Origin: a virus
DNA: 41,854 nucleotides
Strand: one strand, 5' to 3'
Virus record (IMG/VR): IMGVR_UViG_3300018077_000003
Part shown: positions 1-41,854 of the stretch, piece by piece
How positions within the stretch are numbered: the stretch's first letter is position 1
Layout of the letters: the number at the start of each line of letters is the position of its first letter
Notes under the pieces: generated by a model
Told to the model about the DNA's origin: nothing
What the model saw: only the letters and a program-made list of their open reading frames with translations
Database searches by the model: none
Made by a program: the position numbers and the translations under genes

Positions 1-123
1 GAAGCGGTGCGTGGCACACTCGGTGATACCCCTGCCGGTGGCTCACGCCAAGGGGGCCGGGGCCGCGGCTTTCGGCTTCCTGTGCGGCGCGGCGCGGGGT
101 GCCGGGTGCCCGCCGGCAGGGGC
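1..123. repeat. Terminal direct repeat, left copy (exact 123-bp identity with 41732-41854)
   Basis: Read directly: bases 1-123 (gaagcggtgcgtggcacactcgg...ccgccggcaggggc) recur base-for-base at 41732-41854. Indicates a closed circular assembly or a physical DTR. Confidence 0.95.
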
Positions 124-306
124 GTGCGGCCCACTTGCGGGGTGCGTGGGGCAAGGACCGTGGGCCCGGGCGCGCGGCAAGGGGCAGGAGGACCCGCGAC
201 GGGGGGAAGGGGCAAGCGAAGCGGGGCCCACGGGCAGGGTGCGGGGGGTCCTCCCCCTGTCTACAGTGTATTATCCCCCTTTCCGTTCTTCTTTTTTCTT
301 CTGATA

Positions 307-318
307 GTGAGCGCTCAC
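307..318. repeat. Perfect 12-bp palindrome GTGAGCGCTCAC, 7 bp upstream of the -35 of the rightward promoter (operator-like)
   Basis: Self-complementary 12-mer read in sequence. Same core as the copies at 41236, 41445, 41599 and 40915. Confidence 0.6.
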
Positions 319-325
319 CTGTAGA

Positions 326-354
326 TTGACTCCGGCTCACGCCTGTGCTATGAT
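326..354 (+). promoter_or_regulatory. Sigma70-type promoter for the rightward (terminase/structural) arm
   Basis: TTGACT (326-331), 17-bp spacer, TATGAT (349-354) with TG at -15/-14. A T-rich tract lies at 285-303 upstream. 30 of 32 positions are identical to 9899-9930. Confidence 0.65.
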
Positions 355-451
355 CCGTGCCGTGGCCGCCCCACGCACGCGCAAGATTTCCCCGCCCCCG
401 GATAAGACCAATGGCTCTCCGGATAGGCCCTTGCTGCCCGCGCTCCGGGAA

Positions 452-796
452 ATGCATGCGGTCGGCCGCGACCCGGACGGCAGGACGCTCCCGCACGATT
501 TCGATATCCAGATCGCGGCGGTCGTGGCCCAACTTGCCGCAAACGGGGCGACCCCCGATGAAATATCCCGCCTTCTGAACCTGCGCCCGGGTACGCTGCG
601 CAAACATTACCGGTACGAGCTTGAGAATGGCTGCCTGCATGCCAACATGACCGTGGCCACCAGCCTGTTCGCGGCCGCCCGGGTTCCCGGGAACATACGG
701 GCCGCCGAGATCTGGCTTAAGGCCCGGGCCGGCTGGCGGGAGACCGATGATAAGAATGCCAACCAGTCGCCGTTGAACATTCACATCCACGCATGA
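452..796 (+). CDS. HTH DNA-binding protein, small-terminase-like
   Basis: Frame of the 326..796 ORF with high GC3. HTH-like AQLAANGATPDEISRLLNLRPGTLRKHY and C-terminal EIWLKARAGWRE, which resembles the conserved end of many TerS proteins. Start is uncertain: the in-frame ATG at 350 lies inside the predicted -10, so ATG 452 (or TTG 431) is preferred. Confidence 0.5.
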   Translation: MHAVGRDPDGRTLPHDFDIQIAAVVAQLAANGATPDEISRLLNLRPGTLRKHYRYELENGCLHANMTVATSLFAAARVPGNIRAAEIWLKARAGWRETDDKNANQSPLNIHIHA

Positions 797-987
797 AGCC
801 CTCTCGCGCCGCCTGGAAGGATAATGAGAGCAAGTTTGAGGCGGCCTCGCGCCAGTATTGGGAATTGTGCTCACAGGCGGCGATGGCCCGGGGCCTGGAC
901 CCGCGGGCGGCGGCCAACTTTGCGGACGAATGCCTGGACCAGTTGCTGGAGCGCTATGCCCAGGATAAAGGACAGGCGGATCTCTGA
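793..987 (+). CDS. Hypothetical protein (64 aa)
   Basis: ATGA overlap with the preceding stop. High GC3. Confidence 0.6.
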   Translation: MKPSRAAWKDNESKFEAASRQYWELCSQAAMARGLDPRAAANFADECLDQLLERYAQDKGQADL

Positions 988-1142
988 TGCCGTATACCCT
1001 GAAGCAACGTAATGCGCTGCGGGCGATCGCGCACGGGGCACGCCTACGCGTAATGAAGAACGTCGGGCAGAGGAAGGCGAAGAAGATGCTGTCGCACGGC
1101 ACCCGCCCAGCGGCCAAGAAGTTGTCTCAATCGGGCTACTAG
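987..1142 (+). CDS. Hypothetical small basic protein (51 aa)
   Basis: Not in the ORF track (under 60 aa). TGATG overlap with the upstream stop. High GC3: MPYTLKQRNALRAIAHGARLRVMKNVGQRKAKKMLSHGTRPAAKKLSQSGY. Confidence 0.5.
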   Translation: MPYTLKQRNALRAIAHGARLRVMKNVGQRKAKKMLSHGTRPAAKKLSQSGY

Positions 1143-1150
1143 GAGGCGAA

Positions 1151-1297
1151 ATGTGGGCATGGATCAAGATGGCGTGGGACAAGATCGACATCTGGGCATA
1201 CCGGGTCTATCTTTTGTTCCAGTATGACTGGCTGACGGCGGGGATCGTGTTTTTCCTGGGTGCCGCCGCCGCGCTGATCGCCCGGTGGCTGCTGTGA
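1151..1297 (+). CDS. Small membrane protein (48 aa)
   Basis: AGGAGG at 1141-1146, 4 nt before the ATG. Hydrophobic C-terminal segment GIVFFLGAAAALIARWLL. High GC3. Confidence 0.55.
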   Translation: MWAWIKMAWDKIDIWAYRVYLLFQYDWLTAGIVFFLGAAAALIARWLL

Positions 1298-1585
1298 GCG
1301 ACCGGCCGATACAACTGGATGGGGCCCCCCGGGTGTATTCCGTGTCAGGGAAGCTCGAGCAGGCGATCGGCCTGATCGTGGACGCGGCATTTGGGGAAAA
1401 GCCCCATGATTTGGAAGTGGGCCCCGCCGCCGAGGATCGGAGGATCAAGCGCGCCCAGGCCCGCCCAGGCCCGCACCACGCTCCTGCAACTCGTGATGCG
1501 TGCCAAGGCAGAGGGCCGGGCGGAAGCTAAGGCCGAGTACTTGGTGCTGAGTCAAATATATCCATATGCTCGTGCCGGGCACTAA
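1294..1585 (+). pseudogene. Small ORF split by a 10-bp tandem duplication (1294..1530 plus 1391..1585 frames)
   Basis: GTGA-coupled start at 1294. The coding-like frame switches exactly at the duplicated CGCCCAGGCC (1452-1471). Removing one copy gives one 93-aa ORF ending ...KRAQARTTLLQLVMRAKAEGRAEAKAEYLVLSQIYPYARAGH. Confidence 0.5.
1452..1471. repeat. 10-bp perfect tandem duplication CGCCCAGGCC x2 (plus partial CGC)
   Basis: Read directly in sequence. Confidence 0.9.
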
Positions 1586-3107
1586 AGGTCAAAAGATCGA
1601 GGGCGGGCCGGTCCGGTCCGACGGGGTGCATTACACCCCGGACGGGGGGATTTTGAAAGCTTTCCTGAATGACGACAGCTTCATATCGGGGGTGCGCGGG
1701 CCGTTCGGATCGGGCAAGTCGACCGCGGCCATAATGAAGTTGATCAAGAACGCTCAGGAGCAGGCGATCGGCCCGGACGGCTGGAGAAGGCGCAGGACCG
1801 CGATCATCAGGAATACCTATCCGGAACTTCGCACCACTACCATGAAGTCATGGCACATGTGGCTCCCGCAGCATCTGGGGAAATGGCGCGAGGCGGGCCC
1901 CCCCATGCATTACTTCAAGGATGACGCCAAGAAGTTTGAATGGGAGATCCTGTTCCTGGCGCTGGACCGCCCGGACGATGCATCGAAAATCTTGTCGATG
2001 GACCTCTCTGACTGCTGGGTGAACGAGGCGCGGGAAGTTCCAAAGGGTATCATAGATGCGCTTACCGGGCGGGTGGGCAGATACCCGCCGGTCTGGCAGG
2101 GCGAGGTCACGAAGGCCCAGATCCTGTTGGACACCAACCCCCCGGACACTACCTCGTGGTGGTATGTGCTGGCCGAGCACGATATGACGAATGAACGCAA
2201 CCGGCAATTGGTGGCGTCCATGCTGGAGGCCGAGGGCGTGCTTCGTACCAAGGGAATCCTCCGCCCCAACCAGCCGATCATGAGCTTTTTCACACAGCCC
2301 TCGGGCAGGGGCCCCAATGCCGAGAACCTGAAGTTCCTGCGCCCGGGCTATTATGACTTGTTGATGGCCGGGAAATCCGAGGACTACATCAAAGTCTACG
2401 TGGACGGGGAATATGGGTTCATCATGGAGGGGCTCCCGATGTTCCCGGAGTACCGGGACACGACGCATGGGAGCCGCGAATTCCCGATCATCAGGACCCT
2501 CGGATTCCGCATCGGGTTGGATTTCGGGTTCACCCCGGCCGCGACCATCAGTCAACGCCTGCCGTCTGGAAGATGGTTGGTGCAGGATGAACTGGTGTCG
2601 GAGAAGCTTGGCATCGACACCTTTGCAAAGGAACTTAAGAGAAGGCTGGCGGACAGATACTCCGGGATCAGGGTCATATCGGTACGGGGCGATCCGTCGG
2701 GAGACGTTTCCGCGCCGGGCGAGAGCTCGCCGTTCGCGATCATGCGGGCGAATGGATTTGACGCATGGCCCGCGACCACGCAAGATCCAATACGAAGGCG
2801 CGAGGGCGTGGCGTACCTGCTCAAGAATCTGGTGGACGGGGAGCCCGCCATCCAGATCCATCCGCGCTGCTCATGGTTGAGGAAGGGCATGGCGGGGGGC
2901 TATCACCGCCGCCGGCTGTTGGTGGCCGGGGAGATTAAGTACCGGCACGTCCCGGAGAAGAACGAATACTCGCACATATGCGAGGCCCTCGAGTACGATT
3001 GCGTGTCGGCCGGTGAAGACCGTCACGTCACCATGAAGCCGGAATACCTCGACAATCCGAGGCAGCAGTACGCAGAGAGCGACGACTATCGTATTTTAGG
3101 AGGCTGA
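1566..3107 (+). CDS. terL: Terminase large subunit
   Basis: 513 aa. Walker A GPFGSGKST, Walker B-like LSDCWVNEA, C-terminal nuclease-type region (VRGDPSGDV). Typical size. Confidence 0.9.
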   Translation: MLVPGTKGQKIEGGPVRSDGVHYTPDGGILKAFLNDDSFISGVRGPFGSGKSTAAIMKLIKNAQEQAIGPDGWRRRRTAIIRNTYPELRTTTMKSWHMWLPQHLGKWREAGPPMHYFKDDAKKFEWEILFLALDRPDDASKILSMDLSDCWVNEAREVPKGIIDALTGRVGRYPPVWQGEVTKAQILLDTNPPDTTSWWYVLAEHDMTNERNRQLVASMLEAEGVLRTKGILRPNQPIMSFFTQPSGRGPNAENLKFLRPGYYDLLMAGKSEDYIKVYVDGEYGFIMEGLPMFPEYRDTTHGSREFPIIRTLGFRIGLDFGFTPAATISQRLPSGRWLVQDELVSEKLGIDTFAKELKRRLADRYSGIRVISVRGDPSGDVSAPGESSPFAIMRANGFDAWPATTQDPIRRREGVAYLLKNLVDGEPAIQIHPRCSWLRKGMAGGYHRRRLLVAGEIKYRHVPEKNEYSHICEALEYDCVSAGEDRHVTMKPEYLDNPRQQYAESDDYRILGG

Positions 3108-3108
3108 T

Positions 3109-3399
3109 ATGGGCTTTAAGCTGAAAAGGATCACCGGTGCACTGATCGGGTCCCCCTCTATATTTGGGGCGCGGGACCCTTTGTTGGACGCGATTTTTGA
3201 TAAGAGGCCAAAGGAAGCGGCGGCGGCGGGGCCGGAAGCGTTGCCGGCCGCACCGACCCTTCCATCCGCCTTCGAGGGGGTGGCCCCGGATCTTATGCAA
3301 CAGGTGAAGCGGCGGCGCACTAGGGCGTCCCTGGTGCTTACCGGGCCCGGCGGGGCGGGCCTGCCTAGAACGGCCACGAAGACTTTATTGGGGGAATGA
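3109..3399 (+). CDS. Hypothetical protein (96 aa)
   Basis: Starts 2 nt after the terL stop. High GC3. C-terminal ...TKTLLGE. Confidence 0.6.
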   Translation: MGFKLKRITGALIGSPSIFGARDPLLDAIFDKRPKEAAAAGPEALPAAPTLPSAFEGVAPDLMQQVKRRRTRASLVLTGPGGAGLPRTATKTLLGE

Positions 3400-3402
3400 G
3401 CC

Positions 3403-3729
3403 ATGGCGACCCTGTACGTTTCAGAGTACGCAAGACAGGCGCTCGATAACCACGGCGCGCCGATCGCCGCCGGGGAGGAGCCGCCGCTCGCGAGTCAGAC
3501 CGTGGCTATTGCGGTAGGTTCCACGGCCTCTGGTGCTTTCAATTTGAAGACGCGCTTTGTACGATTGCATGCCGACGTGGTGTGTTCATTCAAGTTCGGA
3601 ACGGGCACTCCGGTAGCTGTTGCTACCGACGCCCGGATGGGGGCGAATCAGACCGAGTACTTTGGTGTCCTGGAGCAGGCAGTTCGGGACCCGGCCGGAT
3701 TCAAGGTTGCGGTAATCCAGAATACTTGA
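3403..3729 (+). CDS. Hypothetical protein, probably virion-associated (108 aa)
   Basis: Compact beta-rich sequence within the structural arm. Confidence 0.55.
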   Translation: MATLYVSEYARQALDNHGAPIAAGEEPPLASQTVAIAVGSTASGAFNLKTRFVRLHADVVCSFKFGTGTPVAVATDARMGANQTEYFGVLEQAVRDPAGFKVAVIQNT

Positions 3730-3742
3730 TGAAAGGGTGATC

Positions 3743-4219
3743 ATGGGACCGATTTCACAAGGCGGCGGGGCGACGGATCTGGCGCTGGCATTATTGGCCG
3801 CTGCTTCTGATCCGGATGGCACTAAGGTCAGGCTTTATGAACTGGGTGGTGCCCAGGCTAAAATGGAGGACGCCAGGGCAACTTTAATTATCGCCCAGAA
3901 AGATGCCGAGGCCAAAATAACCGAGGCTAATGGCAGGGTGACCGTGGCTGAAGAAGCAGAGAGCAAAGCACAGCGGGCCATGTCCATGGCCGATGTCAAG
4001 ATGGACGCGGCCGATGCAATGAATAAAGGAGCCGAGGCCCTGATGCTGGATGCCGAGGCTCATTCGGACGAGGCCGATGTCAAGAATGCCGAGGCCGATA
4101 ACAATAGAGCCCAGGCCGATGATCTCATGCTCAAGGCTCAGGAAACGATGGCCGTTGCCGAAGCGCTGCAGGACGAGTATGAGGGCAAATTGACCAATTT
4201 ACGGGCCCTTGTTCAGTGA
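3743..4219 (+). CDS. Coiled-coil Ala/Asp/Glu-rich protein
   Basis: AAAGGG 5 nt before ATG 3743. Long heptad-like acidic helical region (DAEAKITEA..., DAADAMNKGAEALMLDAEAHSDEADVKNAEADNNRAQADD). Confidence 0.6.
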   Translation: MGPISQGGGATDLALALLAAASDPDGTKVRLYELGGAQAKMEDARATLIIAQKDAEAKITEANGRVTVAEEAESKAQRAMSMADVKMDAADAMNKGAEALMLDAEAHSDEADVKNAEADNNRAQADDLMLKAQETMAVAEALQDEYEGKLTNLRALVQ

Positions 4220-4238
4220 TTTTTTAAGGGGGGACGCT

Positions 4239-4580
4239 GTGCCAAGTCATAGACGGCGTGAAGGTTATCTGATGATCGATCATCGGAATTCGCCCGGGCT
4301 TACGGAAGAGCAGGTTCATGCGGCCGGGCTTCCACCCGGTGCGGGTCGGGGCCTGTTTGAAGCGCCAACGTTTGGTTGCGCGCACTGCGGCATCATCGTC
4401 ATTCTTAACCCGGATCGCCAGCGAGATCGGGCTTACTGTTCAAAGTGTGACCGTCACCTTTGTGACAATTGCGGTGCGGCTTATGGGATAACACGTGAGT
4501 GTCGAAGTTTCGTAAGGGCGCTTGATGAGGCGCAAGAGGCTGCTGAAAAGCAGAGTTCACTTCTGTTTTTAGGAGACTGA
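4239..4580 (+). CDS. Cys-rich zinc-ribbon-like protein
   Basis: GTG start preceded by AAGGGGGG. CAHCG...CSKCDRHLCDNCG (CxxC...CxxC...CxxC). Confidence 0.55.
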   Translation: MPSHRRREGYLMIDHRNSPGLTEEQVHAAGLPPGAGRGLFEAPTFGCAHCGIIVILNPDRQRDRAYCSKCDRHLCDNCGAAYGITRECRSFVRALDEAQEAAEKQSSLLFLGD

Positions 4581-4581
4581 A

Positions 4582-5091
4582 ATGGCGAAGCGGGTTTATA
4601 CGATGGACACTAACACGCCGACGGCGACCGCCGACACGACAGCTTTGGTGAACGCCACTTATATAGGCGCTTTCAAAGGCGGCTCCGGCGCGCAGCGGAC
4701 GGTCATCGATGAGATTTATCTCGGTGGCCAAGCGGCCGCGAGCACGCCGACCCTCATGCAGCTTGCCAGGGATTCGACGGTCGGAGTCGGGGCACAAAGT
4801 GGCGGTGACGATGCACCACTTGACCCGGCCACCGCTGCTTTGGCCGCTCCGGTGGGCGTGGGCAATTCTTTCGTCACGTCTGCGCCCCAGCGTGATGCCG
4901 CCGCAAAGTTGCTCCATCTTGATTTTAACGCTTTTGGCGGGATAGTAAGATGGAAGTCGCTTGCCGCTGATAGAAGCGATGCGCCGACGTTGCTTGGCAA
5001 CACGGCCTCGTTCGGTGAAGCGTCGCTCTCTGCCTTTACTGGCGGTACGCCCGGCGCGATGGGGGCACATGTCATTTACGAAACATTATAA
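4582..5091 (+). CDS. Hypothetical structural-arm protein (169 aa)
   Basis: ORF starts 2 nt after the upstream stop. Ala/Gly/Thr-rich beta-type composition. Confidence 0.55.
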   Translation: MAKRVYTMDTNTPTATADTTALVNATYIGAFKGGSGAQRTVIDEIYLGGQAAASTPTLMQLARDSTVGVGAQSGGDDAPLDPATAALAAPVGVGNSFVTSAPQRDAAAKLLHLDFNAFGGIVRWKSLAADRSDAPTLLGNTASFGEASLSAFTGGTPGAMGAHVIYETL

Positions 5092-5115
5092 ACCATTTTA
5101 TATAGGAGGCGGTTT

Positions 5116-6261
5116 ATGAAGTCAGCCCATTCTCAACGCCTGGAAAACTGGCTCGGTAAAGACGCTCTCGAGCGCGTTTCTCGTGCTATGTGTGGGCCAC
5201 ACCCTGAATCAAAGTGGTATGGACCGCCGATTGCGCTCAGTGGTGTCCCGGGGGCAGTCTACGCAACGCGGGACGGGGACTTTATCGGATATTGTGATGC
5301 GGGACAGTTCGGCAATGCTTATGACCGGGCCGAGGACACGGTGCGCCGTCTTGCTCGAATGCTGCGGGCAAGGGTGGCTCGCGGTGTGCGGGTTCATCAT
5401 GGCGCGCTCTATGCGGGATTTGCCTCGCTGTCTGATCTGATAGCCGAGGCGACCGCCGGAAAGCGGCGCGAATGGACGTGGGCAAAATCTGGTACTGTCG
5501 GTGTTCTTGGCTCTACGAACACGTTGTGGCGCGTTGGGACATTTCCGGCTGCCGGCGGCAGCGCGGCGGCTGCGCCCGGTGGTGAAGCTCCTACGGACGC
5601 TACGACGGGAGCCATGCCGTTCGATAACGTCTCGACCGATACGCGGCACATCGTGTCGGCATGGACCCAGGCAAGCGCAAACCCACGAAATCTATTGTTG
5701 TATGACCGTATCTTCGCCGTTGATAAGACGATGAATAGCACGGCGACCGAGGCCGTTACCGGTGTGCCGACACGTTATCAAAGCATCACGCAAGGCGCGG
5801 CGGATAGCGCGGAGGGGAACTTTTTATTCATGGAGTGTCACACGGCGCTCCCCGCAACCGCCCATAACTGGACGGTATGTCTGTATGAAGATCAAGGCGG
5901 AACCACGGGCGCTATCCTGCCATCCGTCACGGGCAACGCCTCGAACATTATTAACCGCAATGATATGCCAGCCTTTACCTGGTTTGCGCCTCTCGCAAGC
6001 GGGGATACTGGCATCAGTGACCTGGAACAAATGCAATGCTCGGCGCTCGTGGCGACCGGGGTCATTAATTTCGTGATTGGTCACCCACTCGCTTGGATGG
6101 CAAATCCTTTAGCGAATGCCCTGTGCGTGTATGATTACATTGGGACGGCGTTCAATTTGGCGCGCATCTTCGATGATGCCGCCCTGGCGTGGCTTGATGT
6201 AATGGCGCCGGGCACAACTGCAACAACATTTTCGATGGGCATAACCGCAGTGCATGGTTGA
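5116..6261 (+). CDS. Hypothetical structural-arm protein (381 aa)
   Basis: AGGAGG upstream of the ATG. No motif recognised. Confidence 0.6.
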   Translation: MKSAHSQRLENWLGKDALERVSRAMCGPHPESKWYGPPIALSGVPGAVYATRDGDFIGYCDAGQFGNAYDRAEDTVRRLARMLRARVARGVRVHHGALYAGFASLSDLIAEATAGKRREWTWAKSGTVGVLGSTNTLWRVGTFPAAGGSAAAAPGGEAPTDATTGAMPFDNVSTDTRHIVSAWTQASANPRNLLLYDRIFAVDKTMNSTATEAVTGVPTRYQSITQGAADSAEGNFLFMECHTALPATAHNWTVCLYEDQGGTTGAILPSVTGNASNIINRNDMPAFTWFAPLASGDTGISDLEQMQCSALVATGVINFVIGHPLAWMANPLANALCVYDYIGTAFNLARIFDDAALAWLDVMAPGTTATTFSMGITAVHG

Positions 6262-6890
6262 TGTTCAACGCAAAGCATAATCCCAGGGTCGGGGCCCAGA
6301 TATTCTCTGAGTGGGGAAAGTATTGGCATCCGACTCTGACGTTTCATGACCCTAATCCTCCGATTACGTTGGAGAATGCCGAGGCTGCGGGTTCACCGTT
6401 TTTTCAGAGTGATTGGTCGAGTGCGCGGGTAGGCCACGGAACACGCGGTTTTATTGATCTTACGTCGAATTTGCTATTGACGACCCTGGCGGTCGCCGTA
6501 GTAGTTGCGCCATTCGGGCCGATAGAATGGCCCGAGCGCCTCGGGCGACGCGAAGTCGTCGTCGATCAGTCCCTAAATTCGCTCATTTCGACGCTCGCTC
6601 CGGTGGTGGAGACGCCGTTCGTGCAGTTTGACTGGCCAATTATTCGTCATACCGCCACGCGGGAGGAATTCCGGTCACAAGGGCTGCTGCAAACAACGCT
6701 GTTGCCGCCCGCTGCGGCCGCACCTTTTATTCCGGTCGATCTCATGATTCAGCATATTTTTCCGCGGCGGGGTATTGAGGTATCATTGAATTTGATGATG
6801 ACTACTCTTGCCCCGTTGCCGCCGGCGCCGTCGGGCGATTTAAATTATGTCGGTTTTATGGCCGATATGGGCAAACTGATGACGAGGTAA
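6258..6890 (+). CDS. Repeat protein with four ~35-aa units (fibre/adaptor-like)
   Basis: ATGA coupling. Repeats follow the pattern PF-x3-(D/E)W ... S-x-N-L-hydrophobic-x-T-T-L-A, four times. Confidence 0.6.
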   Translation: MMFNAKHNPRVGAQIFSEWGKYWHPTLTFHDPNPPITLENAEAAGSPFFQSDWSSARVGHGTRGFIDLTSNLLLTTLAVAVVVAPFGPIEWPERLGRREVVVDQSLNSLISTLAPVVETPFVQFDWPIIRHTATREEFRSQGLLQTTLLPPAAAAPFIPVDLMIQHIFPRRGIEVSLNLMMTTLAPLPPAPSGDLNYVGFMADMGKLMTR

Positions 6891-6892
6891 AA

Positions 6893-8542
6893 ATGGCCGA
6901 TTCTCGCACACTCGAAATCCTGGACCAGCAAAGTCAGCTGGAGAACGATCGGTCCGTATGGGATTCTCACTGGCAGGAAGTGGCGGAACTATGCCTTCCC
7001 CGCCATGACGAGTTCAACGTCACCCGGACCGAGGGGGCGAAGCGCACGGACAAGATCTTTGATGCGACGGCCCTGCTGGCGATCGACCGGGCCGCGTCTG
7101 CCGTGGACTCGTTGATCACGCCTTCGACGATGTTTTGGCACGGGCTGGGGTCGATGGACGAGGCCCTGAACGAGGATCTGGGAATTAAGCAATACCTTGA
7201 AGTGATCACCAAGATCTTGTTCAAGATGCGATACCGCCCCGCCGCGAATTTTGCATCGCAGGCGCATGAGTGCTACGTCAGCCTCATGGCGTTTGGCAAT
7301 GATGCCCTGTTCACGGATGACGTGCTCGGGGTCGGTATCCGGTACAAGTCTTGCTCCATGTCGGAAATCTTTATCGCGGAAGACCATGCCGGGATCATCG
7401 ATCTGGTCCACCGCCGCTTCCCGCTCACCGCCCGTCAGGCGGTGCAAAAGTTTGGGGAAGATAAGATTCCCGAGCGGATCAAGAAGGACGGGGAGAAGTA
7501 CCCGTTCAGGAAGCATCAATTCATTCATTGCGTCAGGCCGAACCAAGAAATCAAGCGCGGGGCGCGGGATCACCGCGGCATGAAGTATTCGTCCTATTAC
7601 GTTGCCAAGGACGATAAGATGATGGTCAGCGAGGGCGGGTACCGTACCTTTCCTTACGCCGTCGGCCGGCACGTCACCGCCCCTACCGAGACTTATGGGC
7701 GATCGCCCGCGATGATGGTCTTGCCCGACATCAAGATGGTCAATGAAATGGAAAAGACCATGATCCGGGCGGCGCACAAGATCGTGGACCCGCCGCTGCT
7801 GCTTTATGGCGACGGGGTACTCAGTGCCTTCAATGCCCGCCCCAATGCCTTGAATTATGGCGGGGTGAACGATCAGGGGGTTCAGCTTGTGGTGCCCCTT
7901 AAGACGGGCTCGAACCTGCCGATCGGGATCGAAATGGCGGACCAGAAGCGCAAGGTCATCAACGATGCGTTGTATGTCACGCTGTTTCAGATTCTTGTCC
8001 AGAACCCGCAGATGACGGCCACGGAGGCCCTGCTACGGGCCCAGGAGAAGGGCCAATTGCTTGCGCCGACGATGGGGCGACAGCAATCCGAATTTCTTGA
8101 GCGCGTGATCACCCGGGAACTCGATATCGGCTCCGCCGCCGGAGTCTTTCCGCCGATGCCCGAGAAGTTGAGGCGTTCGGGCGGGGAGGTTAAGGTAGTA
8201 TACACTTCGCCCCTGTCGAGGCTCCGTCGCGCCGAGGACGGGGTTGCAATCATGCGCACCCTCGAGCAGGTTAGCATGATCGCGCAGGTGCGCCCGGATG
8301 TCTGGGATAATTTCGACGATGAGGCCATCGCGCGGGAATTGGCCGATATCAACGGCATGCCGGCTAAGACGCTGCGGTTGCCGGAGATCGTGGCCCAGGT
8401 CCGTGCCGCCCGCAAAGAGGCCCAGGCACAGGCCCAGCAGATGGAACAGACCGAGCAAGCTGCCCGTTCGTTCAAGGCCGGGGCTCAGGGCTTGCAGGCC
8501 GCTGGTGTGAAGATCCCGCAACCGCAACCGGAGGAAGTGTGA
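6893..8542 (+). CDS. Portal (head-to-tail connector) protein
   Basis: 549 aa, immediately upstream of the scaffold and capsid genes. N-terminal pattern (ENDRSVWDSHWQEVAELCLPR) resembles podovirus connector proteins. Confidence 0.8.
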   Translation: MADSRTLEILDQQSQLENDRSVWDSHWQEVAELCLPRHDEFNVTRTEGAKRTDKIFDATALLAIDRAASAVDSLITPSTMFWHGLGSMDEALNEDLGIKQYLEVITKILFKMRYRPAANFASQAHECYVSLMAFGNDALFTDDVLGVGIRYKSCSMSEIFIAEDHAGIIDLVHRRFPLTARQAVQKFGEDKIPERIKKDGEKYPFRKHQFIHCVRPNQEIKRGARDHRGMKYSSYYVAKDDKMMVSEGGYRTFPYAVGRHVTAPTETYGRSPAMMVLPDIKMVNEMEKTMIRAAHKIVDPPLLLYGDGVLSAFNARPNALNYGGVNDQGVQLVVPLKTGSNLPIGIEMADQKRKVINDALYVTLFQILVQNPQMTATEALLRAQEKGQLLAPTMGRQQSEFLERVITRELDIGSAAGVFPPMPEKLRRSGGEVKVVYTSPLSRLRRAEDGVAIMRTLEQVSMIAQVRPDVWDNFDDEAIARELADINGMPAKTLRLPEIVAQVRAARKEAQAQAQQMEQTEQAARSFKAGAQGLQAAGVKIPQPQPEEV

Positions 8543-8724
8543 TGGCTGAATCGGCAGCGAAGGTATTGAGTCAGCAAAAAGGCCCCACGGCCACCGAGAT
8601 CTTGGCCAAGGACTCGATGCTGTCGGGCAAGAAGCGTCTGGCCTTCACCAATTACGCCGAAGGGGGCGGCAGGAAGACCTATGCCGACTGGCTCAAGGCC
8701 GGGGAGCCCGAGGTAGATAAATAA
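8539..8724 (+). CDS. Hypothetical protein (61 aa)
   Basis: ATGA coupling to the portal gene. High GC3. Confidence 0.55.
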   Translation: MMAESAAKVLSQQKGPTATEILAKDSMLSGKKRLAFTNYAEGGGRKTYADWLKAGEPEVDK

Positions 8725-9020
8725 TGGGCGCGCTGGACGGCATCCGTAAGGTCGTATTCCGTAAGCGCGCGGCATACCGGGCCGTATTCAAGCCCGGGGG
8801 TGACGTGTCGCCGGGGACCCACATCGTGCTTACCGATTTGCGGCGCTTTTGCCGGGCGACTCGCTCCACGACCATGATTTCATTGGTCACCATGTCCGTT
8901 GACCCGCTTGCGAGCGCCCAGGCGGAAGGGCGGCGAGAAGTTTGGCTCCGCATCCAGAATATGTTGAACCTCGATGATCAAGATGTAGCCCGCTTGATCG
9001 ACGATGGAGACGCCGAGTAG
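8724..9020 (+). CDS. Small protein resembling the Bbp19 family of BPP-1-like phages
   Basis: 98 aa. VLTDLRRFC...AEGRREVWLRIQNMLNL pattern recalled from Bbp19-like domains. Lies between portal and scaffold. Confidence 0.4.
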   Translation: MGALDGIRKVVFRKRAAYRAVFKPGGDVSPGTHIVLTDLRRFCRATRSTTMISLVTMSVDPLASAQAEGRREVWLRIQNMLNLDDQDVARLIDDGDAE

Positions 9021-9042
9021 TTAACTTTTAATGGAGTAAATC

Positions 9043-9891
9043 ATGCCTGATATTAAGGTTGAAACTTCTCCGACTGCCGCTGCCGCTGCCGCGGTATCCG
9101 ATCCGAATGTCCCATGGCATGCCGGGTTCGAGAACAAAGATGTTGCGGGCTGGGTCGCATCGTTCGGAGACGCGTACAAGACGCCCGAGTCGATGGCGGT
9201 CAAGGCTTACAACCTGGAGAAGCTTCTGGGTGCCGATAAGGCGGGCCGGGCGATCGTTCCACCCAAGGCCGATGCCAAGCCGGAAGAGATCACGGCTTTT
9301 TATCGAAAACATTTAGGTGCTCCGGAAAAGATCGATGGCTATCCGATCCCCAAGGAGCGCGCCGAGGACAAGAACTTCCAGGCATTCAGGGAATTCGCGC
9401 ATTCCATCGGCATGCCCGCGTCCCAATACAATGCCATGGTGGCCTGGACCAATGAGCAGGCGGCAAAGCGTGATCAGACCTTCGAGTCCGTGCAGGAAGC
9501 CCAGGCCAACAAGGAAATGGGCGAGGTCGTGGTCGAGTGGGGCACCGATTATGACCAGAAGACCGAGCTAGGTCGCCGCGCGGCCCGGTCCTTGATCCCT
9601 CACGAGACGCCCGACGAGTTGGAAGAAATCCTGGGCACCATGGAGGGGGCGCTGGGCACCAAGTTCACGATGAATTTGTGGGCAGCCATCGGCGCGGGCA
9701 TGGGCGAGCATGCCTTTGTCCAGGGAAGCGGGGGCGGTGGGGGCGGGGGCATGACGCCCGAGGCCGCGCGGCTGCGGATCAACGAGCTTAAAGGTGATAA
9801 GGAATGGGGCAAGAAATTCATGAACGGCGACACCGAAGCCCGGGCCGAGTGGGATAAGCTCCATAAGGTCGCGAATATCGTCCCGGCCTGA
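9043..9891 (+). CDS. Scaffolding protein (putative)
   Basis: 282 aa, acidic and helical with a GSGGGGGGG run. Positioned between portal and capsid. Confidence 0.6.
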   Translation: MPDIKVETSPTAAAAAAVSDPNVPWHAGFENKDVAGWVASFGDAYKTPESMAVKAYNLEKLLGADKAGRAIVPPKADAKPEEITAFYRKHLGAPEKIDGYPIPKERAEDKNFQAFREFAHSIGMPASQYNAMVAWTNEQAAKRDQTFESVQEAQANKEMGEVVVEWGTDYDQKTELGRRAARSLIPHETPDELEEILGTMEGALGTKFTMNLWAAIGAGMGEHAFVQGSGGGGGGGMTPEAARLRINELKGDKEWGKKFMNGDTEARAEWDKLHKVANIVPA

Positions 9892-9898
9892 TGGGGGC

Positions 9899-9927
9899 TT
9901 GACACGGGCTCACGCCTGTGCTATGAT
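9899..9927 (+). promoter_or_regulatory. Sigma70-type promoter (second copy of the 326-357 cassette)
   Basis: TTGACA (9899-9904), 17-bp spacer, TATGAT (9922-9927) with an upstream TG. 30/32 identity with 326-357. Confidence 0.7.
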
Positions 9928-9950
9928 CCGGGTCGCATACGACCGCGCCC

Positions 9951-10337
9951 ATGCCCATGATCAGACGACGCCAGAGCCAAATGACCGATGCCGAACGGTC
10001 TTTGGCCCTGGCTCGTAAGGCCAGATACTTTAAGACCCCAAAGGGTCGGGCGGCAAGGAATGGTGTTGTAAGAAAGGTTAAGGTACAAGTTTTTGATCAT
10101 TACGGGCATAGGTGCGTGTGGTGTGGATTTGATGACATGAGGACTTTGACCATTGATCACGTTAACCAAGATGGGCATAAGCATAGAATGCCATCTGGAA
10201 GACGGTACACTGGTTATCATCTTTATGGGTGGCTCAAGGCCAATGGGTGGCCAAAAGGATTTAGAACCTTGTGTCGTAATTGTCAGGCCATAGCGCATGA
10301 CAATTATGAGAGAAAACAGGCACTCTTAGTTCAATAG
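9951..10337 (+). CDS. HNH homing-type endonuclease
   Basis: CVWCG...DHVNQDG...LCRNCQAIAH. Visibly lower G+C than its neighbours. Paralogue of 32803-33267. Confidence 0.85.
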   Translation: MPMIRRRQSQMTDAERSLALARKARYFKTPKGRAARNGVVRKVKVQVFDHYGHRCVWCGFDDMRTLTIDHVNQDGHKHRMPSGRRYTGYHLYGWLKANGWPKGFRTLCRNCQAIAHDNYERKQALLVQ

Positions 10338-10451
10338 GACCTGTTTGACGGCTCAGGAAAGACTGAGCACCGGCGGTGTAAGCCGCAAGTAGGGGTCCGG
10401 GCAACCGGGACACTCCAACGAAATGGTTAACATTTTGAAGGAGTAGCTGGA

Positions 10452-11342
10452 ATGTCTCAGCAGATCCCGACCCATTACGCTCAGATGTATGCTTCGACCA
10501 TCGAGCTTTTGCTGCAACAGCGGGGGTCCAAGCTGCGGGATACGGTCAGCTTCCAGGGTATTCGCGGCGCGAAGGCCGCAACCCCGGTGGAGCAGATCGG
10601 GCCCGTGGCCGCAACCAAGCGCACCACGCGCTACCCGCCGCTCACCCCGGTCGATACCCCGCACGCGCGGCCCTGGGTCTTTCCTGCCGATTACGACTGG
10701 AATGACCTGATCGATTCCATCGACAAGCTGCGCACGGTCGTCGACCCGCAATCCTCGTACGCTCAGAATGGTACTTACGCCATGGGGCGGGCTCAAGATG
10801 ACGAACTCATCCAGTCCTTCTTTGGCGACCGGAAGACGGGCGAGGATGGCGCAACTGTCACCACGTTCCCCGCCAGTCAGCAGGTCGCCGTCAATTTTGG
10901 CGCGGCCGGCAGCGTCGGATTGACCGTGGCGAAGCTTCGGGAAGCGCGGCGTCTCCTCATGGCCGCGGAAGTCGACTTCGAGGCGGATCCCCTTACTCTG
11001 GGGGTTACTGCCAAGCAGCACGACAATCTGCTCGCGGAAATGCAGGTCATCAGCACGGATTTCAATGAAAAGCCGGTGCTGGTCGAGGGAATGGTCACCC
11101 GCTTCCTGGGGTTCAACTTCAAGCAGACGGAGCGTCTTCAGACCAACGCCTCCGCGTTCCGCCGCTGCCCGGCCTATGCCAAGTCGGGTGTGTGCCTGGG
11201 CATGTGGAACGATATCACGACGGACATTTCTCAACGGAAGGACCTCGCAGGATTGCCGTGGCAGGTTTACGTGTTCGGCACGTTCGGCGCGACCCGGAAG
11301 GAAGAGAAGAAGGTCGTCGAGATCATCTGCTCCGAAGTCTAA
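10452..11342 (+). CDS. Major capsid protein
   Basis: 296 aa, after the scaffold gene, with RBS GAAGGAG. Followed by a small beta-rich protein and a strong terminator. Confidence 0.75.
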   Translation: MSQQIPTHYAQMYASTIELLLQQRGSKLRDTVSFQGIRGAKAATPVEQIGPVAATKRTTRYPPLTPVDTPHARPWVFPADYDWNDLIDSIDKLRTVVDPQSSYAQNGTYAMGRAQDDELIQSFFGDRKTGEDGATVTTFPASQQVAVNFGAAGSVGLTVAKLREARRLLMAAEVDFEADPLTLGVTAKQHDNLLAEMQVISTDFNEKPVLVEGMVTRFLGFNFKQTERLQTNASAFRRCPAYAKSGVCLGMWNDITTDISQRKDLAGLPWQVYVFGTFGATRKEEKKVVEIICSEV

Positions 11343-11369
11343 TCCGGCTGACGCGAAAGGAGATACATC

Positions 11370-11876
11370 ATGGCAGTTGTAGCACTCAAAAGCACTCCGC
11401 TCACGAACGCCGACTCGACGCCAGTGAAGCTGAACCGTGCCGACGTGGCCCGGGCCCGGAGGCTTCATAATCGGGGCGTGGTCACGACCGGCGCTGCCGA
11501 CTCCATCGGCTCGACGTACCGTTTCACCCGCATCAAATCCTCGGATATGATTCTTTCTGTCCTGTTGGACAACGATGCGATCGCGACGGCCCCGACGATG
11601 GATATCGGCTTGTACAGGACGACCAGGGACGGTGGCGCGGTGGTCAATGCGACCCTATTCGCGTCGGCGGTGGCATTGGCGGCGGCCCAGGCGTCGCTGA
11701 ACGTGACGCGGGAATCTCTCGTCATCACGGTCGCCAACATGGAGAAGCGGGTATGGGAGCTTCTCGCGTTGACGGAAGATCCGTTGCTCGAGTACGACGT
11801 GACCGGCACCCTTGTCGCCGCCACCACGGCGGTCGGGTCGATCGCCGTTGCGGTGGATGTGGTCGGCGGAAGCTGA
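11370..11876 (+). CDS. Capsid decoration / cement protein (putative)
   Basis: 168 aa, Ala/Val/Thr-rich. Sits directly after the MCP, as in BPP-1-like phages. RBS AAAGGAG. Confidence 0.5.
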   Translation: MAVVALKSTPLTNADSTPVKLNRADVARARRLHNRGVVTTGAADSIGSTYRFTRIKSSDMILSVLLDNDAIATAPTMDIGLYRTTRDGGAVVNATLFASAVALAAAQASLNVTRESLVITVANMEKRVWELLALTEDPLLEYDVTGTLVAATTAVGSIAVAVDVVGGS

Positions 11877-11894
11877 TCGAAAGTGCGTAGTGAT

Positions 11895-11930
11895 GCGGCC
11901 CCGGGTCGATTCCCGGGGCCGTTCTTTTTT
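11895..11930 (+). terminator. Rho-independent terminator after the capsid genes
   Basis: GCGGCCCCGGG-tcgatt-CCCGGGGCCG stem followed by TTCTTTTTT. Confidence 0.85.
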
Positions 11931-11944
11931 GAAGGAGAGCAGCA

Positions 11945-12139
11945 ATGGCGACCCGACGTTATGGTTTGTCCCGTGCCGAAACCGATCAGCAAGTGACCGA
12001 GGCCGTCGGCGCGGCGATCGTTACCGATTCCATGGAGTTCACGTTCGATCTGGCCGTGAGCTTGACCCGCGAGGACGTGTTGCTGGCCCTGGAGAAGTTC
12101 AAGTCTCACATCCTTAAGGGCAGCTTTCCGCCGGCCTGA
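11945..12139 (+). CDS. Hypothetical protein (64 aa)
   Basis: GAAGGAGAG RBS. High GC3. Confidence 0.6.
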   Translation: MATRRYGLSRAETDQQVTEAVGAAIVTDSMEFTFDLAVSLTREDVLLALEKFKSHILKGSFPPA

Positions 12140-12150
12140 TGGAGTAGGCC

Positions 12151-12750
12151 GTGGCCTCTGAAGTAGATATTGCTAACCTTGCGCTTACGCTCCTCGGCGA
12201 GGAGCGGATCATGGCGCTGTCCGATGACATAAAGCCTGCACGCGAGGCCGCTGCTGTTTTCGCTTTGGCCCGTGACTCGATGCAGGGGGCCTGGACCTGG
12301 AGCTTCACGAAGAAGCGTTCGGTGTTGCCCAAGCTGTCGTCCACGCCCGTCGGGCCTTATAGCCTCGAATTTCAACTCCCCAACGAGGCCCTGCGGATCA
12401 TTCAAGTTGGTCAACATTACGTCGGGGTGGATTTGACCAATTACCGGGGATTCCCGGTTGAGGAATTTTCGATCGAGGGGCGTCGCATCCTGACCAATAT
12501 CAGTGATCCCCTTGACCTGCTGTTTTGCCAGCGGGTAACGGACACCACGCAATTCCCTTCCACGTTCATTACCGCGTTTGCGGGCGAATTGGCGGCGATG
12601 CTGGCGGAGCCTCTCACCCAATCCGATACCAAGCGTGACCGGGCCGAGAAATACCGGGACCGGCAAATAAAGTTGGCGATCAGGGCGAATGCCATCGAGC
12701 TATCGCCGGTATTGTTGGCGGACGACAGTTGGATCTTGTCGAGGCGATGA
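12151..12750 (+). CDS. Tail tubular protein A / adaptor (T7 gp11-like)
   Basis: GTG start after GGAGTAGG. N-terminal IANLALTLLGEERI...AREAAAVFALARDSMQGAWTWSF matches the gp11-type pattern. Confidence 0.65.
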   Translation: MASEVDIANLALTLLGEERIMALSDDIKPAREAAAVFALARDSMQGAWTWSFTKKRSVLPKLSSTPVGPYSLEFQLPNEALRIIQVGQHYVGVDLTNYRGFPVEEFSIEGRRILTNISDPLDLLFCQRVTDTTQFPSTFITAFAGELAAMLAEPLTQSDTKRDRAEKYRDRQIKLAIRANAIELSPVLLADDSWILSRR

Positions 12751-15312
12751 GTGAGCAAAGCCAGCCCCATTATAACCTCCTGCAATTCGGGGGAGTTTTC
12801 CCCGCTCCTGGCCGGGCGGACGGATATAAAGTATTGGGGCAACGCGTGCCGCCGGCTTCGTAATTTCATCCCCATGCCGCAGGGCCCGGGTCGCCGCCGG
12901 CCGGGCACGCGGTTCGTAGCAGAAGTCAAGAATTCGGCCCATCGCACGTGGCTGGCATCGTTCGAGTTCAGTGCTGATCAAGCCTATGTCCTTGAAATCG
13001 GGGACCGATACATCCGCTTCTACGCCAGTCATGGTGTGGTGCAAACTTCACCGGGCAGTGGCATTCCATTCGAGGTTTCTACCCCATGGCTGATTGACGA
13101 TTTGACGGGGGTTGATGGCACCCTGCAACTTCGCGTGGTGCAATCGGGCGATGTGATGTATCTCGTGCATAATGATGTGCAGCCCCAGAAATTGGAACGG
13201 CTGGCGGCGGCATTGTTCACCCTCACTCCACTTGATTTAGAAGGCGGGCCATTCAAGGATGTGGACCTGACGCAAACGATCACGGTTTGGGCGAGCGCCG
13301 CAACCGGTAACATCACGCTCAATGCGTCTTCATCCATCTTTAACGATGCCCGGATGGTGGGCATGTTGTTCCTGCTCGAGCAGCGCGCGGCGGATGCCGT
13401 GCTCGCGTGGGAGGCGGGGAAGGCGGTAACTGTCAACGATATCCGCCAATCGGATGGCAAGAATTATAAAGCCCTGCAGACCGGGACCACCGGCACGATC
13501 AAGCCCACGCATACGTCCGGGGCAAAGTTTGATGGCGCGGCAGTTCAATGGGAATTTCAGGACCCGGGTTATGGCTGGTGCAAGATCACGGATATCACGG
13601 GCCTTACCGCCACCGCTACCGTCCTGTCGCGTTTTCCGGCCCAGGCCGTGGGCGCGCCGCAAGCTTCCACTCGCTGGGCATTTGGGGCATTTTCAAATGT
13701 TGTGGTGCCCATTGTTGGATTGTCCGAGGAAAATGGCCCCGGGCTGGGGTGGCCGGATTCCGTGACGTTTTTCCGTGAGCGGTTGGTACTTGCCAAAGAT
13801 CGGTCGATCTATACATCTAAGAGCGGAGATTTTGAAAACTTTAACCGGAAGGATGATGGCGGACAGATCGTGGCCGATGGCGCGATCATCGTCGATACGA
13901 CTTCTGACCGGGCAGACCGGATCGAGTGGATCTCGCCCACCGATAAGGGCTTGTTGGTCGGAACGGCGGGCGATGAGCAAGTGCTTACCGAGATCACTAC
14001 GTCCGAGCCATTTGGCCCAAAGAATGCATTCTTGAGGAAGCAGACCGGGCATGGATCGCGGCATGTACAACCGGTCCGGGTCGGGGATGGAGTGATATTT
14101 GTCCAAAAGGCGGGGCGCAAGATTCGTGACATTCGCTTCCAATTCGAGCGCGATGCGCAGAGCACCACGGACCTGACGGTCCTCGCCGAACATGTCCCTA
14201 AGGGCGGGGTTATCGACATGATTTATCAGCAGGAGCCCGATTCCGTGGTTTGGATGGCGCGGAAGGATGGGGCATTGCTGGGATTCACGCTCAATCGTGA
14301 GCAGGACGTTCGCGGTTGGCACCCGCATCGAATCGGGGGCTTTGCGGACGTGGCCAAGAAGCAATTCGCCAAGGTCGAGGCCATTACCGTGGTCCCGTCG
14401 CCCGATGGCGAGCGCGATGATCTTTGGATGATCGTCCAACGCACAGTCAACGGGGTGACGCGGCGTTATGTCGAATTCATGGAGAAATACCATGAAGAGG
14501 GGGACGATCAGCAGGATGCCTTCTACGTGGACTCGGGCCTAACGCTCGATAACCTTCAGACCATGACATTGCAACCCGGCACCGGGGCCAATGTCGAGGA
14601 TGCCGTTAACGTGGTGTTCATTGCCGGGGCGTCGGTATTTGCGGGCGGGGACGTCGGGAAATTTATTCATTTCCGGCACACTACTATCAGCATCACTGGA
14701 AAGATCACCTATAAGCTGGCCGTGGCCGAGATCACGGCCTTTGATTCGGTGGTGCAGGTGAAGTGTACCATTAATGAACCGTTCCCCAACCTGGATCTCA
14801 TCCTGTCGAGCGGGTGGCGGATGACCGTAACCGTGATATCGGGCCTTGGGCATCTGGCCGGGGAAACCGTGGCGATATGGGCGGACGGGGCGGTGCAGCC
14901 ATCGAAGGTGGTCAGTGGCGGTGGAACGATTACGTTTTCTACCCCGGCCAGTAAAGCGCAGGTCGGGTTGGGCGGGTCAGCCGTCATGCAACCCATGCCG
15001 ATAGATGCGGGGGCGGAGGATGGAGGCACGGCGCAGGGCAAGACGATGCGGGCCCATAAGGTTACGATCCGGTTCAATGAAACCATCGGCGTTAAATTCG
15101 GGACCGATGAGGATAAGAAATTGGATGAAATAACGTATCGGAAACCCACGGACCTGATGGATATCGCGGTACCGTTGTTCACGGGTGATAAGCTGGTGTC
15201 GTGGCCGGAGGGGTATGAGGGCCAGTTGCTAATCACCATTGTGCAGGATCAGCCTGCCCCGTGCACGGTGGTTGCCATCATGCCGCACATGGTTACTTAT
15301 GGTGCTCGATGA
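12751..15312 (+). CDS. Tail tubular protein B / nozzle (T7 gp12-like)
   Basis: 853 aa, immediately after the gp11-like gene. Assigned by size and order. Confidence 0.6.
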   Translation: MSKASPIITSCNSGEFSPLLAGRTDIKYWGNACRRLRNFIPMPQGPGRRRPGTRFVAEVKNSAHRTWLASFEFSADQAYVLEIGDRYIRFYASHGVVQTSPGSGIPFEVSTPWLIDDLTGVDGTLQLRVVQSGDVMYLVHNDVQPQKLERLAAALFTLTPLDLEGGPFKDVDLTQTITVWASAATGNITLNASSSIFNDARMVGMLFLLEQRAADAVLAWEAGKAVTVNDIRQSDGKNYKALQTGTTGTIKPTHTSGAKFDGAAVQWEFQDPGYGWCKITDITGLTATATVLSRFPAQAVGAPQASTRWAFGAFSNVVVPIVGLSEENGPGLGWPDSVTFFRERLVLAKDRSIYTSKSGDFENFNRKDDGGQIVADGAIIVDTTSDRADRIEWISPTDKGLLVGTAGDEQVLTEITTSEPFGPKNAFLRKQTGHGSRHVQPVRVGDGVIFVQKAGRKIRDIRFQFERDAQSTTDLTVLAEHVPKGGVIDMIYQQEPDSVVWMARKDGALLGFTLNREQDVRGWHPHRIGGFADVAKKQFAKVEAITVVPSPDGERDDLWMIVQRTVNGVTRRYVEFMEKYHEEGDDQQDAFYVDSGLTLDNLQTMTLQPGTGANVEDAVNVVFIAGASVFAGGDVGKFIHFRHTTISITGKITYKLAVAEITAFDSVVQVKCTINEPFPNLDLILSSGWRMTVTVISGLGHLAGETVAIWADGAVQPSKVVSGGGTITFSTPASKAQVGLGGSAVMQPMPIDAGAEDGGTAQGKTMRAHKVTIRFNETIGVKFGTDEDKKLDEITYRKPTDLMDIAVPLFTGDKLVSWPEGYEGQLLITIVQDQPAPCTVVAIMPHMVTYGAR

Positions 15313-15806
15313 AGTCACTGCATAGACAACGCGGCTGGTTCTGGATTATTCCACTTGCGATGGCGGCGGTGAGTGCTATTGCCGGCGCCAAGGAAAAGAA
15401 GAAAAAGGCGAAGGCCGAAGCCGCCGCGATGCAATATGATGCATTGCAGCGTCAGCAGGAATCCGAGGCCACGTTAGCGACGTACAATCTCCGTGAGGAA
15501 TCGCAGCGGCGGCGGGCGCGGCGGGTGCAGGGCAACTTGCGCGCCGGCTTGGCGGAATCGGGCATCGGGTATGGGCGGGGCACCGCGCTCGATGTCGAAA
15601 TGGAATCGGCGGTGGAGTCGGAAATGGATGCTCTGAACATCCGGTACGAGGGCAATTTGAAGGCGCGCGGGTTGTTGGCCGAATCCGAGCAACAATTTGC
15701 GGCGCGGCGGGAACATCTACGTGGGGCCAGGGCTTCCGAACGTGCGGGGTACTTGAGTGCCGCCGGCACGGTGCTCGGGGGCGTTGGACAATATTTGGGC
15801 AGTTAG
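15309..15806 (+). CDS. Internal virion protein with N-terminal TM segment
   Basis: ATGA coupling at 15309. WFWIIPLAMAAVSAIAGA TM segment followed by a charged helical region. Confidence 0.55.
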   Translation: MKSLHRQRGWFWIIPLAMAAVSAIAGAKEKKKKAKAEAAAMQYDALQRQQESEATLATYNLREESQRRRARRVQGNLRAGLAESGIGYGRGTALDVEMESAVESEMDALNIRYEGNLKARGLLAESEQQFAARREHLRGARASERAGYLSAAGTVLGGVGQYLGS

Positions 15807-15848
15807 GGCGGGGGCGGCGGGGCCTTGGCCGGATCGACGGGATAGAAG

Positions 15849-17465
15849 ATGGCGCGCATCACCGAGTACACTCAGCAAACGCAGACCCCGGATATTCCAC
15901 GTAGACGGGATGCCCCTGTCTTATATTCACCGGGGGTCCTGGCACAAGCCGCCCCGGATCTTACTCGGGGCGCCGCCATGCTGGCGGAAGGGCTCGAGAG
16001 GCGCGAGGAGCGGGAAGCCGCCGCATGGGCCGCGCAGGAAATGTCCGGGGCGCGTTTGCATTGGACCGTGCAAATGGTCGAGCGCCAGAGCGCGGCTGAG
16101 CCGGGTGCTCCCGATTTTACAGCGGGGGTGATGAAAGATTTTGACGCGTACGCCGAGGAACGCCTCAAAAAGGCTCCGTCCAAGCGGGCGCAGATGGCGG
16201 TCGGAGGCAAGTTTCTACAGTACAAATCTACGCTGGCCGAGGGGGCAGTCGGATTTGAGGCCAAGGCCCGGGTCGATTTGCAAGAGGACCAGTTCAAAGT
16301 TGGCATGAACAATGTGGCCAACCTGATGCAAGCTGACCCCAATCAATATCGGGATGCCCTGGCCGAGCAACTTTCTGCCATTGACGCGGCCCCCATTCCC
16401 CCGGTGCGGCGCTCGGCCCTTCGTGAAACCGCGGTGAATAAGGTATCCGAGGCCGCTGTCTGGGCGCAAATCCAGAAGAGCCCGGGCCTGTTTCTGCAGA
16501 GCATCGGCATGACGCCGCAAGAAGGCGGCAAGCAGCGGATCGCCCCCGATATGAAGGGCGTGACGGGGAACGCGGCGTTTGACGCCCTGCTCCCGGAGAA
16601 GCGGATTAAGTTCGTAGAGACGGCGTTCGCGGTCAAGGCTAATTTGGACCGGGACGAAGAGAAATCTACCAAAGCACGGGCGGATCAGCTTTCTTCGGAC
16701 GGGTTGAAATTGGCATGGGACATGGAGAAGGAAGGCAAGTTGTCCCGTACCTATGTGGAAATGCTCAGGCCCATGGTCAGTCAGGGCGAGTATCACACGC
16801 TGTTGAACGCGCTGGAACGTTCACAGCGCGGCGAGCCGGAGCGCGATGATCCGGAGGCCGTGCGCCAGTTGCTTAATACTTTGTACGGGCCGACCCCGGA
16901 AGCGACGCACGGCCTTGCAATGCGATTCAGTCAATCGAGGCTGATTAAGAATGACACGCTCACGTCCATGCGCAGCCATGCGCGCTCGATCTCGCGGACC
17001 GAAGGGCCCAAGTCCGATTACGAACGGGGGCGTGCTTATGTCCATGATTCGCTTGATCCGGGGCCGATGGTTCCTGATCCGGCGGGCCGTCGCCGTTTGG
17101 CCGAGGCTCTGGATACTTTCGACCGTTGGCACAACGCCCAGGCTCGTACCGATAAGGAAATCGAGACGCGGGCAAAAGAAGTCGTGGATCAGTATGTGTT
17201 TATCGATTTCCGCGAATCCGTGCTGATGTTGCCGCAGCCCCGGTATTCGACGGTTCGCCGTGATTTCAGTGATTTTCAAGCCACGGGCAAGGAAATTTCG
17301 CGTGCGATCGACCATGCCAAGGACCGACGCGATAAGGGCGAGATCACGCCGGGGGATTATAATGAAGAAATGCGAATCCTGAACCGGTGGATTAAGACTT
17401 ATGAAGAGGCCAAGAGACAAAATGCCGAAGCGGAAGCCAGAAAAGCCGAGCGGAAGCGCCGCTAA
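15849..17465 (+). CDS. Internal virion / ejection protein (gp15-like by position)
   Basis: 538 aa, helical. Assigned by order in a T7-like module. Confidence 0.5.
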   Translation: MARITEYTQQTQTPDIPRRRDAPVLYSPGVLAQAAPDLTRGAAMLAEGLERREEREAAAWAAQEMSGARLHWTVQMVERQSAAEPGAPDFTAGVMKDFDAYAEERLKKAPSKRAQMAVGGKFLQYKSTLAEGAVGFEAKARVDLQEDQFKVGMNNVANLMQADPNQYRDALAEQLSAIDAAPIPPVRRSALRETAVNKVSEAAVWAQIQKSPGLFLQSIGMTPQEGGKQRIAPDMKGVTGNAAFDALLPEKRIKFVETAFAVKANLDRDEEKSTKARADQLSSDGLKLAWDMEKEGKLSRTYVEMLRPMVSQGEYHTLLNALERSQRGEPERDDPEAVRQLLNTLYGPTPEATHGLAMRFSQSRLIKNDTLTSMRSHARSISRTEGPKSDYERGRAYVHDSLDPGPMVPDPAGRRRLAEALDTFDRWHNAQARTDKEIETRAKEVVDQYVFIDFRESVLMLPQPRYSTVRRDFSDFQATGKEISRAIDHAKDRRDKGEITPGDYNEEMRILNRWIKTYEEAKRQNAEAEARKAERKRR

Positions 17466-20400
17466 GATCTATAGCGGTAAGGGCCCTCGGTGGTTCATCG
17501 AGGATATTCTGCCTAAGATGCATGAAGAGGGCGGGGCGGAACGTGTCCTGGTGCCGAAAGTTACAGATCCGGAGCCAATGATCCGTGAGATCGATCCCGA
17601 TGAATTTTTGAATCGGGACCCCAAGGATGGGCCCTTGATCATGGCCACTGCCCCCATGCATCAGCCCGCACGCCGTGCCATTAAGGGTGATGTGACTGAT
17701 CCGGAGCAGGTGGCTCAGCTTCAATTTGCCCCGGAGATTCAAGAGAAGGCCGATGCGATGCGCCGCAAGCAGGAAGCCGAGGCTGCCGCGCGCAAGAAGG
17801 CTGAGGAAGAGGCCACGGGGGCCCGGGTGCAAGAAGGCCTTAAAGAGCAGCGTGAACGTGAGAGGATGCTGGAGGATATCGACCTGGGGACCGGTAAGCC
17901 GAAGGTCAAGCCCGAGAAGAAGGGTGAAACAGAGCCTATTGTTGTTGCGGAGGGGGGCCCTACTCATAGGTTAGTGGTGCCGAATGTTGGGGAAATTGCC
18001 AAGGGCACCAAGCAGGAAATGCTGGATCTCAAGAAACAGAAGGCTACTGGTGGGTCGGTCCAAAAAATTCCGATCAAGATCGGAGAAGCAGAATTCGAGC
18101 CGCTTGAGCCCCCCATCCAACTTGCGCAGCTTGGCGTCAGGACCGACGTGCCCGTGTTCGAGGCCGACGACACCCCGCCCGCAGACCTTGGTCCCGACTA
18201 TCAGAACCGAATCCAGGGCCGCAGCGCCGAGAATGATGCCCGCGAGACGGAACTATGGGGCCAAACGTTCAAATCTACCGAGGGCTTGCCGCCGACGCAG
18301 ATCGAGCCCATTGCCCCAAAGACCGGACCTGAAGGCCGAGAGCTTCCGGAGCCCAAGCCATCCCGTCGTCCGACCGAGGATCCCCTTGGATTGCAGCCGG
18401 GCGGGGAAAGTGGCATACGGACGGTGGGCCGACATGTCAAGGAGGCATTTACCCAGATCCCGGCGGGCATGGCGGATGCCGTTATCAATGCATCAAATGT
18501 GTTCACCCCGCTCACGGAATGGTTTAACGAAAATATCGTGGATATTCATGTTCCGGTGCCCCGGCCCGACGCCCCGCAGACCGTGACCGGGAACATTTCG
18601 CGTAAGATCTCGGAGTTTCTGACCGGATTCATTCCGGCACTCCGCGCATTGCGCGGTACGGGCGCCGTTACGGGCGCCGCCACCGCACCGATGGCGGCGG
18701 GCGCGATCTCGGACTTCTTGGTCCATGATCCGCATGAAGGGCGTTTGGCCGATTTGTGGAAGGAAGCCAAACTTCCTAACGATATCCTCATCAATTATCT
18801 GGCGAGCGATCCCAATGACACCGAACTTGAAAGTCGGTTTAAGAATTCTCTGGAGGGCGCGGGCCTTGGCCTCGCGACGGAGGGCATATTCCTCGCAGCA
18901 AGGGCGATCCGCGCCGCCCGTGCCGTACGCAAGCTTCACACGAACGAGGTCGACTACTATCGGGCCAAATACGGTGAAATAACGGACGATGCGCTAAAGA
19001 ATTTGGGCAATCCGAAGGGGTCATCGGTCCGGGTGATTCAGGGCAAGCTGGAGGGTGATGAGATCAACCTTGCGCCGCGGGCATTTTTGCGCAAGCATGG
19101 TGCCGAATTGCCCGAGGGCTTTGAAGTTTCGATCAATTGGGCCCGGATCGATGAGCCGGACCAGATCAAGTTTGTCATTGGCAAGATGGCCGAGGCCGGA
19201 AAGGGTACGATCGATGAGGCCCGGCGCGGGGTGCAGACTCAGGAAATGACGGAGAAGTTGGCCAAGGACATGGGCCTATCGGTCGGGGAGCTTCTTACCC
19301 GGCGCAAGGGCGCGGCCCTGAATGCCGAGCAGGCGCTCGCAGCCCGTCAACTCTGGCTCGCGTCCGGGGAAAAATTGCTGGAATTGGCTAAGGCCGCCGC
19401 CGATCCGAACGCCGGCCCTGTCGATATGTTCATATTTCGTAAGCAGATGGCCACGCACGCGGCGATTCAATCAGAAGTCCTTGGGGCGCGGGCCGAGGCC
19501 GGGCGGGCACTTGCATCTTGGCGAATTCCGGCGACCGGGGCCGAGCGGGCCAGGGCGATCGAGCAAACGCTCGCGGCCCTGGGCGGGGTCAGCAATTCTA
19601 AGGAAATGGCGCGGCGGCTGGCGATCCTTGCGATTCATGGCGACGTGGGCCCGGCCTCGCTGGGCAAGCTTGCATTCAAGGGGTATACCGCCGCGAGCAT
19701 CGATGCGTTCCGTGAGTTTTGGGTGAATATGCTCCTGTCGTCGCCCACCACGCATTTTGTGAACACGCTGTCAAATACACTCGTTCCATTTCAGCAGATC
19801 ATGGAGCGCGCGGTGGCGGGCGTCGGGCGCGGTATCGTTGGCGGAGAAGGCGCGCGACTTGGCGAGGCCGTGGCCATGACTTATGGCATGACCATGGCGC
19901 TTCGGGACGCATGGCGCATGGGCCTCAAATCTCTCAAGACCGGCGAGACTTCCCTGGGCTTCAACAAGACCGAACTGGTCCGGCCCCGCGCAATTTCTGC
20001 CGAGGGCTTTGGCATGGCATCGCAGACCGGATTCGGGCGGGCCTTAGATTTCATGGGCAATGTCTTTCGAATCCCGGGGCGGCTCCTGGGTGCCGAGGAT
20101 GAATTCTTCAAGACCATCGGCTATCGGATGGAGGTTCATGCCCAGGCCCTTCGTCAGGCGTCGGGCGAAGGTTTGAAAGGTCGCGAGCTGGGCGCCCGGA
20201 TCGCGGAGCTTGTGAAGAACCCGCCCGAGCATATTCATCTAGCGGCGGCAGACGCGGCGCTGATCAATACGTTCACATCGGAAGTGGGCACGTGGGGGCG
20301 GGCCGTGATCGGCTTGCGGGATGCCGGGCAATATAACCCCATGTTCCTCGTCTTGCCGTTCGTGCGTACGCCCGTGAATCTTGCCCGGTACGCGTTCGAG

Positions 20401-21522
20401 CGCACGCCATTGGCCCCGTTTTCGAAGCAATGGCGGGCGGATATTGGAGCGGGCGGGGCGCGGTCTGACTTAGCTCTCGCCAAGATGGCCACCGGCACCG
20501 CGATGATGATGACGGTCATGGACTATGCGGATCTCGGCATGATCTCTGGCAAGGGGCCCAAGGACAAGGAGACCCGGGAAGCGCTCAAACGGCAAGGGTG
20601 GAAAGAGTACTCATTCAAGGTCGGTGATACTTGGTATTCGTACAATCGCGTCGATCCCATGGGTATGGTGATGGGCTTTGCATCAAGTATCACCGAGGCC
20701 ATTAAGGATGGCGAAATCAACGAGGACGACGTGGACGAGTGGAATGAAGTGGCCGCCATGTCGATTGCCGTGGTGTCGCAGACCGTTATCAATAAGACCT
20801 ACATGGAGGGCTTTGCCAATTTCGTCGAGGCCATGGACGATCCGCACCGGCACTCGGAACATTGGGTGCAAAATCTTACTGCTTCCTTGGTGCCGAGTGC
20901 CTCGAATGCCCTTAAAAATGTCATGGACCCGCTGGCCCGTGAAGCAAATTCCCCCGCCGAGGCGGTCATGGCCCGGATCGCGTTCCTGTCGGAGCGTTTG
21001 CCCCCGCGCCGGGACCTATGGGGCGCACCGTTGACGCTTCAACAGCACGAAGAACGGGGGGCGGTCGGGACGGTGTACGATGCGCTGACGCCCGTGCGCT
21101 CGGCCAAGCAGGTCGAATCGCCCATCGATCGTGAAATCGTGCGCCTGGGCGAGGGAATCGAGCGGATCGCGAAGAAGTCTACATTCAGCGGGGTCCAGGT
21201 GAATTTTAAAGAATGGCCCGAAGTCTACGATGAGTACGTGCGGCTGGCCGGCAATGAACTCAAGCACCCGGGCTGGCAGATGGGGGCCAAGGACTACTTA
21301 AATCTCGTGGTCGAGGGCAAGCATTCCATGGGCCCAGTGTACAAGATCTTGCCCGACGCATCCCGGCAAGCGTTTATTCAATCAATGATCGGCGATTACC
21401 GGAAATTGGCCCAATATAAGATTCTATCGGACCCGCGATTTAAGGAATTTGCGGCCTATGTCAAGCGGTTGCAGGAAAATTACCGGGGCGGCAGGATGCC
21501 CGTTCTAGGAGAGACGCAATGA
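17401..21522 (+). CDS. Large internal virion / DNA-ejection protein (gp16-like by size and position)
   Basis: 1373 aa. Start is uncertain: it overlaps the upstream gene by 65 nt, and alternative ATGs exist at 17422 and 17518. Confidence 0.55.
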   Translation: MKRPRDKMPKRKPEKPSGSAAKIYSGKGPRWFIEDILPKMHEEGGAERVLVPKVTDPEPMIREIDPDEFLNRDPKDGPLIMATAPMHQPARRAIKGDVTDPEQVAQLQFAPEIQEKADAMRRKQEAEAAARKKAEEEATGARVQEGLKEQRERERMLEDIDLGTGKPKVKPEKKGETEPIVVAEGGPTHRLVVPNVGEIAKGTKQEMLDLKKQKATGGSVQKIPIKIGEAEFEPLEPPIQLAQLGVRTDVPVFEADDTPPADLGPDYQNRIQGRSAENDARETELWGQTFKSTEGLPPTQIEPIAPKTGPEGRELPEPKPSRRPTEDPLGLQPGGESGIRTVGRHVKEAFTQIPAGMADAVINASNVFTPLTEWFNENIVDIHVPVPRPDAPQTVTGNISRKISEFLTGFIPALRALRGTGAVTGAATAPMAAGAISDFLVHDPHEGRLADLWKEAKLPNDILINYLASDPNDTELESRFKNSLEGAGLGLATEGIFLAARAIRAARAVRKLHTNEVDYYRAKYGEITDDALKNLGNPKGSSVRVIQGKLEGDEINLAPRAFLRKHGAELPEGFEVSINWARIDEPDQIKFVIGKMAEAGKGTIDEARRGVQTQEMTEKLAKDMGLSVGELLTRRKGAALNAEQALAARQLWLASGEKLLELAKAAADPNAGPVDMFIFRKQMATHAAIQSEVLGARAEAGRALASWRIPATGAERARAIEQTLAALGGVSNSKEMARRLAILAIHGDVGPASLGKLAFKGYTAASIDAFREFWVNMLLSSPTTHFVNTLSNTLVPFQQIMERAVAGVGRGIVGGEGARLGEAVAMTYGMTMALRDAWRMGLKSLKTGETSLGFNKTELVRPRAISAEGFGMASQTGFGRALDFMGNVFRIPGRLLGAEDEFFKTIGYRMEVHAQALRQASGEGLKGRELGARIAELVKNPPEHIHLAAADAALINTFTSEVGTWGRAVIGLRDAGQYNPMFLVLPFVRTPVNLARYAFERTPLAPFSKQWRADIGAGGARSDLALAKMATGTAMMMTVMDYADLGMISGKGPKDKETREALKRQGWKEYSFKVGDTWYSYNRVDPMGMVMGFASSITEAIKDGEINEDDVDEWNEVAAMSIAVVSQTVINKTYMEGFANFVEAMDDPHRHSEHWVQNLTASLVPSASNALKNVMDPLAREANSPAEAVMARIAFLSERLPPRRDLWGAPLTLQQHEERGAVGTVYDALTPVRSAKQVESPIDREIVRLGEGIERIAKKSTFSGVQVNFKEWPEVYDEYVRLAGNELKHPGWQMGAKDYLNLVVEGKHSMGPVYKILPDASRQAFIQSMIGDYRKLAQYKILSDPRFKEFAAYVKRLQENYRGGRMPVLGETQ

Positions 21523-23786
21523 CTGTTCAATCGAGCACGAACCGGATCTCATACACCGGAACCGGCGGGGGCACGACCGGTCCGTTCACGATCCCGTACT
21601 TTTTCCTTGAAGCCGATGACCTCAAGGTCGTTAAGGTTTTGATCGCGGACGGATCGTCGGTCACGTTGGTCCTCACGGCCGATTATTCGGTGCTGGGGGC
21701 GGCGGACCCGGCCGGGGGCTCGCTAACCCTGGTCGCGGCCCTGTTCAGCACGCACCGGATCGAAATCATCCGGGACCCGGACGTCTTGCAACTTACGTCC
21801 TATCCCCTGGTCGATCCATTTCCTTCGAAGTCCCACGAGCGGGCGCTCGACAAGCTTACGATGCTGGCTCAGCGGGCCCTTGAGTTAATCAGCCGCAGCT
21901 TGAAATTGGCGGATTCGGTGTCCTCGGGCATCCTGGTCGATCTCATCCCCCAGGCATCAAAGTTTCTGCGTTGGAACGCCACGGCCACCGGCCTGGAGAA
22001 TGCCGATATTTTCTTGGGTGGCTCGATTTCGGTGCCCGGTGGGGTGGGCATAGCCACTTATAACGGGGCCGGGGCCTTTGGCAACCGCACCATCATCGGC
22101 AGCGCCTTTGTCTCTGTCGTGAACGGGGATGGGCAGGCAGGGAATCCGGCGCTGAGCGTTCCGGACGATGCCATCACGTTCGCTAAGGTTCAGAACATCG
22201 CTACGGCCAAGTTACTTGGGCGCACGACCGGCGGCTCGGGTGATATCGAGGAGATCACGGCGTCCGATAACTTGAGCCTGTCGGCCGGATTGCTCAAGGC
22301 CAATCGCATTACGACCCCGCACCGTCAGACCGCGCTTGCAAGCGCCTTAGATGCGGGCGGATTTTCCAGCTTCATTACCATCGGCTCGGGACTGCGGCCC
22401 GGGATCGATGCTTCCCCCACGCCGCTCGTTCTTACCTGTGCCAAGGGGTATGATCAATATGGCGCGGTGGACCTGTGCGAGTTATTTAATGCCGATATCA
22501 CGGACCCATTGGGCGCGGACCTGCCGGGATTGAACACAAGTTTCCTGTTCCGGGCCCTGGCCACGGCCTGGGGCGCCACTATCCTTCCGCCGCAATATAG
22601 GTATACCTTTGACCGGACGAGGCAAATACTTTGCCGGTTCCCCGGGACGGACGGGGCAGCAGCGACGACCGAGGACTATGGCAATGCGCTCACCTTTAAC
22701 GGCAACGCCCAGCTTGACACCGCCGTCCAGATCGATGGACTGAACACGCTGCTGCTGGACGGGACCGGCGACTTCGTCGACATTATTGGTATCACGACGC
22801 TCGGGGATGGGTCGTGGACGCTCGAGGGCAAGTTTCGGTCGAATACGCTGCCGACCTCCGGGCTTAGGCAAACGATCTTTGGGTTCACGAACGGTACTGA
22901 TCCAGCGACTCGCACAGTTAGCCTACGTCTCTTTAATGATGTTGGCACGATCACGACGGAGTTTTTCGCTTCCTCGAATAACACATCGCACGACATTGCC
23001 AACAATGTGAAGGGGGTTAAGACAAGTTGGGCTGTAGCAACTACATATCACTTCGTGGTGGCGTTCGATGCACTCGCCAGCAAGTATCTGGTATATGTCG
23101 ACGGCATTCAGGATATCAGTGTGTCGTCTACGCTTCGAATTGCGGCCGGCGATCGGTTTAGAATTGGGCGGGATGTTACGGCCACTCCGCAAGAATGGAA
23201 CGGTGCCGTAGCAGGCTTCCGTTTCTCGCCAGCCTGCCGTTATCCCAATGGTACGACGTTCACTCCGCCGAATATTTCTACCTTCGCCGTCGAGGGGCAT
23301 TTCTTCTCGATTCCACAGATGAAGATGCTCGAGGCTACAGGGGCCTCGGTCGCCGCCGGAACGGACCCGACGTTCACGCAGCGTGACCGGATGTTCATCG
23401 GCGAGGCCGATACCTCCGGCGCGGCGGTCACGGCGGTGCGGAGCTACGGGCTGTTGGCGCGATACGTTAGTGAACTTTTCTCACTGACCGCCTTAACGAC
23501 TGCGGTCAAAAACCATAACCTTGGTATTGTGCCTCTGCGCATGCGCTTGCTCGGTGTCTGCCAAACCACAGACCGCGGATACGTGTCAGGAGATACGCTC
23601 TCCCTGAATTTTACCGATACTTCCAGCGAAGGCACTGCGCGAGGGTTCCAGTTGGGGGCAGATAGAATGTCGCTCAATGTCGCGAATGCAAGCGCCTTGC
23701 TGCTTCTTGCGAAGAATAGTGCAAGTCAAACCGCCTTGACGCTAGCGAACTGGAAGTTTCGCGCAGAAGTGAGTAGGGGCTGGTGA
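21519..23786 (+). CDS. Tail fibre with T7 gp17-like N-terminus and central LamG/concanavalin-like domain
   Basis: N-terminal ISYTGTGGGTTGPFTIPYFFLEADDLKV...SHERALDKLTMLAQRA. Central LDGTGDFVDI...WTLEGKF...TYHFVVAFD...YLVYVDG...FRIGRD...WNGAVAGFRF. Confidence 0.8.
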   Translation: MTVQSSTNRISYTGTGGGTTGPFTIPYFFLEADDLKVVKVLIADGSSVTLVLTADYSVLGAADPAGGSLTLVAALFSTHRIEIIRDPDVLQLTSYPLVDPFPSKSHERALDKLTMLAQRALELISRSLKLADSVSSGILVDLIPQASKFLRWNATATGLENADIFLGGSISVPGGVGIATYNGAGAFGNRTIIGSAFVSVVNGDGQAGNPALSVPDDAITFAKVQNIATAKLLGRTTGGSGDIEEITASDNLSLSAGLLKANRITTPHRQTALASALDAGGFSSFITIGSGLRPGIDASPTPLVLTCAKGYDQYGAVDLCELFNADITDPLGADLPGLNTSFLFRALATAWGATILPPQYRYTFDRTRQILCRFPGTDGAAATTEDYGNALTFNGNAQLDTAVQIDGLNTLLLDGTGDFVDIIGITTLGDGSWTLEGKFRSNTLPTSGLRQTIFGFTNGTDPATRTVSLRLFNDVGTITTEFFASSNNTSHDIANNVKGVKTSWAVATTYHFVVAFDALASKYLVYVDGIQDISVSSTLRIAAGDRFRIGRDVTATPQEWNGAVAGFRFSPACRYPNGTTFTPPNISTFAVEGHFFSIPQMKMLEATGASVAAGTDPTFTQRDRMFIGEADTSGAAVTAVRSYGLLARYVSELFSLTALTTAVKNHNLGIVPLRMRLLGVCQTTDRGYVSGDTLSLNFTDTSSEGTARGFQLGADRMSLNVANASALLLLAKNSASQTALTLANWKFRAEVSRGW

Positions 23787-24076
23787 TGCAAGAGTGCTAT
23801 AGGGTCGAGATCATCAGCCTGTTGAAGGGCCTGCGGCCCGTTTTTCGCAGCGCGGTCGAGGGGTTGGTGGTGATCTTTGTCTGTTACCTGTCATACCTGG
23901 CCTTTGTCTGGGCGATGCGGGTAGGGGGCATGGCGATAATGGAAAAAGGCACAGTGGATATCGGGGTGGCGGCGATTCTTGCCGCCGTCCTGACGCCATT
24001 GAGCACTTTACAGGGATACGTATTATCAAAATATATCCAATCTCGGAATGGAGGAAACAAAGGGGACAATGCATAG
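23786..24076 (+). CDS. Holin (two predicted TM segments)
   Basis: TGATG junction with the fibre gene. LVVIFVCYLSYLAFVWAM and IGVAAILAAVLTPL hydrophobic segments with a charged C-terminus. First gene of the lysis cassette. Confidence 0.6.
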   Translation: MQECYRVEIISLLKGLRPVFRSAVEGLVVIFVCYLSYLAFVWAMRVGGMAIMEKGTVDIGVAAILAAVLTPLSTLQGYVLSKYIQSRNGGNKGDNA

Positions 24077-24086
24077 GAGTAATGTC

Positions 24087-24554
24087 ATGTTGCGAGATCC
24101 ATATGATCGGGACCTACCATCCGGCGTCCTGAAGTTGTATTTCCTGTCGAAGATCTGCAAGTATACCGTCATCGTGCTGGTGCTGACGCTGGCGCTAGTG
24201 GCCACGGTTGCATTCGCTGATGACGGACCGGCCCTGGTGTTCCAGCATGAGAAAGGTGATCGTGTTGTGCTGTTGACCACGGCCTGTGATGGGGGCACGG
24301 CCCTGGAGATCCTGCATGCGACTCTGAGCAAGCGGCTGCAGGACATGGGTACCTTGCAACGAGCCGTTTACCAGCACCGCAATGGCAATAATATCCCGGG
24401 ATGCTGGGCTTTGTTCGATGGCGGGGTTAATATTGTCACTGCCTGGACGGATGGTGACATGTTCATCCATGACCGCAATATCTTTAGCATCGGGCCGGCG
24501 GCGCGGCCCCCGGTCAAGGGTTCATGCTCCGCGGCCCAGGTGGGGTGCACATGA
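24087..24554 (+). CDS. Secreted or periplasmic protein of unknown function
   Basis: AGGAG 7 nt before ATG 24087. Signal-peptide-like VIVLVLTLALVATVAFA/DD. Locally AT-richer DNA. Confidence 0.55.
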   Translation: MLRDPYDRDLPSGVLKLYFLSKICKYTVIVLVLTLALVATVAFADDGPALVFQHEKGDRVVLLTTACDGGTALEILHATLSKRLQDMGTLQRAVYQHRNGNNIPGCWALFDGGVNIVTAWTDGDMFIHDRNIFSIGPAARPPVKGSCSAAQVGCT

Positions 24555-24988
24555 GGCTGAGCGAGCATTTCCACCTGGAGGAATTCACCATATCGCAGGA
24601 GGCGGTGCGGCGGGGGATCGATAACACCCTCCCCCCGCCCCTGATGGCGAACGCCCGGTTTATAGCCATTAAGATGGAGATCGTGCGAGCGCGGCTGGGG
24701 GCCCGTCCGATCCTTATTTCATCGGGCTATCGATGCGTGGAATTGAATCAAGCTATCGGATCAAAAGCTACCAGCGCCCACCCATCGATGCTGGCCATCG
24801 ACTTCACGTGCCCCGGCTACGGCACCCCGCACGAGATCTGCCTTGCTCTCGGCCCGCAGGCCAGGGAGATTGATTTCGATCAATTGATCCATGAATTCGC
24901 GGCATGGGTGCACATCGGATTTTCACTCGGGGCGCCCCGGCATGAACGACTGACCATCGATCGCACTGGGGCCAGAGAAGGGTTCTGA
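24551..24988 (+). CDS. Endolysin, peptidase M15 (VanY/T5 Lys-like)
   Basis: ATGA coupling. LSEHFHLEEF, SGYRC..LN...GS..SAH..MLAIDF, WVHI (Zn-ligand H-D-H pattern). Confidence 0.8.
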   Translation: MRLSEHFHLEEFTISQEAVRRGIDNTLPPPLMANARFIAIKMEIVRARLGARPILISSGYRCVELNQAIGSKATSAHPSMLAIDFTCPGYGTPHEICLALGPQAREIDFDQLIHEFAAWVHIGFSLGAPRHERLTIDRTGAREGF

Positions 24989-25506
24989 TGACCAAGTACC
25001 TGCTTATAGCACTTGCTATAGCCGGGGCCTTATTGTCCTTTGCCTCATGGCAATTGTGGGAATCGTGGAAGCGCGAAGCAGCCATACGGGGCGAATATGA
25101 GGGGTTCAAAGCAGAAGTTGAGGCGAAAGGGGAGAAGGCCGGAATCGTTGCTAAGGCCGAAGATAGTAAACGAAAGGAGAATGCCAATGCCACGCGTCTT
25201 GAAATGCGTCGTCTTAACGCTCTTATTGTCGGGCTGCGCGACCGGCCCAGTGTCCGTCCCGATGGCAGTTCCGTGTCCGTCACTCCCCCCTGTCCCTCGG
25301 GAGTTGATCGGCCCGCCGGCGAATGGGTATCTCTTACAGACTACCGAGCCCTCGAACAGCGAGCCCGTGAAGACGCGGCCCGACTGATGGGCTGGGAGAA
25401 GTGGCGCATAGATAACAACATTCCGGTAGCGGGGGATGAACACGACGTCATGCGTTGGAAATTCGCCCGCGATCAGGGCGTCGAGGGCATCGGCGGCCCA
25501 CGCTGA
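24988..25506 (+). CDS. Rz: i-spanin (Rz-like)
   Basis: N-terminal TM segment YLLIALAIAGALLSFASW followed by a coiled-coil periplasmic region. Follows the endolysin. Confidence 0.75.
   Translation: MTKYLLIALAIAGALLSFASWQLWESWKREAAIRGEYEGFKAEVEAKGEKAGIVAKAEDSKRKENANATRLEMRRLNALIVGLRDRPSVRPDGSSVSVTPPCPSGVDRPAGEWVSLTDYRALEQRAREDAARLMGWEKWRIDNNIPVAGDEHDVMRWKFARDQGVEGIGGPR
25181..25387 (+). CDS. Rz1: o-spanin (Rz1-like lipoprotein) embedded in the +1 frame of Rz
   Basis: AAGGAGA directly upstream. MPMPRVLKCVVLTLLLSGC lipobox and a Pro-rich mature part. Lies wholly inside 24988-25506. Confidence 0.75.
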   Translation: MPMPRVLKCVVLTLLLSGCATGPVSVPMAVPCPSLPPVPRELIGPPANGYLLQTTEPSNSEPVKTRPD

Positions 25507-25578
25507 CGCAGCCCCCTCCGGTTGACGCGCGGGGCGTCGTCGTTGGCGCACTAACCGGTCCGCCCGCATATAGCTAGC

Positions 25579-26154
25579 CTAACGGCCGTTGGGGCCCGGG
25601 GCCATGGTTTCCCGGGCATGCCGCAGGATATCCTCGCCCGTGATCGAATCGAGCCACGGCGTGGAATACTGGGTCAGGATCACCGGGCTCACTAACAAGA
25701 ATTTATCGCGCGCGAAATTAATGTAATCGGTAATCGGGATGTAGGCCATGAAGTTCTGGAGCGGGTGAACTACCCCCAGCTTGTAGAAGACCAGGAAGCC
25801 ACACCATGAATTGCCGTTGGTCGCGTCGTGCCGGATACGCAGCCATTCCACCTGCTGACGGCGCAGATATTTCAATTTAAAGGTCTCGCCCCCCGACTTG
25901 AACTCCGTATACTTTAGCTCGAGCCAGTACTCGTGCCCTTCGTGTGCGACGCTCAGATCCGGGACCCCGAGGGTGCGGGGCGCCTCATCAAGCACTTGCA
26001 CGTGAGCGCCGGTCCCGAACAAGCGCTTGATGACCTCGCCCTGGAAAGACAGTTCATTAAAGATGGACCCCCGGCTCACCGACGCGGGCGCCATGGCCCC
26101 TGCCGGCTTGGATTGCCCATTGAACGTGCGATCTTTCCACTTGCCGGTGCTCAT
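25579..26154 (-). CDS. PD-(D/E)XK nuclease, VRR-NUC-like
   Basis: GVPDLSV...EYWLELKYTE...LRRQQVEWL fits the D...E-x-K plus Q motif. Start placed at the ATG that forms an ATGA junction with the upstream micro-ORF; an alternative ATG lies at 26169. Confidence 0.55.
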   Translation of the reverse strand: MSTGKWKDRTFNGQSKPAGAMAPASVSRGSIFNELSFQGEVIKRLFGTGAHVQVLDEAPRTLGVPDLSVAHEGHEYWLELKYTEFKSGGETFKLKYLRRQQVEWLRIRHDATNGNSWCGFLVFYKLGVVHPLQNFMAYIPITDYINFARDKFLLVSPVILTQYSTPWLDSITGEDILRHARETMAPGPNGR

Positions 26155-26246
26155 CGGTATTTGCTCCATAGTTCAGCTATCTTCCATGCCATGGCGACGA
26201 TCACGGCGATTATCACCATCCATGGCCCCGGTCGGTTGATTCTCAT
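26151..26246 (-). CDS. Micro-ORF, 31-aa membrane peptide
   Basis: Not in the ORF track. ATGA junctions at both ends. MRINRPGPWMVIIAVIVAMAWKIAELWSKYR. Confidence 0.35.
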   Translation of the reverse strand: MRINRPGPWMVIIAVIVAMAWKIAELWSKYR

Positions 26247-26749
26247 TCCTGTACTTCCATGGCCCGTAGCACTTCGGCCACCGGCTCGGCCCACTCTTCC
26301 CCATACTCCGCCAGCATGGCCATGACCTCATCGGCATAGAGTTGGCGCACCTTGGCAGAGTGCACCCCAACCCAGCGGTGATGAATCCAGCCAAGGGCCT
26401 CTAGCTTATCGGCCATTTTAACGAACCGGGCCAATTCGATCGACGGCTCCACGAAGAAGGCATGGTGAAACGGCATCACGGAGGGTCTGGGGAGCATGTT
26501 GGCCTTGGCCGGTGAGGGTATATCCCCGGTCCTAAACTCATCGGCATCATGGAACATGCAGTATACCAGAAGCTGAAGCGCCCCTTCCCGGTTTCCCGGA
26601 GTGCCGGCAAGACCGATAATTCGATCGTACAGCATCAGCGCAATGAGCATTACCCCATACTGGTGGTCCGCAAGGGTTTGCTCGCCGACGACTTGGATCG
26701 TGTGCCATCTGCGGACATGGCGTGATAGAAAGATCTCTTTCCAGTTCAT
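26243..26749 (-). CDS. datZ: HD-domain dNTP hydrolase, DatZ-like (dATP triphosphohydrolase candidate)
   Basis: 169 aa from the internal ATG (MNWKEIFLSRHVRRWH...). LADHQ...CMFHDADEFRTGDIPSP HD motif of the YfbR/DatZ type. ATGA coupling to the upstream gene. The longer 300-aa ORF is a frame shadow. Confidence 0.65.
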   Translation of the reverse strand: MNWKEIFLSRHVRRWHTIQVVGEQTLADHQYGVMLIALMLYDRIIGLAGTPGNREGALQLLVYCMFHDADEFRTGDIPSPAKANMLPRPSVMPFHHAFFVEPSIELARFVKMADKLEALGWIHHRWVGVHSAKVRQLYADEVMAMLAEYGEEWAEPVAEVLRAMEVQE

Positions 26750-27000
26750 CGTTCCTCCAGCGGTGTTTGATAGTCCAGGCCATACTGCTCCAGGCACGCG
26801 ACGCCTAAGGCAATTACCTGCACGATCTCGTTTAACGGGTGGCTGCGATTCACGCTCCCGTAACGGATGCCATCTTCGGCCTCGACCATTTCGCGCCGCA
26901 TGATTCTCAGCCATTCCTTGGCCGTATGCATTTGTACATACATGCCTTGGTGCGCGCGCTCGCGCACGATCTCGTTGAAAATCTCTTCTCTCGTAACCAT
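26746..27000 (-). CDS. mazZ: Small all-alpha MazG-like NTP pyrophosphohydrolase candidate (MazZ-like)
   Basis: 84 aa. REMVEAED and NEIVQVIALGVACLEQYGLD resemble the two acidic helices of MazG-type domains. GAGGAGA RBS. Sits between the purZ-like and datZ-like genes. Confidence 0.45.
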   Translation of the reverse strand: MVTREEIFNEIVRERAHQGMYVQMHTAKEWLRIMRREMVEAEDGIRYGSVNRSHPLNEIVQVIALGVACLEQYGLDYQTPLEER

Positions 27001-27002
27001 GG

Positions 27003-28022
27003 CTAAATCTCCTCAATATGATCTTCCCTCGGTCCCCAGCCCGTTCGGCCCACATGCGCGTATTTATTAATAATGGCGCACAGGCGCAAGGTTTCATTCC
27101 TGGGCACATAATTACAGAAGTTAAGGAAAACTTGATCCACCCCATTCATTCGGATCGCCTGCCTGATCTGCTCCTCAGAAAACGAGAACAGCCGCCGGGG
27201 TAGCTTGGACACGGTTGTCAGCTCCGGCTCGACGCCGATGGATGACCATTCGATCTCTTCTTGATCCCAATACCCTGGCCCGGACCAGCCTACCTGTTTG
27301 CCGTCTTTAAAGCGATTGGCCACCCGGATCGGAAGCGTGCGGGCAACGCCATAGACCATAAAATCAAAGTTGATTGGGATTGCGCAATCGCTCAGGATCT
27401 GATGCACCGAGCAGTCGCGCCATGTGCAATAAGGATAGATACCATTGTTGATGCCCAGCCCGAATCCCTGTGCGGCTTCGACCTGGATGAAATTGGCCCT
27501 ATCTATCAGGTCATTGTACTCCTCGACCGATACCACCGATCCTTCTAGCAGGGTCCGCTGCAACCGGAGCCGGGCTATGTTACCAAGATCCCCGGTTGCC
27601 CGGCGCATCTTCTCCATCAATGCCTCCCCGCCCCCTTTCATCACGCCCCCGACCCGGTAAGCGTATTGGGAAACCAGATGCCGATGCTCGTCGTCCACGA
27701 TCGCCGCATGCTCATGAATATAGAGTTCCACCCCGCCGTCGCTCAATCGGTCCAGCGCTCCCATTTCGGAGAGTAATAGATCCGGGTCAATGCATGATCC
27801 CGGCCCGAGCAGCACCCGCTTTACCGAATCGGACACGAGGCCCGACGGCAGGGCAATACTGACATATTTGTTGCCGAGGGCATCCACGAATGTGTGCCCG
27901 GCATTCGGGGCCCAGGCGGTCACGATGGTATCGGGCTTGAATTTCTTGGCCAGATACCCGGCCAGTAGCCCCTTGCCCTCTGACCCGAATTGCAGTCCCA
28001 TTATTACGCATCCAGCTTTCAT
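27003..28022 (-). CDS. purZ: Adenylosuccinate-synthetase homologue, PurZ-like (N6-succino-2-amino-2'-deoxyadenylate synthase candidate)
   Basis: 339 aa. GLQFGSEGKGLL (PurA has GDEGKG), APNAGHTF, QVEAAQGFGLGINNGIYPY, TTVSKLPRR. Shorter than cellular PurA. ATGA coupling to the polymerase gene. Confidence 0.8.
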   Translation of the reverse strand: MKAGCVIMGLQFGSEGKGLLAGYLAKKFKPDTIVTAWAPNAGHTFVDALGNKYVSIALPSGLVSDSVKRVLLGPGSCIDPDLLLSEMGALDRLSDGGVELYIHEHAAIVDDEHRHLVSQYAYRVGGVMKGGGEALMEKMRRATGDLGNIARLRLQRTLLEGSVVSVEEYNDLIDRANFIQVEAAQGFGLGINNGIYPYCTWRDCSVHQILSDCAIPINFDFMVYGVARTLPIRVANRFKDGKQVGWSGPGYWDQEEIEWSSIGVEPELTTVSKLPRRLFSFSEEQIRQAIRMNGVDQVFLNFCNYVPRNETLRLCAIINKYAHVGRTGWGPREDHIEEI

Positions 28023-29878
28023 GATAGACTCGCTCCAGCCCAATGATCAGCGATCCTGACGTCACTTAAGATGGGCACCCGGCACGAGATCGCGGCGTGG
28101 GGGCCAAAGTCCTCGAGAATATACTTAATTGCACGCGGCACATGCTTCTTACCGCGCGGCACCGAGAAATCTATCTCGTCGTGCACCGACAACAGCATGC
28201 GAAATCCTTGTTTCTTGTGGGTGGCATGAAGTTCAATCATCTTCTGCTTCATGCAATCGGCGCTGGTGCCCTGGAATACTAGGCCCCCCGCCTTATATGC
28301 ATGCGCGGGGCTGGGAAATCTGATCCGACGCCCAAGCATAGTTTTAACGTATCCCCGACCCCGCGCAATGGACGCTGCTTGGTCCAAAAGCTGCCTGATA
28401 CCAGGAATCGCGGAGTGATATTGTTCAAATTTAGCCTTGGCCTCAGGCCCCGCCACGAGCCATTCCCGTCCGGATCGGTCATGCCTGATGCTGAATTCAA
28501 GATCCATTTCCTCTGCCAGTTTGCCTTCGCCCATACCGAATACCAGGCCCAAATTAATTTGCTTCGCGTTGGCAGTGTTGCCAGCATATTTGGCGTCACG
28601 AGGAAGACCGGTGATGGCCGCAACCATCGCATGGAAATCGGTGGCCGGATCGTCACGATACTTGGCGATGAGCGCCGGGTCATTAACATAATGGGCGAAC
28701 CAACGGAATTCAAATTGTTCCCAATCTGCACAACACCAGTCTTGCCCCTCGTCCGGTACGAAACACGCACGCGTAATGAGCGCGATTTCCTTATCACGCT
28801 TCGGGATCTGTTGCAACGCCGGATCGTTGACTGAAAATCGCCCCGTACCGGTCCCCAATTCGTTATCTCCGCGTGTTTGATTGTAATTCGGATGAACGTA
28901 GCCATTTACCTCGTGTCCCAGAATGTGATCCTTGAGGAAACTGCTCGCCTTCACCAAGGTCCGCACGTCGATCACGGCCTGGGCGCGCTTATCCCCCCGG
29001 TCCGCCATCAGCTTGAGTTTGATCTTGCTGAACGACCCCTCGCCCCCCGGCGTATCGTCCAGCAGCACCCCGTTATCCGCCCACCACCTGTCATCCTCGC
29101 CCTTCTTGACGTTGAACAATTTCCGCATCTGCGGCGGGGAGTTGGCGTTAAACTCCTGCCCCACCATCGCGTTCAGCGCGCTCTGTGCTCGCTGTATTCT
29201 GTCCTTGGTCAGGGCCAGTTCACGATGGGTGCGATCCAGGTCCACCCGGACCCCGCCCCATTCAAGGTCAACCAAGACCGGAGTGAGCGCTCGCTCCACC
29301 GCCCACACCCTTTCAAGCTCCTGTTCCGCAATTTGCTTCTCCTGCCACAACCACAATTTGATAGCCAGTTGCGGGTCTTCGATTGCGTACTTACGAGCCA
29401 GCCGCTCGGGCGCGCGGTGAAGGTTCCCCATCTGGGCCTTGCGGGTCGGCTCGCCCCCGAACAGCTTGGCCAGATCACCGTATATGTCTACTTTGCCCTG
29501 GCCCACATACTTGCGGGCAAGCGCATCGAGTGAGAACGATGGCTCATGCTCATTAATCAATGCCGCCCGCACCATCGTGCATTCCATCCTATCGGCGGGG
29601 AACTCGATTCCTTTGCAACGGGCAAATAGGGCATCGAACTTGAGGTTGTGTCCCATGACCCGCCGGCATTGAGGCAGTAGCTTAATGAGCCACGGCACGA
29701 TGTTGGAATTGGTGCGGACGTCCCAGTACCCGCTCGCCCATTCCTTTGTATCTGGGTCGTGCGCAGCAACTGCAACCCCGAACAGTCTATCCTTTTTCCA
29801 GGATAGGCCCGTGGTTTCCACGTCCACCGACACTAGAGGATAGTCGGGCAGACGGGATAGATTGAGTTCCTTAATCAT
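28019..29878 (-). CDS. dpoZ: Family A DNA polymerase with 3'-5' exonuclease (DpoZ-like by context)
   Basis: Exo motifs VSVDVETTGL, HNLKFD, YAIEDPQL. Pol motif A DWEQFEFRWFAHY, motif B RDAKYAGNTANAKQINLGLVFGMG, motif C LLSVHDEI. Confidence 0.85.
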   Translation of the reverse strand: MIKELNLSRLPDYPLVSVDVETTGLSWKKDRLFGVAVAAHDPDTKEWASGYWDVRTNSNIVPWLIKLLPQCRRVMGHNLKFDALFARCKGIEFPADRMECTMVRAALINEHEPSFSLDALARKYVGQGKVDIYGDLAKLFGGEPTRKAQMGNLHRAPERLARKYAIEDPQLAIKLWLWQEKQIAEQELERVWAVERALTPVLVDLEWGGVRVDLDRTHRELALTKDRIQRAQSALNAMVGQEFNANSPPQMRKLFNVKKGEDDRWWADNGVLLDDTPGGEGSFSKIKLKLMADRGDKRAQAVIDVRTLVKASSFLKDHILGHEVNGYVHPNYNQTRGDNELGTGTGRFSVNDPALQQIPKRDKEIALITRACFVPDEGQDWCCADWEQFEFRWFAHYVNDPALIAKYRDDPATDFHAMVAAITGLPRDAKYAGNTANAKQINLGLVFGMGEGKLAEEMDLEFSIRHDRSGREWLVAGPEAKAKFEQYHSAIPGIRQLLDQAASIARGRGYVKTMLGRRIRFPSPAHAYKAGGLVFQGTSADCMKQKMIELHATHKKQGFRMLLSVHDEIDFSVPRGKKHVPRAIKYILEDFGPHAAISCRVPILSDVRIADHWAGASLS

Positions 29879-31131
29879 TTTACTATGGGATTGTCGCCCG
29901 ATAGGATCAGCCGTTGTTTCGCCCTCGTTAAACCGACGTACTGTACCCTCCGCTCGGCGTCCGGGTTGAGCGTCAACTGCTCCAGCACCCGGGCGGGCAG
30001 GTTCAGGTCCAGAATCACGGTGTCATGCTCCCGACCCTTGGCCTGATGGATCGTGGACACGATGTGTTTGATCGGCAAGCTAAGGTCCGCTTGCTCATAA
30101 AAATCGCGCCATGCCGGGGGCACTTCATTGATGATGATCCGCCCCGCTTTCAAATCCCGTGCGATATGGCTGGTCCACGGGCTCGGTCCGCCCCATACCT
30201 CATAGGGGGTCATGTCCTGATTAAGCATGCGCTTGATCTCGGCCACCCGGAATCTGTCGCGGGCCAGAATCAACGCCCCCTCGGGGGCCTCAGCCAGAAT
30301 ATCCAATGCATCAAATTCGCCCCACCGCACAACTTCACCATCCTCGGGGCGGGGCAGCCATGGTTTCAAGATTCGTAATTTAACACCGGTCATTGTGTCA
30401 CTTGCCAATGTGGCAATTGTTCTGGGCACCCGATACGATTGCTCGAGCTTGATGTACTTGACGCCACCGTCATGGAACTTATGCATCCCGTGGGGGTCCG
30501 CGCCGCTCCATTCATAAATCGCCTGATCGTCGTCCCCGGCCACGAATACTTCCTCCACGCCGGAATGTAGCAGCTTATGGAAAAATTTCCATTGCAAGGG
30601 GGTACAGTCCTGCGCTTCATCCAGGCACACCGTGGTATAAGGATGCCCCGCCCCCATGATTTTAGTCGCCCGCTCCAACATATCATCAAAGTCTACGTAG
30701 CCGTACGCCTTTTTCCACCGGCAGTAGGCTTCGATAAAGTACTCGTAGCGGGGCCGGGTGCCCGGTGCGCCTATTTCATCATACGCCTGATTGATGCTAA
30801 TTATCTTGTTGCGGGCAAACGAAAAGCACGCCAGATACTCGTCGCCCTCTTGTTGTTCGTCATCGGTCTTGGTGCGAATCGGCACCCCGGTGGTGGCAGA
30901 AAGTACCTGCATCTTTATCGGGTCCGCCGCGACCGAGGCCCGGCTTAGGTTCAGGGCCTTAAATGCCAGTGAATGAAGGGTACTGGCATCGGCCTGGTTG
31001 GAGCGGAACGCAATCTCTTGCGCCGCGGCCTTGGTGTAGGACAGGCATAGGGCATGGGCCCCCCGCACCCTGTCCATGAGTTCGGTCGTCTTGCCGGTGC
31101 CCGGGGGTCCGTAGATGACGGTTGATTTCAT
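29875..31131 (-). CDS. UvrD/Dda-like superfamily 1 helicase
   Basis: YGPPGTGKT, CLDEAQD, VAGDDDQAIYEWSGA, STIHQAKGREHDTV, YVGLTRAKQRL. Confidence 0.85.
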   Translation of the reverse strand: MKSTVIYGPPGTGKTTELMDRVRGAHALCLSYTKAAAQEIAFRSNQADASTLHSLAFKALNLSRASVAADPIKMQVLSATTGVPIRTKTDDEQQEGDEYLACFSFARNKIISINQAYDEIGAPGTRPRYEYFIEAYCRWKKAYGYVDFDDMLERATKIMGAGHPYTTVCLDEAQDCTPLQWKFFHKLLHSGVEEVFVAGDDDQAIYEWSGADPHGMHKFHDGGVKYIKLEQSYRVPRTIATLASDTMTGVKLRILKPWLPRPEDGEVVRWGEFDALDILAEAPEGALILARDRFRVAEIKRMLNQDMTPYEVWGGPSPWTSHIARDLKAGRIIINEVPPAWRDFYEQADLSLPIKHIVSTIHQAKGREHDTVILDLNLPARVLEQLTLNPDAERRVQYVGLTRAKQRLILSGDNPIVK

Positions 31132-31145
31132 GCCCTCTCCTCCGA

Positions 31146-31184
31146 GGAAAAAGATGCCCCGGGCCGGGGAAAATAGCCCGGGGC
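31146..31184 (-). terminator. Rho-independent terminator/attenuator between the SSB-like gene and the helicase
   Basis: On the - strand: GCCCCGGGC, 11-nt loop, GCCCGGGGC, then ATCTTTTTCC. The helicase RBS follows immediately. Confidence 0.65.
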
Positions 31185-31193
31185 CAAAGGGTC

Positions 31194-32021
31194 TTACATT
31201 TCGGCGCCGGCCTCACCCGCTTCCGGCTCGTGCCCGGCGTCGTAACCGGTCACGTCCATGCGGACATTGCGCTCACCGCTTGCGATCTGGGTGTACAGAT
31301 CCTCGGCGTGCTTGTAAAGGCGCTGTGCAGGGAACCCGGACTGGGCGATCGTGTAGTTGTAGAAGTCGCCCTTCTGATTCTTTTGCATCTGAACCCCGAC
31401 CCGATACACCCGTGCGAACCGATCGCCCCCGGCAAGGCTGACGAACGTATTCCACTGACGGCTGATCTTGGCCTTGGTGCGCGGCATCGGAATCATGATT
31501 TTCTCAGCCTTGCCATCGGTCACGATCAGGCACAGGTGCTGCGGCGTGTCGATGACCATGATCTGGGACTTATCACCCTCGATCGTGGCGATCCGGCCCT
31601 TGGCATCCTCCGGGGTAGCAAACGCCCCAAAGAAGCCGCCGCCCGCCTTGCGCTCCTTCCACACGAGGAATTGCTTCGTGTAGTGGACCGGCACCACAAA
31701 TACCTCGGTACCGTAAAGTTGGCGGGTGACCGAATTGGTCAGCATGCCGGGACGCGCCCCCTGGATGAAGCCGGGGTCACCATCCTTTACCGCCGGGGAC
31801 AAGGCCTGTACCACTTCCAACCTGGGAATGACCAGATCTTCAATGGCCACATGTTCCGATCCACGGCCGGCTCCCGTTGCGCATAGGTAATCGGGCGGAA
31901 TATCACCCGCCACGATCAACGGGCCACCGGTCACGGCCAGAGCCTTGCCCTTATCTACCCCGGATGGGGCCTTTATTTCGAATGCCGACAGGTCGCCGGT
32001 CTTCTTTCCTTGCTTCGTCAT
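31194..32021 (-). CDS. Putative ssDNA-binding / annealing protein
   Basis: 275 aa with an acidic C-terminal tail (DAGHEPEAGEAGAEM). Position in the replication module. AGGAGA RBS. Family not recognised with certainty. Confidence 0.3.
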   Translation of the reverse strand: MTKQGKKTGDLSAFEIKAPSGVDKGKALAVTGGPLIVAGDIPPDYLCATGAGRGSEHVAIEDLVIPRLEVVQALSPAVKDGDPGFIQGARPGMLTNSVTRQLYGTEVFVVPVHYTKQFLVWKERKAGGGFFGAFATPEDAKGRIATIEGDKSQIMVIDTPQHLCLIVTDGKAEKIMIPMPRTKAKISRQWNTFVSLAGGDRFARVYRVGVQMQKNQKGDFYNYTIAQSGFPAQRLYKHAEDLYTQIASGERNVRMDVTGYDAGHEPEAGEAGAEM

Positions 32022-32022
32022 T

Positions 32023-32214
32023 CTAATCTCCTAAGTTAGTGATTCTGGGCGCACGATCAATGGGGGCCGCGCCCTTTACCCCGCAAACATCGCATACCGG
32101 CCCCCAATGGTAACGCTCCGGGTACCGATGCGATAGAAGCACTTGCCACGATGACCCGCAACATTGCCACTCTATCAACATCCACTGCCGATAGGGGCAT
32201 CGTATAGTGATCAT
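32023..32214 (-). CDS. Small Cys-rich protein (63 aa)
   Basis: ATGA coupling with the upstream gene. C6, C18-C19 and C41xxC44. GC3 only moderate. Confidence 0.4.
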   Translation of the reverse strand: MITIRCPYRQWMLIEWQCCGSSWQVLLSHRYPERYHWGPVCDVCGVKGAAPIDRAPRITNLGD

Positions 32215-32729
32215 CCTTTCGTGATTGACGCCCGCGTGTAGGGCGTGACATTAAGAAGGTCGATCGGATATTCCTTCCCGTCCTTGATCGCCCGGATGAC
32301 GTACGCCTTGAGGGTGCTGGAATTGATCGTCTCCTGGATCAAGTCGCCGAGCTTGCGCTTAGTCAGCCATGACCGCAGATCATCCTTGTGATCCGCCTTG
32401 ACCGAGACGAATAGATCGGGGGTGAGGCTCAACCGCCCCAAGTCCTCGATACGGATGTTCTCGATGTGCTCGCGCTCCATGGCCTCGGGCACGAGCTCCA
32501 TGCGCATCACGTCGTGATACGCGTTCACGTACTTGGTCAGGTCGTCGAGGTAGTCTTTGGCGCGGCGAATGGCGTCGAGTTCAAAGGCCAGATCGATCGT
32601 CTTAGCCGATTGCCCGTATTCGCTGCGAGCCAGCGCCTTGCGCGTTTCCTCATCCACGCCCAAGTTCGCATTCATGGTGGCAGTGAACTTGCGAACCATA
32701 TCCGTCGTCGGTGTCTTACGGCGCGTCAT
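32211..32729 (-). CDS. Hypothetical protein (172 aa)
   Basis: First gene after the 32773-32802 promoter. GGAGGA RBS. No motif recognised. Confidence 0.6.
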   Translation of the reverse strand: MTRRKTPTTDMVRKFTATMNANLGVDEETRKALARSEYGQSAKTIDLAFELDAIRRAKDYLDDLTKYVNAYHDVMRMELVPEAMEREHIENIRIEDLGRLSLTPDLFVSVKADHKDDLRSWLTKRKLGDLIQETINSSTLKAYVIRAIKDGKEYPIDLLNVTPYTRASITKG

Positions 32730-32772
32730 TTCTCAATCCTCCAGTCGAGGTCCGGGGTCGGACCGAGCCACT

Positions 32773-32802
32773 AGTATAGCACGACTGATACCCCGCTGTC
32801 AA
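32773..32802 (-). promoter_or_regulatory. Strong sigma70-type promoter (leftward)
   Basis: On the - strand: TTGACA (32802-32797), 18-bp spacer, TATACT (32778-32773) preceded by TGC. Abuts the HNH stop codon. Confidence 0.65.
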
Positions 32803-33267
32803 CTACTGTCCATACTGCAGCGCACCATGTATCCGCCACGCCCTGACCTGGCAATTTGCACACAGTGTTCTGAACATCGGTGGAAAATTATTTTTGACGA
32901 TCCATCGATACAACACATAGCCAGACATTCGTCGTTTTCCTTTCCTACACTTATACTTATAACCATCTTGATTAATGTGATCCATACTAAGTACCATGGG
33001 ATCACGTTCACCGCACATTTTACAACGTTTACCGTATTTTTCAAACACTAATTTTCGGTCTTTACTCGCCCTCTTTAAACGACTCGCTCTACGACTTGCT
33101 CTAGTACTGGCTATTAATTCTTCTTTACTCTTCCTAGGCGGACGTGGTTTTGGAACATAACTACGTTTACGATATTCCCTCATTTTTTCCCTATAATGCT
33201 CCTTTCTTTGCTCCATGGTAAGCTTTAAGCGATGCCGTCTCCTCCATTCTATCATCTTATTCATCAT
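32803..33267 (-). CDS. HNH homing-type endonuclease
   Basis: CKMCG...DHINQDG...LCANCQVRAW. Strongly AT-rich relative to its flanks. Fills the space between the SNF2 stop (TAA immediately before its ATG) and the promoter exactly. Confidence 0.85.
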   Translation of the reverse strand: MMNKMIEWRRRHRLKLTMEQRKEHYREKMREYRKRSYVPKPRPPRKSKEELIASTRASRRASRLKRASKDRKLVFEKYGKRCKMCGERDPMVLSMDHINQDGYKYKCRKGKRRMSGYVLYRWIVKNNFPPMFRTLCANCQVRAWRIHGALQYGQ

Positions 33268-35025
33268 TTACCCCCCGTCCAGCAGGCGCGTTACGTCAGA
33301 TATGCGCGCACGCATGAAATCGCTCAGGTCCTGCTTGCCCTTGAGCGCGGCCATGATCGCCGGGTCCACGGTCTTTTCCGCGATCAGGTCGATGTAAGCG
33401 GGCGATGCCTTGGTCTGATCGCCCCATGCCCGGTCCTCGGCCTGCGCCCGGTCGATATACTTGAACGTATTGTTATAGAAGATATTTATCGTGGACGTCG
33501 GCATCGGGTAGCCCATGCCCCCGGTCGCTGCGTTACCGAGGATGAACTGTATGCCCCCATCGCGCAGCGCACGGACCACGGGCTGACGATCGTTCTCGGG
33601 CACCCGGCCGTGCAATTCGCCGAATTTGATCTTCATCTGCTGCAAGGCCCAGCGCACCGCGTCTATCTCCGGATGGTAAACGCACCAGATCACGCCCTGC
33701 TCGTGCCTCGCCTCCTCGATGATGGCCTGGATCTCGATCACCTTGGGATTCACCTTAGGGGCAACAATTTCAACAGGATCGTAATGGTGCCTGATGGCCG
33801 CGCCCACTTTGGTTTCGACTCGGCGAACGGTGTATCCGCCCGCGACTTGGTGCAAGCGCAGTGCTAATTCTAGAACGTTGGCGATCGTATGGTCGATATC
33901 CTTGAAGATGATCGCGTCCTCCGACCGTATGCGCTTGTAAACCTCGCGCTGGGCTTTGCTGATCTGGACCGTGCGGGTCTGGTAGCGTTTAGGAGGCAGA
34001 TCATAAGCGTCCTTCTTAAGGACCTGAAACGTGTACGGGGCCACGGTTTCGATGAGTTCATCCAGGTTCTGATAGCCCACGACCTGGAGCGGCTTTCCCT
34101 TCTTCCCATCAGCCAGAGTCTTACGATACCCGCCGAAAACGGCATAGCGGTTCTTGAACGCATAAAAGTCTCCAATTCCGATGATGTTGGGATCAAGGAA
34201 TTCGTATTGCATGTATAAGTTAAGGGGCGAATCGGCTATCGGGGTCCCGGTCATGGCGATTCGCTTAGGTACAAGCCGCCCATAACTTACGCAATGTCGG
34301 GCCCGGCCGGCGTCATGGCCCGCGATGTACGAAGTCTCGTCGCCTGCGATCGCGGTCTTGGGGTTAAGGCGCAGAAACTCGGCCACAAGCTCGGGCATGC
34401 GGCCCTGCGATAGTGACTCGAAGCCGACCAGCAGACACTTGAATTTAACCTCCGGGTCACTGGCCCATTGATAGACAAGCTTGTCATCGGTGTCCGCCAT
34501 CCGCCAGTCGATCGGCAGGGGTGAGTGCAGGTCAAATTGTTCAAGCCAGTTATTGCGTAGCGTTAACTTGCACAGGACCAGCATCGACTCGATCACGTTC
34601 TCCATCCGCCATGCGCAACACAGATCGATGGCCACCTTACTTTTGCCCGTCTGCATATCCATGAACAGGGCGAAGGCATTCAGCCCATAACCTTTGGCAA
34701 GTGCAGCGTGCTGGTGCCTGCGCGGCTCGGTCTTAAACTTATACCACGTGGGGAACGGGATCTTGGGCCCGAGCTTAACGATCTCCTCCAATTTATCCAT
34801 GGCCGCGAGCGCCCCCGGGCTGATCATCGCGTACGGGGTCACCTTATCCCGTATGTACTCTACGTTCAACCGGGTGACGGGCACCATCCAGCCCTGACGC
34901 GATTTCGCCCAACGGCGGGAGGGCATGTCGCGAACCAGGTCGTTGGCCCATATCGGCAGGCGCACCACCATCCGCCCATCGTCCTGGTCATAAGTAATGT
35001 TAATTGGCTTGGATTCGAGGCTCAT
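33268..35025 (-). CDS. SNF2-family (DEAD-like) helicase/translocase
   Basis: FMDMQTGKSKVAI (motif I), IAGDETSYI (motif II), LDELIE..., GNAATGGMGY, AQAEDRAWG (motif VI-like). Confidence 0.8.
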   Translation of the reverse strand: MSLESKPINITYDQDDGRMVVRLPIWANDLVRDMPSRRWAKSRQGWMVPVTRLNVEYIRDKVTPYAMISPGALAAMDKLEEIVKLGPKIPFPTWYKFKTEPRRHQHAALAKGYGLNAFALFMDMQTGKSKVAIDLCCAWRMENVIESMLVLCKLTLRNNWLEQFDLHSPLPIDWRMADTDDKLVYQWASDPEVKFKCLLVGFESLSQGRMPELVAEFLRLNPKTAIAGDETSYIAGHDAGRARHCVSYGRLVPKRIAMTGTPIADSPLNLYMQYEFLDPNIIGIGDFYAFKNRYAVFGGYRKTLADGKKGKPLQVVGYQNLDELIETVAPYTFQVLKKDAYDLPPKRYQTRTVQISKAQREVYKRIRSEDAIIFKDIDHTIANVLELALRLHQVAGGYTVRRVETKVGAAIRHHYDPVEIVAPKVNPKVIEIQAIIEEARHEQGVIWCVYHPEIDAVRWALQQMKIKFGELHGRVPENDRQPVVRALRDGGIQFILGNAATGGMGYPMPTSTINIFYNNTFKYIDRAQAEDRAWGDQTKASPAYIDLIAEKTVDPAIMAALKGKQDLSDFMRARISDVTRLLDGG

Positions 35026-35032
35026 GATTTAC

Positions 35033-36616
35033 CTAGATCTCCGACTTGAATTCGGGCGGCATCGGCTCCGCGCCGCTGATCTCACGAGCCGGCAGGTACC
35101 ACACATGAACGTAACCCTTGTCACTTTTAACCCCGATACGGAGCCGGGTCGTCCTCACCATGTCGCGCACCGCCGCCCATAGCGCCACGCCCTTTAATTC
35201 CTCAGACTTGGTGCGTTTCAAATAGGCGATGAAATCCGGGGCACGAAATGCGACGCAGATCTCATCATCGATCCTCTGCGTGATCGGCAAGCCGCGCAAC
35301 AAGCCGTCGCGATCCTCTAATGTCGGCTCCTTGCCATTGACCCACGCCTTCTGTGCATAATCACGTAACCGCTGGCGTATGACCCCCGACGTCGATGCCT
35401 CCTCCGGTACGTCCATCACCCGGGCCTTGGTCATAAGCTCGGTCAGGATGCGATCCCATTCAACGGGCTTAAGCGCTGGCACCACCCGCAGTAGCTTTTC
35501 TGCAATGGCCATCCGTATGATGGGCCACGCCATCAATTGTTCAGTGCTGAACATCACTCGCGCCCCGTCCACGGTCAATTCCCATCGCACCGGGTCGGAT
35601 GTGAATTTAATCAGGTCTGCGAATATGGGCAATTGGGCAAGTTGGGCCAGCGCCTCATACTCTGCCTTACTGACCCCAAACTTGCGGGTCATGCATGTTT
35701 CGCGCTCGCATAGGGTCCGTAGCGGCTCCTCCTGACAGCGGTATTTGTTCTCTTCCTTCTTGGCCGAGGCTATGGTGCGTACGGCCTCAGCCTTCGGCAG
35801 GGGCTTCTTAAATACCGCTGCATTGGCGTCATTCGCCGTCGTCTCATATTTATCCGCCGGTTGACTCTTACGCAGGTACACGCTAATGTTGAATAAGGCT
35901 TCATTGCGATGGCCCTCCGCCACCCCCGATGCAAACATCTTCTGTACGCAAGGCGGGGCGTCGGGGTGATTGGACCCCATGACCTTGCGCAATCCATCCT
36001 TTGGTATGCGTAGCTTCTCGGCCAGTGATACGAAAGCCTCGAGCGGAAGCCGGTGCCCGTCGCGCACGGCGTACCGCACGGTTTCGGCCCCGCCCATATA
36101 GGGCAAGTTAATCCAATTGCCCATCTGTCGCACGCCGCGCCCATCGATCGATAGCTTGGCCTGCTTGGGGAAGATCTCGGACCCGGAGTACCCGAGTTCC
36201 GCCGCCCATTTGCCCATCACCGCCCGCGCCTGGACCGCGAGCACCGGCTCCATGAAAAAGGCATAGACATGGACCCCGCCCGACTTGGACCGGCACGCCA
36301 GCAGCGGCAAATCGTGCTCGGTTATGTACTTATCAATGGGGGCAATTGATATGTCCTCATCCCCCTCGTGATTGTCTATATCGACCGCGGACCATGCGCA
36401 GCGGTCGTCGTCCGTGATCGGGACCGAACCGACCCCCTCCTTTCCCTCCAGGTGTAGCTCCATGTCAGGGATCGACAGCGGCCGATATTCCGTGCGCATC
36501 TTACTAGTGCGTGGATCAAAGCGTCCGGACGAGCGTTGATTGCCCGCGAACAACTTTAGCAGCCGCTCGGCCGCATCAGACGGCGGCGGAAGCGGTAGCG
36601 GGGGCTTTTTTGCCAT
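35033..36616 (-). CDS. Archaeo-eukaryotic-type primase (prim-pol) with PriCT-like domain
   Basis: AWSAVDIDNHEG (DxD), SKSGGVHVYAFF, and APPCVQKMFASGVAEGHRNEALFNISVYL (PriCT-1-like). No Walker A helicase domain seen. Confidence 0.75.
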   Translation of the reverse strand: MAKKPPLPLPPPSDAAERLLKLFAGNQRSSGRFDPRTSKMRTEYRPLSIPDMELHLEGKEGVGSVPITDDDRCAWSAVDIDNHEGDEDISIAPIDKYITEHDLPLLACRSKSGGVHVYAFFMEPVLAVQARAVMGKWAAELGYSGSEIFPKQAKLSIDGRGVRQMGNWINLPYMGGAETVRYAVRDGHRLPLEAFVSLAEKLRIPKDGLRKVMGSNHPDAPPCVQKMFASGVAEGHRNEALFNISVYLRKSQPADKYETTANDANAAVFKKPLPKAEAVRTIASAKKEENKYRCQEEPLRTLCERETCMTRKFGVSKAEYEALAQLAQLPIFADLIKFTSDPVRWELTVDGARVMFSTEQLMAWPIIRMAIAEKLLRVVPALKPVEWDRILTELMTKARVMDVPEEASTSGVIRQRLRDYAQKAWVNGKEPTLEDRDGLLRGLPITQRIDDEICVAFRAPDFIAYLKRTKSEELKGVALWAAVRDMVRTTRLRIGVKSDKGYVHVWYLPAREISGAEPMPPEFKSEI

Positions 36617-36650
36617 TTGTATTTTCAGCAGACCGGCGCGCGTTTATGGG

Positions 36651-36842
36651 TTACAGCACATCATTCTTTTTAGGGCCCCATGATTCTGTTACTTGAGCCA
36701 ATTCTCGATGTTCTGCAAATTCATATCGATCCCTCCCTGTGGCGCTGGCGCGGTGGAGTAAATAATCCCGCCCCCGGGCGCGCATACGACGCATCGATGC
36801 CGCCGTCTGTTCCCGCCGCTTTTTTAAATCCCGCGTGGGCAC
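36651..36842 (-). CDS. Small basic protein (63 aa)
   Basis: ORF overlaps the upstream gene by 19 nt. GC3 drops in its 3' third, so the end is uncertain. Confidence 0.35.
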   Translation of the reverse strand: MPTRDLKKRREQTAASMRRMRARGRDYLLHRASATGRDRYEFAEHRELAQVTESWGPKKNDVL

Positions 36843-37072
36843 AGGCGCTCGATGTGGGCCAGCATTGTAAACAGTTCACCGGCACTCTGTGCGGTGGCCG
36901 AGAACTCGATCTTATGCGTATCGCCACCGTACACCCGCATCCGCATCGGGAACCCGATGGCACGGGCCAGATCGATGCGGTCCGCCGACGGGCGGGCGAA
37001 TGCGAGCGAATAGGCAATGAACCCATTGGGGTCGACGGCGTGCCAAAACTTGGCAATCATCATCGCTTTCAT
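36824..37072 (-). CDS. Hypothetical protein (82 aa)
   Basis: ATGA coupling. High GC3. Confidence 0.6.
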   Translation of the reverse strand: MKAMMIAKFWHAVDPNGFIAYSLAFARPSADRIDLARAIGFPMRMRVYGGDTHKIEFSATAQSAGELFTMLAHIERLCPRGI

Positions 37073-37272
37073 GGATTGATCATCCCCAGCACGTGCTTCC
37101 TCGCCTGCTTGGCGATCTTGGTGCCGGGCGGGTTGCCGCCCTGTGGGCGGCGCTTACGGACCGGGCGCGGCCGATCGCTCGTCACCGCCATGCGGACCGG
37201 AGGGACCGGGGTCACGCGCCGGTTGCGAATGGCCCATTTGGCCCAATCATAGAACCTTCTCAGCGTGCCCAT
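37069..37272 (-). CDS. Hypothetical basic protein (67 aa)
   Basis: High GC3. Arg/Pro-rich. Confidence 0.55.
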   Translation of the reverse strand: MGTLRRFYDWAKWAIRNRRVTPVPPVRMAVTSDRPRPVRKRRPQGGNPPGTKIAKQARKHVLGMINP

Positions 37273-37296
37273 GGTCTATCCTTTTCTCTATGCCAC

Positions 37297-37563
37297 TCAG
37301 AAACTCGGCTCGTTACCCTCACTACGTACATGTCGGCGCATGACCTCTTTCAACAGATCCACGCTAAATCTTACCCCATGCACTGGCCGGGGTAGGTTAT
37401 CGTGCATTTCTCTATATACAGACAACTCACCACATGGGCATTCATATACCCAATTAAACATGAGCCGGAACCTATGGGCGGGGCTGACACCCACTTCTAC
37501 TGTGGATCCAGGCACTTCAGCCATGATACAGGCCGCCACTCGCTGCAAATGGTTCATTTTCAT
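37297..37563 (-). CDS. Hypothetical protein (88 aa)
   Basis: ATGA coupling with the upstream gene. Locally lower G+C. Confidence 0.5.
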   Translation of the reverse strand: MKMNHLQRVAACIMAEVPGSTVEVGVSPAHRFRLMFNWVYECPCGELSVYREMHDNLPRPVHGVRFSVDLLKEVMRRHVRSEGNEPSF

Positions 37564-38353
37564 TTCTTGAGTGCCCTCAAGCGGTTGCCAATAGTCATGC
37601 GCTTACGCCCCGTGTCCAGGTGCGCGTATTTCGCATCCAGTTCCGCAGCGGTGGCCTTGAGCAAGGGCGCCGCGTATTCGTACACTTGCTCGATGGTCTT
37701 GCCGCGCAGTGCCTCGGCCACTTCATCGCCGACGTCATGCCGGCCCGCCCTGGTGCGCTCGGCCCGCTCGACGTCGGCCTCGGACTTTATCTTATGGTAG
37801 CGGGTCTTGCCCAATCGCTCTTCGGGCAGCTTGGTCGCGGCCGCGACAGGCACGCTCTGGATCACGGCCTTGGGCACATGAGCATTGGTCTCATCCGGGC
37901 GGCGAGGCCTATCGCGCAGTCGCACAAAGTTGTTGCCCATGAACCCATCGACGTACCAGATCTCGCCCCGGTACGTAACGACGTCTCCGTCCGTGAAGCC
38001 GGGATAGGTCGGGCTGATGGGTAGGGTTAGTGTGACCGCCGCCCGCACCTCTGCGATCGGGATTAGTCGATCGCCTTTAACGGTAGGGTTAGCTGGACGT
38101 TCGGGCTGGTGTCGCCCGGGCCGACCGGGCCCGGCGAGTTCAAGTGCCCTTCGGGGAACGGATTGGGGATCGGGATCAGGGGCCCGAACTTTGGGTTCGG
38201 CTTGCGCAGGTCCGCAGCCTGCGGCGGGCACCGGGGCCCGGCCACTATCAACAGGTCCCCGAACACGAACATCGTCCCCATTTCCAGGCCCGGGGGCAGG
38301 CTGATCACGAACTTTGGTTCCTTCAGGCTTTGCATCTGTCGCCCCCCATTCAT
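37560..38353 (-). CDS. Two-frame gene: a 96-aa 0-frame product (38353-38063), and a ~264-aa product if a -1 shift occurs at G-TTA-AAG (38081-38075). C-terminal domain is paralogous to 39992-40432.
   Basis: GC3 is high in the 38063..38353 frame and low in the N-terminal part of the 282-aa track ORF. Downstream of about 38075 the coding signal moves to the -1 frame (GDRLIP...GDEVAEALRGKT...KYAHLDTGRKRMTIGNRLR). Confidence 0.5.
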
Positions 38354-38365
38354 CTAAAAAGTCTC

Positions 38366-38614
38366 TCATGATTGTATCCTCCGTGCGATGGCGTTTACGC
38401 GCCGGCACCAGCGTTTACCCGTCTGTGTCAACCGTCCATCCTTGCCCACGAGCTTGGGCATATTGGGCAACACGAACGGGTCCGCCAGACTTCCATCCTT
38501 CACTTTCGCTCGTGCCTTTTTGCGCGGGGTCGTGCCGTCGATGACATTATCCCGCATGGGCCGTGCGCCGAAGGACGCGCCGGCCCACTCTTCCAACAGT
38601 GACTTTTCGCCCAT
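38366..38614 (-). CDS. Hypothetical protein (82 aa)
   Basis: GAGGAG RBS 7 nt before ATG 38614. Confidence 0.55.
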   Translation of the reverse strand: MGEKSLLEEWAGASFGARPMRDNVIDGTTPRKKARAKVKDGSLADPFVLPNMPKLVGKDGRLTQTGKRWCRRVNAIARRIQS

Positions 38615-38639
38615 AGAAAGACTCCTCACGCCCGAGGTT

Positions 38640-38667
38640 AGAAAAGATGGCGGGGATCACACCCGCC
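38640..38667 (-). terminator. Candidate intrinsic terminator (leftward)
   Basis: On the - strand: GGCGGG, 7-nt loop, CCCGCC, then ATCTTTTCT. Confidence 0.45.
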
Positions 38668-38759
38668 CCGAGGTTCTTTGCAGCGCCGGGAGGAGGACCG
38701 CGCGCCACGCCCAGCAACCTCTAAGGCAAGCCCCCCAAAGCCGACTCGGGCGAAGCGGC

Positions 38760-39119
38760 TCAGGGGACGGCTAGTATACCACGGCCCGGCCCGGCTGTCC
38801 AGTCCCCCATCAGGTGAGCGATCACCTGCTCATCGCTTTCGGCCTCCGGCTTTCCGCGCGCATGCTCCGCCCCGCACCCGCGTTCGAGCATGCACAGGTG
38901 CACGAACTCGTCAAATGGGCGGTCACTCTCGGGTCCCGCTTTCACATACGCGGACGCACCTTCATGCTCGCAATCCCACCACAGCCGCTCGCGGGGCGAC
39001 AGAATGCGGACATTGCCTTCATTCCAAGCGGCGGGCACCCGGCTCTGCACATATCCCGTGACCGAGGCCCCGGTGATCATGGCCGCGACCAAGTGCAGGA
39101 TGGTGACGATCTCGATCAT
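38760..39119 (-). CDS. Membrane-anchored protein (119 aa)
   Basis: ATGA coupling at 39119. N-terminal TM segment MIEIVTILHLVAAMITGASV. Cys/His-containing C-terminal domain. The upstream part of the 151-aa track ORF has low GC3. Confidence 0.55.
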   Translation of the reverse strand: MIEIVTILHLVAAMITGASVTGYVQSRVPAAWNEGNVRILSPRERLWWDCEHEGASAYVKAGPESDRPFDEFVHLCMLERGCGAEHARGKPEAESDEQVIAHLMGDWTAGPGRGILAVP

Positions 39120-39280
39120 TTGATCAGCACCAATAGGATCAGCGCCCATAGGATCAGCGCCCATAGGATCAGCACCAATAGGACCAGTACCAGCCCAGCT
39201 ATCGCCCCGGGCCATGACAGCGGGCGAAAATGATAAAGCTCCCTGATGCGCTTGATCTCTGACTCCTGAAAGTTATCCAT
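39116..39280 (-). CDS. Small tail-anchored membrane protein (54 aa) whose TM segment is encoded by a 15-bp tandem repeat
   Basis: MDNFQESEIKRIRELYHFRPLSWPGAIAGLVLVLLVLILWALILWALILLVLIK. Confidence 0.5.
   Translation of the reverse strand: MDNFQESEIKRIRELYHFRPLSWPGAIAGLVLVLLVLILWALILWALILLVLIK
39122..39196. repeat. 15-bp tandem repeat, 4 good copies plus 1 degenerate (GATCAGCRCCMATAG)
   Basis: Read directly. Variant order is A-B-B-A, then a diverged copy. Confidence 0.9.
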
Positions 39281-39307
39281 GGTCAACCCCCCGCGCTGAA
39301 CTGGAAA

Positions 39308-39343
39308 GGTATACTCAGCAACAGCGCTATTGCCAAGTATACC
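39308..39343. repeat. 36-bp imperfect palindrome centred on AGCGCT (GGTATACT...AGCGCT...AGTATACC)
   Basis: Outer 8-bp arms are perfect and the inner arms partly paired. Intergenic. Contains a TGgTATACT extended -10-like element on the - strand. Confidence 0.6.
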
Positions 39344-39368
39344 ATGAACCGGAACCAGATCGGCAGGC

Positions 39369-39596
39369 TCAGCCACCGATAGACCCAAAGCGGCACGGGA
39401 CCTCCTTTACGCTGATGCCTTCGATCATGCGCCCGCGCAGCAGGTACGAGATCGTGACGATACGCTTAACCGAGTCCGTGTTCGCGCCCCGTAGGCGATA
39501 GAACTCGAACCGGGCGGGCATGTCGCTATTGTCGACCGCCGCGCCTATGCGCGACACCACCCGCACGTCGAACGATTTCAGCCCGCATTGCATCAT
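39369..39596 (-). CDS. Hypothetical protein (75 aa)
   Basis: ATGA coupling at 39596. High GC3 only from this ATG onward. Confidence 0.55.
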   Translation of the reverse strand: MMQCGLKSFDVRVVSRIGAAVDNSDMPARFEFYRLRGANTDSVKRIVTISYLLRGRMIEGISVKEVPCRFGSIGG

Positions 39597-39802
39597 GGCA
39601 ACCTTCCCCCGAGGCCGTTGGGGCGGTCCGCGTAATAGGCCACGACGATCAGTTTCGTGAATCGCCAGATGGCCTTCATTAGCTGCCAACTGCAGATGGT
39701 GATCGTGCCCACCAGGCACACGACCGTACCCAACAGGCACAGGAAGGTCAAGGCCACCATGACCGGCACCACTACGTAGGTAAAGAGTATTGAAGACAGC
39801 AT
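39593..39802 (-). CDS. Small membrane protein (69 aa, two hydrophobic segments)
   Basis: ILFTYVVVPVMVALTFLCLLGTVVCLVGTITIC. High GC3. Confidence 0.6.
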   Translation of the reverse strand: MLSSILFTYVVVPVMVALTFLCLLGTVVCLVGTITICSWQLMKAIWRFTKLIVVAYYADRPNGLGGRLP

Positions 39803-39805
39803 GGC

Positions 39806-39924
39806 TCAGTCCTCCAGGACGTTGACGATGAACCAGCAGAAACTATACCACAGGGCCATGCCCAGGGCATAGCAGGCACCCAGCAAGATGAACGGGTTAT
39901 GAACGGGTTATAAACGGCTTCCAT
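39806..39924 (-). pseudogene. 35-aa membrane-peptide ORF disrupted by an 11-bp tandem duplication
   Basis: GAGGAGA RBS plus ATG 39924. The duplicated ATAACCCGTTC (- strand; + strand ATGAACGGGTT at 39888-39909) shifts the frame. One copy gives MEAVYNPFILLGACYALGMALWYSFCWFIVNVLED with high GC3. Confidence 0.5.
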
Positions 39925-39991
39925 GATCGTCTCCTCATACCCCCGAAATGGAGGCGAAGTGGACCCGCCCTCGCGGACAGGCCCGAATCGC

Positions 39992-40432
39992 CTACTTCTC
40001 GGCTTTCTTGGTGCGGGCGGCGGCGAGCGCGCCGCGGATCTTGTTGCCCAGGTTCATGCGCTGCATGCCGACGTTCAGGTGCCCATACTTCTTCTGCAGG
40101 TCCTTCACCGTCTGGCCGGTGGCCTTGGCAGCGAGCGCATACGCCTCGTCGAGGGTGCGGCCCGCCAACTTGCCAGCAACCTCGTCGCCGCAATGCAGTG
40201 AGGAATTGCCGGCGGCGGTCTTCGCCTTGGTGTATTCCTCGATGTTGGCCGGGATCAGCCGGTCGCCATCGACAGCCTTCGGCTTGGCCTTCTTGACCGC
40301 GGGTTTGGCCTTGGGCTTCGGGGCCGCGGCCTTGGGCTTCGCGTGCACCTTCGGGCGGACCGGGGTGCCGGTGGGTACGGAGGCCGGCGCGTGACCGAGA
40401 ACCGGCGTGGGGACTGGAATTTGCTCGTTCAT
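39992..40432 (-). CDS. Histone-H1-like Lys/Ala/Pro-rich protein with a conserved C-terminal domain (paralogue of 37560-38081)
   Basis: KVHAKPKAAAPKPKAKPAVKKAKPKA, then GDRLIP, then GDEVAGKLAGRTLDEAY...KKYGHLNVGMQRMNLGNKIR. Confidence 0.65.
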   Translation of the reverse strand: MNEQIPVPTPVLGHAPASVPTGTPVRPKVHAKPKAAAPKPKAKPAVKKAKPKAVDGDRLIPANIEEYTKAKTAAGNSSLHCGDEVAGKLAGRTLDEAYALAAKATGQTVKDLQKKYGHLNVGMQRMNLGNKIRGALAAARTKKAEK

Positions 40433-40474
40433 GATGCGTCCTTTAAGTGTATCCGGGAAGAGCCGGAACTCGGT

Positions 40475-40510
40475 GCGGATGCACCCGACTGGACCATGGG
40501 TGAGCCCATG
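40475..40510. repeat. Perfect 16-bp inverted repeat with a 4-nt loop (strong hairpin, no U tract)
   Basis: CCGACTGGACCATGGG-tgag-CCCATGGTCCAGTCGG. Intergenic, between the first and second early genes. Confidence 0.85.
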
Positions 40511-40520
40511 GTCCAGTCGG

Positions 40521-40823
40521 CTACGCCCAGCGGACCCGCCAGAAACACTCGGCCCCGTGGTCCCACATGCCCGTGGACGAAATCAGCTCGCCCAGGAGCG
40601 CCTGGCCCACGAACGGGTCCGCGCCGCCCGCACCGCCCGCACCGCCCGGGTCACCCACGGGCAGGCCCGAGAGATCGCGCGCCTCGTCGACGGCACGCTT
40701 GAGCACGTAAGTCCCGTAAACGGTACGCCTAGGCGCGTGGACCCCGCGAACGCGTTCCCAACGCTTTCGCCCGACCGATCGCTCGACTACCCACTCGCCT
40801 CGCACTTGCGCTTTCTTGCCCAT
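40521..40823 (-). CDS. First early gene, hypothetical (100 aa)
   Basis: GAGGAGA RBS before ATG 40823. High GC3. In-frame 9-bp x3 repeat encodes GAGGAGGA. Confidence 0.55.
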   Translation of the reverse strand: MGKKAQVRGEWVVERSVGRKRWERVRGVHAPRRTVYGTYVLKRAVDEARDLSGLPVGDPGGAGGAGGADPFVGQALLGELISSTGMWDHGAECFWRVRWA

Positions 40824-40881
40824 GTCCGTCTCCTCATGCCCGCAACGGGGGGCTTCCGGGGCCTGGGTTGCCCACAGACCA

Positions 40882-40910
40882 AGTAAACCACAGGCGGCGA
40901 CGCCGCACAA
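40882..40910 (-). promoter_or_regulatory. Candidate leftward early promoter
   Basis: On the - strand: TTGTGC, 17-bp spacer, TTTACT preceded by TGG. It shares CGCCTGTG just upstream of the -10 with the rightward promoters and lies next to the palindrome at 40915. Confidence 0.4.
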
Positions 40911-40914
40911 GTAG

Positions 40915-40926
40915 GTCAGCGCTCAC
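40915..40926. repeat. Palindrome-family copy GTCAGCGCTCAC (1 mismatch)
   Basis: Read directly. Part of GTCAG-CGCTCA-CTGAC. Confidence 0.5.
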
Positions 40927-41235
40927 TGACCGGGCCGTCACCGACAGAACCCACGCCCCCGGGCGGGCACAAGCAGGGCCGCGAGCGGCAGCCCCCGCCG
41001 GGGGGGCCTCAGCCCGGCCGACCCCCCAGCGCCCAAGCGACGCGGGCCAAGGGGCGCCAGCAGCGGCACGGGAACAAGCGGACGGACAGGGACAGGAGCA
41101 GGCAGGCGAGGCGGAAACGCACGGGGCACCCCCAGCGCCCCCAGCCGGGGGGCAGGCGGGCCGGGCCCAGGGAGGGCGGGACCGGCACCCGGAGGGTAAG
41201 CAGGGGCCGTGCCAGGCCGGGGTCGGCTCCGTCGG

Positions 41236-41247
41236 GTGAGCGCTCAC
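41236..41247. repeat. Perfect palindrome GTGAGCGCTCAC
   Basis: Read directly. Confidence 0.6.
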
Positions 41248-41444
41248 TTGCGGGCGGCGCGGGGCTTTGCCCGGCGGGCGGGGGAAGGCGCACCCGGGTG
41301 ACGGAGCAAGGGGGGCCCGGCACGACCCTTGCTTGGGGTGACGCGGGGCGTCATGTTGCGGTGCACCAGTGACGCGGGACGGCACCTAAAGCAAAGGCCG
41401 TGCCGGGGTCGGGGGTGGCTCACCCCAGGGGCCGGCGGCGGTTA

Positions 41445-41470
41445 GTGAGCGCTCATCCTGTCACGCACCG
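41445..41470. repeat. Left arm of a 26-bp inverted repeat (GTGAGCGCTCATCCTGTCACGCACCG)
   Basis: The reverse complement recurs at 41585-41610 with 1 mismatch. Confidence 0.8.
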
Positions 41471-41584
41471 CGAAAGACGCTCGGAGCCGGTGCAGCCGGT
41501 GCGTACGTAGGGCCAGGGGGGGTGCCGGGAAGGGGTCTCGGGGGGTGCAGAAGGACCGGACGCACCGGTCTGGGCCCCGCGGGA

Positions 41585-41610
41585 CGGTGCATGACAGGAT
41601 GAGCGCTCAC
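41585..41610. repeat. Right arm of the 26-bp inverted repeat (CGGTGCATGACAGGATGAGCGCTCAC)
   Basis: See 41445-41470. Confidence 0.8.
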
Positions 41611-41731
41611 TACCGCCGAGGAGGGCGACGGGGGCCGAGGGACGCCGGGGAGGGAGACACGCCCCGGGGGGGACAGACCGGGAGAACCGGCCTCACGCGC
41701 GCGTACGCTGGGGTGTGCACGCCTAACGCGA

Positions 41732-41854
41732 GAAGCGGTGCGTGGCACACTCGGTGATACCCCTGCCGGTGGCTCACGCCAAGGGGGCCGGGGCCGCGGC
41801 TTTCGGCTTCCTGTGCGGCGCGGCGCGGGGTGCCGGGTGCCCGCCGGCAGGGGC
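41732..41854. repeat. Terminal direct repeat, right copy
   Basis: Identical to 1-123. Confidence 0.95.

Follow-up and report, generated by a model that had tools for sequence, protein, structure and literature searches.

A predicted 2-aminoadenine gene module with an unannotated three-helix protein in the MazZ position of a podovirus-like phage genome

The leftward gene block at 31131-26243 of a complete podovirus-like phage genome is likely a 2-aminoadenine (Z) module of the PurZ/DpoZ-2 type, one that goes with ZTGC DNA and has an 84-aa protein, ORF84, in the MazZ position. Judged from its genes, the phage very probably packages ZTGC DNA. A Z genome had been predicted from the letters alone (the sequence-only reading), and the three proteins at the core of that prediction, DpoZ, PurZ and DatZ, pass sequence and residue-level tests, PurZ passing a phylogenetic one as well.

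The pathway that we infer takes every enzymatic step from characterised homologues. PurZ would condense dGMP and aspartate, using ATP or dATP, to dSMP, which host PurB and kinases would convert to dZTP. DatZ would remove the triphosphate from dATP, keeping adenine out of the DNA, and DpoZ, relying on its proofreading exonuclease to discriminate, would favour Z:T over A:T as it copies the genome. The UvrD-like helicase, coupled to dpoZ, probably works with DpoZ. ORF84, if it is a pyrophosphohydrolase, would take dGTP (perhaps dATP) to the monophosphate and so provide dGMP for PurZ, as MazZ does.

Genome and gene block

The window, by which we mean the whole stretch of 41,854 nucleotides analysed (IMG/VR record IMGVR_UViG_3300018077_000003), holds a complete genome of ~41.7 kb with a terminal repeat of 123 nt. 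The source is a metagenome, and an isolate of the phage is not known. With ~58% G+C and a podovirus-type structural arm (T7-type portal/adaptor, tubular tail protein and internal virion protein, plus Bbp19-like and T7 gp14-like proteins), it fits the earlier description of a ~60% G+C podovirus-like genome with a T7-type arm, and both HNH nucleases of that description were located (Table 1).

Four tightly coupled genes had been proposed. The four ORFs exist, dpoZ, purZ and ORF84 with unchanged coordinates, and the junctions are as described, but the block comprises five genes because the UvrD-like helicase gene is also coupled. ATGA overlaps join helicase to dpoZ, dpoZ to purZ and ORF84 to the HD gene, whereas purZ and ORF84 lie 2 nt apart (TAG-CC-ATG); ribosome-binding sites precede ORF84 (GAGGAG) and the HD gene (GGAGGA). 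The HD protein, first given as 169 aa, is corrected to 168 aa, its ATG lying one codon in from 26752, a start also chosen in independent gene calling on public contigs of identical sequence; the signature noted for it, RRWH...HDADEFRTGDIP, is present. Isolated Z-phages and related metagenomic contigs show this gene order too, so the block is not a chance pattern.

The helicase matches Pfam UvrD-helicase (1.7e-22), UvrD_C and the DNA helicase family phrog_1967 (9.8e-71). At the other end, 73 nt separate datZ from the adjacent PD-(D/E)XK nuclease gene, which was also correctly called: its product carries a PD...ELK motif, matches phrog_2165 (2.1e-8) and is 31% identical to the ZP6 nuclease (BLASTP, E = 5e-9).

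Table 1. Position and predicted identity of the genes discussed
Feature	Coordinates	Strand	Remarks
HNH endonuclease 1	9951-10337	+	
PD-(D/E)XK / VRR-NUC-like nuclease	25579-26169	-	downstream of Z-cluster
DatZ-like HD phosphohydrolase, 168 aa	26243-26749	-	predicted dATP triphosphohydrolase, W-x-T specificity pocket
ORF84, 84 aa	26746-27000	-	small three-helix protein in MazZ slot, phrog_2831-like
PurZ, 339 aa	27003-28022	-	predicted N6-succino-2-amino-2'-deoxyadenylate synthase (dGMP + Asp + ATP/dATP)
DpoZ, 619 aa	28019-29878	-	phiVC8-type (DpoZ-2) family-A DNA polymerase
UvrD/PcrA-like SF1 helicase	29875-31131	-	first gene of block
HNH endonuclease 2	32803-33267	-	

The small protein between purZ and datZ

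The sequence-only reading took the 84-aa ORF for a MazG-like mazZ, and this part of it is not supported. ORF84 has no match in Pfam, PHROG, NCBIfam or PDB sequences; hhalign against the MazZ-1 (DUF550), MazZ-2 and DUF5664 profiles returned probabilities of 0.2-3% (0.2% for MazZ-1), that is, no profile relationship; and HMM bit scores against MazZ-1, MazZ-2 and DUF5664 proteins are ~0. These comparisons detect no homology to MazZ, and ORF84 falls in a family unrelated to it by profile. A search of the complete genome found no MazZ-1, MazZ-2, DUF5664, dUTPase or NDT gene.

ORF84 is a member of a three-helix family that is widespread and unannotated: an exhaustive HMM search found 408 relatives, and phrog_2831 (function unknown) is matched by 65 of 81 members. 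Its AF2 model (pLDDT 94.5) agrees with the all-alpha structure foreseen earlier, with helices at 4-19, 27-47 and 55-73. The family signature (E14, R15, Q18, E37, E40, A41, E58, Q61, C69, G74) includes a conserved acidic layout, ExxE...ExxQ, with E37-x2-E40 on helix 2 and E58-x2-Q61 on helix 3. The MazG/HisE/dimeric dUTPase superfamily is likewise small and all-helical with acidic i,i+3 pairs on consecutive helices; the gap between MazG motifs ranges from 12 to 28 residues, and that of ORF84 is 18. ORF84 differs from these all-alpha NTP pyrophosphohydrolases in having only three helices, no significant match, an extra invariant ER..Q motif on helix 1 and, at the fourth metal-ligand position, Gln (95% of the family) rather than Asp. 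Foldseek lists for the model are enriched at the top for iMazG, MazG, HisE, dimeric dUTPase, S-2L MazZ and phage 'pyrophosphatase' proteins, none of them significant. Within the family, AAS21 gp039, which carries EEvGE, has the annotation putative NTP pyrophosphohydrolase, and a JGI member goes by the name NTP pyrophosphatase; such labels are themselves predictions.

Our best guess, by analogy of position and a compatible all-alpha fold, is that ORF84 is a positional analogue of MazZ with a MazZ-like role. We lean slightly towards a putative divergent or convergent all-alpha nucleoside-triphosphate pyrophosphohydrolase, plausibly the third to be independently recruited by Z-clusters. It is also quite possible, if somewhat short of probable, that the Z pathway holds and ORF84 is not one of its enzymes but a regulator, host-enzyme inhibitor, anti-defence factor or replication accessory, with dGMP coming from host metabolism or host-DNA degradation and MazZ not needed. 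The failure to match any NTP pyrophosphatase significantly by sequence, profile or fold and the Asp-to-Gln change count for this reading. Most family members, moreover, are encoded by non-Z phages, where they lie among early genes without an assigned function and away from nucleotide-metabolism genes; the known fusions (HNH/AP2 and Clp_N) are uninformative on function; and one related cluster has a further, also unannotated, 83-aa gene in the purZ-datZ interval. In E. coli, purZ alone or with datZ gives some Z incorporation (PMC8342488), so MazZ helps but can be dispensed with. Against a non-enzyme stands the conservation of the slot itself: ORF84-family members fill purZ-X-datZ in at least four divergent metagenomic Z-cluster lineages, among which identity falls to 51% for PurZ and 27% for DatZ. 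ORF84 is also translationally coupled on both sides, its invariant acidic residues are typical of catalytic sites rather than structural helices, and every previously analysed datZ+purZ phage encodes a pyrophosphohydrolase in exactly this slot (PMC8342488).

DatZ, DpoZ and PurZ

The HD hydrolase is solidly identified as DatZ by its predicted active site, although the overall sequence evidence is modest. It falls in the family named for it earlier, matching phrog_7076 dATP triphosphohydrolase (1.6e-15) and Pfam YfbR-like (3.1e-10); its best PDB match is S-2L DatZ (6zpa, 1.5e-6), with YfbR and OxsA behind, and its identity to the DatZ/dATPase homologues of the three isolated phages compared is 21-25%. 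Invariant positions in the alignment are H30, H68, D69, D115, R15 and W16, and S-2L residues H34, H66, D67, D119, R19, W20, P79, K81 and K116 (PMC8065100) are all kept; as read from this alignment, every metal and phosphate ligand is retained.

T18 occupies the position of S-2L I22, the residue that excludes the 2-amino group. The I22A mutant of S-2L DatZ has relaxed specificity and weaker dATP selectivity (PMC8065100), so the dATP selectivity of the HD protein is not guaranteed. Replacement of A by Z might then be partial or conditional, or the specificity shifted, with a mixture of A and Z in virion DNA, a reading we regard as unlikely. It gains from the report that W20-I22 occurs exclusively in dZ-enriched contigs and Thr/Ser22 mostly with Tyr20, not Trp20 (10.1101/2025.10.22.683976), and from the atypical P-loop and subthreshold score of PurZ described below. 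Yet Thr/Ser22 is still prevalent among contigs from an enrichment of dZ DNA by its restriction resistance (10.1101/2025.10.22.683976), RWHT is kept in three related clusters, implying selection, the other catalytic residues are all intact, and a DpoZ with an intact exonuclease would add a second layer of A exclusion (PMC8599892).

The PolA-type proofreading polymerase had been read as DpoZ, and its sequence makes that identity solid: it scores 694.4 bits against NCBIfam NF038380 phage_DpoZ_1 (curated cut-off 500 bits), and 415 bits against phiVC8 DpoZ (PDB 7pbk) versus 136 against Klenow. Of the clade-specific features defined in PMC8599892, the alignment contains helix-O NLGLVF (L455/F459 equivalents), TRKAQM (R161/M165) and residues covering insertions 1-3. 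By its motifs, read off the sequence, the 3'-5' exonuclease is intact (DVE, NLKFD, YAIED), and the polymerase motifs are DWEQFEFR and HDE.

The adenylosuccinate-synthetase homologue is as solidly PurZ on sequence grounds. Its best PDB matches are S-2L PurZ (7odx, 241 bits) and phiVC8 PurZ (6fm1, 211 bits), while no PurA exceeds 88 bits; it matches phrog_1211 at 1.3e-71; and tblastn scores separate cleanly into three tiers, PurZ at 217-282 bits, PurZ0 at 85-109 and PurA at ~60. The NCBIfam PurZ model gives 285.6 bits, just under its curated cut-off of 300, and PurA models at most 117. A neighbour-joining tree places the protein within the PurZ clade (bootstrap 100%), apart from PurZ0 and PurA. 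The P-loop QFGSEGKG, GSEGKG where seven of seven reference PurZ compared have GSTGKG, holds the catalytic Ser14; the TTV(S/T)K loop (TTVSK) and the adenine-stacking motif NFCNY (in FLNFCNY) are present (PMC8342488; 10.1101/2025.10.22.683976). The catalytic Asp13 of PurA is Asp in 99% of PurA and Ser in 100% of phage PurZ/PurZ0 (PMC12884076). An ordinary PurA-type auxiliary metabolic gene boosting AMP synthesis in a phage with canonical DNA is extremely improbable: Pfam does assign only the generic Adenylsucc_synt family and the PurZ score is below cut-off, but Ser in place of the essential Asp, the bit scores, the tree, and flanks of a DpoZ above its curated cut-off and a DatZ homologue effectively refute it.

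Comparison with known Z-phages

Z-clusters have been described in podoviruses before, phiVC8 among them (PMC8342488, PMC8599892). The proposal that the Z pathway may be unstudied in this lineage therefore holds only in part: phiVC8, ZP6 and BUCT555 carry Z-clusters in genomes of ~38-40 kb, similar to this one (~40 kb class), and phiVC8-type vibriophages share its portal family, but none of 50,697 deposited phages is a nucleotide-level relative or exceeds 44% identity to its Z-proteins (tblastn). Structurally it stands nearest to Stenotrophomonas, Ralstonia and Burkholderia podophages, none listed among PurZ carriers. Of the proposed match in composition and adjacency to S-2L, phiVC8 and SH-Ab 15497, the purZ-X-datZ order stands; S-2L lacks DpoZ, and the others have a gene between dpoZ and purZ.

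In phiVC8 and ZP6, purZ, an 84-86-aa helical gene and datZ (~170 aa) follow in the order seen here, extended in ZP6 by the nuclease right after datZ. The phiVC8 DpoZ shares the signature residues and insertions, and both PurZ share Ser14, TTVxK and an identical NFCNY, at only 39-41% protein identity to this phage. The differences are Ile or Met in DatZ where this phage has Thr, a primase gene that in phiVC8 separates dpoZ from purZ where the two overlap here, and the MazZ-2 proteins, which share 49% identity and match Pfam PRA-PH/MazG, whereas ORF84 matches neither.

SH-Ab 15497 and PMBT28, said to have been described as siphoviruses by Pezo et al. 2021, come closest to this phage in PurZ and DpoZ of all those deposited (~42-44% identity, tblastn) and have a similar order, helicase-DpoZ-...-PurZ-pyrophosphohydrolase-HD, with a PcrA-like helicase likewise preceding DpoZ. 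They have a DNA-binding gene between dpoZ and purZ (an ssDNA-binding protein in SH-Ab 15497) that is absent here, and in place of ORF84 a fused DUF5664-DUF550 pyrophosphohydrolase of 290-385 aa (PF18909 + PF04447 in SH-Ab 15497).

S-2L provides the best solved relatives of PurZ and DatZ and has the same contiguous, co-oriented triad of overlapping genes (datZ-mazZ-purZ); unlike this phage, it works with a PrimPol and depends solely on DatZ (PMC8065100). Its MazZ (MazZ-1, DUF550/PF04447) has 105 aa and matches PF04447 at 2e-11. In ORF84 nothing obvious corresponds to the C-terminal region bearing R83 in S-2L MazZ, a protein with two C-terminal beta strands (PMC8342488), yet E37, E40, E58 and Q61 of ORF84 mirror E35, E38, E50 and D53 there (PMC8342488). 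It is this fourth component, ORF84 in the place of MazZ, that sets the cluster apart from all described Z-clusters.

The coupled gene block and the genome that carries it

The sequence-only reading described a contiguous dpoZ-purZ-mazZ-datZ block and predicted a phage in which adenine is replaced by 2-aminoadenine (Z). The four co-oriented leftward ORFs are present in the ORF listing, and the HD protein, first given as 169 aa, is 168 aa long. ORF84 denotes the 84-aa ORF in the MazZ slot between purZ and the HD gene. Junction sequences show ATGA start/stop overlaps between helicase and dpoZ, dpoZ and purZ, and ORF84 and the HD gene; purZ and ORF84 lie 2 nt apart. Because the UvrD-like helicase gene is coupled by the same overlap, the tightly packed unit extends from 31131 to 26243. 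Shine-Dalgarno-like sequences precede ORF84 (GAGGAG) and the HD gene (GGAGGA). Searched directly at the nucleotide level, the block matched none of 50,697 phage records.

Coordinates of the features discussed (positions in the window unless another locus is named)
Feature	Coordinates	Strand	Remarks
End repeat	1-123 and 41732-41854		123 nt, identical
HNH endonuclease ORF	9951-10337	+	structural arm; GC3 0.47
PD-(D/E)XK-type nuclease	25579-26169	-	196 aa; 73-nt gap after datZ
HD gene (datZ)	26243-26749	-	168 aa
Spurious HD-frame ORF	26243-27145	-	300 aa; overlaps ORF84 and the purZ end
ORF84	26746-27000	-	84 aa
purZ	27003-28022	-	339 aa
dpoZ	28019-29878	-	619 aa
UvrD-like helicase	29875-31131	-	upstream of dpoZ
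Terminator-like hairpin	31169-31157		follows the Pam3 gp34-like gene
Pam3 gp34-like protein	31194-32021	-	Pfam PF23977 2e-61; phrog_2402; just upstream of the helicase-dpoZ block
Sigma-70-type promoter match	32802-32773	-	TTGACA, 18 nt, TG-TATACT; 11/12 matches
HNH endonuclease ORF	32803-33267	-	between the replicative helicase gene and a 172-aa phrog_2378 gene; GC3 0.39
phrog_8941-domain ORF (unknown function)	37560-38408	-	1.3e-6; early region
phrog_8941-domain ORF (unknown function)	39992-40432	-	4.9e-23; early region
Extra 83-aa gene, locus L004	974-1225		between ORF84 homologue and datZ
Extra 83-aa gene, locus L005	1583-1834		between ORF84 homologue and datZ
Extra 83-aa gene, locus L006	956-1207		between ORF84 homologue and datZ
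AAS21 gp039, locus L007	2956-3252		ORF84 family

The final 123 nt of the window repeat its first 123 nt exactly, and identical ORF84-bearing contigs occur in the public runs SRR7007123 and SRR7007124 (20-50-kb class; one returned is 41,730 nt long). These two observations indicate that the window is a complete genome of ~41.73 kb (41,731 bp), the ends of which reflect either a circular assembly or a direct terminal repeat. The G+C content is ~58%, and no tRNA genes were found in the window. Upstream of its true start, the frame of the HD gene continues without a stop for ~400 nt; the resulting spurious ORF is a high-G+C artefact that could mislead automatic gene callers.

Both HNH ORFs (phrog_2255 and others) have GC3 values below the ~0.7 of the genes neighbouring them and resemble homing endonucleases of recent acquisition. 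These enzymes must recognise Z-containing DNA if the phage has a ZTGC genome (adenine replaced by Z). The near-consensus sigma-70-type promoter match lies directly downstream of the second HNH gene and upstream of the phrog_2378 gene; regional promoter-like counts are at chance level, and scanning the replication arm for promoters and terminators gave counts no different from those of shuffled sequence. The nuclease beyond datZ carries the PHROGs label ‘DNA helicase’ (phrog_2165), as does phiVC8 p23. It has a PD...ELK motif and matches the ZP6 ‘nuclease’; ‘helicase’ appears to be an annotation error that has been propagated. The phrog_8941 domain may be duplicated in the early region.

PurZ, DpoZ and DatZ homologues

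The phylogeny that the sequence-only reading proposed as a check on purZ was run as a neighbour-joining distance tree (200 bootstraps) of 12 taxa, namely 8 PurZ, 3 PurZ0 and, as the only PurA, the E. coli enzyme, which served as outgroup. The window protein falls within the PurZ clade (100% bootstrap), apart from E. coli PurA and from PurZ0, which forms a separate 100% clade, and it pairs there with one metagenomic relative (100%). Its best solved relatives are the PurZ proteins of S-2L (241 bits) and phiVC8 (211 bits), with archaeal and bacterial PurA at ≤88 bits; tblastn against phages gives tiers of 217-282 bits for PurZ-type proteins (39-44% identity), 85-109 for actinophage PurZ0 and ~60 for bacterial PurA. 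The P-loop reads QFGSEGKG, compared with QWGDEGKG in E. coli PurA, so that Ser replaces the catalytic Asp13 (S14 in phiVC8, S23 in S-2L). Phage PurZ/PurZ0 sequences have Ser here without exception (100%), and 99% of PurA sequences have Asp (PMC12884076). A PurA-type auxiliary metabolic gene was considered and rejected on the PurZ-over-PurA scores, the Ser substitution and the tree placement.

The adenine-stacking motif FLNFCNY is identical to that of phiVC8 (N-F-x-(N/Q)-Y; F295/Y298 in phiVC8), and the aspartate loop is TTVSK instead of TTVTK, a Thr to Ser change at the fourth position. Together with the diagnostic Ser, the NFCNY-type ATP/dATP stacking motif and the TTV(S/T)K loop are PurZ features (PMC8342488, PMC12884076, 10.1101/2025.10.22.683976). 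The NCBIfam PurZ model NF038379 scores 285.6 bits, under its curated cut-off of 300, and any PurA model scores ≤117 bits; we read this near miss as the mark of a putative divergent sub-lineage and not as an exclusion. The P-loop core GSEGKG, in the region of residues 12-18, is shared with L005, a related metagenomic Z-cluster, and is GSTGKG in seven of the seven reference PurZ compared and in another such cluster (L020). Glu at this atypical position also occurs in PurA (GDEGKG) and PurZ0 (GSEAKG). The assignment to PurZ is solid; the window protein is a deep, separate PurZ branch, predicted to convert dGMP, Asp and (d)ATP to dSMP.

The polymerase matches the NCBIfam DpoZ model NF038380 over its full length (13-617) at 694.4 bits, against a cut-off of 500, with PolA models at ≤230 bits. 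Its best solved relative is phiVC8 DpoZ (7pbk; 415 bits, with Klenow at 136), and the alignment retains helix-O NLGLVF (L455, F459), YKAGG (motif-6 G548) and helix-E2 TRKAQM (R161/M165), with residues aligned across all three insertion regions. These residues and insertions 1-3 are features of the phiVC8-like DpoZ clade (PMC8599892). The S583 position, which is not clade-specific, is Glu. The 3'-5' exonuclease motifs are intact in the sequence (Exo I DVE, Exo II NLKFD, Exo III YAIED), and Pfam DNA_pol_A_exo1 matches at 1.7e-8. An intact 3'-5' exonuclease is needed for Z-over-A selectivity. Assignment of the polymerase to DpoZ-2, the phiVC8-like clade, is solid, and a preference for dZTP over dATP is predicted.

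PHROGs assigns the HD protein to phrog_7076 (dATP triphosphohydrolase) at 1.6e-15, and the PDB ranking places S-2L DatZ (1.5e-6) ahead of YfbR (6e-4) and OxsA (1.5e-3) by a modest margin. In S-2L DatZ, W20 keeps out the 2'-OH, and I22 is the steric barrier to the purine 2-amino group. Of the S-2L active-site residues (defined in PMC8065100), the metal ligands H34, H66, D67 and D119 correspond to H30, H68, D69 and D115, the phosphate contacts R19, K81 and K116 to R15, K83 and K112, and Pro79 is also kept. W20 is conserved as W16, and I22 is replaced by T18; Thr is common to L004 and L012, further metagenomic Z-clusters with the same RWHT motif. Thr or Ser at position 22 has been found in dZ-enriched contigs, mostly with Tyr20 (10.1101/2025.10.22.683976). 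The protein is solidly a DatZ homologue and a predicted dATP triphosphohydrolase, with a W-x-T pocket in place of the published W-x-I. We consider it highly probable that the block is a Z-DNA module of the PurZ/DpoZ-2 type and that the phage synthesises ZTGC DNA.

The occupant of the MazZ slot

So, is ORF84 a MazZ, as first annotated? No homology test supports the name. The single sequence has no match in Pfam, PHROGs, NCBIfam or PDB sequences, and a profile of 81 family members likewise draws a blank in Pfam and among PDB sequences. Known slot occupants are recognisable: S-2L MazZ-1 matches PF04447, the SH-Ab 15497 protein PF18909 and PF04447, and the ZP6 MazG, which is 49% identical to the MazZ-2 of phiVC8 (p26), PRA-PH/MazG. 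Against a 29-sequence MazZ-1 profile, the ORF84 family has an hhalign probability of 0.2% and an HMM score of -0.2 bits; profile comparison with S-2L MazZ itself is also non-significant, and of the MazZ-1 residues E35, E38, E50, D53, I56, D60 and R83, D53 is Gln in ORF84 and no counterpart of D60 or R83 was identified. BLASTP gives no alignment with phiVC8 p26 or ZP6 MazG, for which hhalign gives the family 0.5% and 3.1%, respectively (HMM 1.3-1.5 bits), and hhalign probabilities are 0.3% against the SH-Ab 15497 DUF5664-DUF550 protein and 0.5% against BUCT555 DUF550. HMM scores against all these MazZ-type proteins span -0.6 to 1.5 bits. The block thus agrees with a Z-cluster sensu Czernecki et al. 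2021 in that datZ and purZ flank a gene, but that gene is neither MazZ-1 nor MazZ-2 by hhalign or HMM.

A canonical MazZ elsewhere in the genome is ruled out. A six-frame HMM search of the complete genome found no MazZ-1, MazZ-2 or DUF5664-DUF550 homologue, and a Pfam pass over 32 further ORFs found no dUTPase, NDT or MazG; the phage therefore lacks every described Z-phage dGTP/dATP pyrophosphohydrolase. Nor is ORF84 a non-gene, given 55-65% identity across three further lineages, its own ribosome-binding site and a GC3 of 0.69 against a GC2 of 0.33.

The ORF84 family fills the slot between purZ and the HD gene in four lineages: the window, the L004/L005/L006 clusters (PurZ 65% identical to that of the window), L012 (PurZ ~61%, DatZ 74%) and L020 (PurZ 51% and DatZ 27%, which carry the canonical GSTGKG and W-x-I, respectively). 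The L004/L005/L006 clusters, the nearest to that of the window, have an extra 83-aa gene that is absent from the window; in L004 it was considered as a hidden MazZ and has no Pfam match. Distant family members occur among ordinary early genes, without PurZ. The window and its three closest relatives among the Z-clusters have lost the QDxKWG loop, which is otherwise common in the family.

Only three close relatives came up in a word-indexed search; an exhaustive HMMER search returned 408 representatives, and the family comprises at least 408 clusters at 50% identity. Of the 81 profile members, 65 match phrog_2831, a group of unknown function. AlphaFold2, given the 81-sequence alignment, predicts three helices (4-19, 27-47 and 55-73) at pLDDT 94.5 and pTM 0.82; an earlier model from three sequences had pLDDT 67 and an uninformative fold search. 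Foldseek of the ORF84 model against PDB and BFVD gave nothing at E ≤0.001, a three-helix monomer carrying little fold information. The best match, itself non-significant, is iMazG 2q5z (E = 1.4, probability 0.80, TM 0.56), and the non-significant top lists are mostly all-alpha NTP pyrophosphatases in PDB (iMazG, Bacillus MazG, HisE, dimeric dUTPases, S-2L MazZ) and phage ‘pyrophosphatase’, ‘NTP-PPase_u5’ and ‘MazG-like’ proteins in BFVD.

Among 205 members, conserved positions are E14 (99%), R15 (92%) and Q18 (98%) in helix 1, E37 (89%), E40 (91%) and A41 (95%) in helix 2, and E58 (97%), Q61 (95%), C69 (88%) and G74 (91%) in helix 3. The E37-x2-E40...E58-x2-Q61 arrangement parallels the S-2L MazZ metal ligands E35, E38, E50 and D53 (PMC8342488), with the final Asp replaced by Gln; the MazG/HisE-type superfamily has four acidic ligands, ExxE...ExxD, whereas ORF84 has ExxE...ExxQ. 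Two family members carry independent, unvalidated pyrophosphatase annotations, one JGI protein and gp039 of the T5-like Pantoea phage AAS21 (hhalign probability 97.9%; EEvGE). In non-Z T5-like phages the family lies beside DprA-like and NAD-ligase genes under a putative NTP pyrophosphohydrolase label. Domain fusions in 10 long members are HNH/AP2 and Clp_N only and are uninformative.

The slot conserved across divergent clusters, the coupling to both neighbours, the catalytic-looking invariant acidic residues and the fold-level hints lead us to lean, if only slightly, towards a MazZ-like role. ORF84 would then be a minimal all-alpha (d)NTP pyrophosphohydrolase feeding dGMP to the pathway, and it may degrade dATP as well. 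The main rival, in which ORF84 would be an accessory protein without enzymatic activity and the host would supply dGMP, is a serious contender that we nevertheless rate as somewhat improbable; the Gln at the fourth ligand position and the PurZ-less family members speak for it, the invariant Glu residues and the shared slot against it. According to the most recent survey, PurZ phages carry only DatZ with MazZ-2 or DUF550 (+/- DUF5664) (PMC12884076), and our literature search found no mention of a third MazZ type. Tentatively, and with a little less than balanced confidence, we propose that ORF84 and its relatives between purZ and datZ are a third class of dGTP/dATP pyrophosphohydrolase, recruited independently for Z-DNA synthesis (‘MazZ-3’) and drawn from a large unannotated phage family (phrog_2831). 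The lineage of the window also pairs ORF84 with the W-x-T DatZ pocket. Should the proposal be true, the minimal three-helix fold and ExxE...ExxQ/ER..Q site would define a new branch of the all-alpha NTP-pyrophosphatases, or mimic them by convergence, and the family in ordinary phages, including AAS21 gp039, would be an enzyme of the nucleotide pool that had so far gone unrecognised. The slot also offers a functional handle on several hundred phage proteins without a known role, and an 84-aa dGTP/dATP pyrophosphohydrolase and a DatZ of altered specificity residue would both suit in vivo ZTGC DNA engineering.

Comparison with described Z-phages

Knowledge of the Z-genome pathway dates from 2021, and with a PurZ-like gene in >200 deposited phage records a further carrier alone is not news. 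The structural arm is podovirus-like, and its portal shares 40-46% identity with portals from Stenotrophomonas, Ralstonia and Burkholderia podophages, none of them listed as a PurZ carrier; the portal family is shared, more distantly, with phiVC8-type vibriophages. Since Z-cluster podoviruses have already been described (PMC8342488, PMC8599892), the lineage novelty first claimed for the window was overstated as far as podoviruses are concerned. The window differs from described Z-phages in its deep PurZ sub-branch with an atypical P-loop, its W-x-T DatZ, the direct coupling of dpoZ to purZ, and the undescribed occupant of its MazZ slot. Functional convergence in Z-DNA synthesis is an emerging picture (PMC12884076): PurZ has a single origin, and the accessory enzymes that edit the nucleotide pool were recruited repeatedly, from several folds (so far DatZ, MazZ-1/DUF550, MazZ-2, DUF5664, DutZ and DmtZ). 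The ORF84 family, in the MazZ slot of at least four divergent clusters, is a testable candidate for a further such recruitment.

Follow-up and report, generated by a model that had tools for sequence, protein, structure and literature searches.

Divergent promoters with operators in an intergenic control region are standard in phages, and the sites that terminases recognize lie at or in terS, as in lambda (cosB and Nu1) and at the pac sites of P22, SPP1 and P1. Coliphages 186 and P2 reportedly contain face-to-face promoter switches. Of sigma-54 promoters in phages there is one reported case, YuA of Pseudomonas, which uses them together with sigma-70 promoters (Putzeys et al., 2024, PMC10914365). 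The described phage that resembles the present one in gene plan is Alteromonas phage ZP6 (genus Mareflavirus), in which the plus-strand arm carries terS, terL, portal, capsid and tail genes and the minus-strand arm carries a dATPase, PurZ, a primase, PolA and a SNF2 helicase. The text of the published ZP6 description does not discuss the inter-arm region, promoters or noncoding DNA.

We analyzed a viral contig of 41,854 nt (hereafter the window). It shares with ZP6 the arrangement above, two phrog_8941-type paralogues, GC-rich non-coding DNA between the arms, and the order of CGCGGGTCCCC motifs, a CT-rich stretch, TTGAC-N17-TGTGCTATAAT and terS. The two also differ in several respects: the TerL of ZP6 is too diverged to enter the tblastn match list, its gaps, one of 487 nt and a further ~480 nt that spans the record ends, are shorter, and it has neither sigma-54 sites nor, in the stretches read by eye, the GTGAGCGCTCAC palindrome of the window. 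BcepC6B, the cultured phage with the closest TerL (40%), was rejected as a model, having no spacer, G-box or sigma-54 sites. The phage showed no nucleotide similarity to known phages, and a search of 185,579 bacterial and archaeal genomes for relatives or a prophage as a clue to the host found none.

The window encodes PurZ (7odx at 2e-70 versus PurA at <=1e-12 to 7e-24; 39-44% identity to known Z-phage PurZ), a DatZ-like protein (6zpa, 3e-6) and a polymerase that matched 7pbk, which we take to be DpoZ of phage phiVC8, at 4e-123 versus 1e-38 for Klenow. Because PurZ, a DatZ-like and a DpoZ-like protein are encoded together, the phage probably replaces adenine with 2-aminoadenine (Z), as judged from its genes.

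Between the two arms lies a long, gene-free, GC-rich tract that is probably a transcriptional control region of this circularly assembling, ZP6-like podophage. The promoters in this explanation are all sequence predictions (Table 1). Among the four roles that the original prediction had offered for the tract, a regulatory hub for both arms fits best.

Table 1. Features of the inter-arm region (promoters, operators and the G-box are predicted; in the circular unit, position 41854 is followed by 124)
Feature	Position	Strand	Description
First early-arm ORF	40521..40823	-	100 aa, lineage-specific; coding-type GC123 of 0.74/0.57/0.78
Spacer, left and main part	40824..41854	none	continues at 124 in the circular unit
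P_L, early-arm sigma-70-like promoter	40882..40926	-	palindrome GTCAGCGCTCAC (40915-40926) directly upstream
Leader nearly free of A (T-free on + strand)	40939..41196	-	from the predicted start of promoter a (~41188) to the P_L block
Sigma-54-type promoter a	41199..41215	-	CTGGCACGGCCCCTGCT; leftward to the early arm
Operator palindrome GTGAGCGCTCAC	41236..41247	none	between divergent sigma-54 promoters a and b
Sigma-54-type promoter b	41317..41333	+	CCGGCACGACCCTTGCT; rightward to the G-box and terS; aligns with sites in L011 and L032
Conserved core between facing promoters b and c	41338..41384	none	TGACG-N5-CGTCA inverted repeat and a second direct copy (repeat D7)
Sigma-54-type promoter c	41390..41406	-	CCGGCACGGCCTTTGCT; leftward, faces promoter b
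Inverted repeat I2	41443..41612	none	28-nt arms, 41443-41470 and 41585-41612, 96% complementary
Assembly overlap (k = 123)	41732..41854	none	duplicates 1-123
Spacer, right part	1..451	none	ends at the conserved TerS domain
G-box region	190..257	+	GGACCCGCG 190-198, G-run 201-206, core GGGCAAGCGAAGCGGGGCC 210-228, GGGGGGTCCTCCCCC 243-257
Pyrimidine/T-rich stretch	275..303	+	between the G-box and the late promoter; similar CT-rich stretches in relatives and ZP6
Palindrome and late-arm sigma-70 promoter P_R	307..354	+	palindrome 307-318; TTGACT 326-331, 17-nt spacer, TG, TATGAT 349-354
Terminase small subunit, conserved domain	452..796	+	first late-arm gene; phrog_309, E = 1.5e-8

A gene-free spacer with conserved islands

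The spacer, bounded by the first early-arm ATG (40823, minus strand) and the conserved TerS domain (452), comprises 1,359 nt (40824-41854 plus 124-451; ~76.5% GC), or about 3% of the 41,731-nt unit, and we agree with the original prediction that this is unusually long for a phage. Its G + C content in 100-nt windows was 69-85% from ~40900 to ~265 of the next unit (76.5% for 40930-41854) while the genome averages 59.2%, which bears out the predicted rise from 40911 to about 260 against about 60% in genes. The first early-arm ORF at its left edge gave no family match and has no homologue in the relatives, while TerS homologues are found in all of them.

That the tract encodes an unusual low-complexity protein rich in Arg, Pro, Gly and Ala is very improbable. 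Open frames of up to 183 aa do occur in the six frames, but they are open because T or A is rare. The GC content of the spacer ORFs is flat, at about 0.75 in each of the three codon positions, whereas real genes have a GC2 of 0.45-0.57; no RBS precedes them, and the T-free part contains no ATG. The ten longest had no match in Pfam or PHROG (E <= 0.1), none of the spacer ORFs is conserved in the relatives, and the four source pipelines (L026-L029) called no gene in the spacer. We also found no tRNA or tmRNA. Thus, the view that the roughly 1.3 kb between the divergent arms is GC-rich non-coding DNA, with low-complexity ORFs lacking an RBS, held up, and the homology search proposed as a way to overturn it returned no protein.

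The GC content itself, which had been implied to be an oddity, looks different when compared with synonymous positions. Spacer GC is 0.765, and four-fold degenerate codon sites (GC4) in the same genome have 0.74-0.75, so the GC-richness is no anomaly in the window genome and appears to reflect mostly the missing coding constraint. In the relatives, spacer GC is 0.68-0.69 and TerL GC4 is 0.68-0.84. In ZP6, on the other hand, the inter-arm DNA exceeds GC4 by 14 points, and missing constraint therefore cannot fully account for the composition.

A gene-free gap between the early arm and terS is also present in seven relatives (631-1,737 nt), so the proposed comparison with related genomes showed the spacer to be a kept feature. 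Its sequence turns over fast and can be aligned only at motif islands, namely three sigma-54-type promoters, five palindromes and one G-box. Motifs for G-quadruplexes are enriched in the window spacer, yet they are not conserved in the relatives, and we discarded a function for them.

Fast turnover would also be expected if most of the 1.3 kb were functionless filler at mutational equilibrium, remaining where early genes found in relatives between the sigma-54 promoter and the operator block had been lost, with only the motif islands functional. The equality of spacer GC and GC4 fits this idea, as do the SNP and indel variation of the population within the spacer and the three genes that L011 has at the place of the A-free tract. 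Nevertheless, we consider filler unlikely. Phage genomes are under packaging-size pressure, and despite it gaps of 0.6-1.7 kb persist in all eight genomes compared. No pseudogene remnant was detectable, and the excess over GC4 in ZP6 and the base composition of the leader argue in the same direction. On the plus strand, T occurs in 40928-41209 only at 40938, 41009 and 41197, and the 1.1% T of the T-free tract compares with 14-15% at four-fold sites, indicating that the tract is not a product of neutral drift. The longest T-free run is 187 nt, whereas random sequences with the composition of the spacer gave a mean longest run of 60 nt and a maximum of 121 nt in 200 trials. This run has no counterpart in the relatives. 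The idea that the A-free tract represents the decayed first early genes of the relatives was dropped, as tblastn gave no credible signal; its matches came from a mis-framed query and low-complexity sequence.

Predicted sigma-54-type promoters

Three sites in the spacer (a, b and c) are predicted to be sigma-54-type -24/-12 promoters. As members we accepted sites with GG and GC exactly 10 nt apart in the consensus YTGGCACGrNNNTTGCW, a spacing found in all three. The exact form GGCACG-N5-TGCW occurs three times in the window, all inside 210 nt, whereas 0.28 sites are expected per genome shuffle and 0.0125 per spacer shuffle. In eight related genomes, the strict motif was found 16 times in 8.8 kb of spacer and not once in the 120.8 kb outside, and variation among the 16 sites is confined to the N positions. 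The strict motif did not occur in six other phage genomes (252 kb). These sites are not a general trait of PurZ phages, since five cultured PurZ phages have none, and they are absent from ZP6 and from two relatives with complete spacers (L008 and L035).

The window, L011 and L032 can be aligned over the minus/plus/minus triad, and the core block between b and c is aligned in three genomes (80% identity to L011 across 86 nt). Apparent compensatory changes between the window and L011 in inverted repeat I1 were discounted, because both arms of I1 are sigma-54 -24 elements. In five relatives, a distance of 66 or 78 nt separates the leftmost leftward site from the first early ATG, and this ATG has a good RBS. 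Unlike these, promoter a in the window is 391 nt from the first early ATG, and a leader of about 250 nt that is nearly free of A lies downstream of it.

If the tract is a control region, the sigma-54 form of host RNA polymerase would, with an enhancer-binding ATPase of the host as its helper, fire the early arm from promoters a and c, and promoter b would send a long leader rightward. The predicted starts are at about 41188 (-) for a, 41345 (+) for b and 41378 (-) for c. An activator encoded by the phage itself was not detected: no GAFTGA-like motif was present in the six frames of the genome, and no match to Sigma54_activat was found among 30 early-arm and small late-arm proteins, the large structural ORFs being checked by motif. 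Should the promoters be real, a host enhancer-binding protein, and with it host physiology, would gate infection.

Promoters b and c face each other, an odd layout that counts against the control-region reading. The pair could serve as an early/late switch through transcriptional interference and may be compared with the switches of 186 and P2. There, too, two closely spaced promoters fire at each other where alternative gene sets meet, but those promoters are of the sigma-70 type and belong to temperate phages in which CI and Apl control them, whereas sigma-54-type promoters make up the present pair. The scanned proteins, which included the late arm up to 6890, showed no integrase or repressor. 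YuA is a lytic phage with host sigma-54 as well as sigma-70 promoters, but it is an unrelated siphovirus. In contrast to YuA, several predicted sigma-54 sites are clustered here in one spacer, include a facing pair, are conserved in the clade and would serve the first early genes. What would be new is a clade-wide cluster of sigma-54-type promoters directly before the first early genes of a lytic-looking phage without an activator of its own.

Operator palindromes and predicted sigma-70-type promoters

The palindrome GTGAGCGCTCAC matched seven times with at most two mismatches, where 1.9 matches are expected and all of 100 shuffles stayed below seven. Five of the seven are in the spacer (40915, 41236, 41445, 41599 and 307). 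The dyad measures 12-14 bp, and its clustering is that of a phage operator region. It is conserved in L001, L002/L020, L003, L008, L011, L017 and L025.

Two of the spacer copies abut sigma-70-type promoters, P_L for the early arm and P_R for the late arm and terS. Strong sigma-70 promoters adjoin the copies at 307 and 38814, and other copies adjoin sigma-54 sites. The notion that every palindrome abuts a sigma-70 promoter was abandoned, as just two or three do so under a strict scan. We also rejected the palindromes as enhancer sites for sigma-54, because the sigma-54 sites of L011 and L003 have no palindrome near them, and L008, which has palindromes, lacks sigma-54 sites. At P_L, a -35 element TTGTGC (40910-40905), a 17-nt spacer, TG and a -10 element TTTACT (40887-40882) can be recognized; these hexamers are a weak match that the consensus scan did not call, and the block is conserved with L011 1208-1252 (82%) and L008 7955-7998. 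P_R (326-354) has the extended -10 of the TGTGCTATAAT type that is conserved in the relatives and ZP6. It is close to consensus and corresponds to the promoter of the original prediction, and the T-rich stretch noted with it is also present. Transcription would start at about 40875 (-) from P_L and at about 361 (+) from P_R. Likewise, the repeated palindromes, the inverted repeats (I1 and I2) and the T-free runs were all confirmed in the spacer. Each arm of I2 holds an operator palindrome (41445-41456 and 41599-41610).

A dimeric protein may bind the palindromes and modulate both classes of promoter. Near the spacer, no early proteins other than the two phrog_8941 paralogues (39992-40432 and 37560-38408) are conserved, and we infer that a conserved protein with the phrog_8941 domain is the best phage-encoded candidate for the binder. 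Its predicted model (pLDDT 80; 86-97 in the C-terminal domain) is confident but had no neighbor among solved structures, DNA-binding ones included, and no HTH match to Pfam was found in the early arm.

The G-box upstream of terS

Of the 18 clade loci scanned, 17 have a single plus-strand copy of the G-box, located 110-310 nt upstream of the TerS domain; the pattern had no match in the remaining locus, L032. The box carries GGGWCCC repeats just upstream of terS, and in three relatives it possibly lies within the 5' end of that gene. Its position and one literature statement on ZP6 suggest a role in packaging: the record ends of ZP6, which were set by PhageTerm, lie about 20 nt from a related CGCGGGTCCCC motif. 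The G-box is thus probably a terminase or packaging recognition site, a candidate that TerS would recognize to start packaging. Like known cos and pac sites, it is single-copy, fixed in orientation, highly conserved, built of repeated half-sites and located right upstream of terS, but it shows no sequence similarity to any of them. The literature on the termini of BcepC6B and BPP-1 was uninformative in this regard.

Folding of spacer RNA

Alternatively, the tract could be transcribed into a long non-coding RNA or leader, running for instance from promoter b through the G-box, whose fold would act in processing or antitermination or as a decoy. This is improbable, although the plus strand of 41344-41854 is more stable than shuffled sequences (z = -4.68; 0 of 100 shuffles as stable) and the window, L011, L003 and L032 each have a rightward sigma-54 promoter upstream of the tract. 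Most of this z-score is accounted for by I2, so the stability comes from inverted repeats that bear operators and can be explained equally as DNA sites. The sequence cannot be aligned between relatives beyond the motif islands, and the leftward leader folds no better than its shuffles (z = +0.79). The Rfam/Infernal scan recommended with the original prediction gave no family match in the spacer at the gathering threshold and one chance match only at E <= 1.

The alignment of the G-box was no more favorable to a structured RNA. It contains an invariant 6-bp hairpin whose loop is conserved as much as its stem; RNAalifold found invariant pairs only, with a covariation term of +0.4, and with no covariation the proposed RNA role gained no support. 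The order of the G-box relative to the promoters also varies: some genomes have the proximal promoter after the G-box, and others have a promoter before it. Reading its flanks (GGACCCGCG/CGCGGGTCC) as an RNA hairpin was rejected because each arm is a copy of GGGWCCC, itself nearly palindromic; in L001 the copies stand in direct orientation, L003, L009 and L024 lack them, and in no case do they co-vary.

Strand asymmetry and a possible replication origin

A bidirectional replication origin in the spacer, where the arms diverge, is possible but doubtful as the explanation of the tract. Its repeats would hold initiator or primase sites, replication might be primed by transcription from the sigma-54 promoters, and the purine-rich T-free tract would stabilize an R-loop or indicate where the leading strand begins. 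The GC skew changes sign at ~40950-41000 and the cumulative skew peaks at ~25,500, where the arms converge. Furthermore, the spacer is dense in direct and inverted repeats, the tract has a strong strand asymmetry, and the adjoining arm encodes an AEP primase and helicases. However, gene orientation switches at the same place as the skew, which makes replication and transcription inseparable by this measure. Apart from the short T-rich 275-303, there is no AT-rich unwinding element, the repeats conserved across the relatives are the promoter and operator motifs, and the T-free tract is unique to the window. No initiator protein was identified. An origin would be compatible with the control-region explanation.

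Regulatory signals and the probable Z genome

The composition of the control region might be connected with the modified base. A Z:T pair is joined by three hydrogen bonds, and the additional amino group of Z may hinder recognition and melting of the -10 element by sigma-70; because opening of sigma-54 promoters is driven by ATP hydrolysis, the phage would rely on such promoters. The cis-regulatory DNA of the clade would then be adapted to a 2-aminoadenine genome, with signals based on G and C and with sigma-54 launching the early genes. We regard this adaptation as a long shot. If it were true, the GC-rich inter-arm DNA, which in ZP6 exceeds synonymous-site GC, and the leader, whose non-template strand is nearly without Z, would be its signatures, or else signatures of Z-to-G deamination on exposed single strands. 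To our knowledge, the reading of 2-aminoadenine promoters by host RNA polymerase has been little explored, and the spacer brings defined promoters of both classes, sigma-70 and sigma-54, together in one place for tests on Z-substituted templates.

Assembly of the region

An exact repeat of 123 nt is found at the two ends of the window (1-123 = 41732-41854). It is the assembler k-mer overlap of a circular contig and not a physical terminal repeat. The same genome was recovered as two other contigs, one of 41,854 nt with a different breakpoint (L026) and one of 41,877 nt (k141); both cross the junction and contain the 123-nt segment once, in mid-contig. The lengths agree with a unit of 41,731 nt, as 41,731 + 123 = 41,854 for the window and L026, and 41,731 + 5 + 141 = 41,877 for k141. 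A SNP at position 124 explains the breakpoint of the window. L026-L029 come from the samples JGI 3300018079 and 3300018074, ENA ERZ27267903 and SRR7007152. Accordingly, the terminal repeat of the original prediction was given up, and the comparison with T7 concatemer junctions falls with it because independent contigs read across the junction. A short exact repeat at both window ends is the only likeness to the direct terminal repeats of T7-type phages, which differ in that the window repeat is an assembler overlap and that tandem arrays and a phage RNA polymerase are missing and the gene order is another.

A further possibility is that the segment is an assembly chimera or artifact. The window ends do fall inside the segment, but four assemblies, made independently with different samples and assemblers, span the spacer and agree at 99.9-100% identity, and the artifact is limited to the 123-nt duplication; we therefore regard a chimera as having almost no chance of being correct. 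For metagenomic viral contigs in general, a "direct terminal repeat" can be a k-mer overlap placed by a SNP. Many contigs of the relatives break in or close to their own spacers, and GC-rich spacers of this kind are sites where assemblies tend to break.

A gene-free, probable control region between the two arms

The spacer, the gene-free tract between the early (minus-strand) and late (plus-strand) arms, is best read as a multi-promoter control region for both arms, which would combine promoters of the sigma-54 and sigma-70 types with a shared operator and, adjoining terS, a probable packaging signal. Among the roles offered in the original prediction, a regulatory hub for both arms agrees best with the findings. 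The plus-strand arm opens with TerS (phrog_309) and then TerL, and the minus-strand arm encodes AEP primase, SNF2 helicase, UvrD helicase and PolA; 1,359 nt separate the start codon (ATG, 40823) of the first gene on the minus strand from the conserved TerS domain (452). The GC-rich tract is real, with 69-85% GC in 100-nt windows from ~40900 to ~265 of the next unit against a genome average of 59.2%.

The claim that this DNA is non-coding also held, and a protein-coding tract is unlikely: GC at the three codon positions is ~0.61/0.46/0.69 in real genes and flat (~0.75 at all three) in the spacer ORFs, the ten longest of which had no match in Pfam or PHROGs at E <= 0.1, and the source pipelines called no gene there. 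A structured RNA, proposed at the same time, is likewise unlikely, as an Rfam scan of the spacer returned nothing at the gathering threshold and, one chance match aside, nothing at E <= 1, and RNAalifold on the conserved G-box motif found only an invariant hairpin with no covariation. This DNA may also contain a replication origin, with a fairly low probability; the GC-skew switch at ~40950 is confounded with gene orientation.

The window is made up of one unit of 41,731 nt and, after it, an exact repeat of that unit's first 123 nt. This copy (1-123 = 41732-41854), first taken for a terminal repeat, is a k = 123 assembly overlap, 123 being presumably the largest MEGAHIT k-mer used by JGI. The segment is single-copy in all four other assemblies of this genome (L026-L029; JGI, ENA and Logan, independent), and breakpoints differ among assemblies, one JGI contig being also 41,854 nt long but broken elsewhere, so the terminal repeat falls and the T7 comparison with it. 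Position 124, the first base past the repeat, is G in the window and T in all four; in a k = 123 graph, the bubble caused by such a SNP would break the circle at precisely this point. The four assemblies cross 38000 -> 41731 -> 1 -> 4000 at 99.9-100% identity, reading through the spacer, and the protein from 39992-40432 is identical on 17 contigs. The spacer is therefore genuine and the assembly of the genome circular; an assembly artefact or chimera is unlikely. The 41,877 nt of a MEGAHIT 'k141' contig are accounted for by the 41,731-nt unit, five nucleotides (GCGGC) inserted at 84 and an overlap of 141 nt. This slippage indel sets another assembly apart from the window and, together with the G/T SNP at 124, makes the spacer polymorphic in the population. 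In many relatives the contig stops within the spacer or at its margin, and the exact point varies (L001, L002, L004-L006, L009, L017, L021-L025, L030), which suggests that this fast-evolving GC-rich region breaks metagenome assemblies.

Base composition and relatives

Because GC at four-fold degenerate sites of the window genome (74-75%, n = 6,440) matches that of the spacer (76.5%), and relatives' spacers (68-69%) lie at or below the four-fold GC of their own TerL genes (68-84%), GC-richness in this clade is the look of DNA without coding constraint. Absence of constraint does not explain the scarcity of T, which is 1.1% in 40930-41200 vs 14-15% at four-fold sites. The T-free runs described originally are present: the plus strand has only three T's in 40928-41209, and the longest run is 187 nt, whereas in 200 sequences simulated from spacer composition the longest run averaged 60 nt and never exceeded 121 nt. 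In the cultured Z-genome Alteromonas phage ZP6 (L039), the inter-arm non-coding segments (37091-37577, 37824-38080) have 64.5-65.4% GC at a four-fold GC of 50.9%; the ZP6 paper does not discuss an inter-arm GC-rich region. This excess, which absence of constraint does not explain, makes a GC-enriching force or function likely in this kind of region.

ZP6 shares with the window the two-arm architecture and phrog_8941-type proteins, whereas BcepC6B, with the closest cultured TerL (40% identical), has a genome without such a spacer. The phage very probably has a Z-genome, in which adenine is replaced by 2-aminoadenine, because it encodes PurZ, DatZ-like and DpoZ-like proteins, clustered at 26243-29878 (-); its PurZ is 39-44% identical to PurZ of known 2-aminoadenine phages.

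Coordinates of features in and around the spacer and of the 2-aminoadenine genes
Feature	Position	Strand	Remark
DatZ-like HD protein	26243-27145	-	6zpa, 3e-6
PurZ	27003-28043	-	best solved relative S-2L PurZ (7odx), 2e-70; PurA <=1e-12 to 7e-24
DpoZ-like PolA	28019-29878	-	closest 7pbk (presumably DpoZ of phage phiVC8), 4e-123; Klenow 1e-38
One-mismatch palindrome GTGAGCGCTCGC	29283-29294		inside polymerase gene
phrog_8941 paralogues	37560-38408 and 39992-40432		two per genome (also L003, L008, L011, ZP6)
One-mismatch palindrome GTGAGCGATCAC	38814-38825	-	directly upstream of strong leftward sigma-70 promoter
Inverted repeat CCGACTGGACCATGGG/CCCATGGTCCAGTCGG	40485-40520		perfect, 16 bp, 4-nt loop
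P_L (predicted early promoter)	~40882-40926	-	weak but conserved
Sigma-54-type site a	41199-41215	-	predicted
Sigma-54-type site b	41317-41333	+	predicted
Sigma-54-type site c	41390-41406	-	predicted
Palindrome GTGAGCGCTCAC	307-318 and 41236-41247		12-bp operator core
G-box	190-257	+	single copy
P_R (predicted late promoter)	307-354	+	strong

Predicted sigma-54 promoters

Alignment with related phages, suggested as a check on conservation, upheld the spacer as a feature but not its sequence, which is alignable only in islands. All seven relatives with complete spacers (L003, L008, L011, L020, L032, L033, L035) have 631-1,737 nt without genes in the corresponding position. Exact GGCACG-N5-TGCW occurs three times in the spacer and nowhere else in the window; a shuffled genome would be expected to give 0.28 and a shuffled spacer 0.0125. 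Across eight genomes, all 16 sites with the strict pattern YGGCACG-N4-YTGCH fall within the 8.8 kb of spacer and none in the 120.8 kb outside, and the pattern was also absent from 252 kb of other phage DNA (six genomes, those of five PurZ phages and of BcepC6B with 65% GC). The -24 and -12 elements of these predicted sites are invariant and the N positions vary. In L011, L003, L020, L032 and L033, the distance between the leftmost leftward site and the start codon of the first early gene, for which there is a good RBS, is exactly 66 or 78 nt. A minus/plus/minus triad is common to the window, L011 and L032; the two sites of its facing pair are ~87 nt apart and enclose a conserved TGACG-N5-CGTCA core.

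What stands out most is that these predicted sigma-54 early promoters are found clade-wide with no GAFTGA activator among the phage's own gene products, and that the phage carrying them probably has a Z-genome. Phage YuA provides a precedent for sigma-54 use (PMC10914365). Repeated TGTTCCG/CGGAACA clusters (L011 2880-3080, L003 7990-8060 and 7700-7760), which precede some sigma-54 sites of these two relatives by 25-160 nt and are missing from the equivalent place in the window, are candidate activator sites.

A proposed shared operator and a candidate binding protein

The repeated palindromes, inverted repeats and consensus promoter noticed originally were all recovered. The palindrome GTGAGCGCTCAC is enriched (7 matches, five of them in the spacer, vs 1.9 expected) and kept in most relatives, and the promoter is a near-consensus TTGACT-17-TATGAT at 326-354. 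Copies adjoin P_R, P_L and a strong predicted internal early-arm promoter, and others flank sigma-54-type sites. The internal promoter (TGGACA-17-TATACT plus a TG extension, in 38795-38825) lies within the 3' end of ORF 38760-39215 and is probably under the same operator control; no promoter was found beside the copy in the polymerase gene. The 12-bp core is also that of AATTGTGAGCGCTCACAATT, the artificial symmetric lac operator, although this may be coincidence, as a search for a LacI-like protein among the phage's products found none.

Between the primase and the spacer, the two phrog_8941-domain paralogues are the only proteins conserved across relatives. This protein type (178 homologues, mostly on ~40 kb contigs) is rich in Lys, Ala and Pro at the N-terminus, and its C-terminal domain is conserved, with an invariant LNxGxQRMxLGNxxR. 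Its AlphaFold model is confident (pLDDT 86-97, residues 61-146); no solved structure is a neighbour of it (best E = 1.2), and its structural relatives are only uncharacterised phage proteins, two of them from ZP6. Conserved near the spacer yet lacking a solved neighbour, it is a candidate, nothing more, for binding the palindrome. Downstream of the primase, 943 nt (36617-37559) contain only small ORFs (82, 67 and 88 aa in the pipelines) with no family match and no homologue in relatives. The inverted repeat that separates the first two early genes has no U-tract behind it and may therefore be an attenuator, processing site or protein site.

A leader almost free of A

After site a, the transcript-sense strand has only two A's (41009, 40938) in ~250 nt, up to the P_L operator block. 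Such RNA can hold no AUG, stop codon or GGAGG, and its fold is no better than that of shuffled sequence (z = +0.79). Relatives have a gene in this position and none has a comparable tract; no gene remnant is detectable in that of the window. The coincidence of its boundaries with predicted promoter elements argues that the tract is defined by transcription. It may have arisen by selection for a translation-inert leader or by strand-specific mutation on the non-template strand; Z-to-G deamination as the mutational process is our own speculation.

The G-box and the start of terS

Of 18 clade loci scanned, all except L032, in which the pattern had no match, carry a single plus-strand G-box (consensus GGGGGGWGGGGGCCAAAGCGNGCGGGTCCC) that precedes the TerS domain by 110-310 nt. 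The G-box is flanked by copies of near-palindromic GGGWCCC, varying in number and orientation. The fixed position and strand, the lack of covariation and these variable flanks are the behaviour of a protein-binding site, for which TerS would be the natural candidate. In L008, L003 and L011, the G-box may be part of the terS ORF, at its 5' end. Related CGCGGGTCCCC motifs lie on either side of the ends of the ZP6 record, which its authors set with PhageTerm. In L004, L005 and L009 (~345-380 of the extracts), the terS ATG follows the -10 hexamer of the conserved late promoter by 6 nt and is in frame with TerS, implying a leaderless terS mRNA in these relatives; in the window, a GTG at 362 takes the equivalent place.
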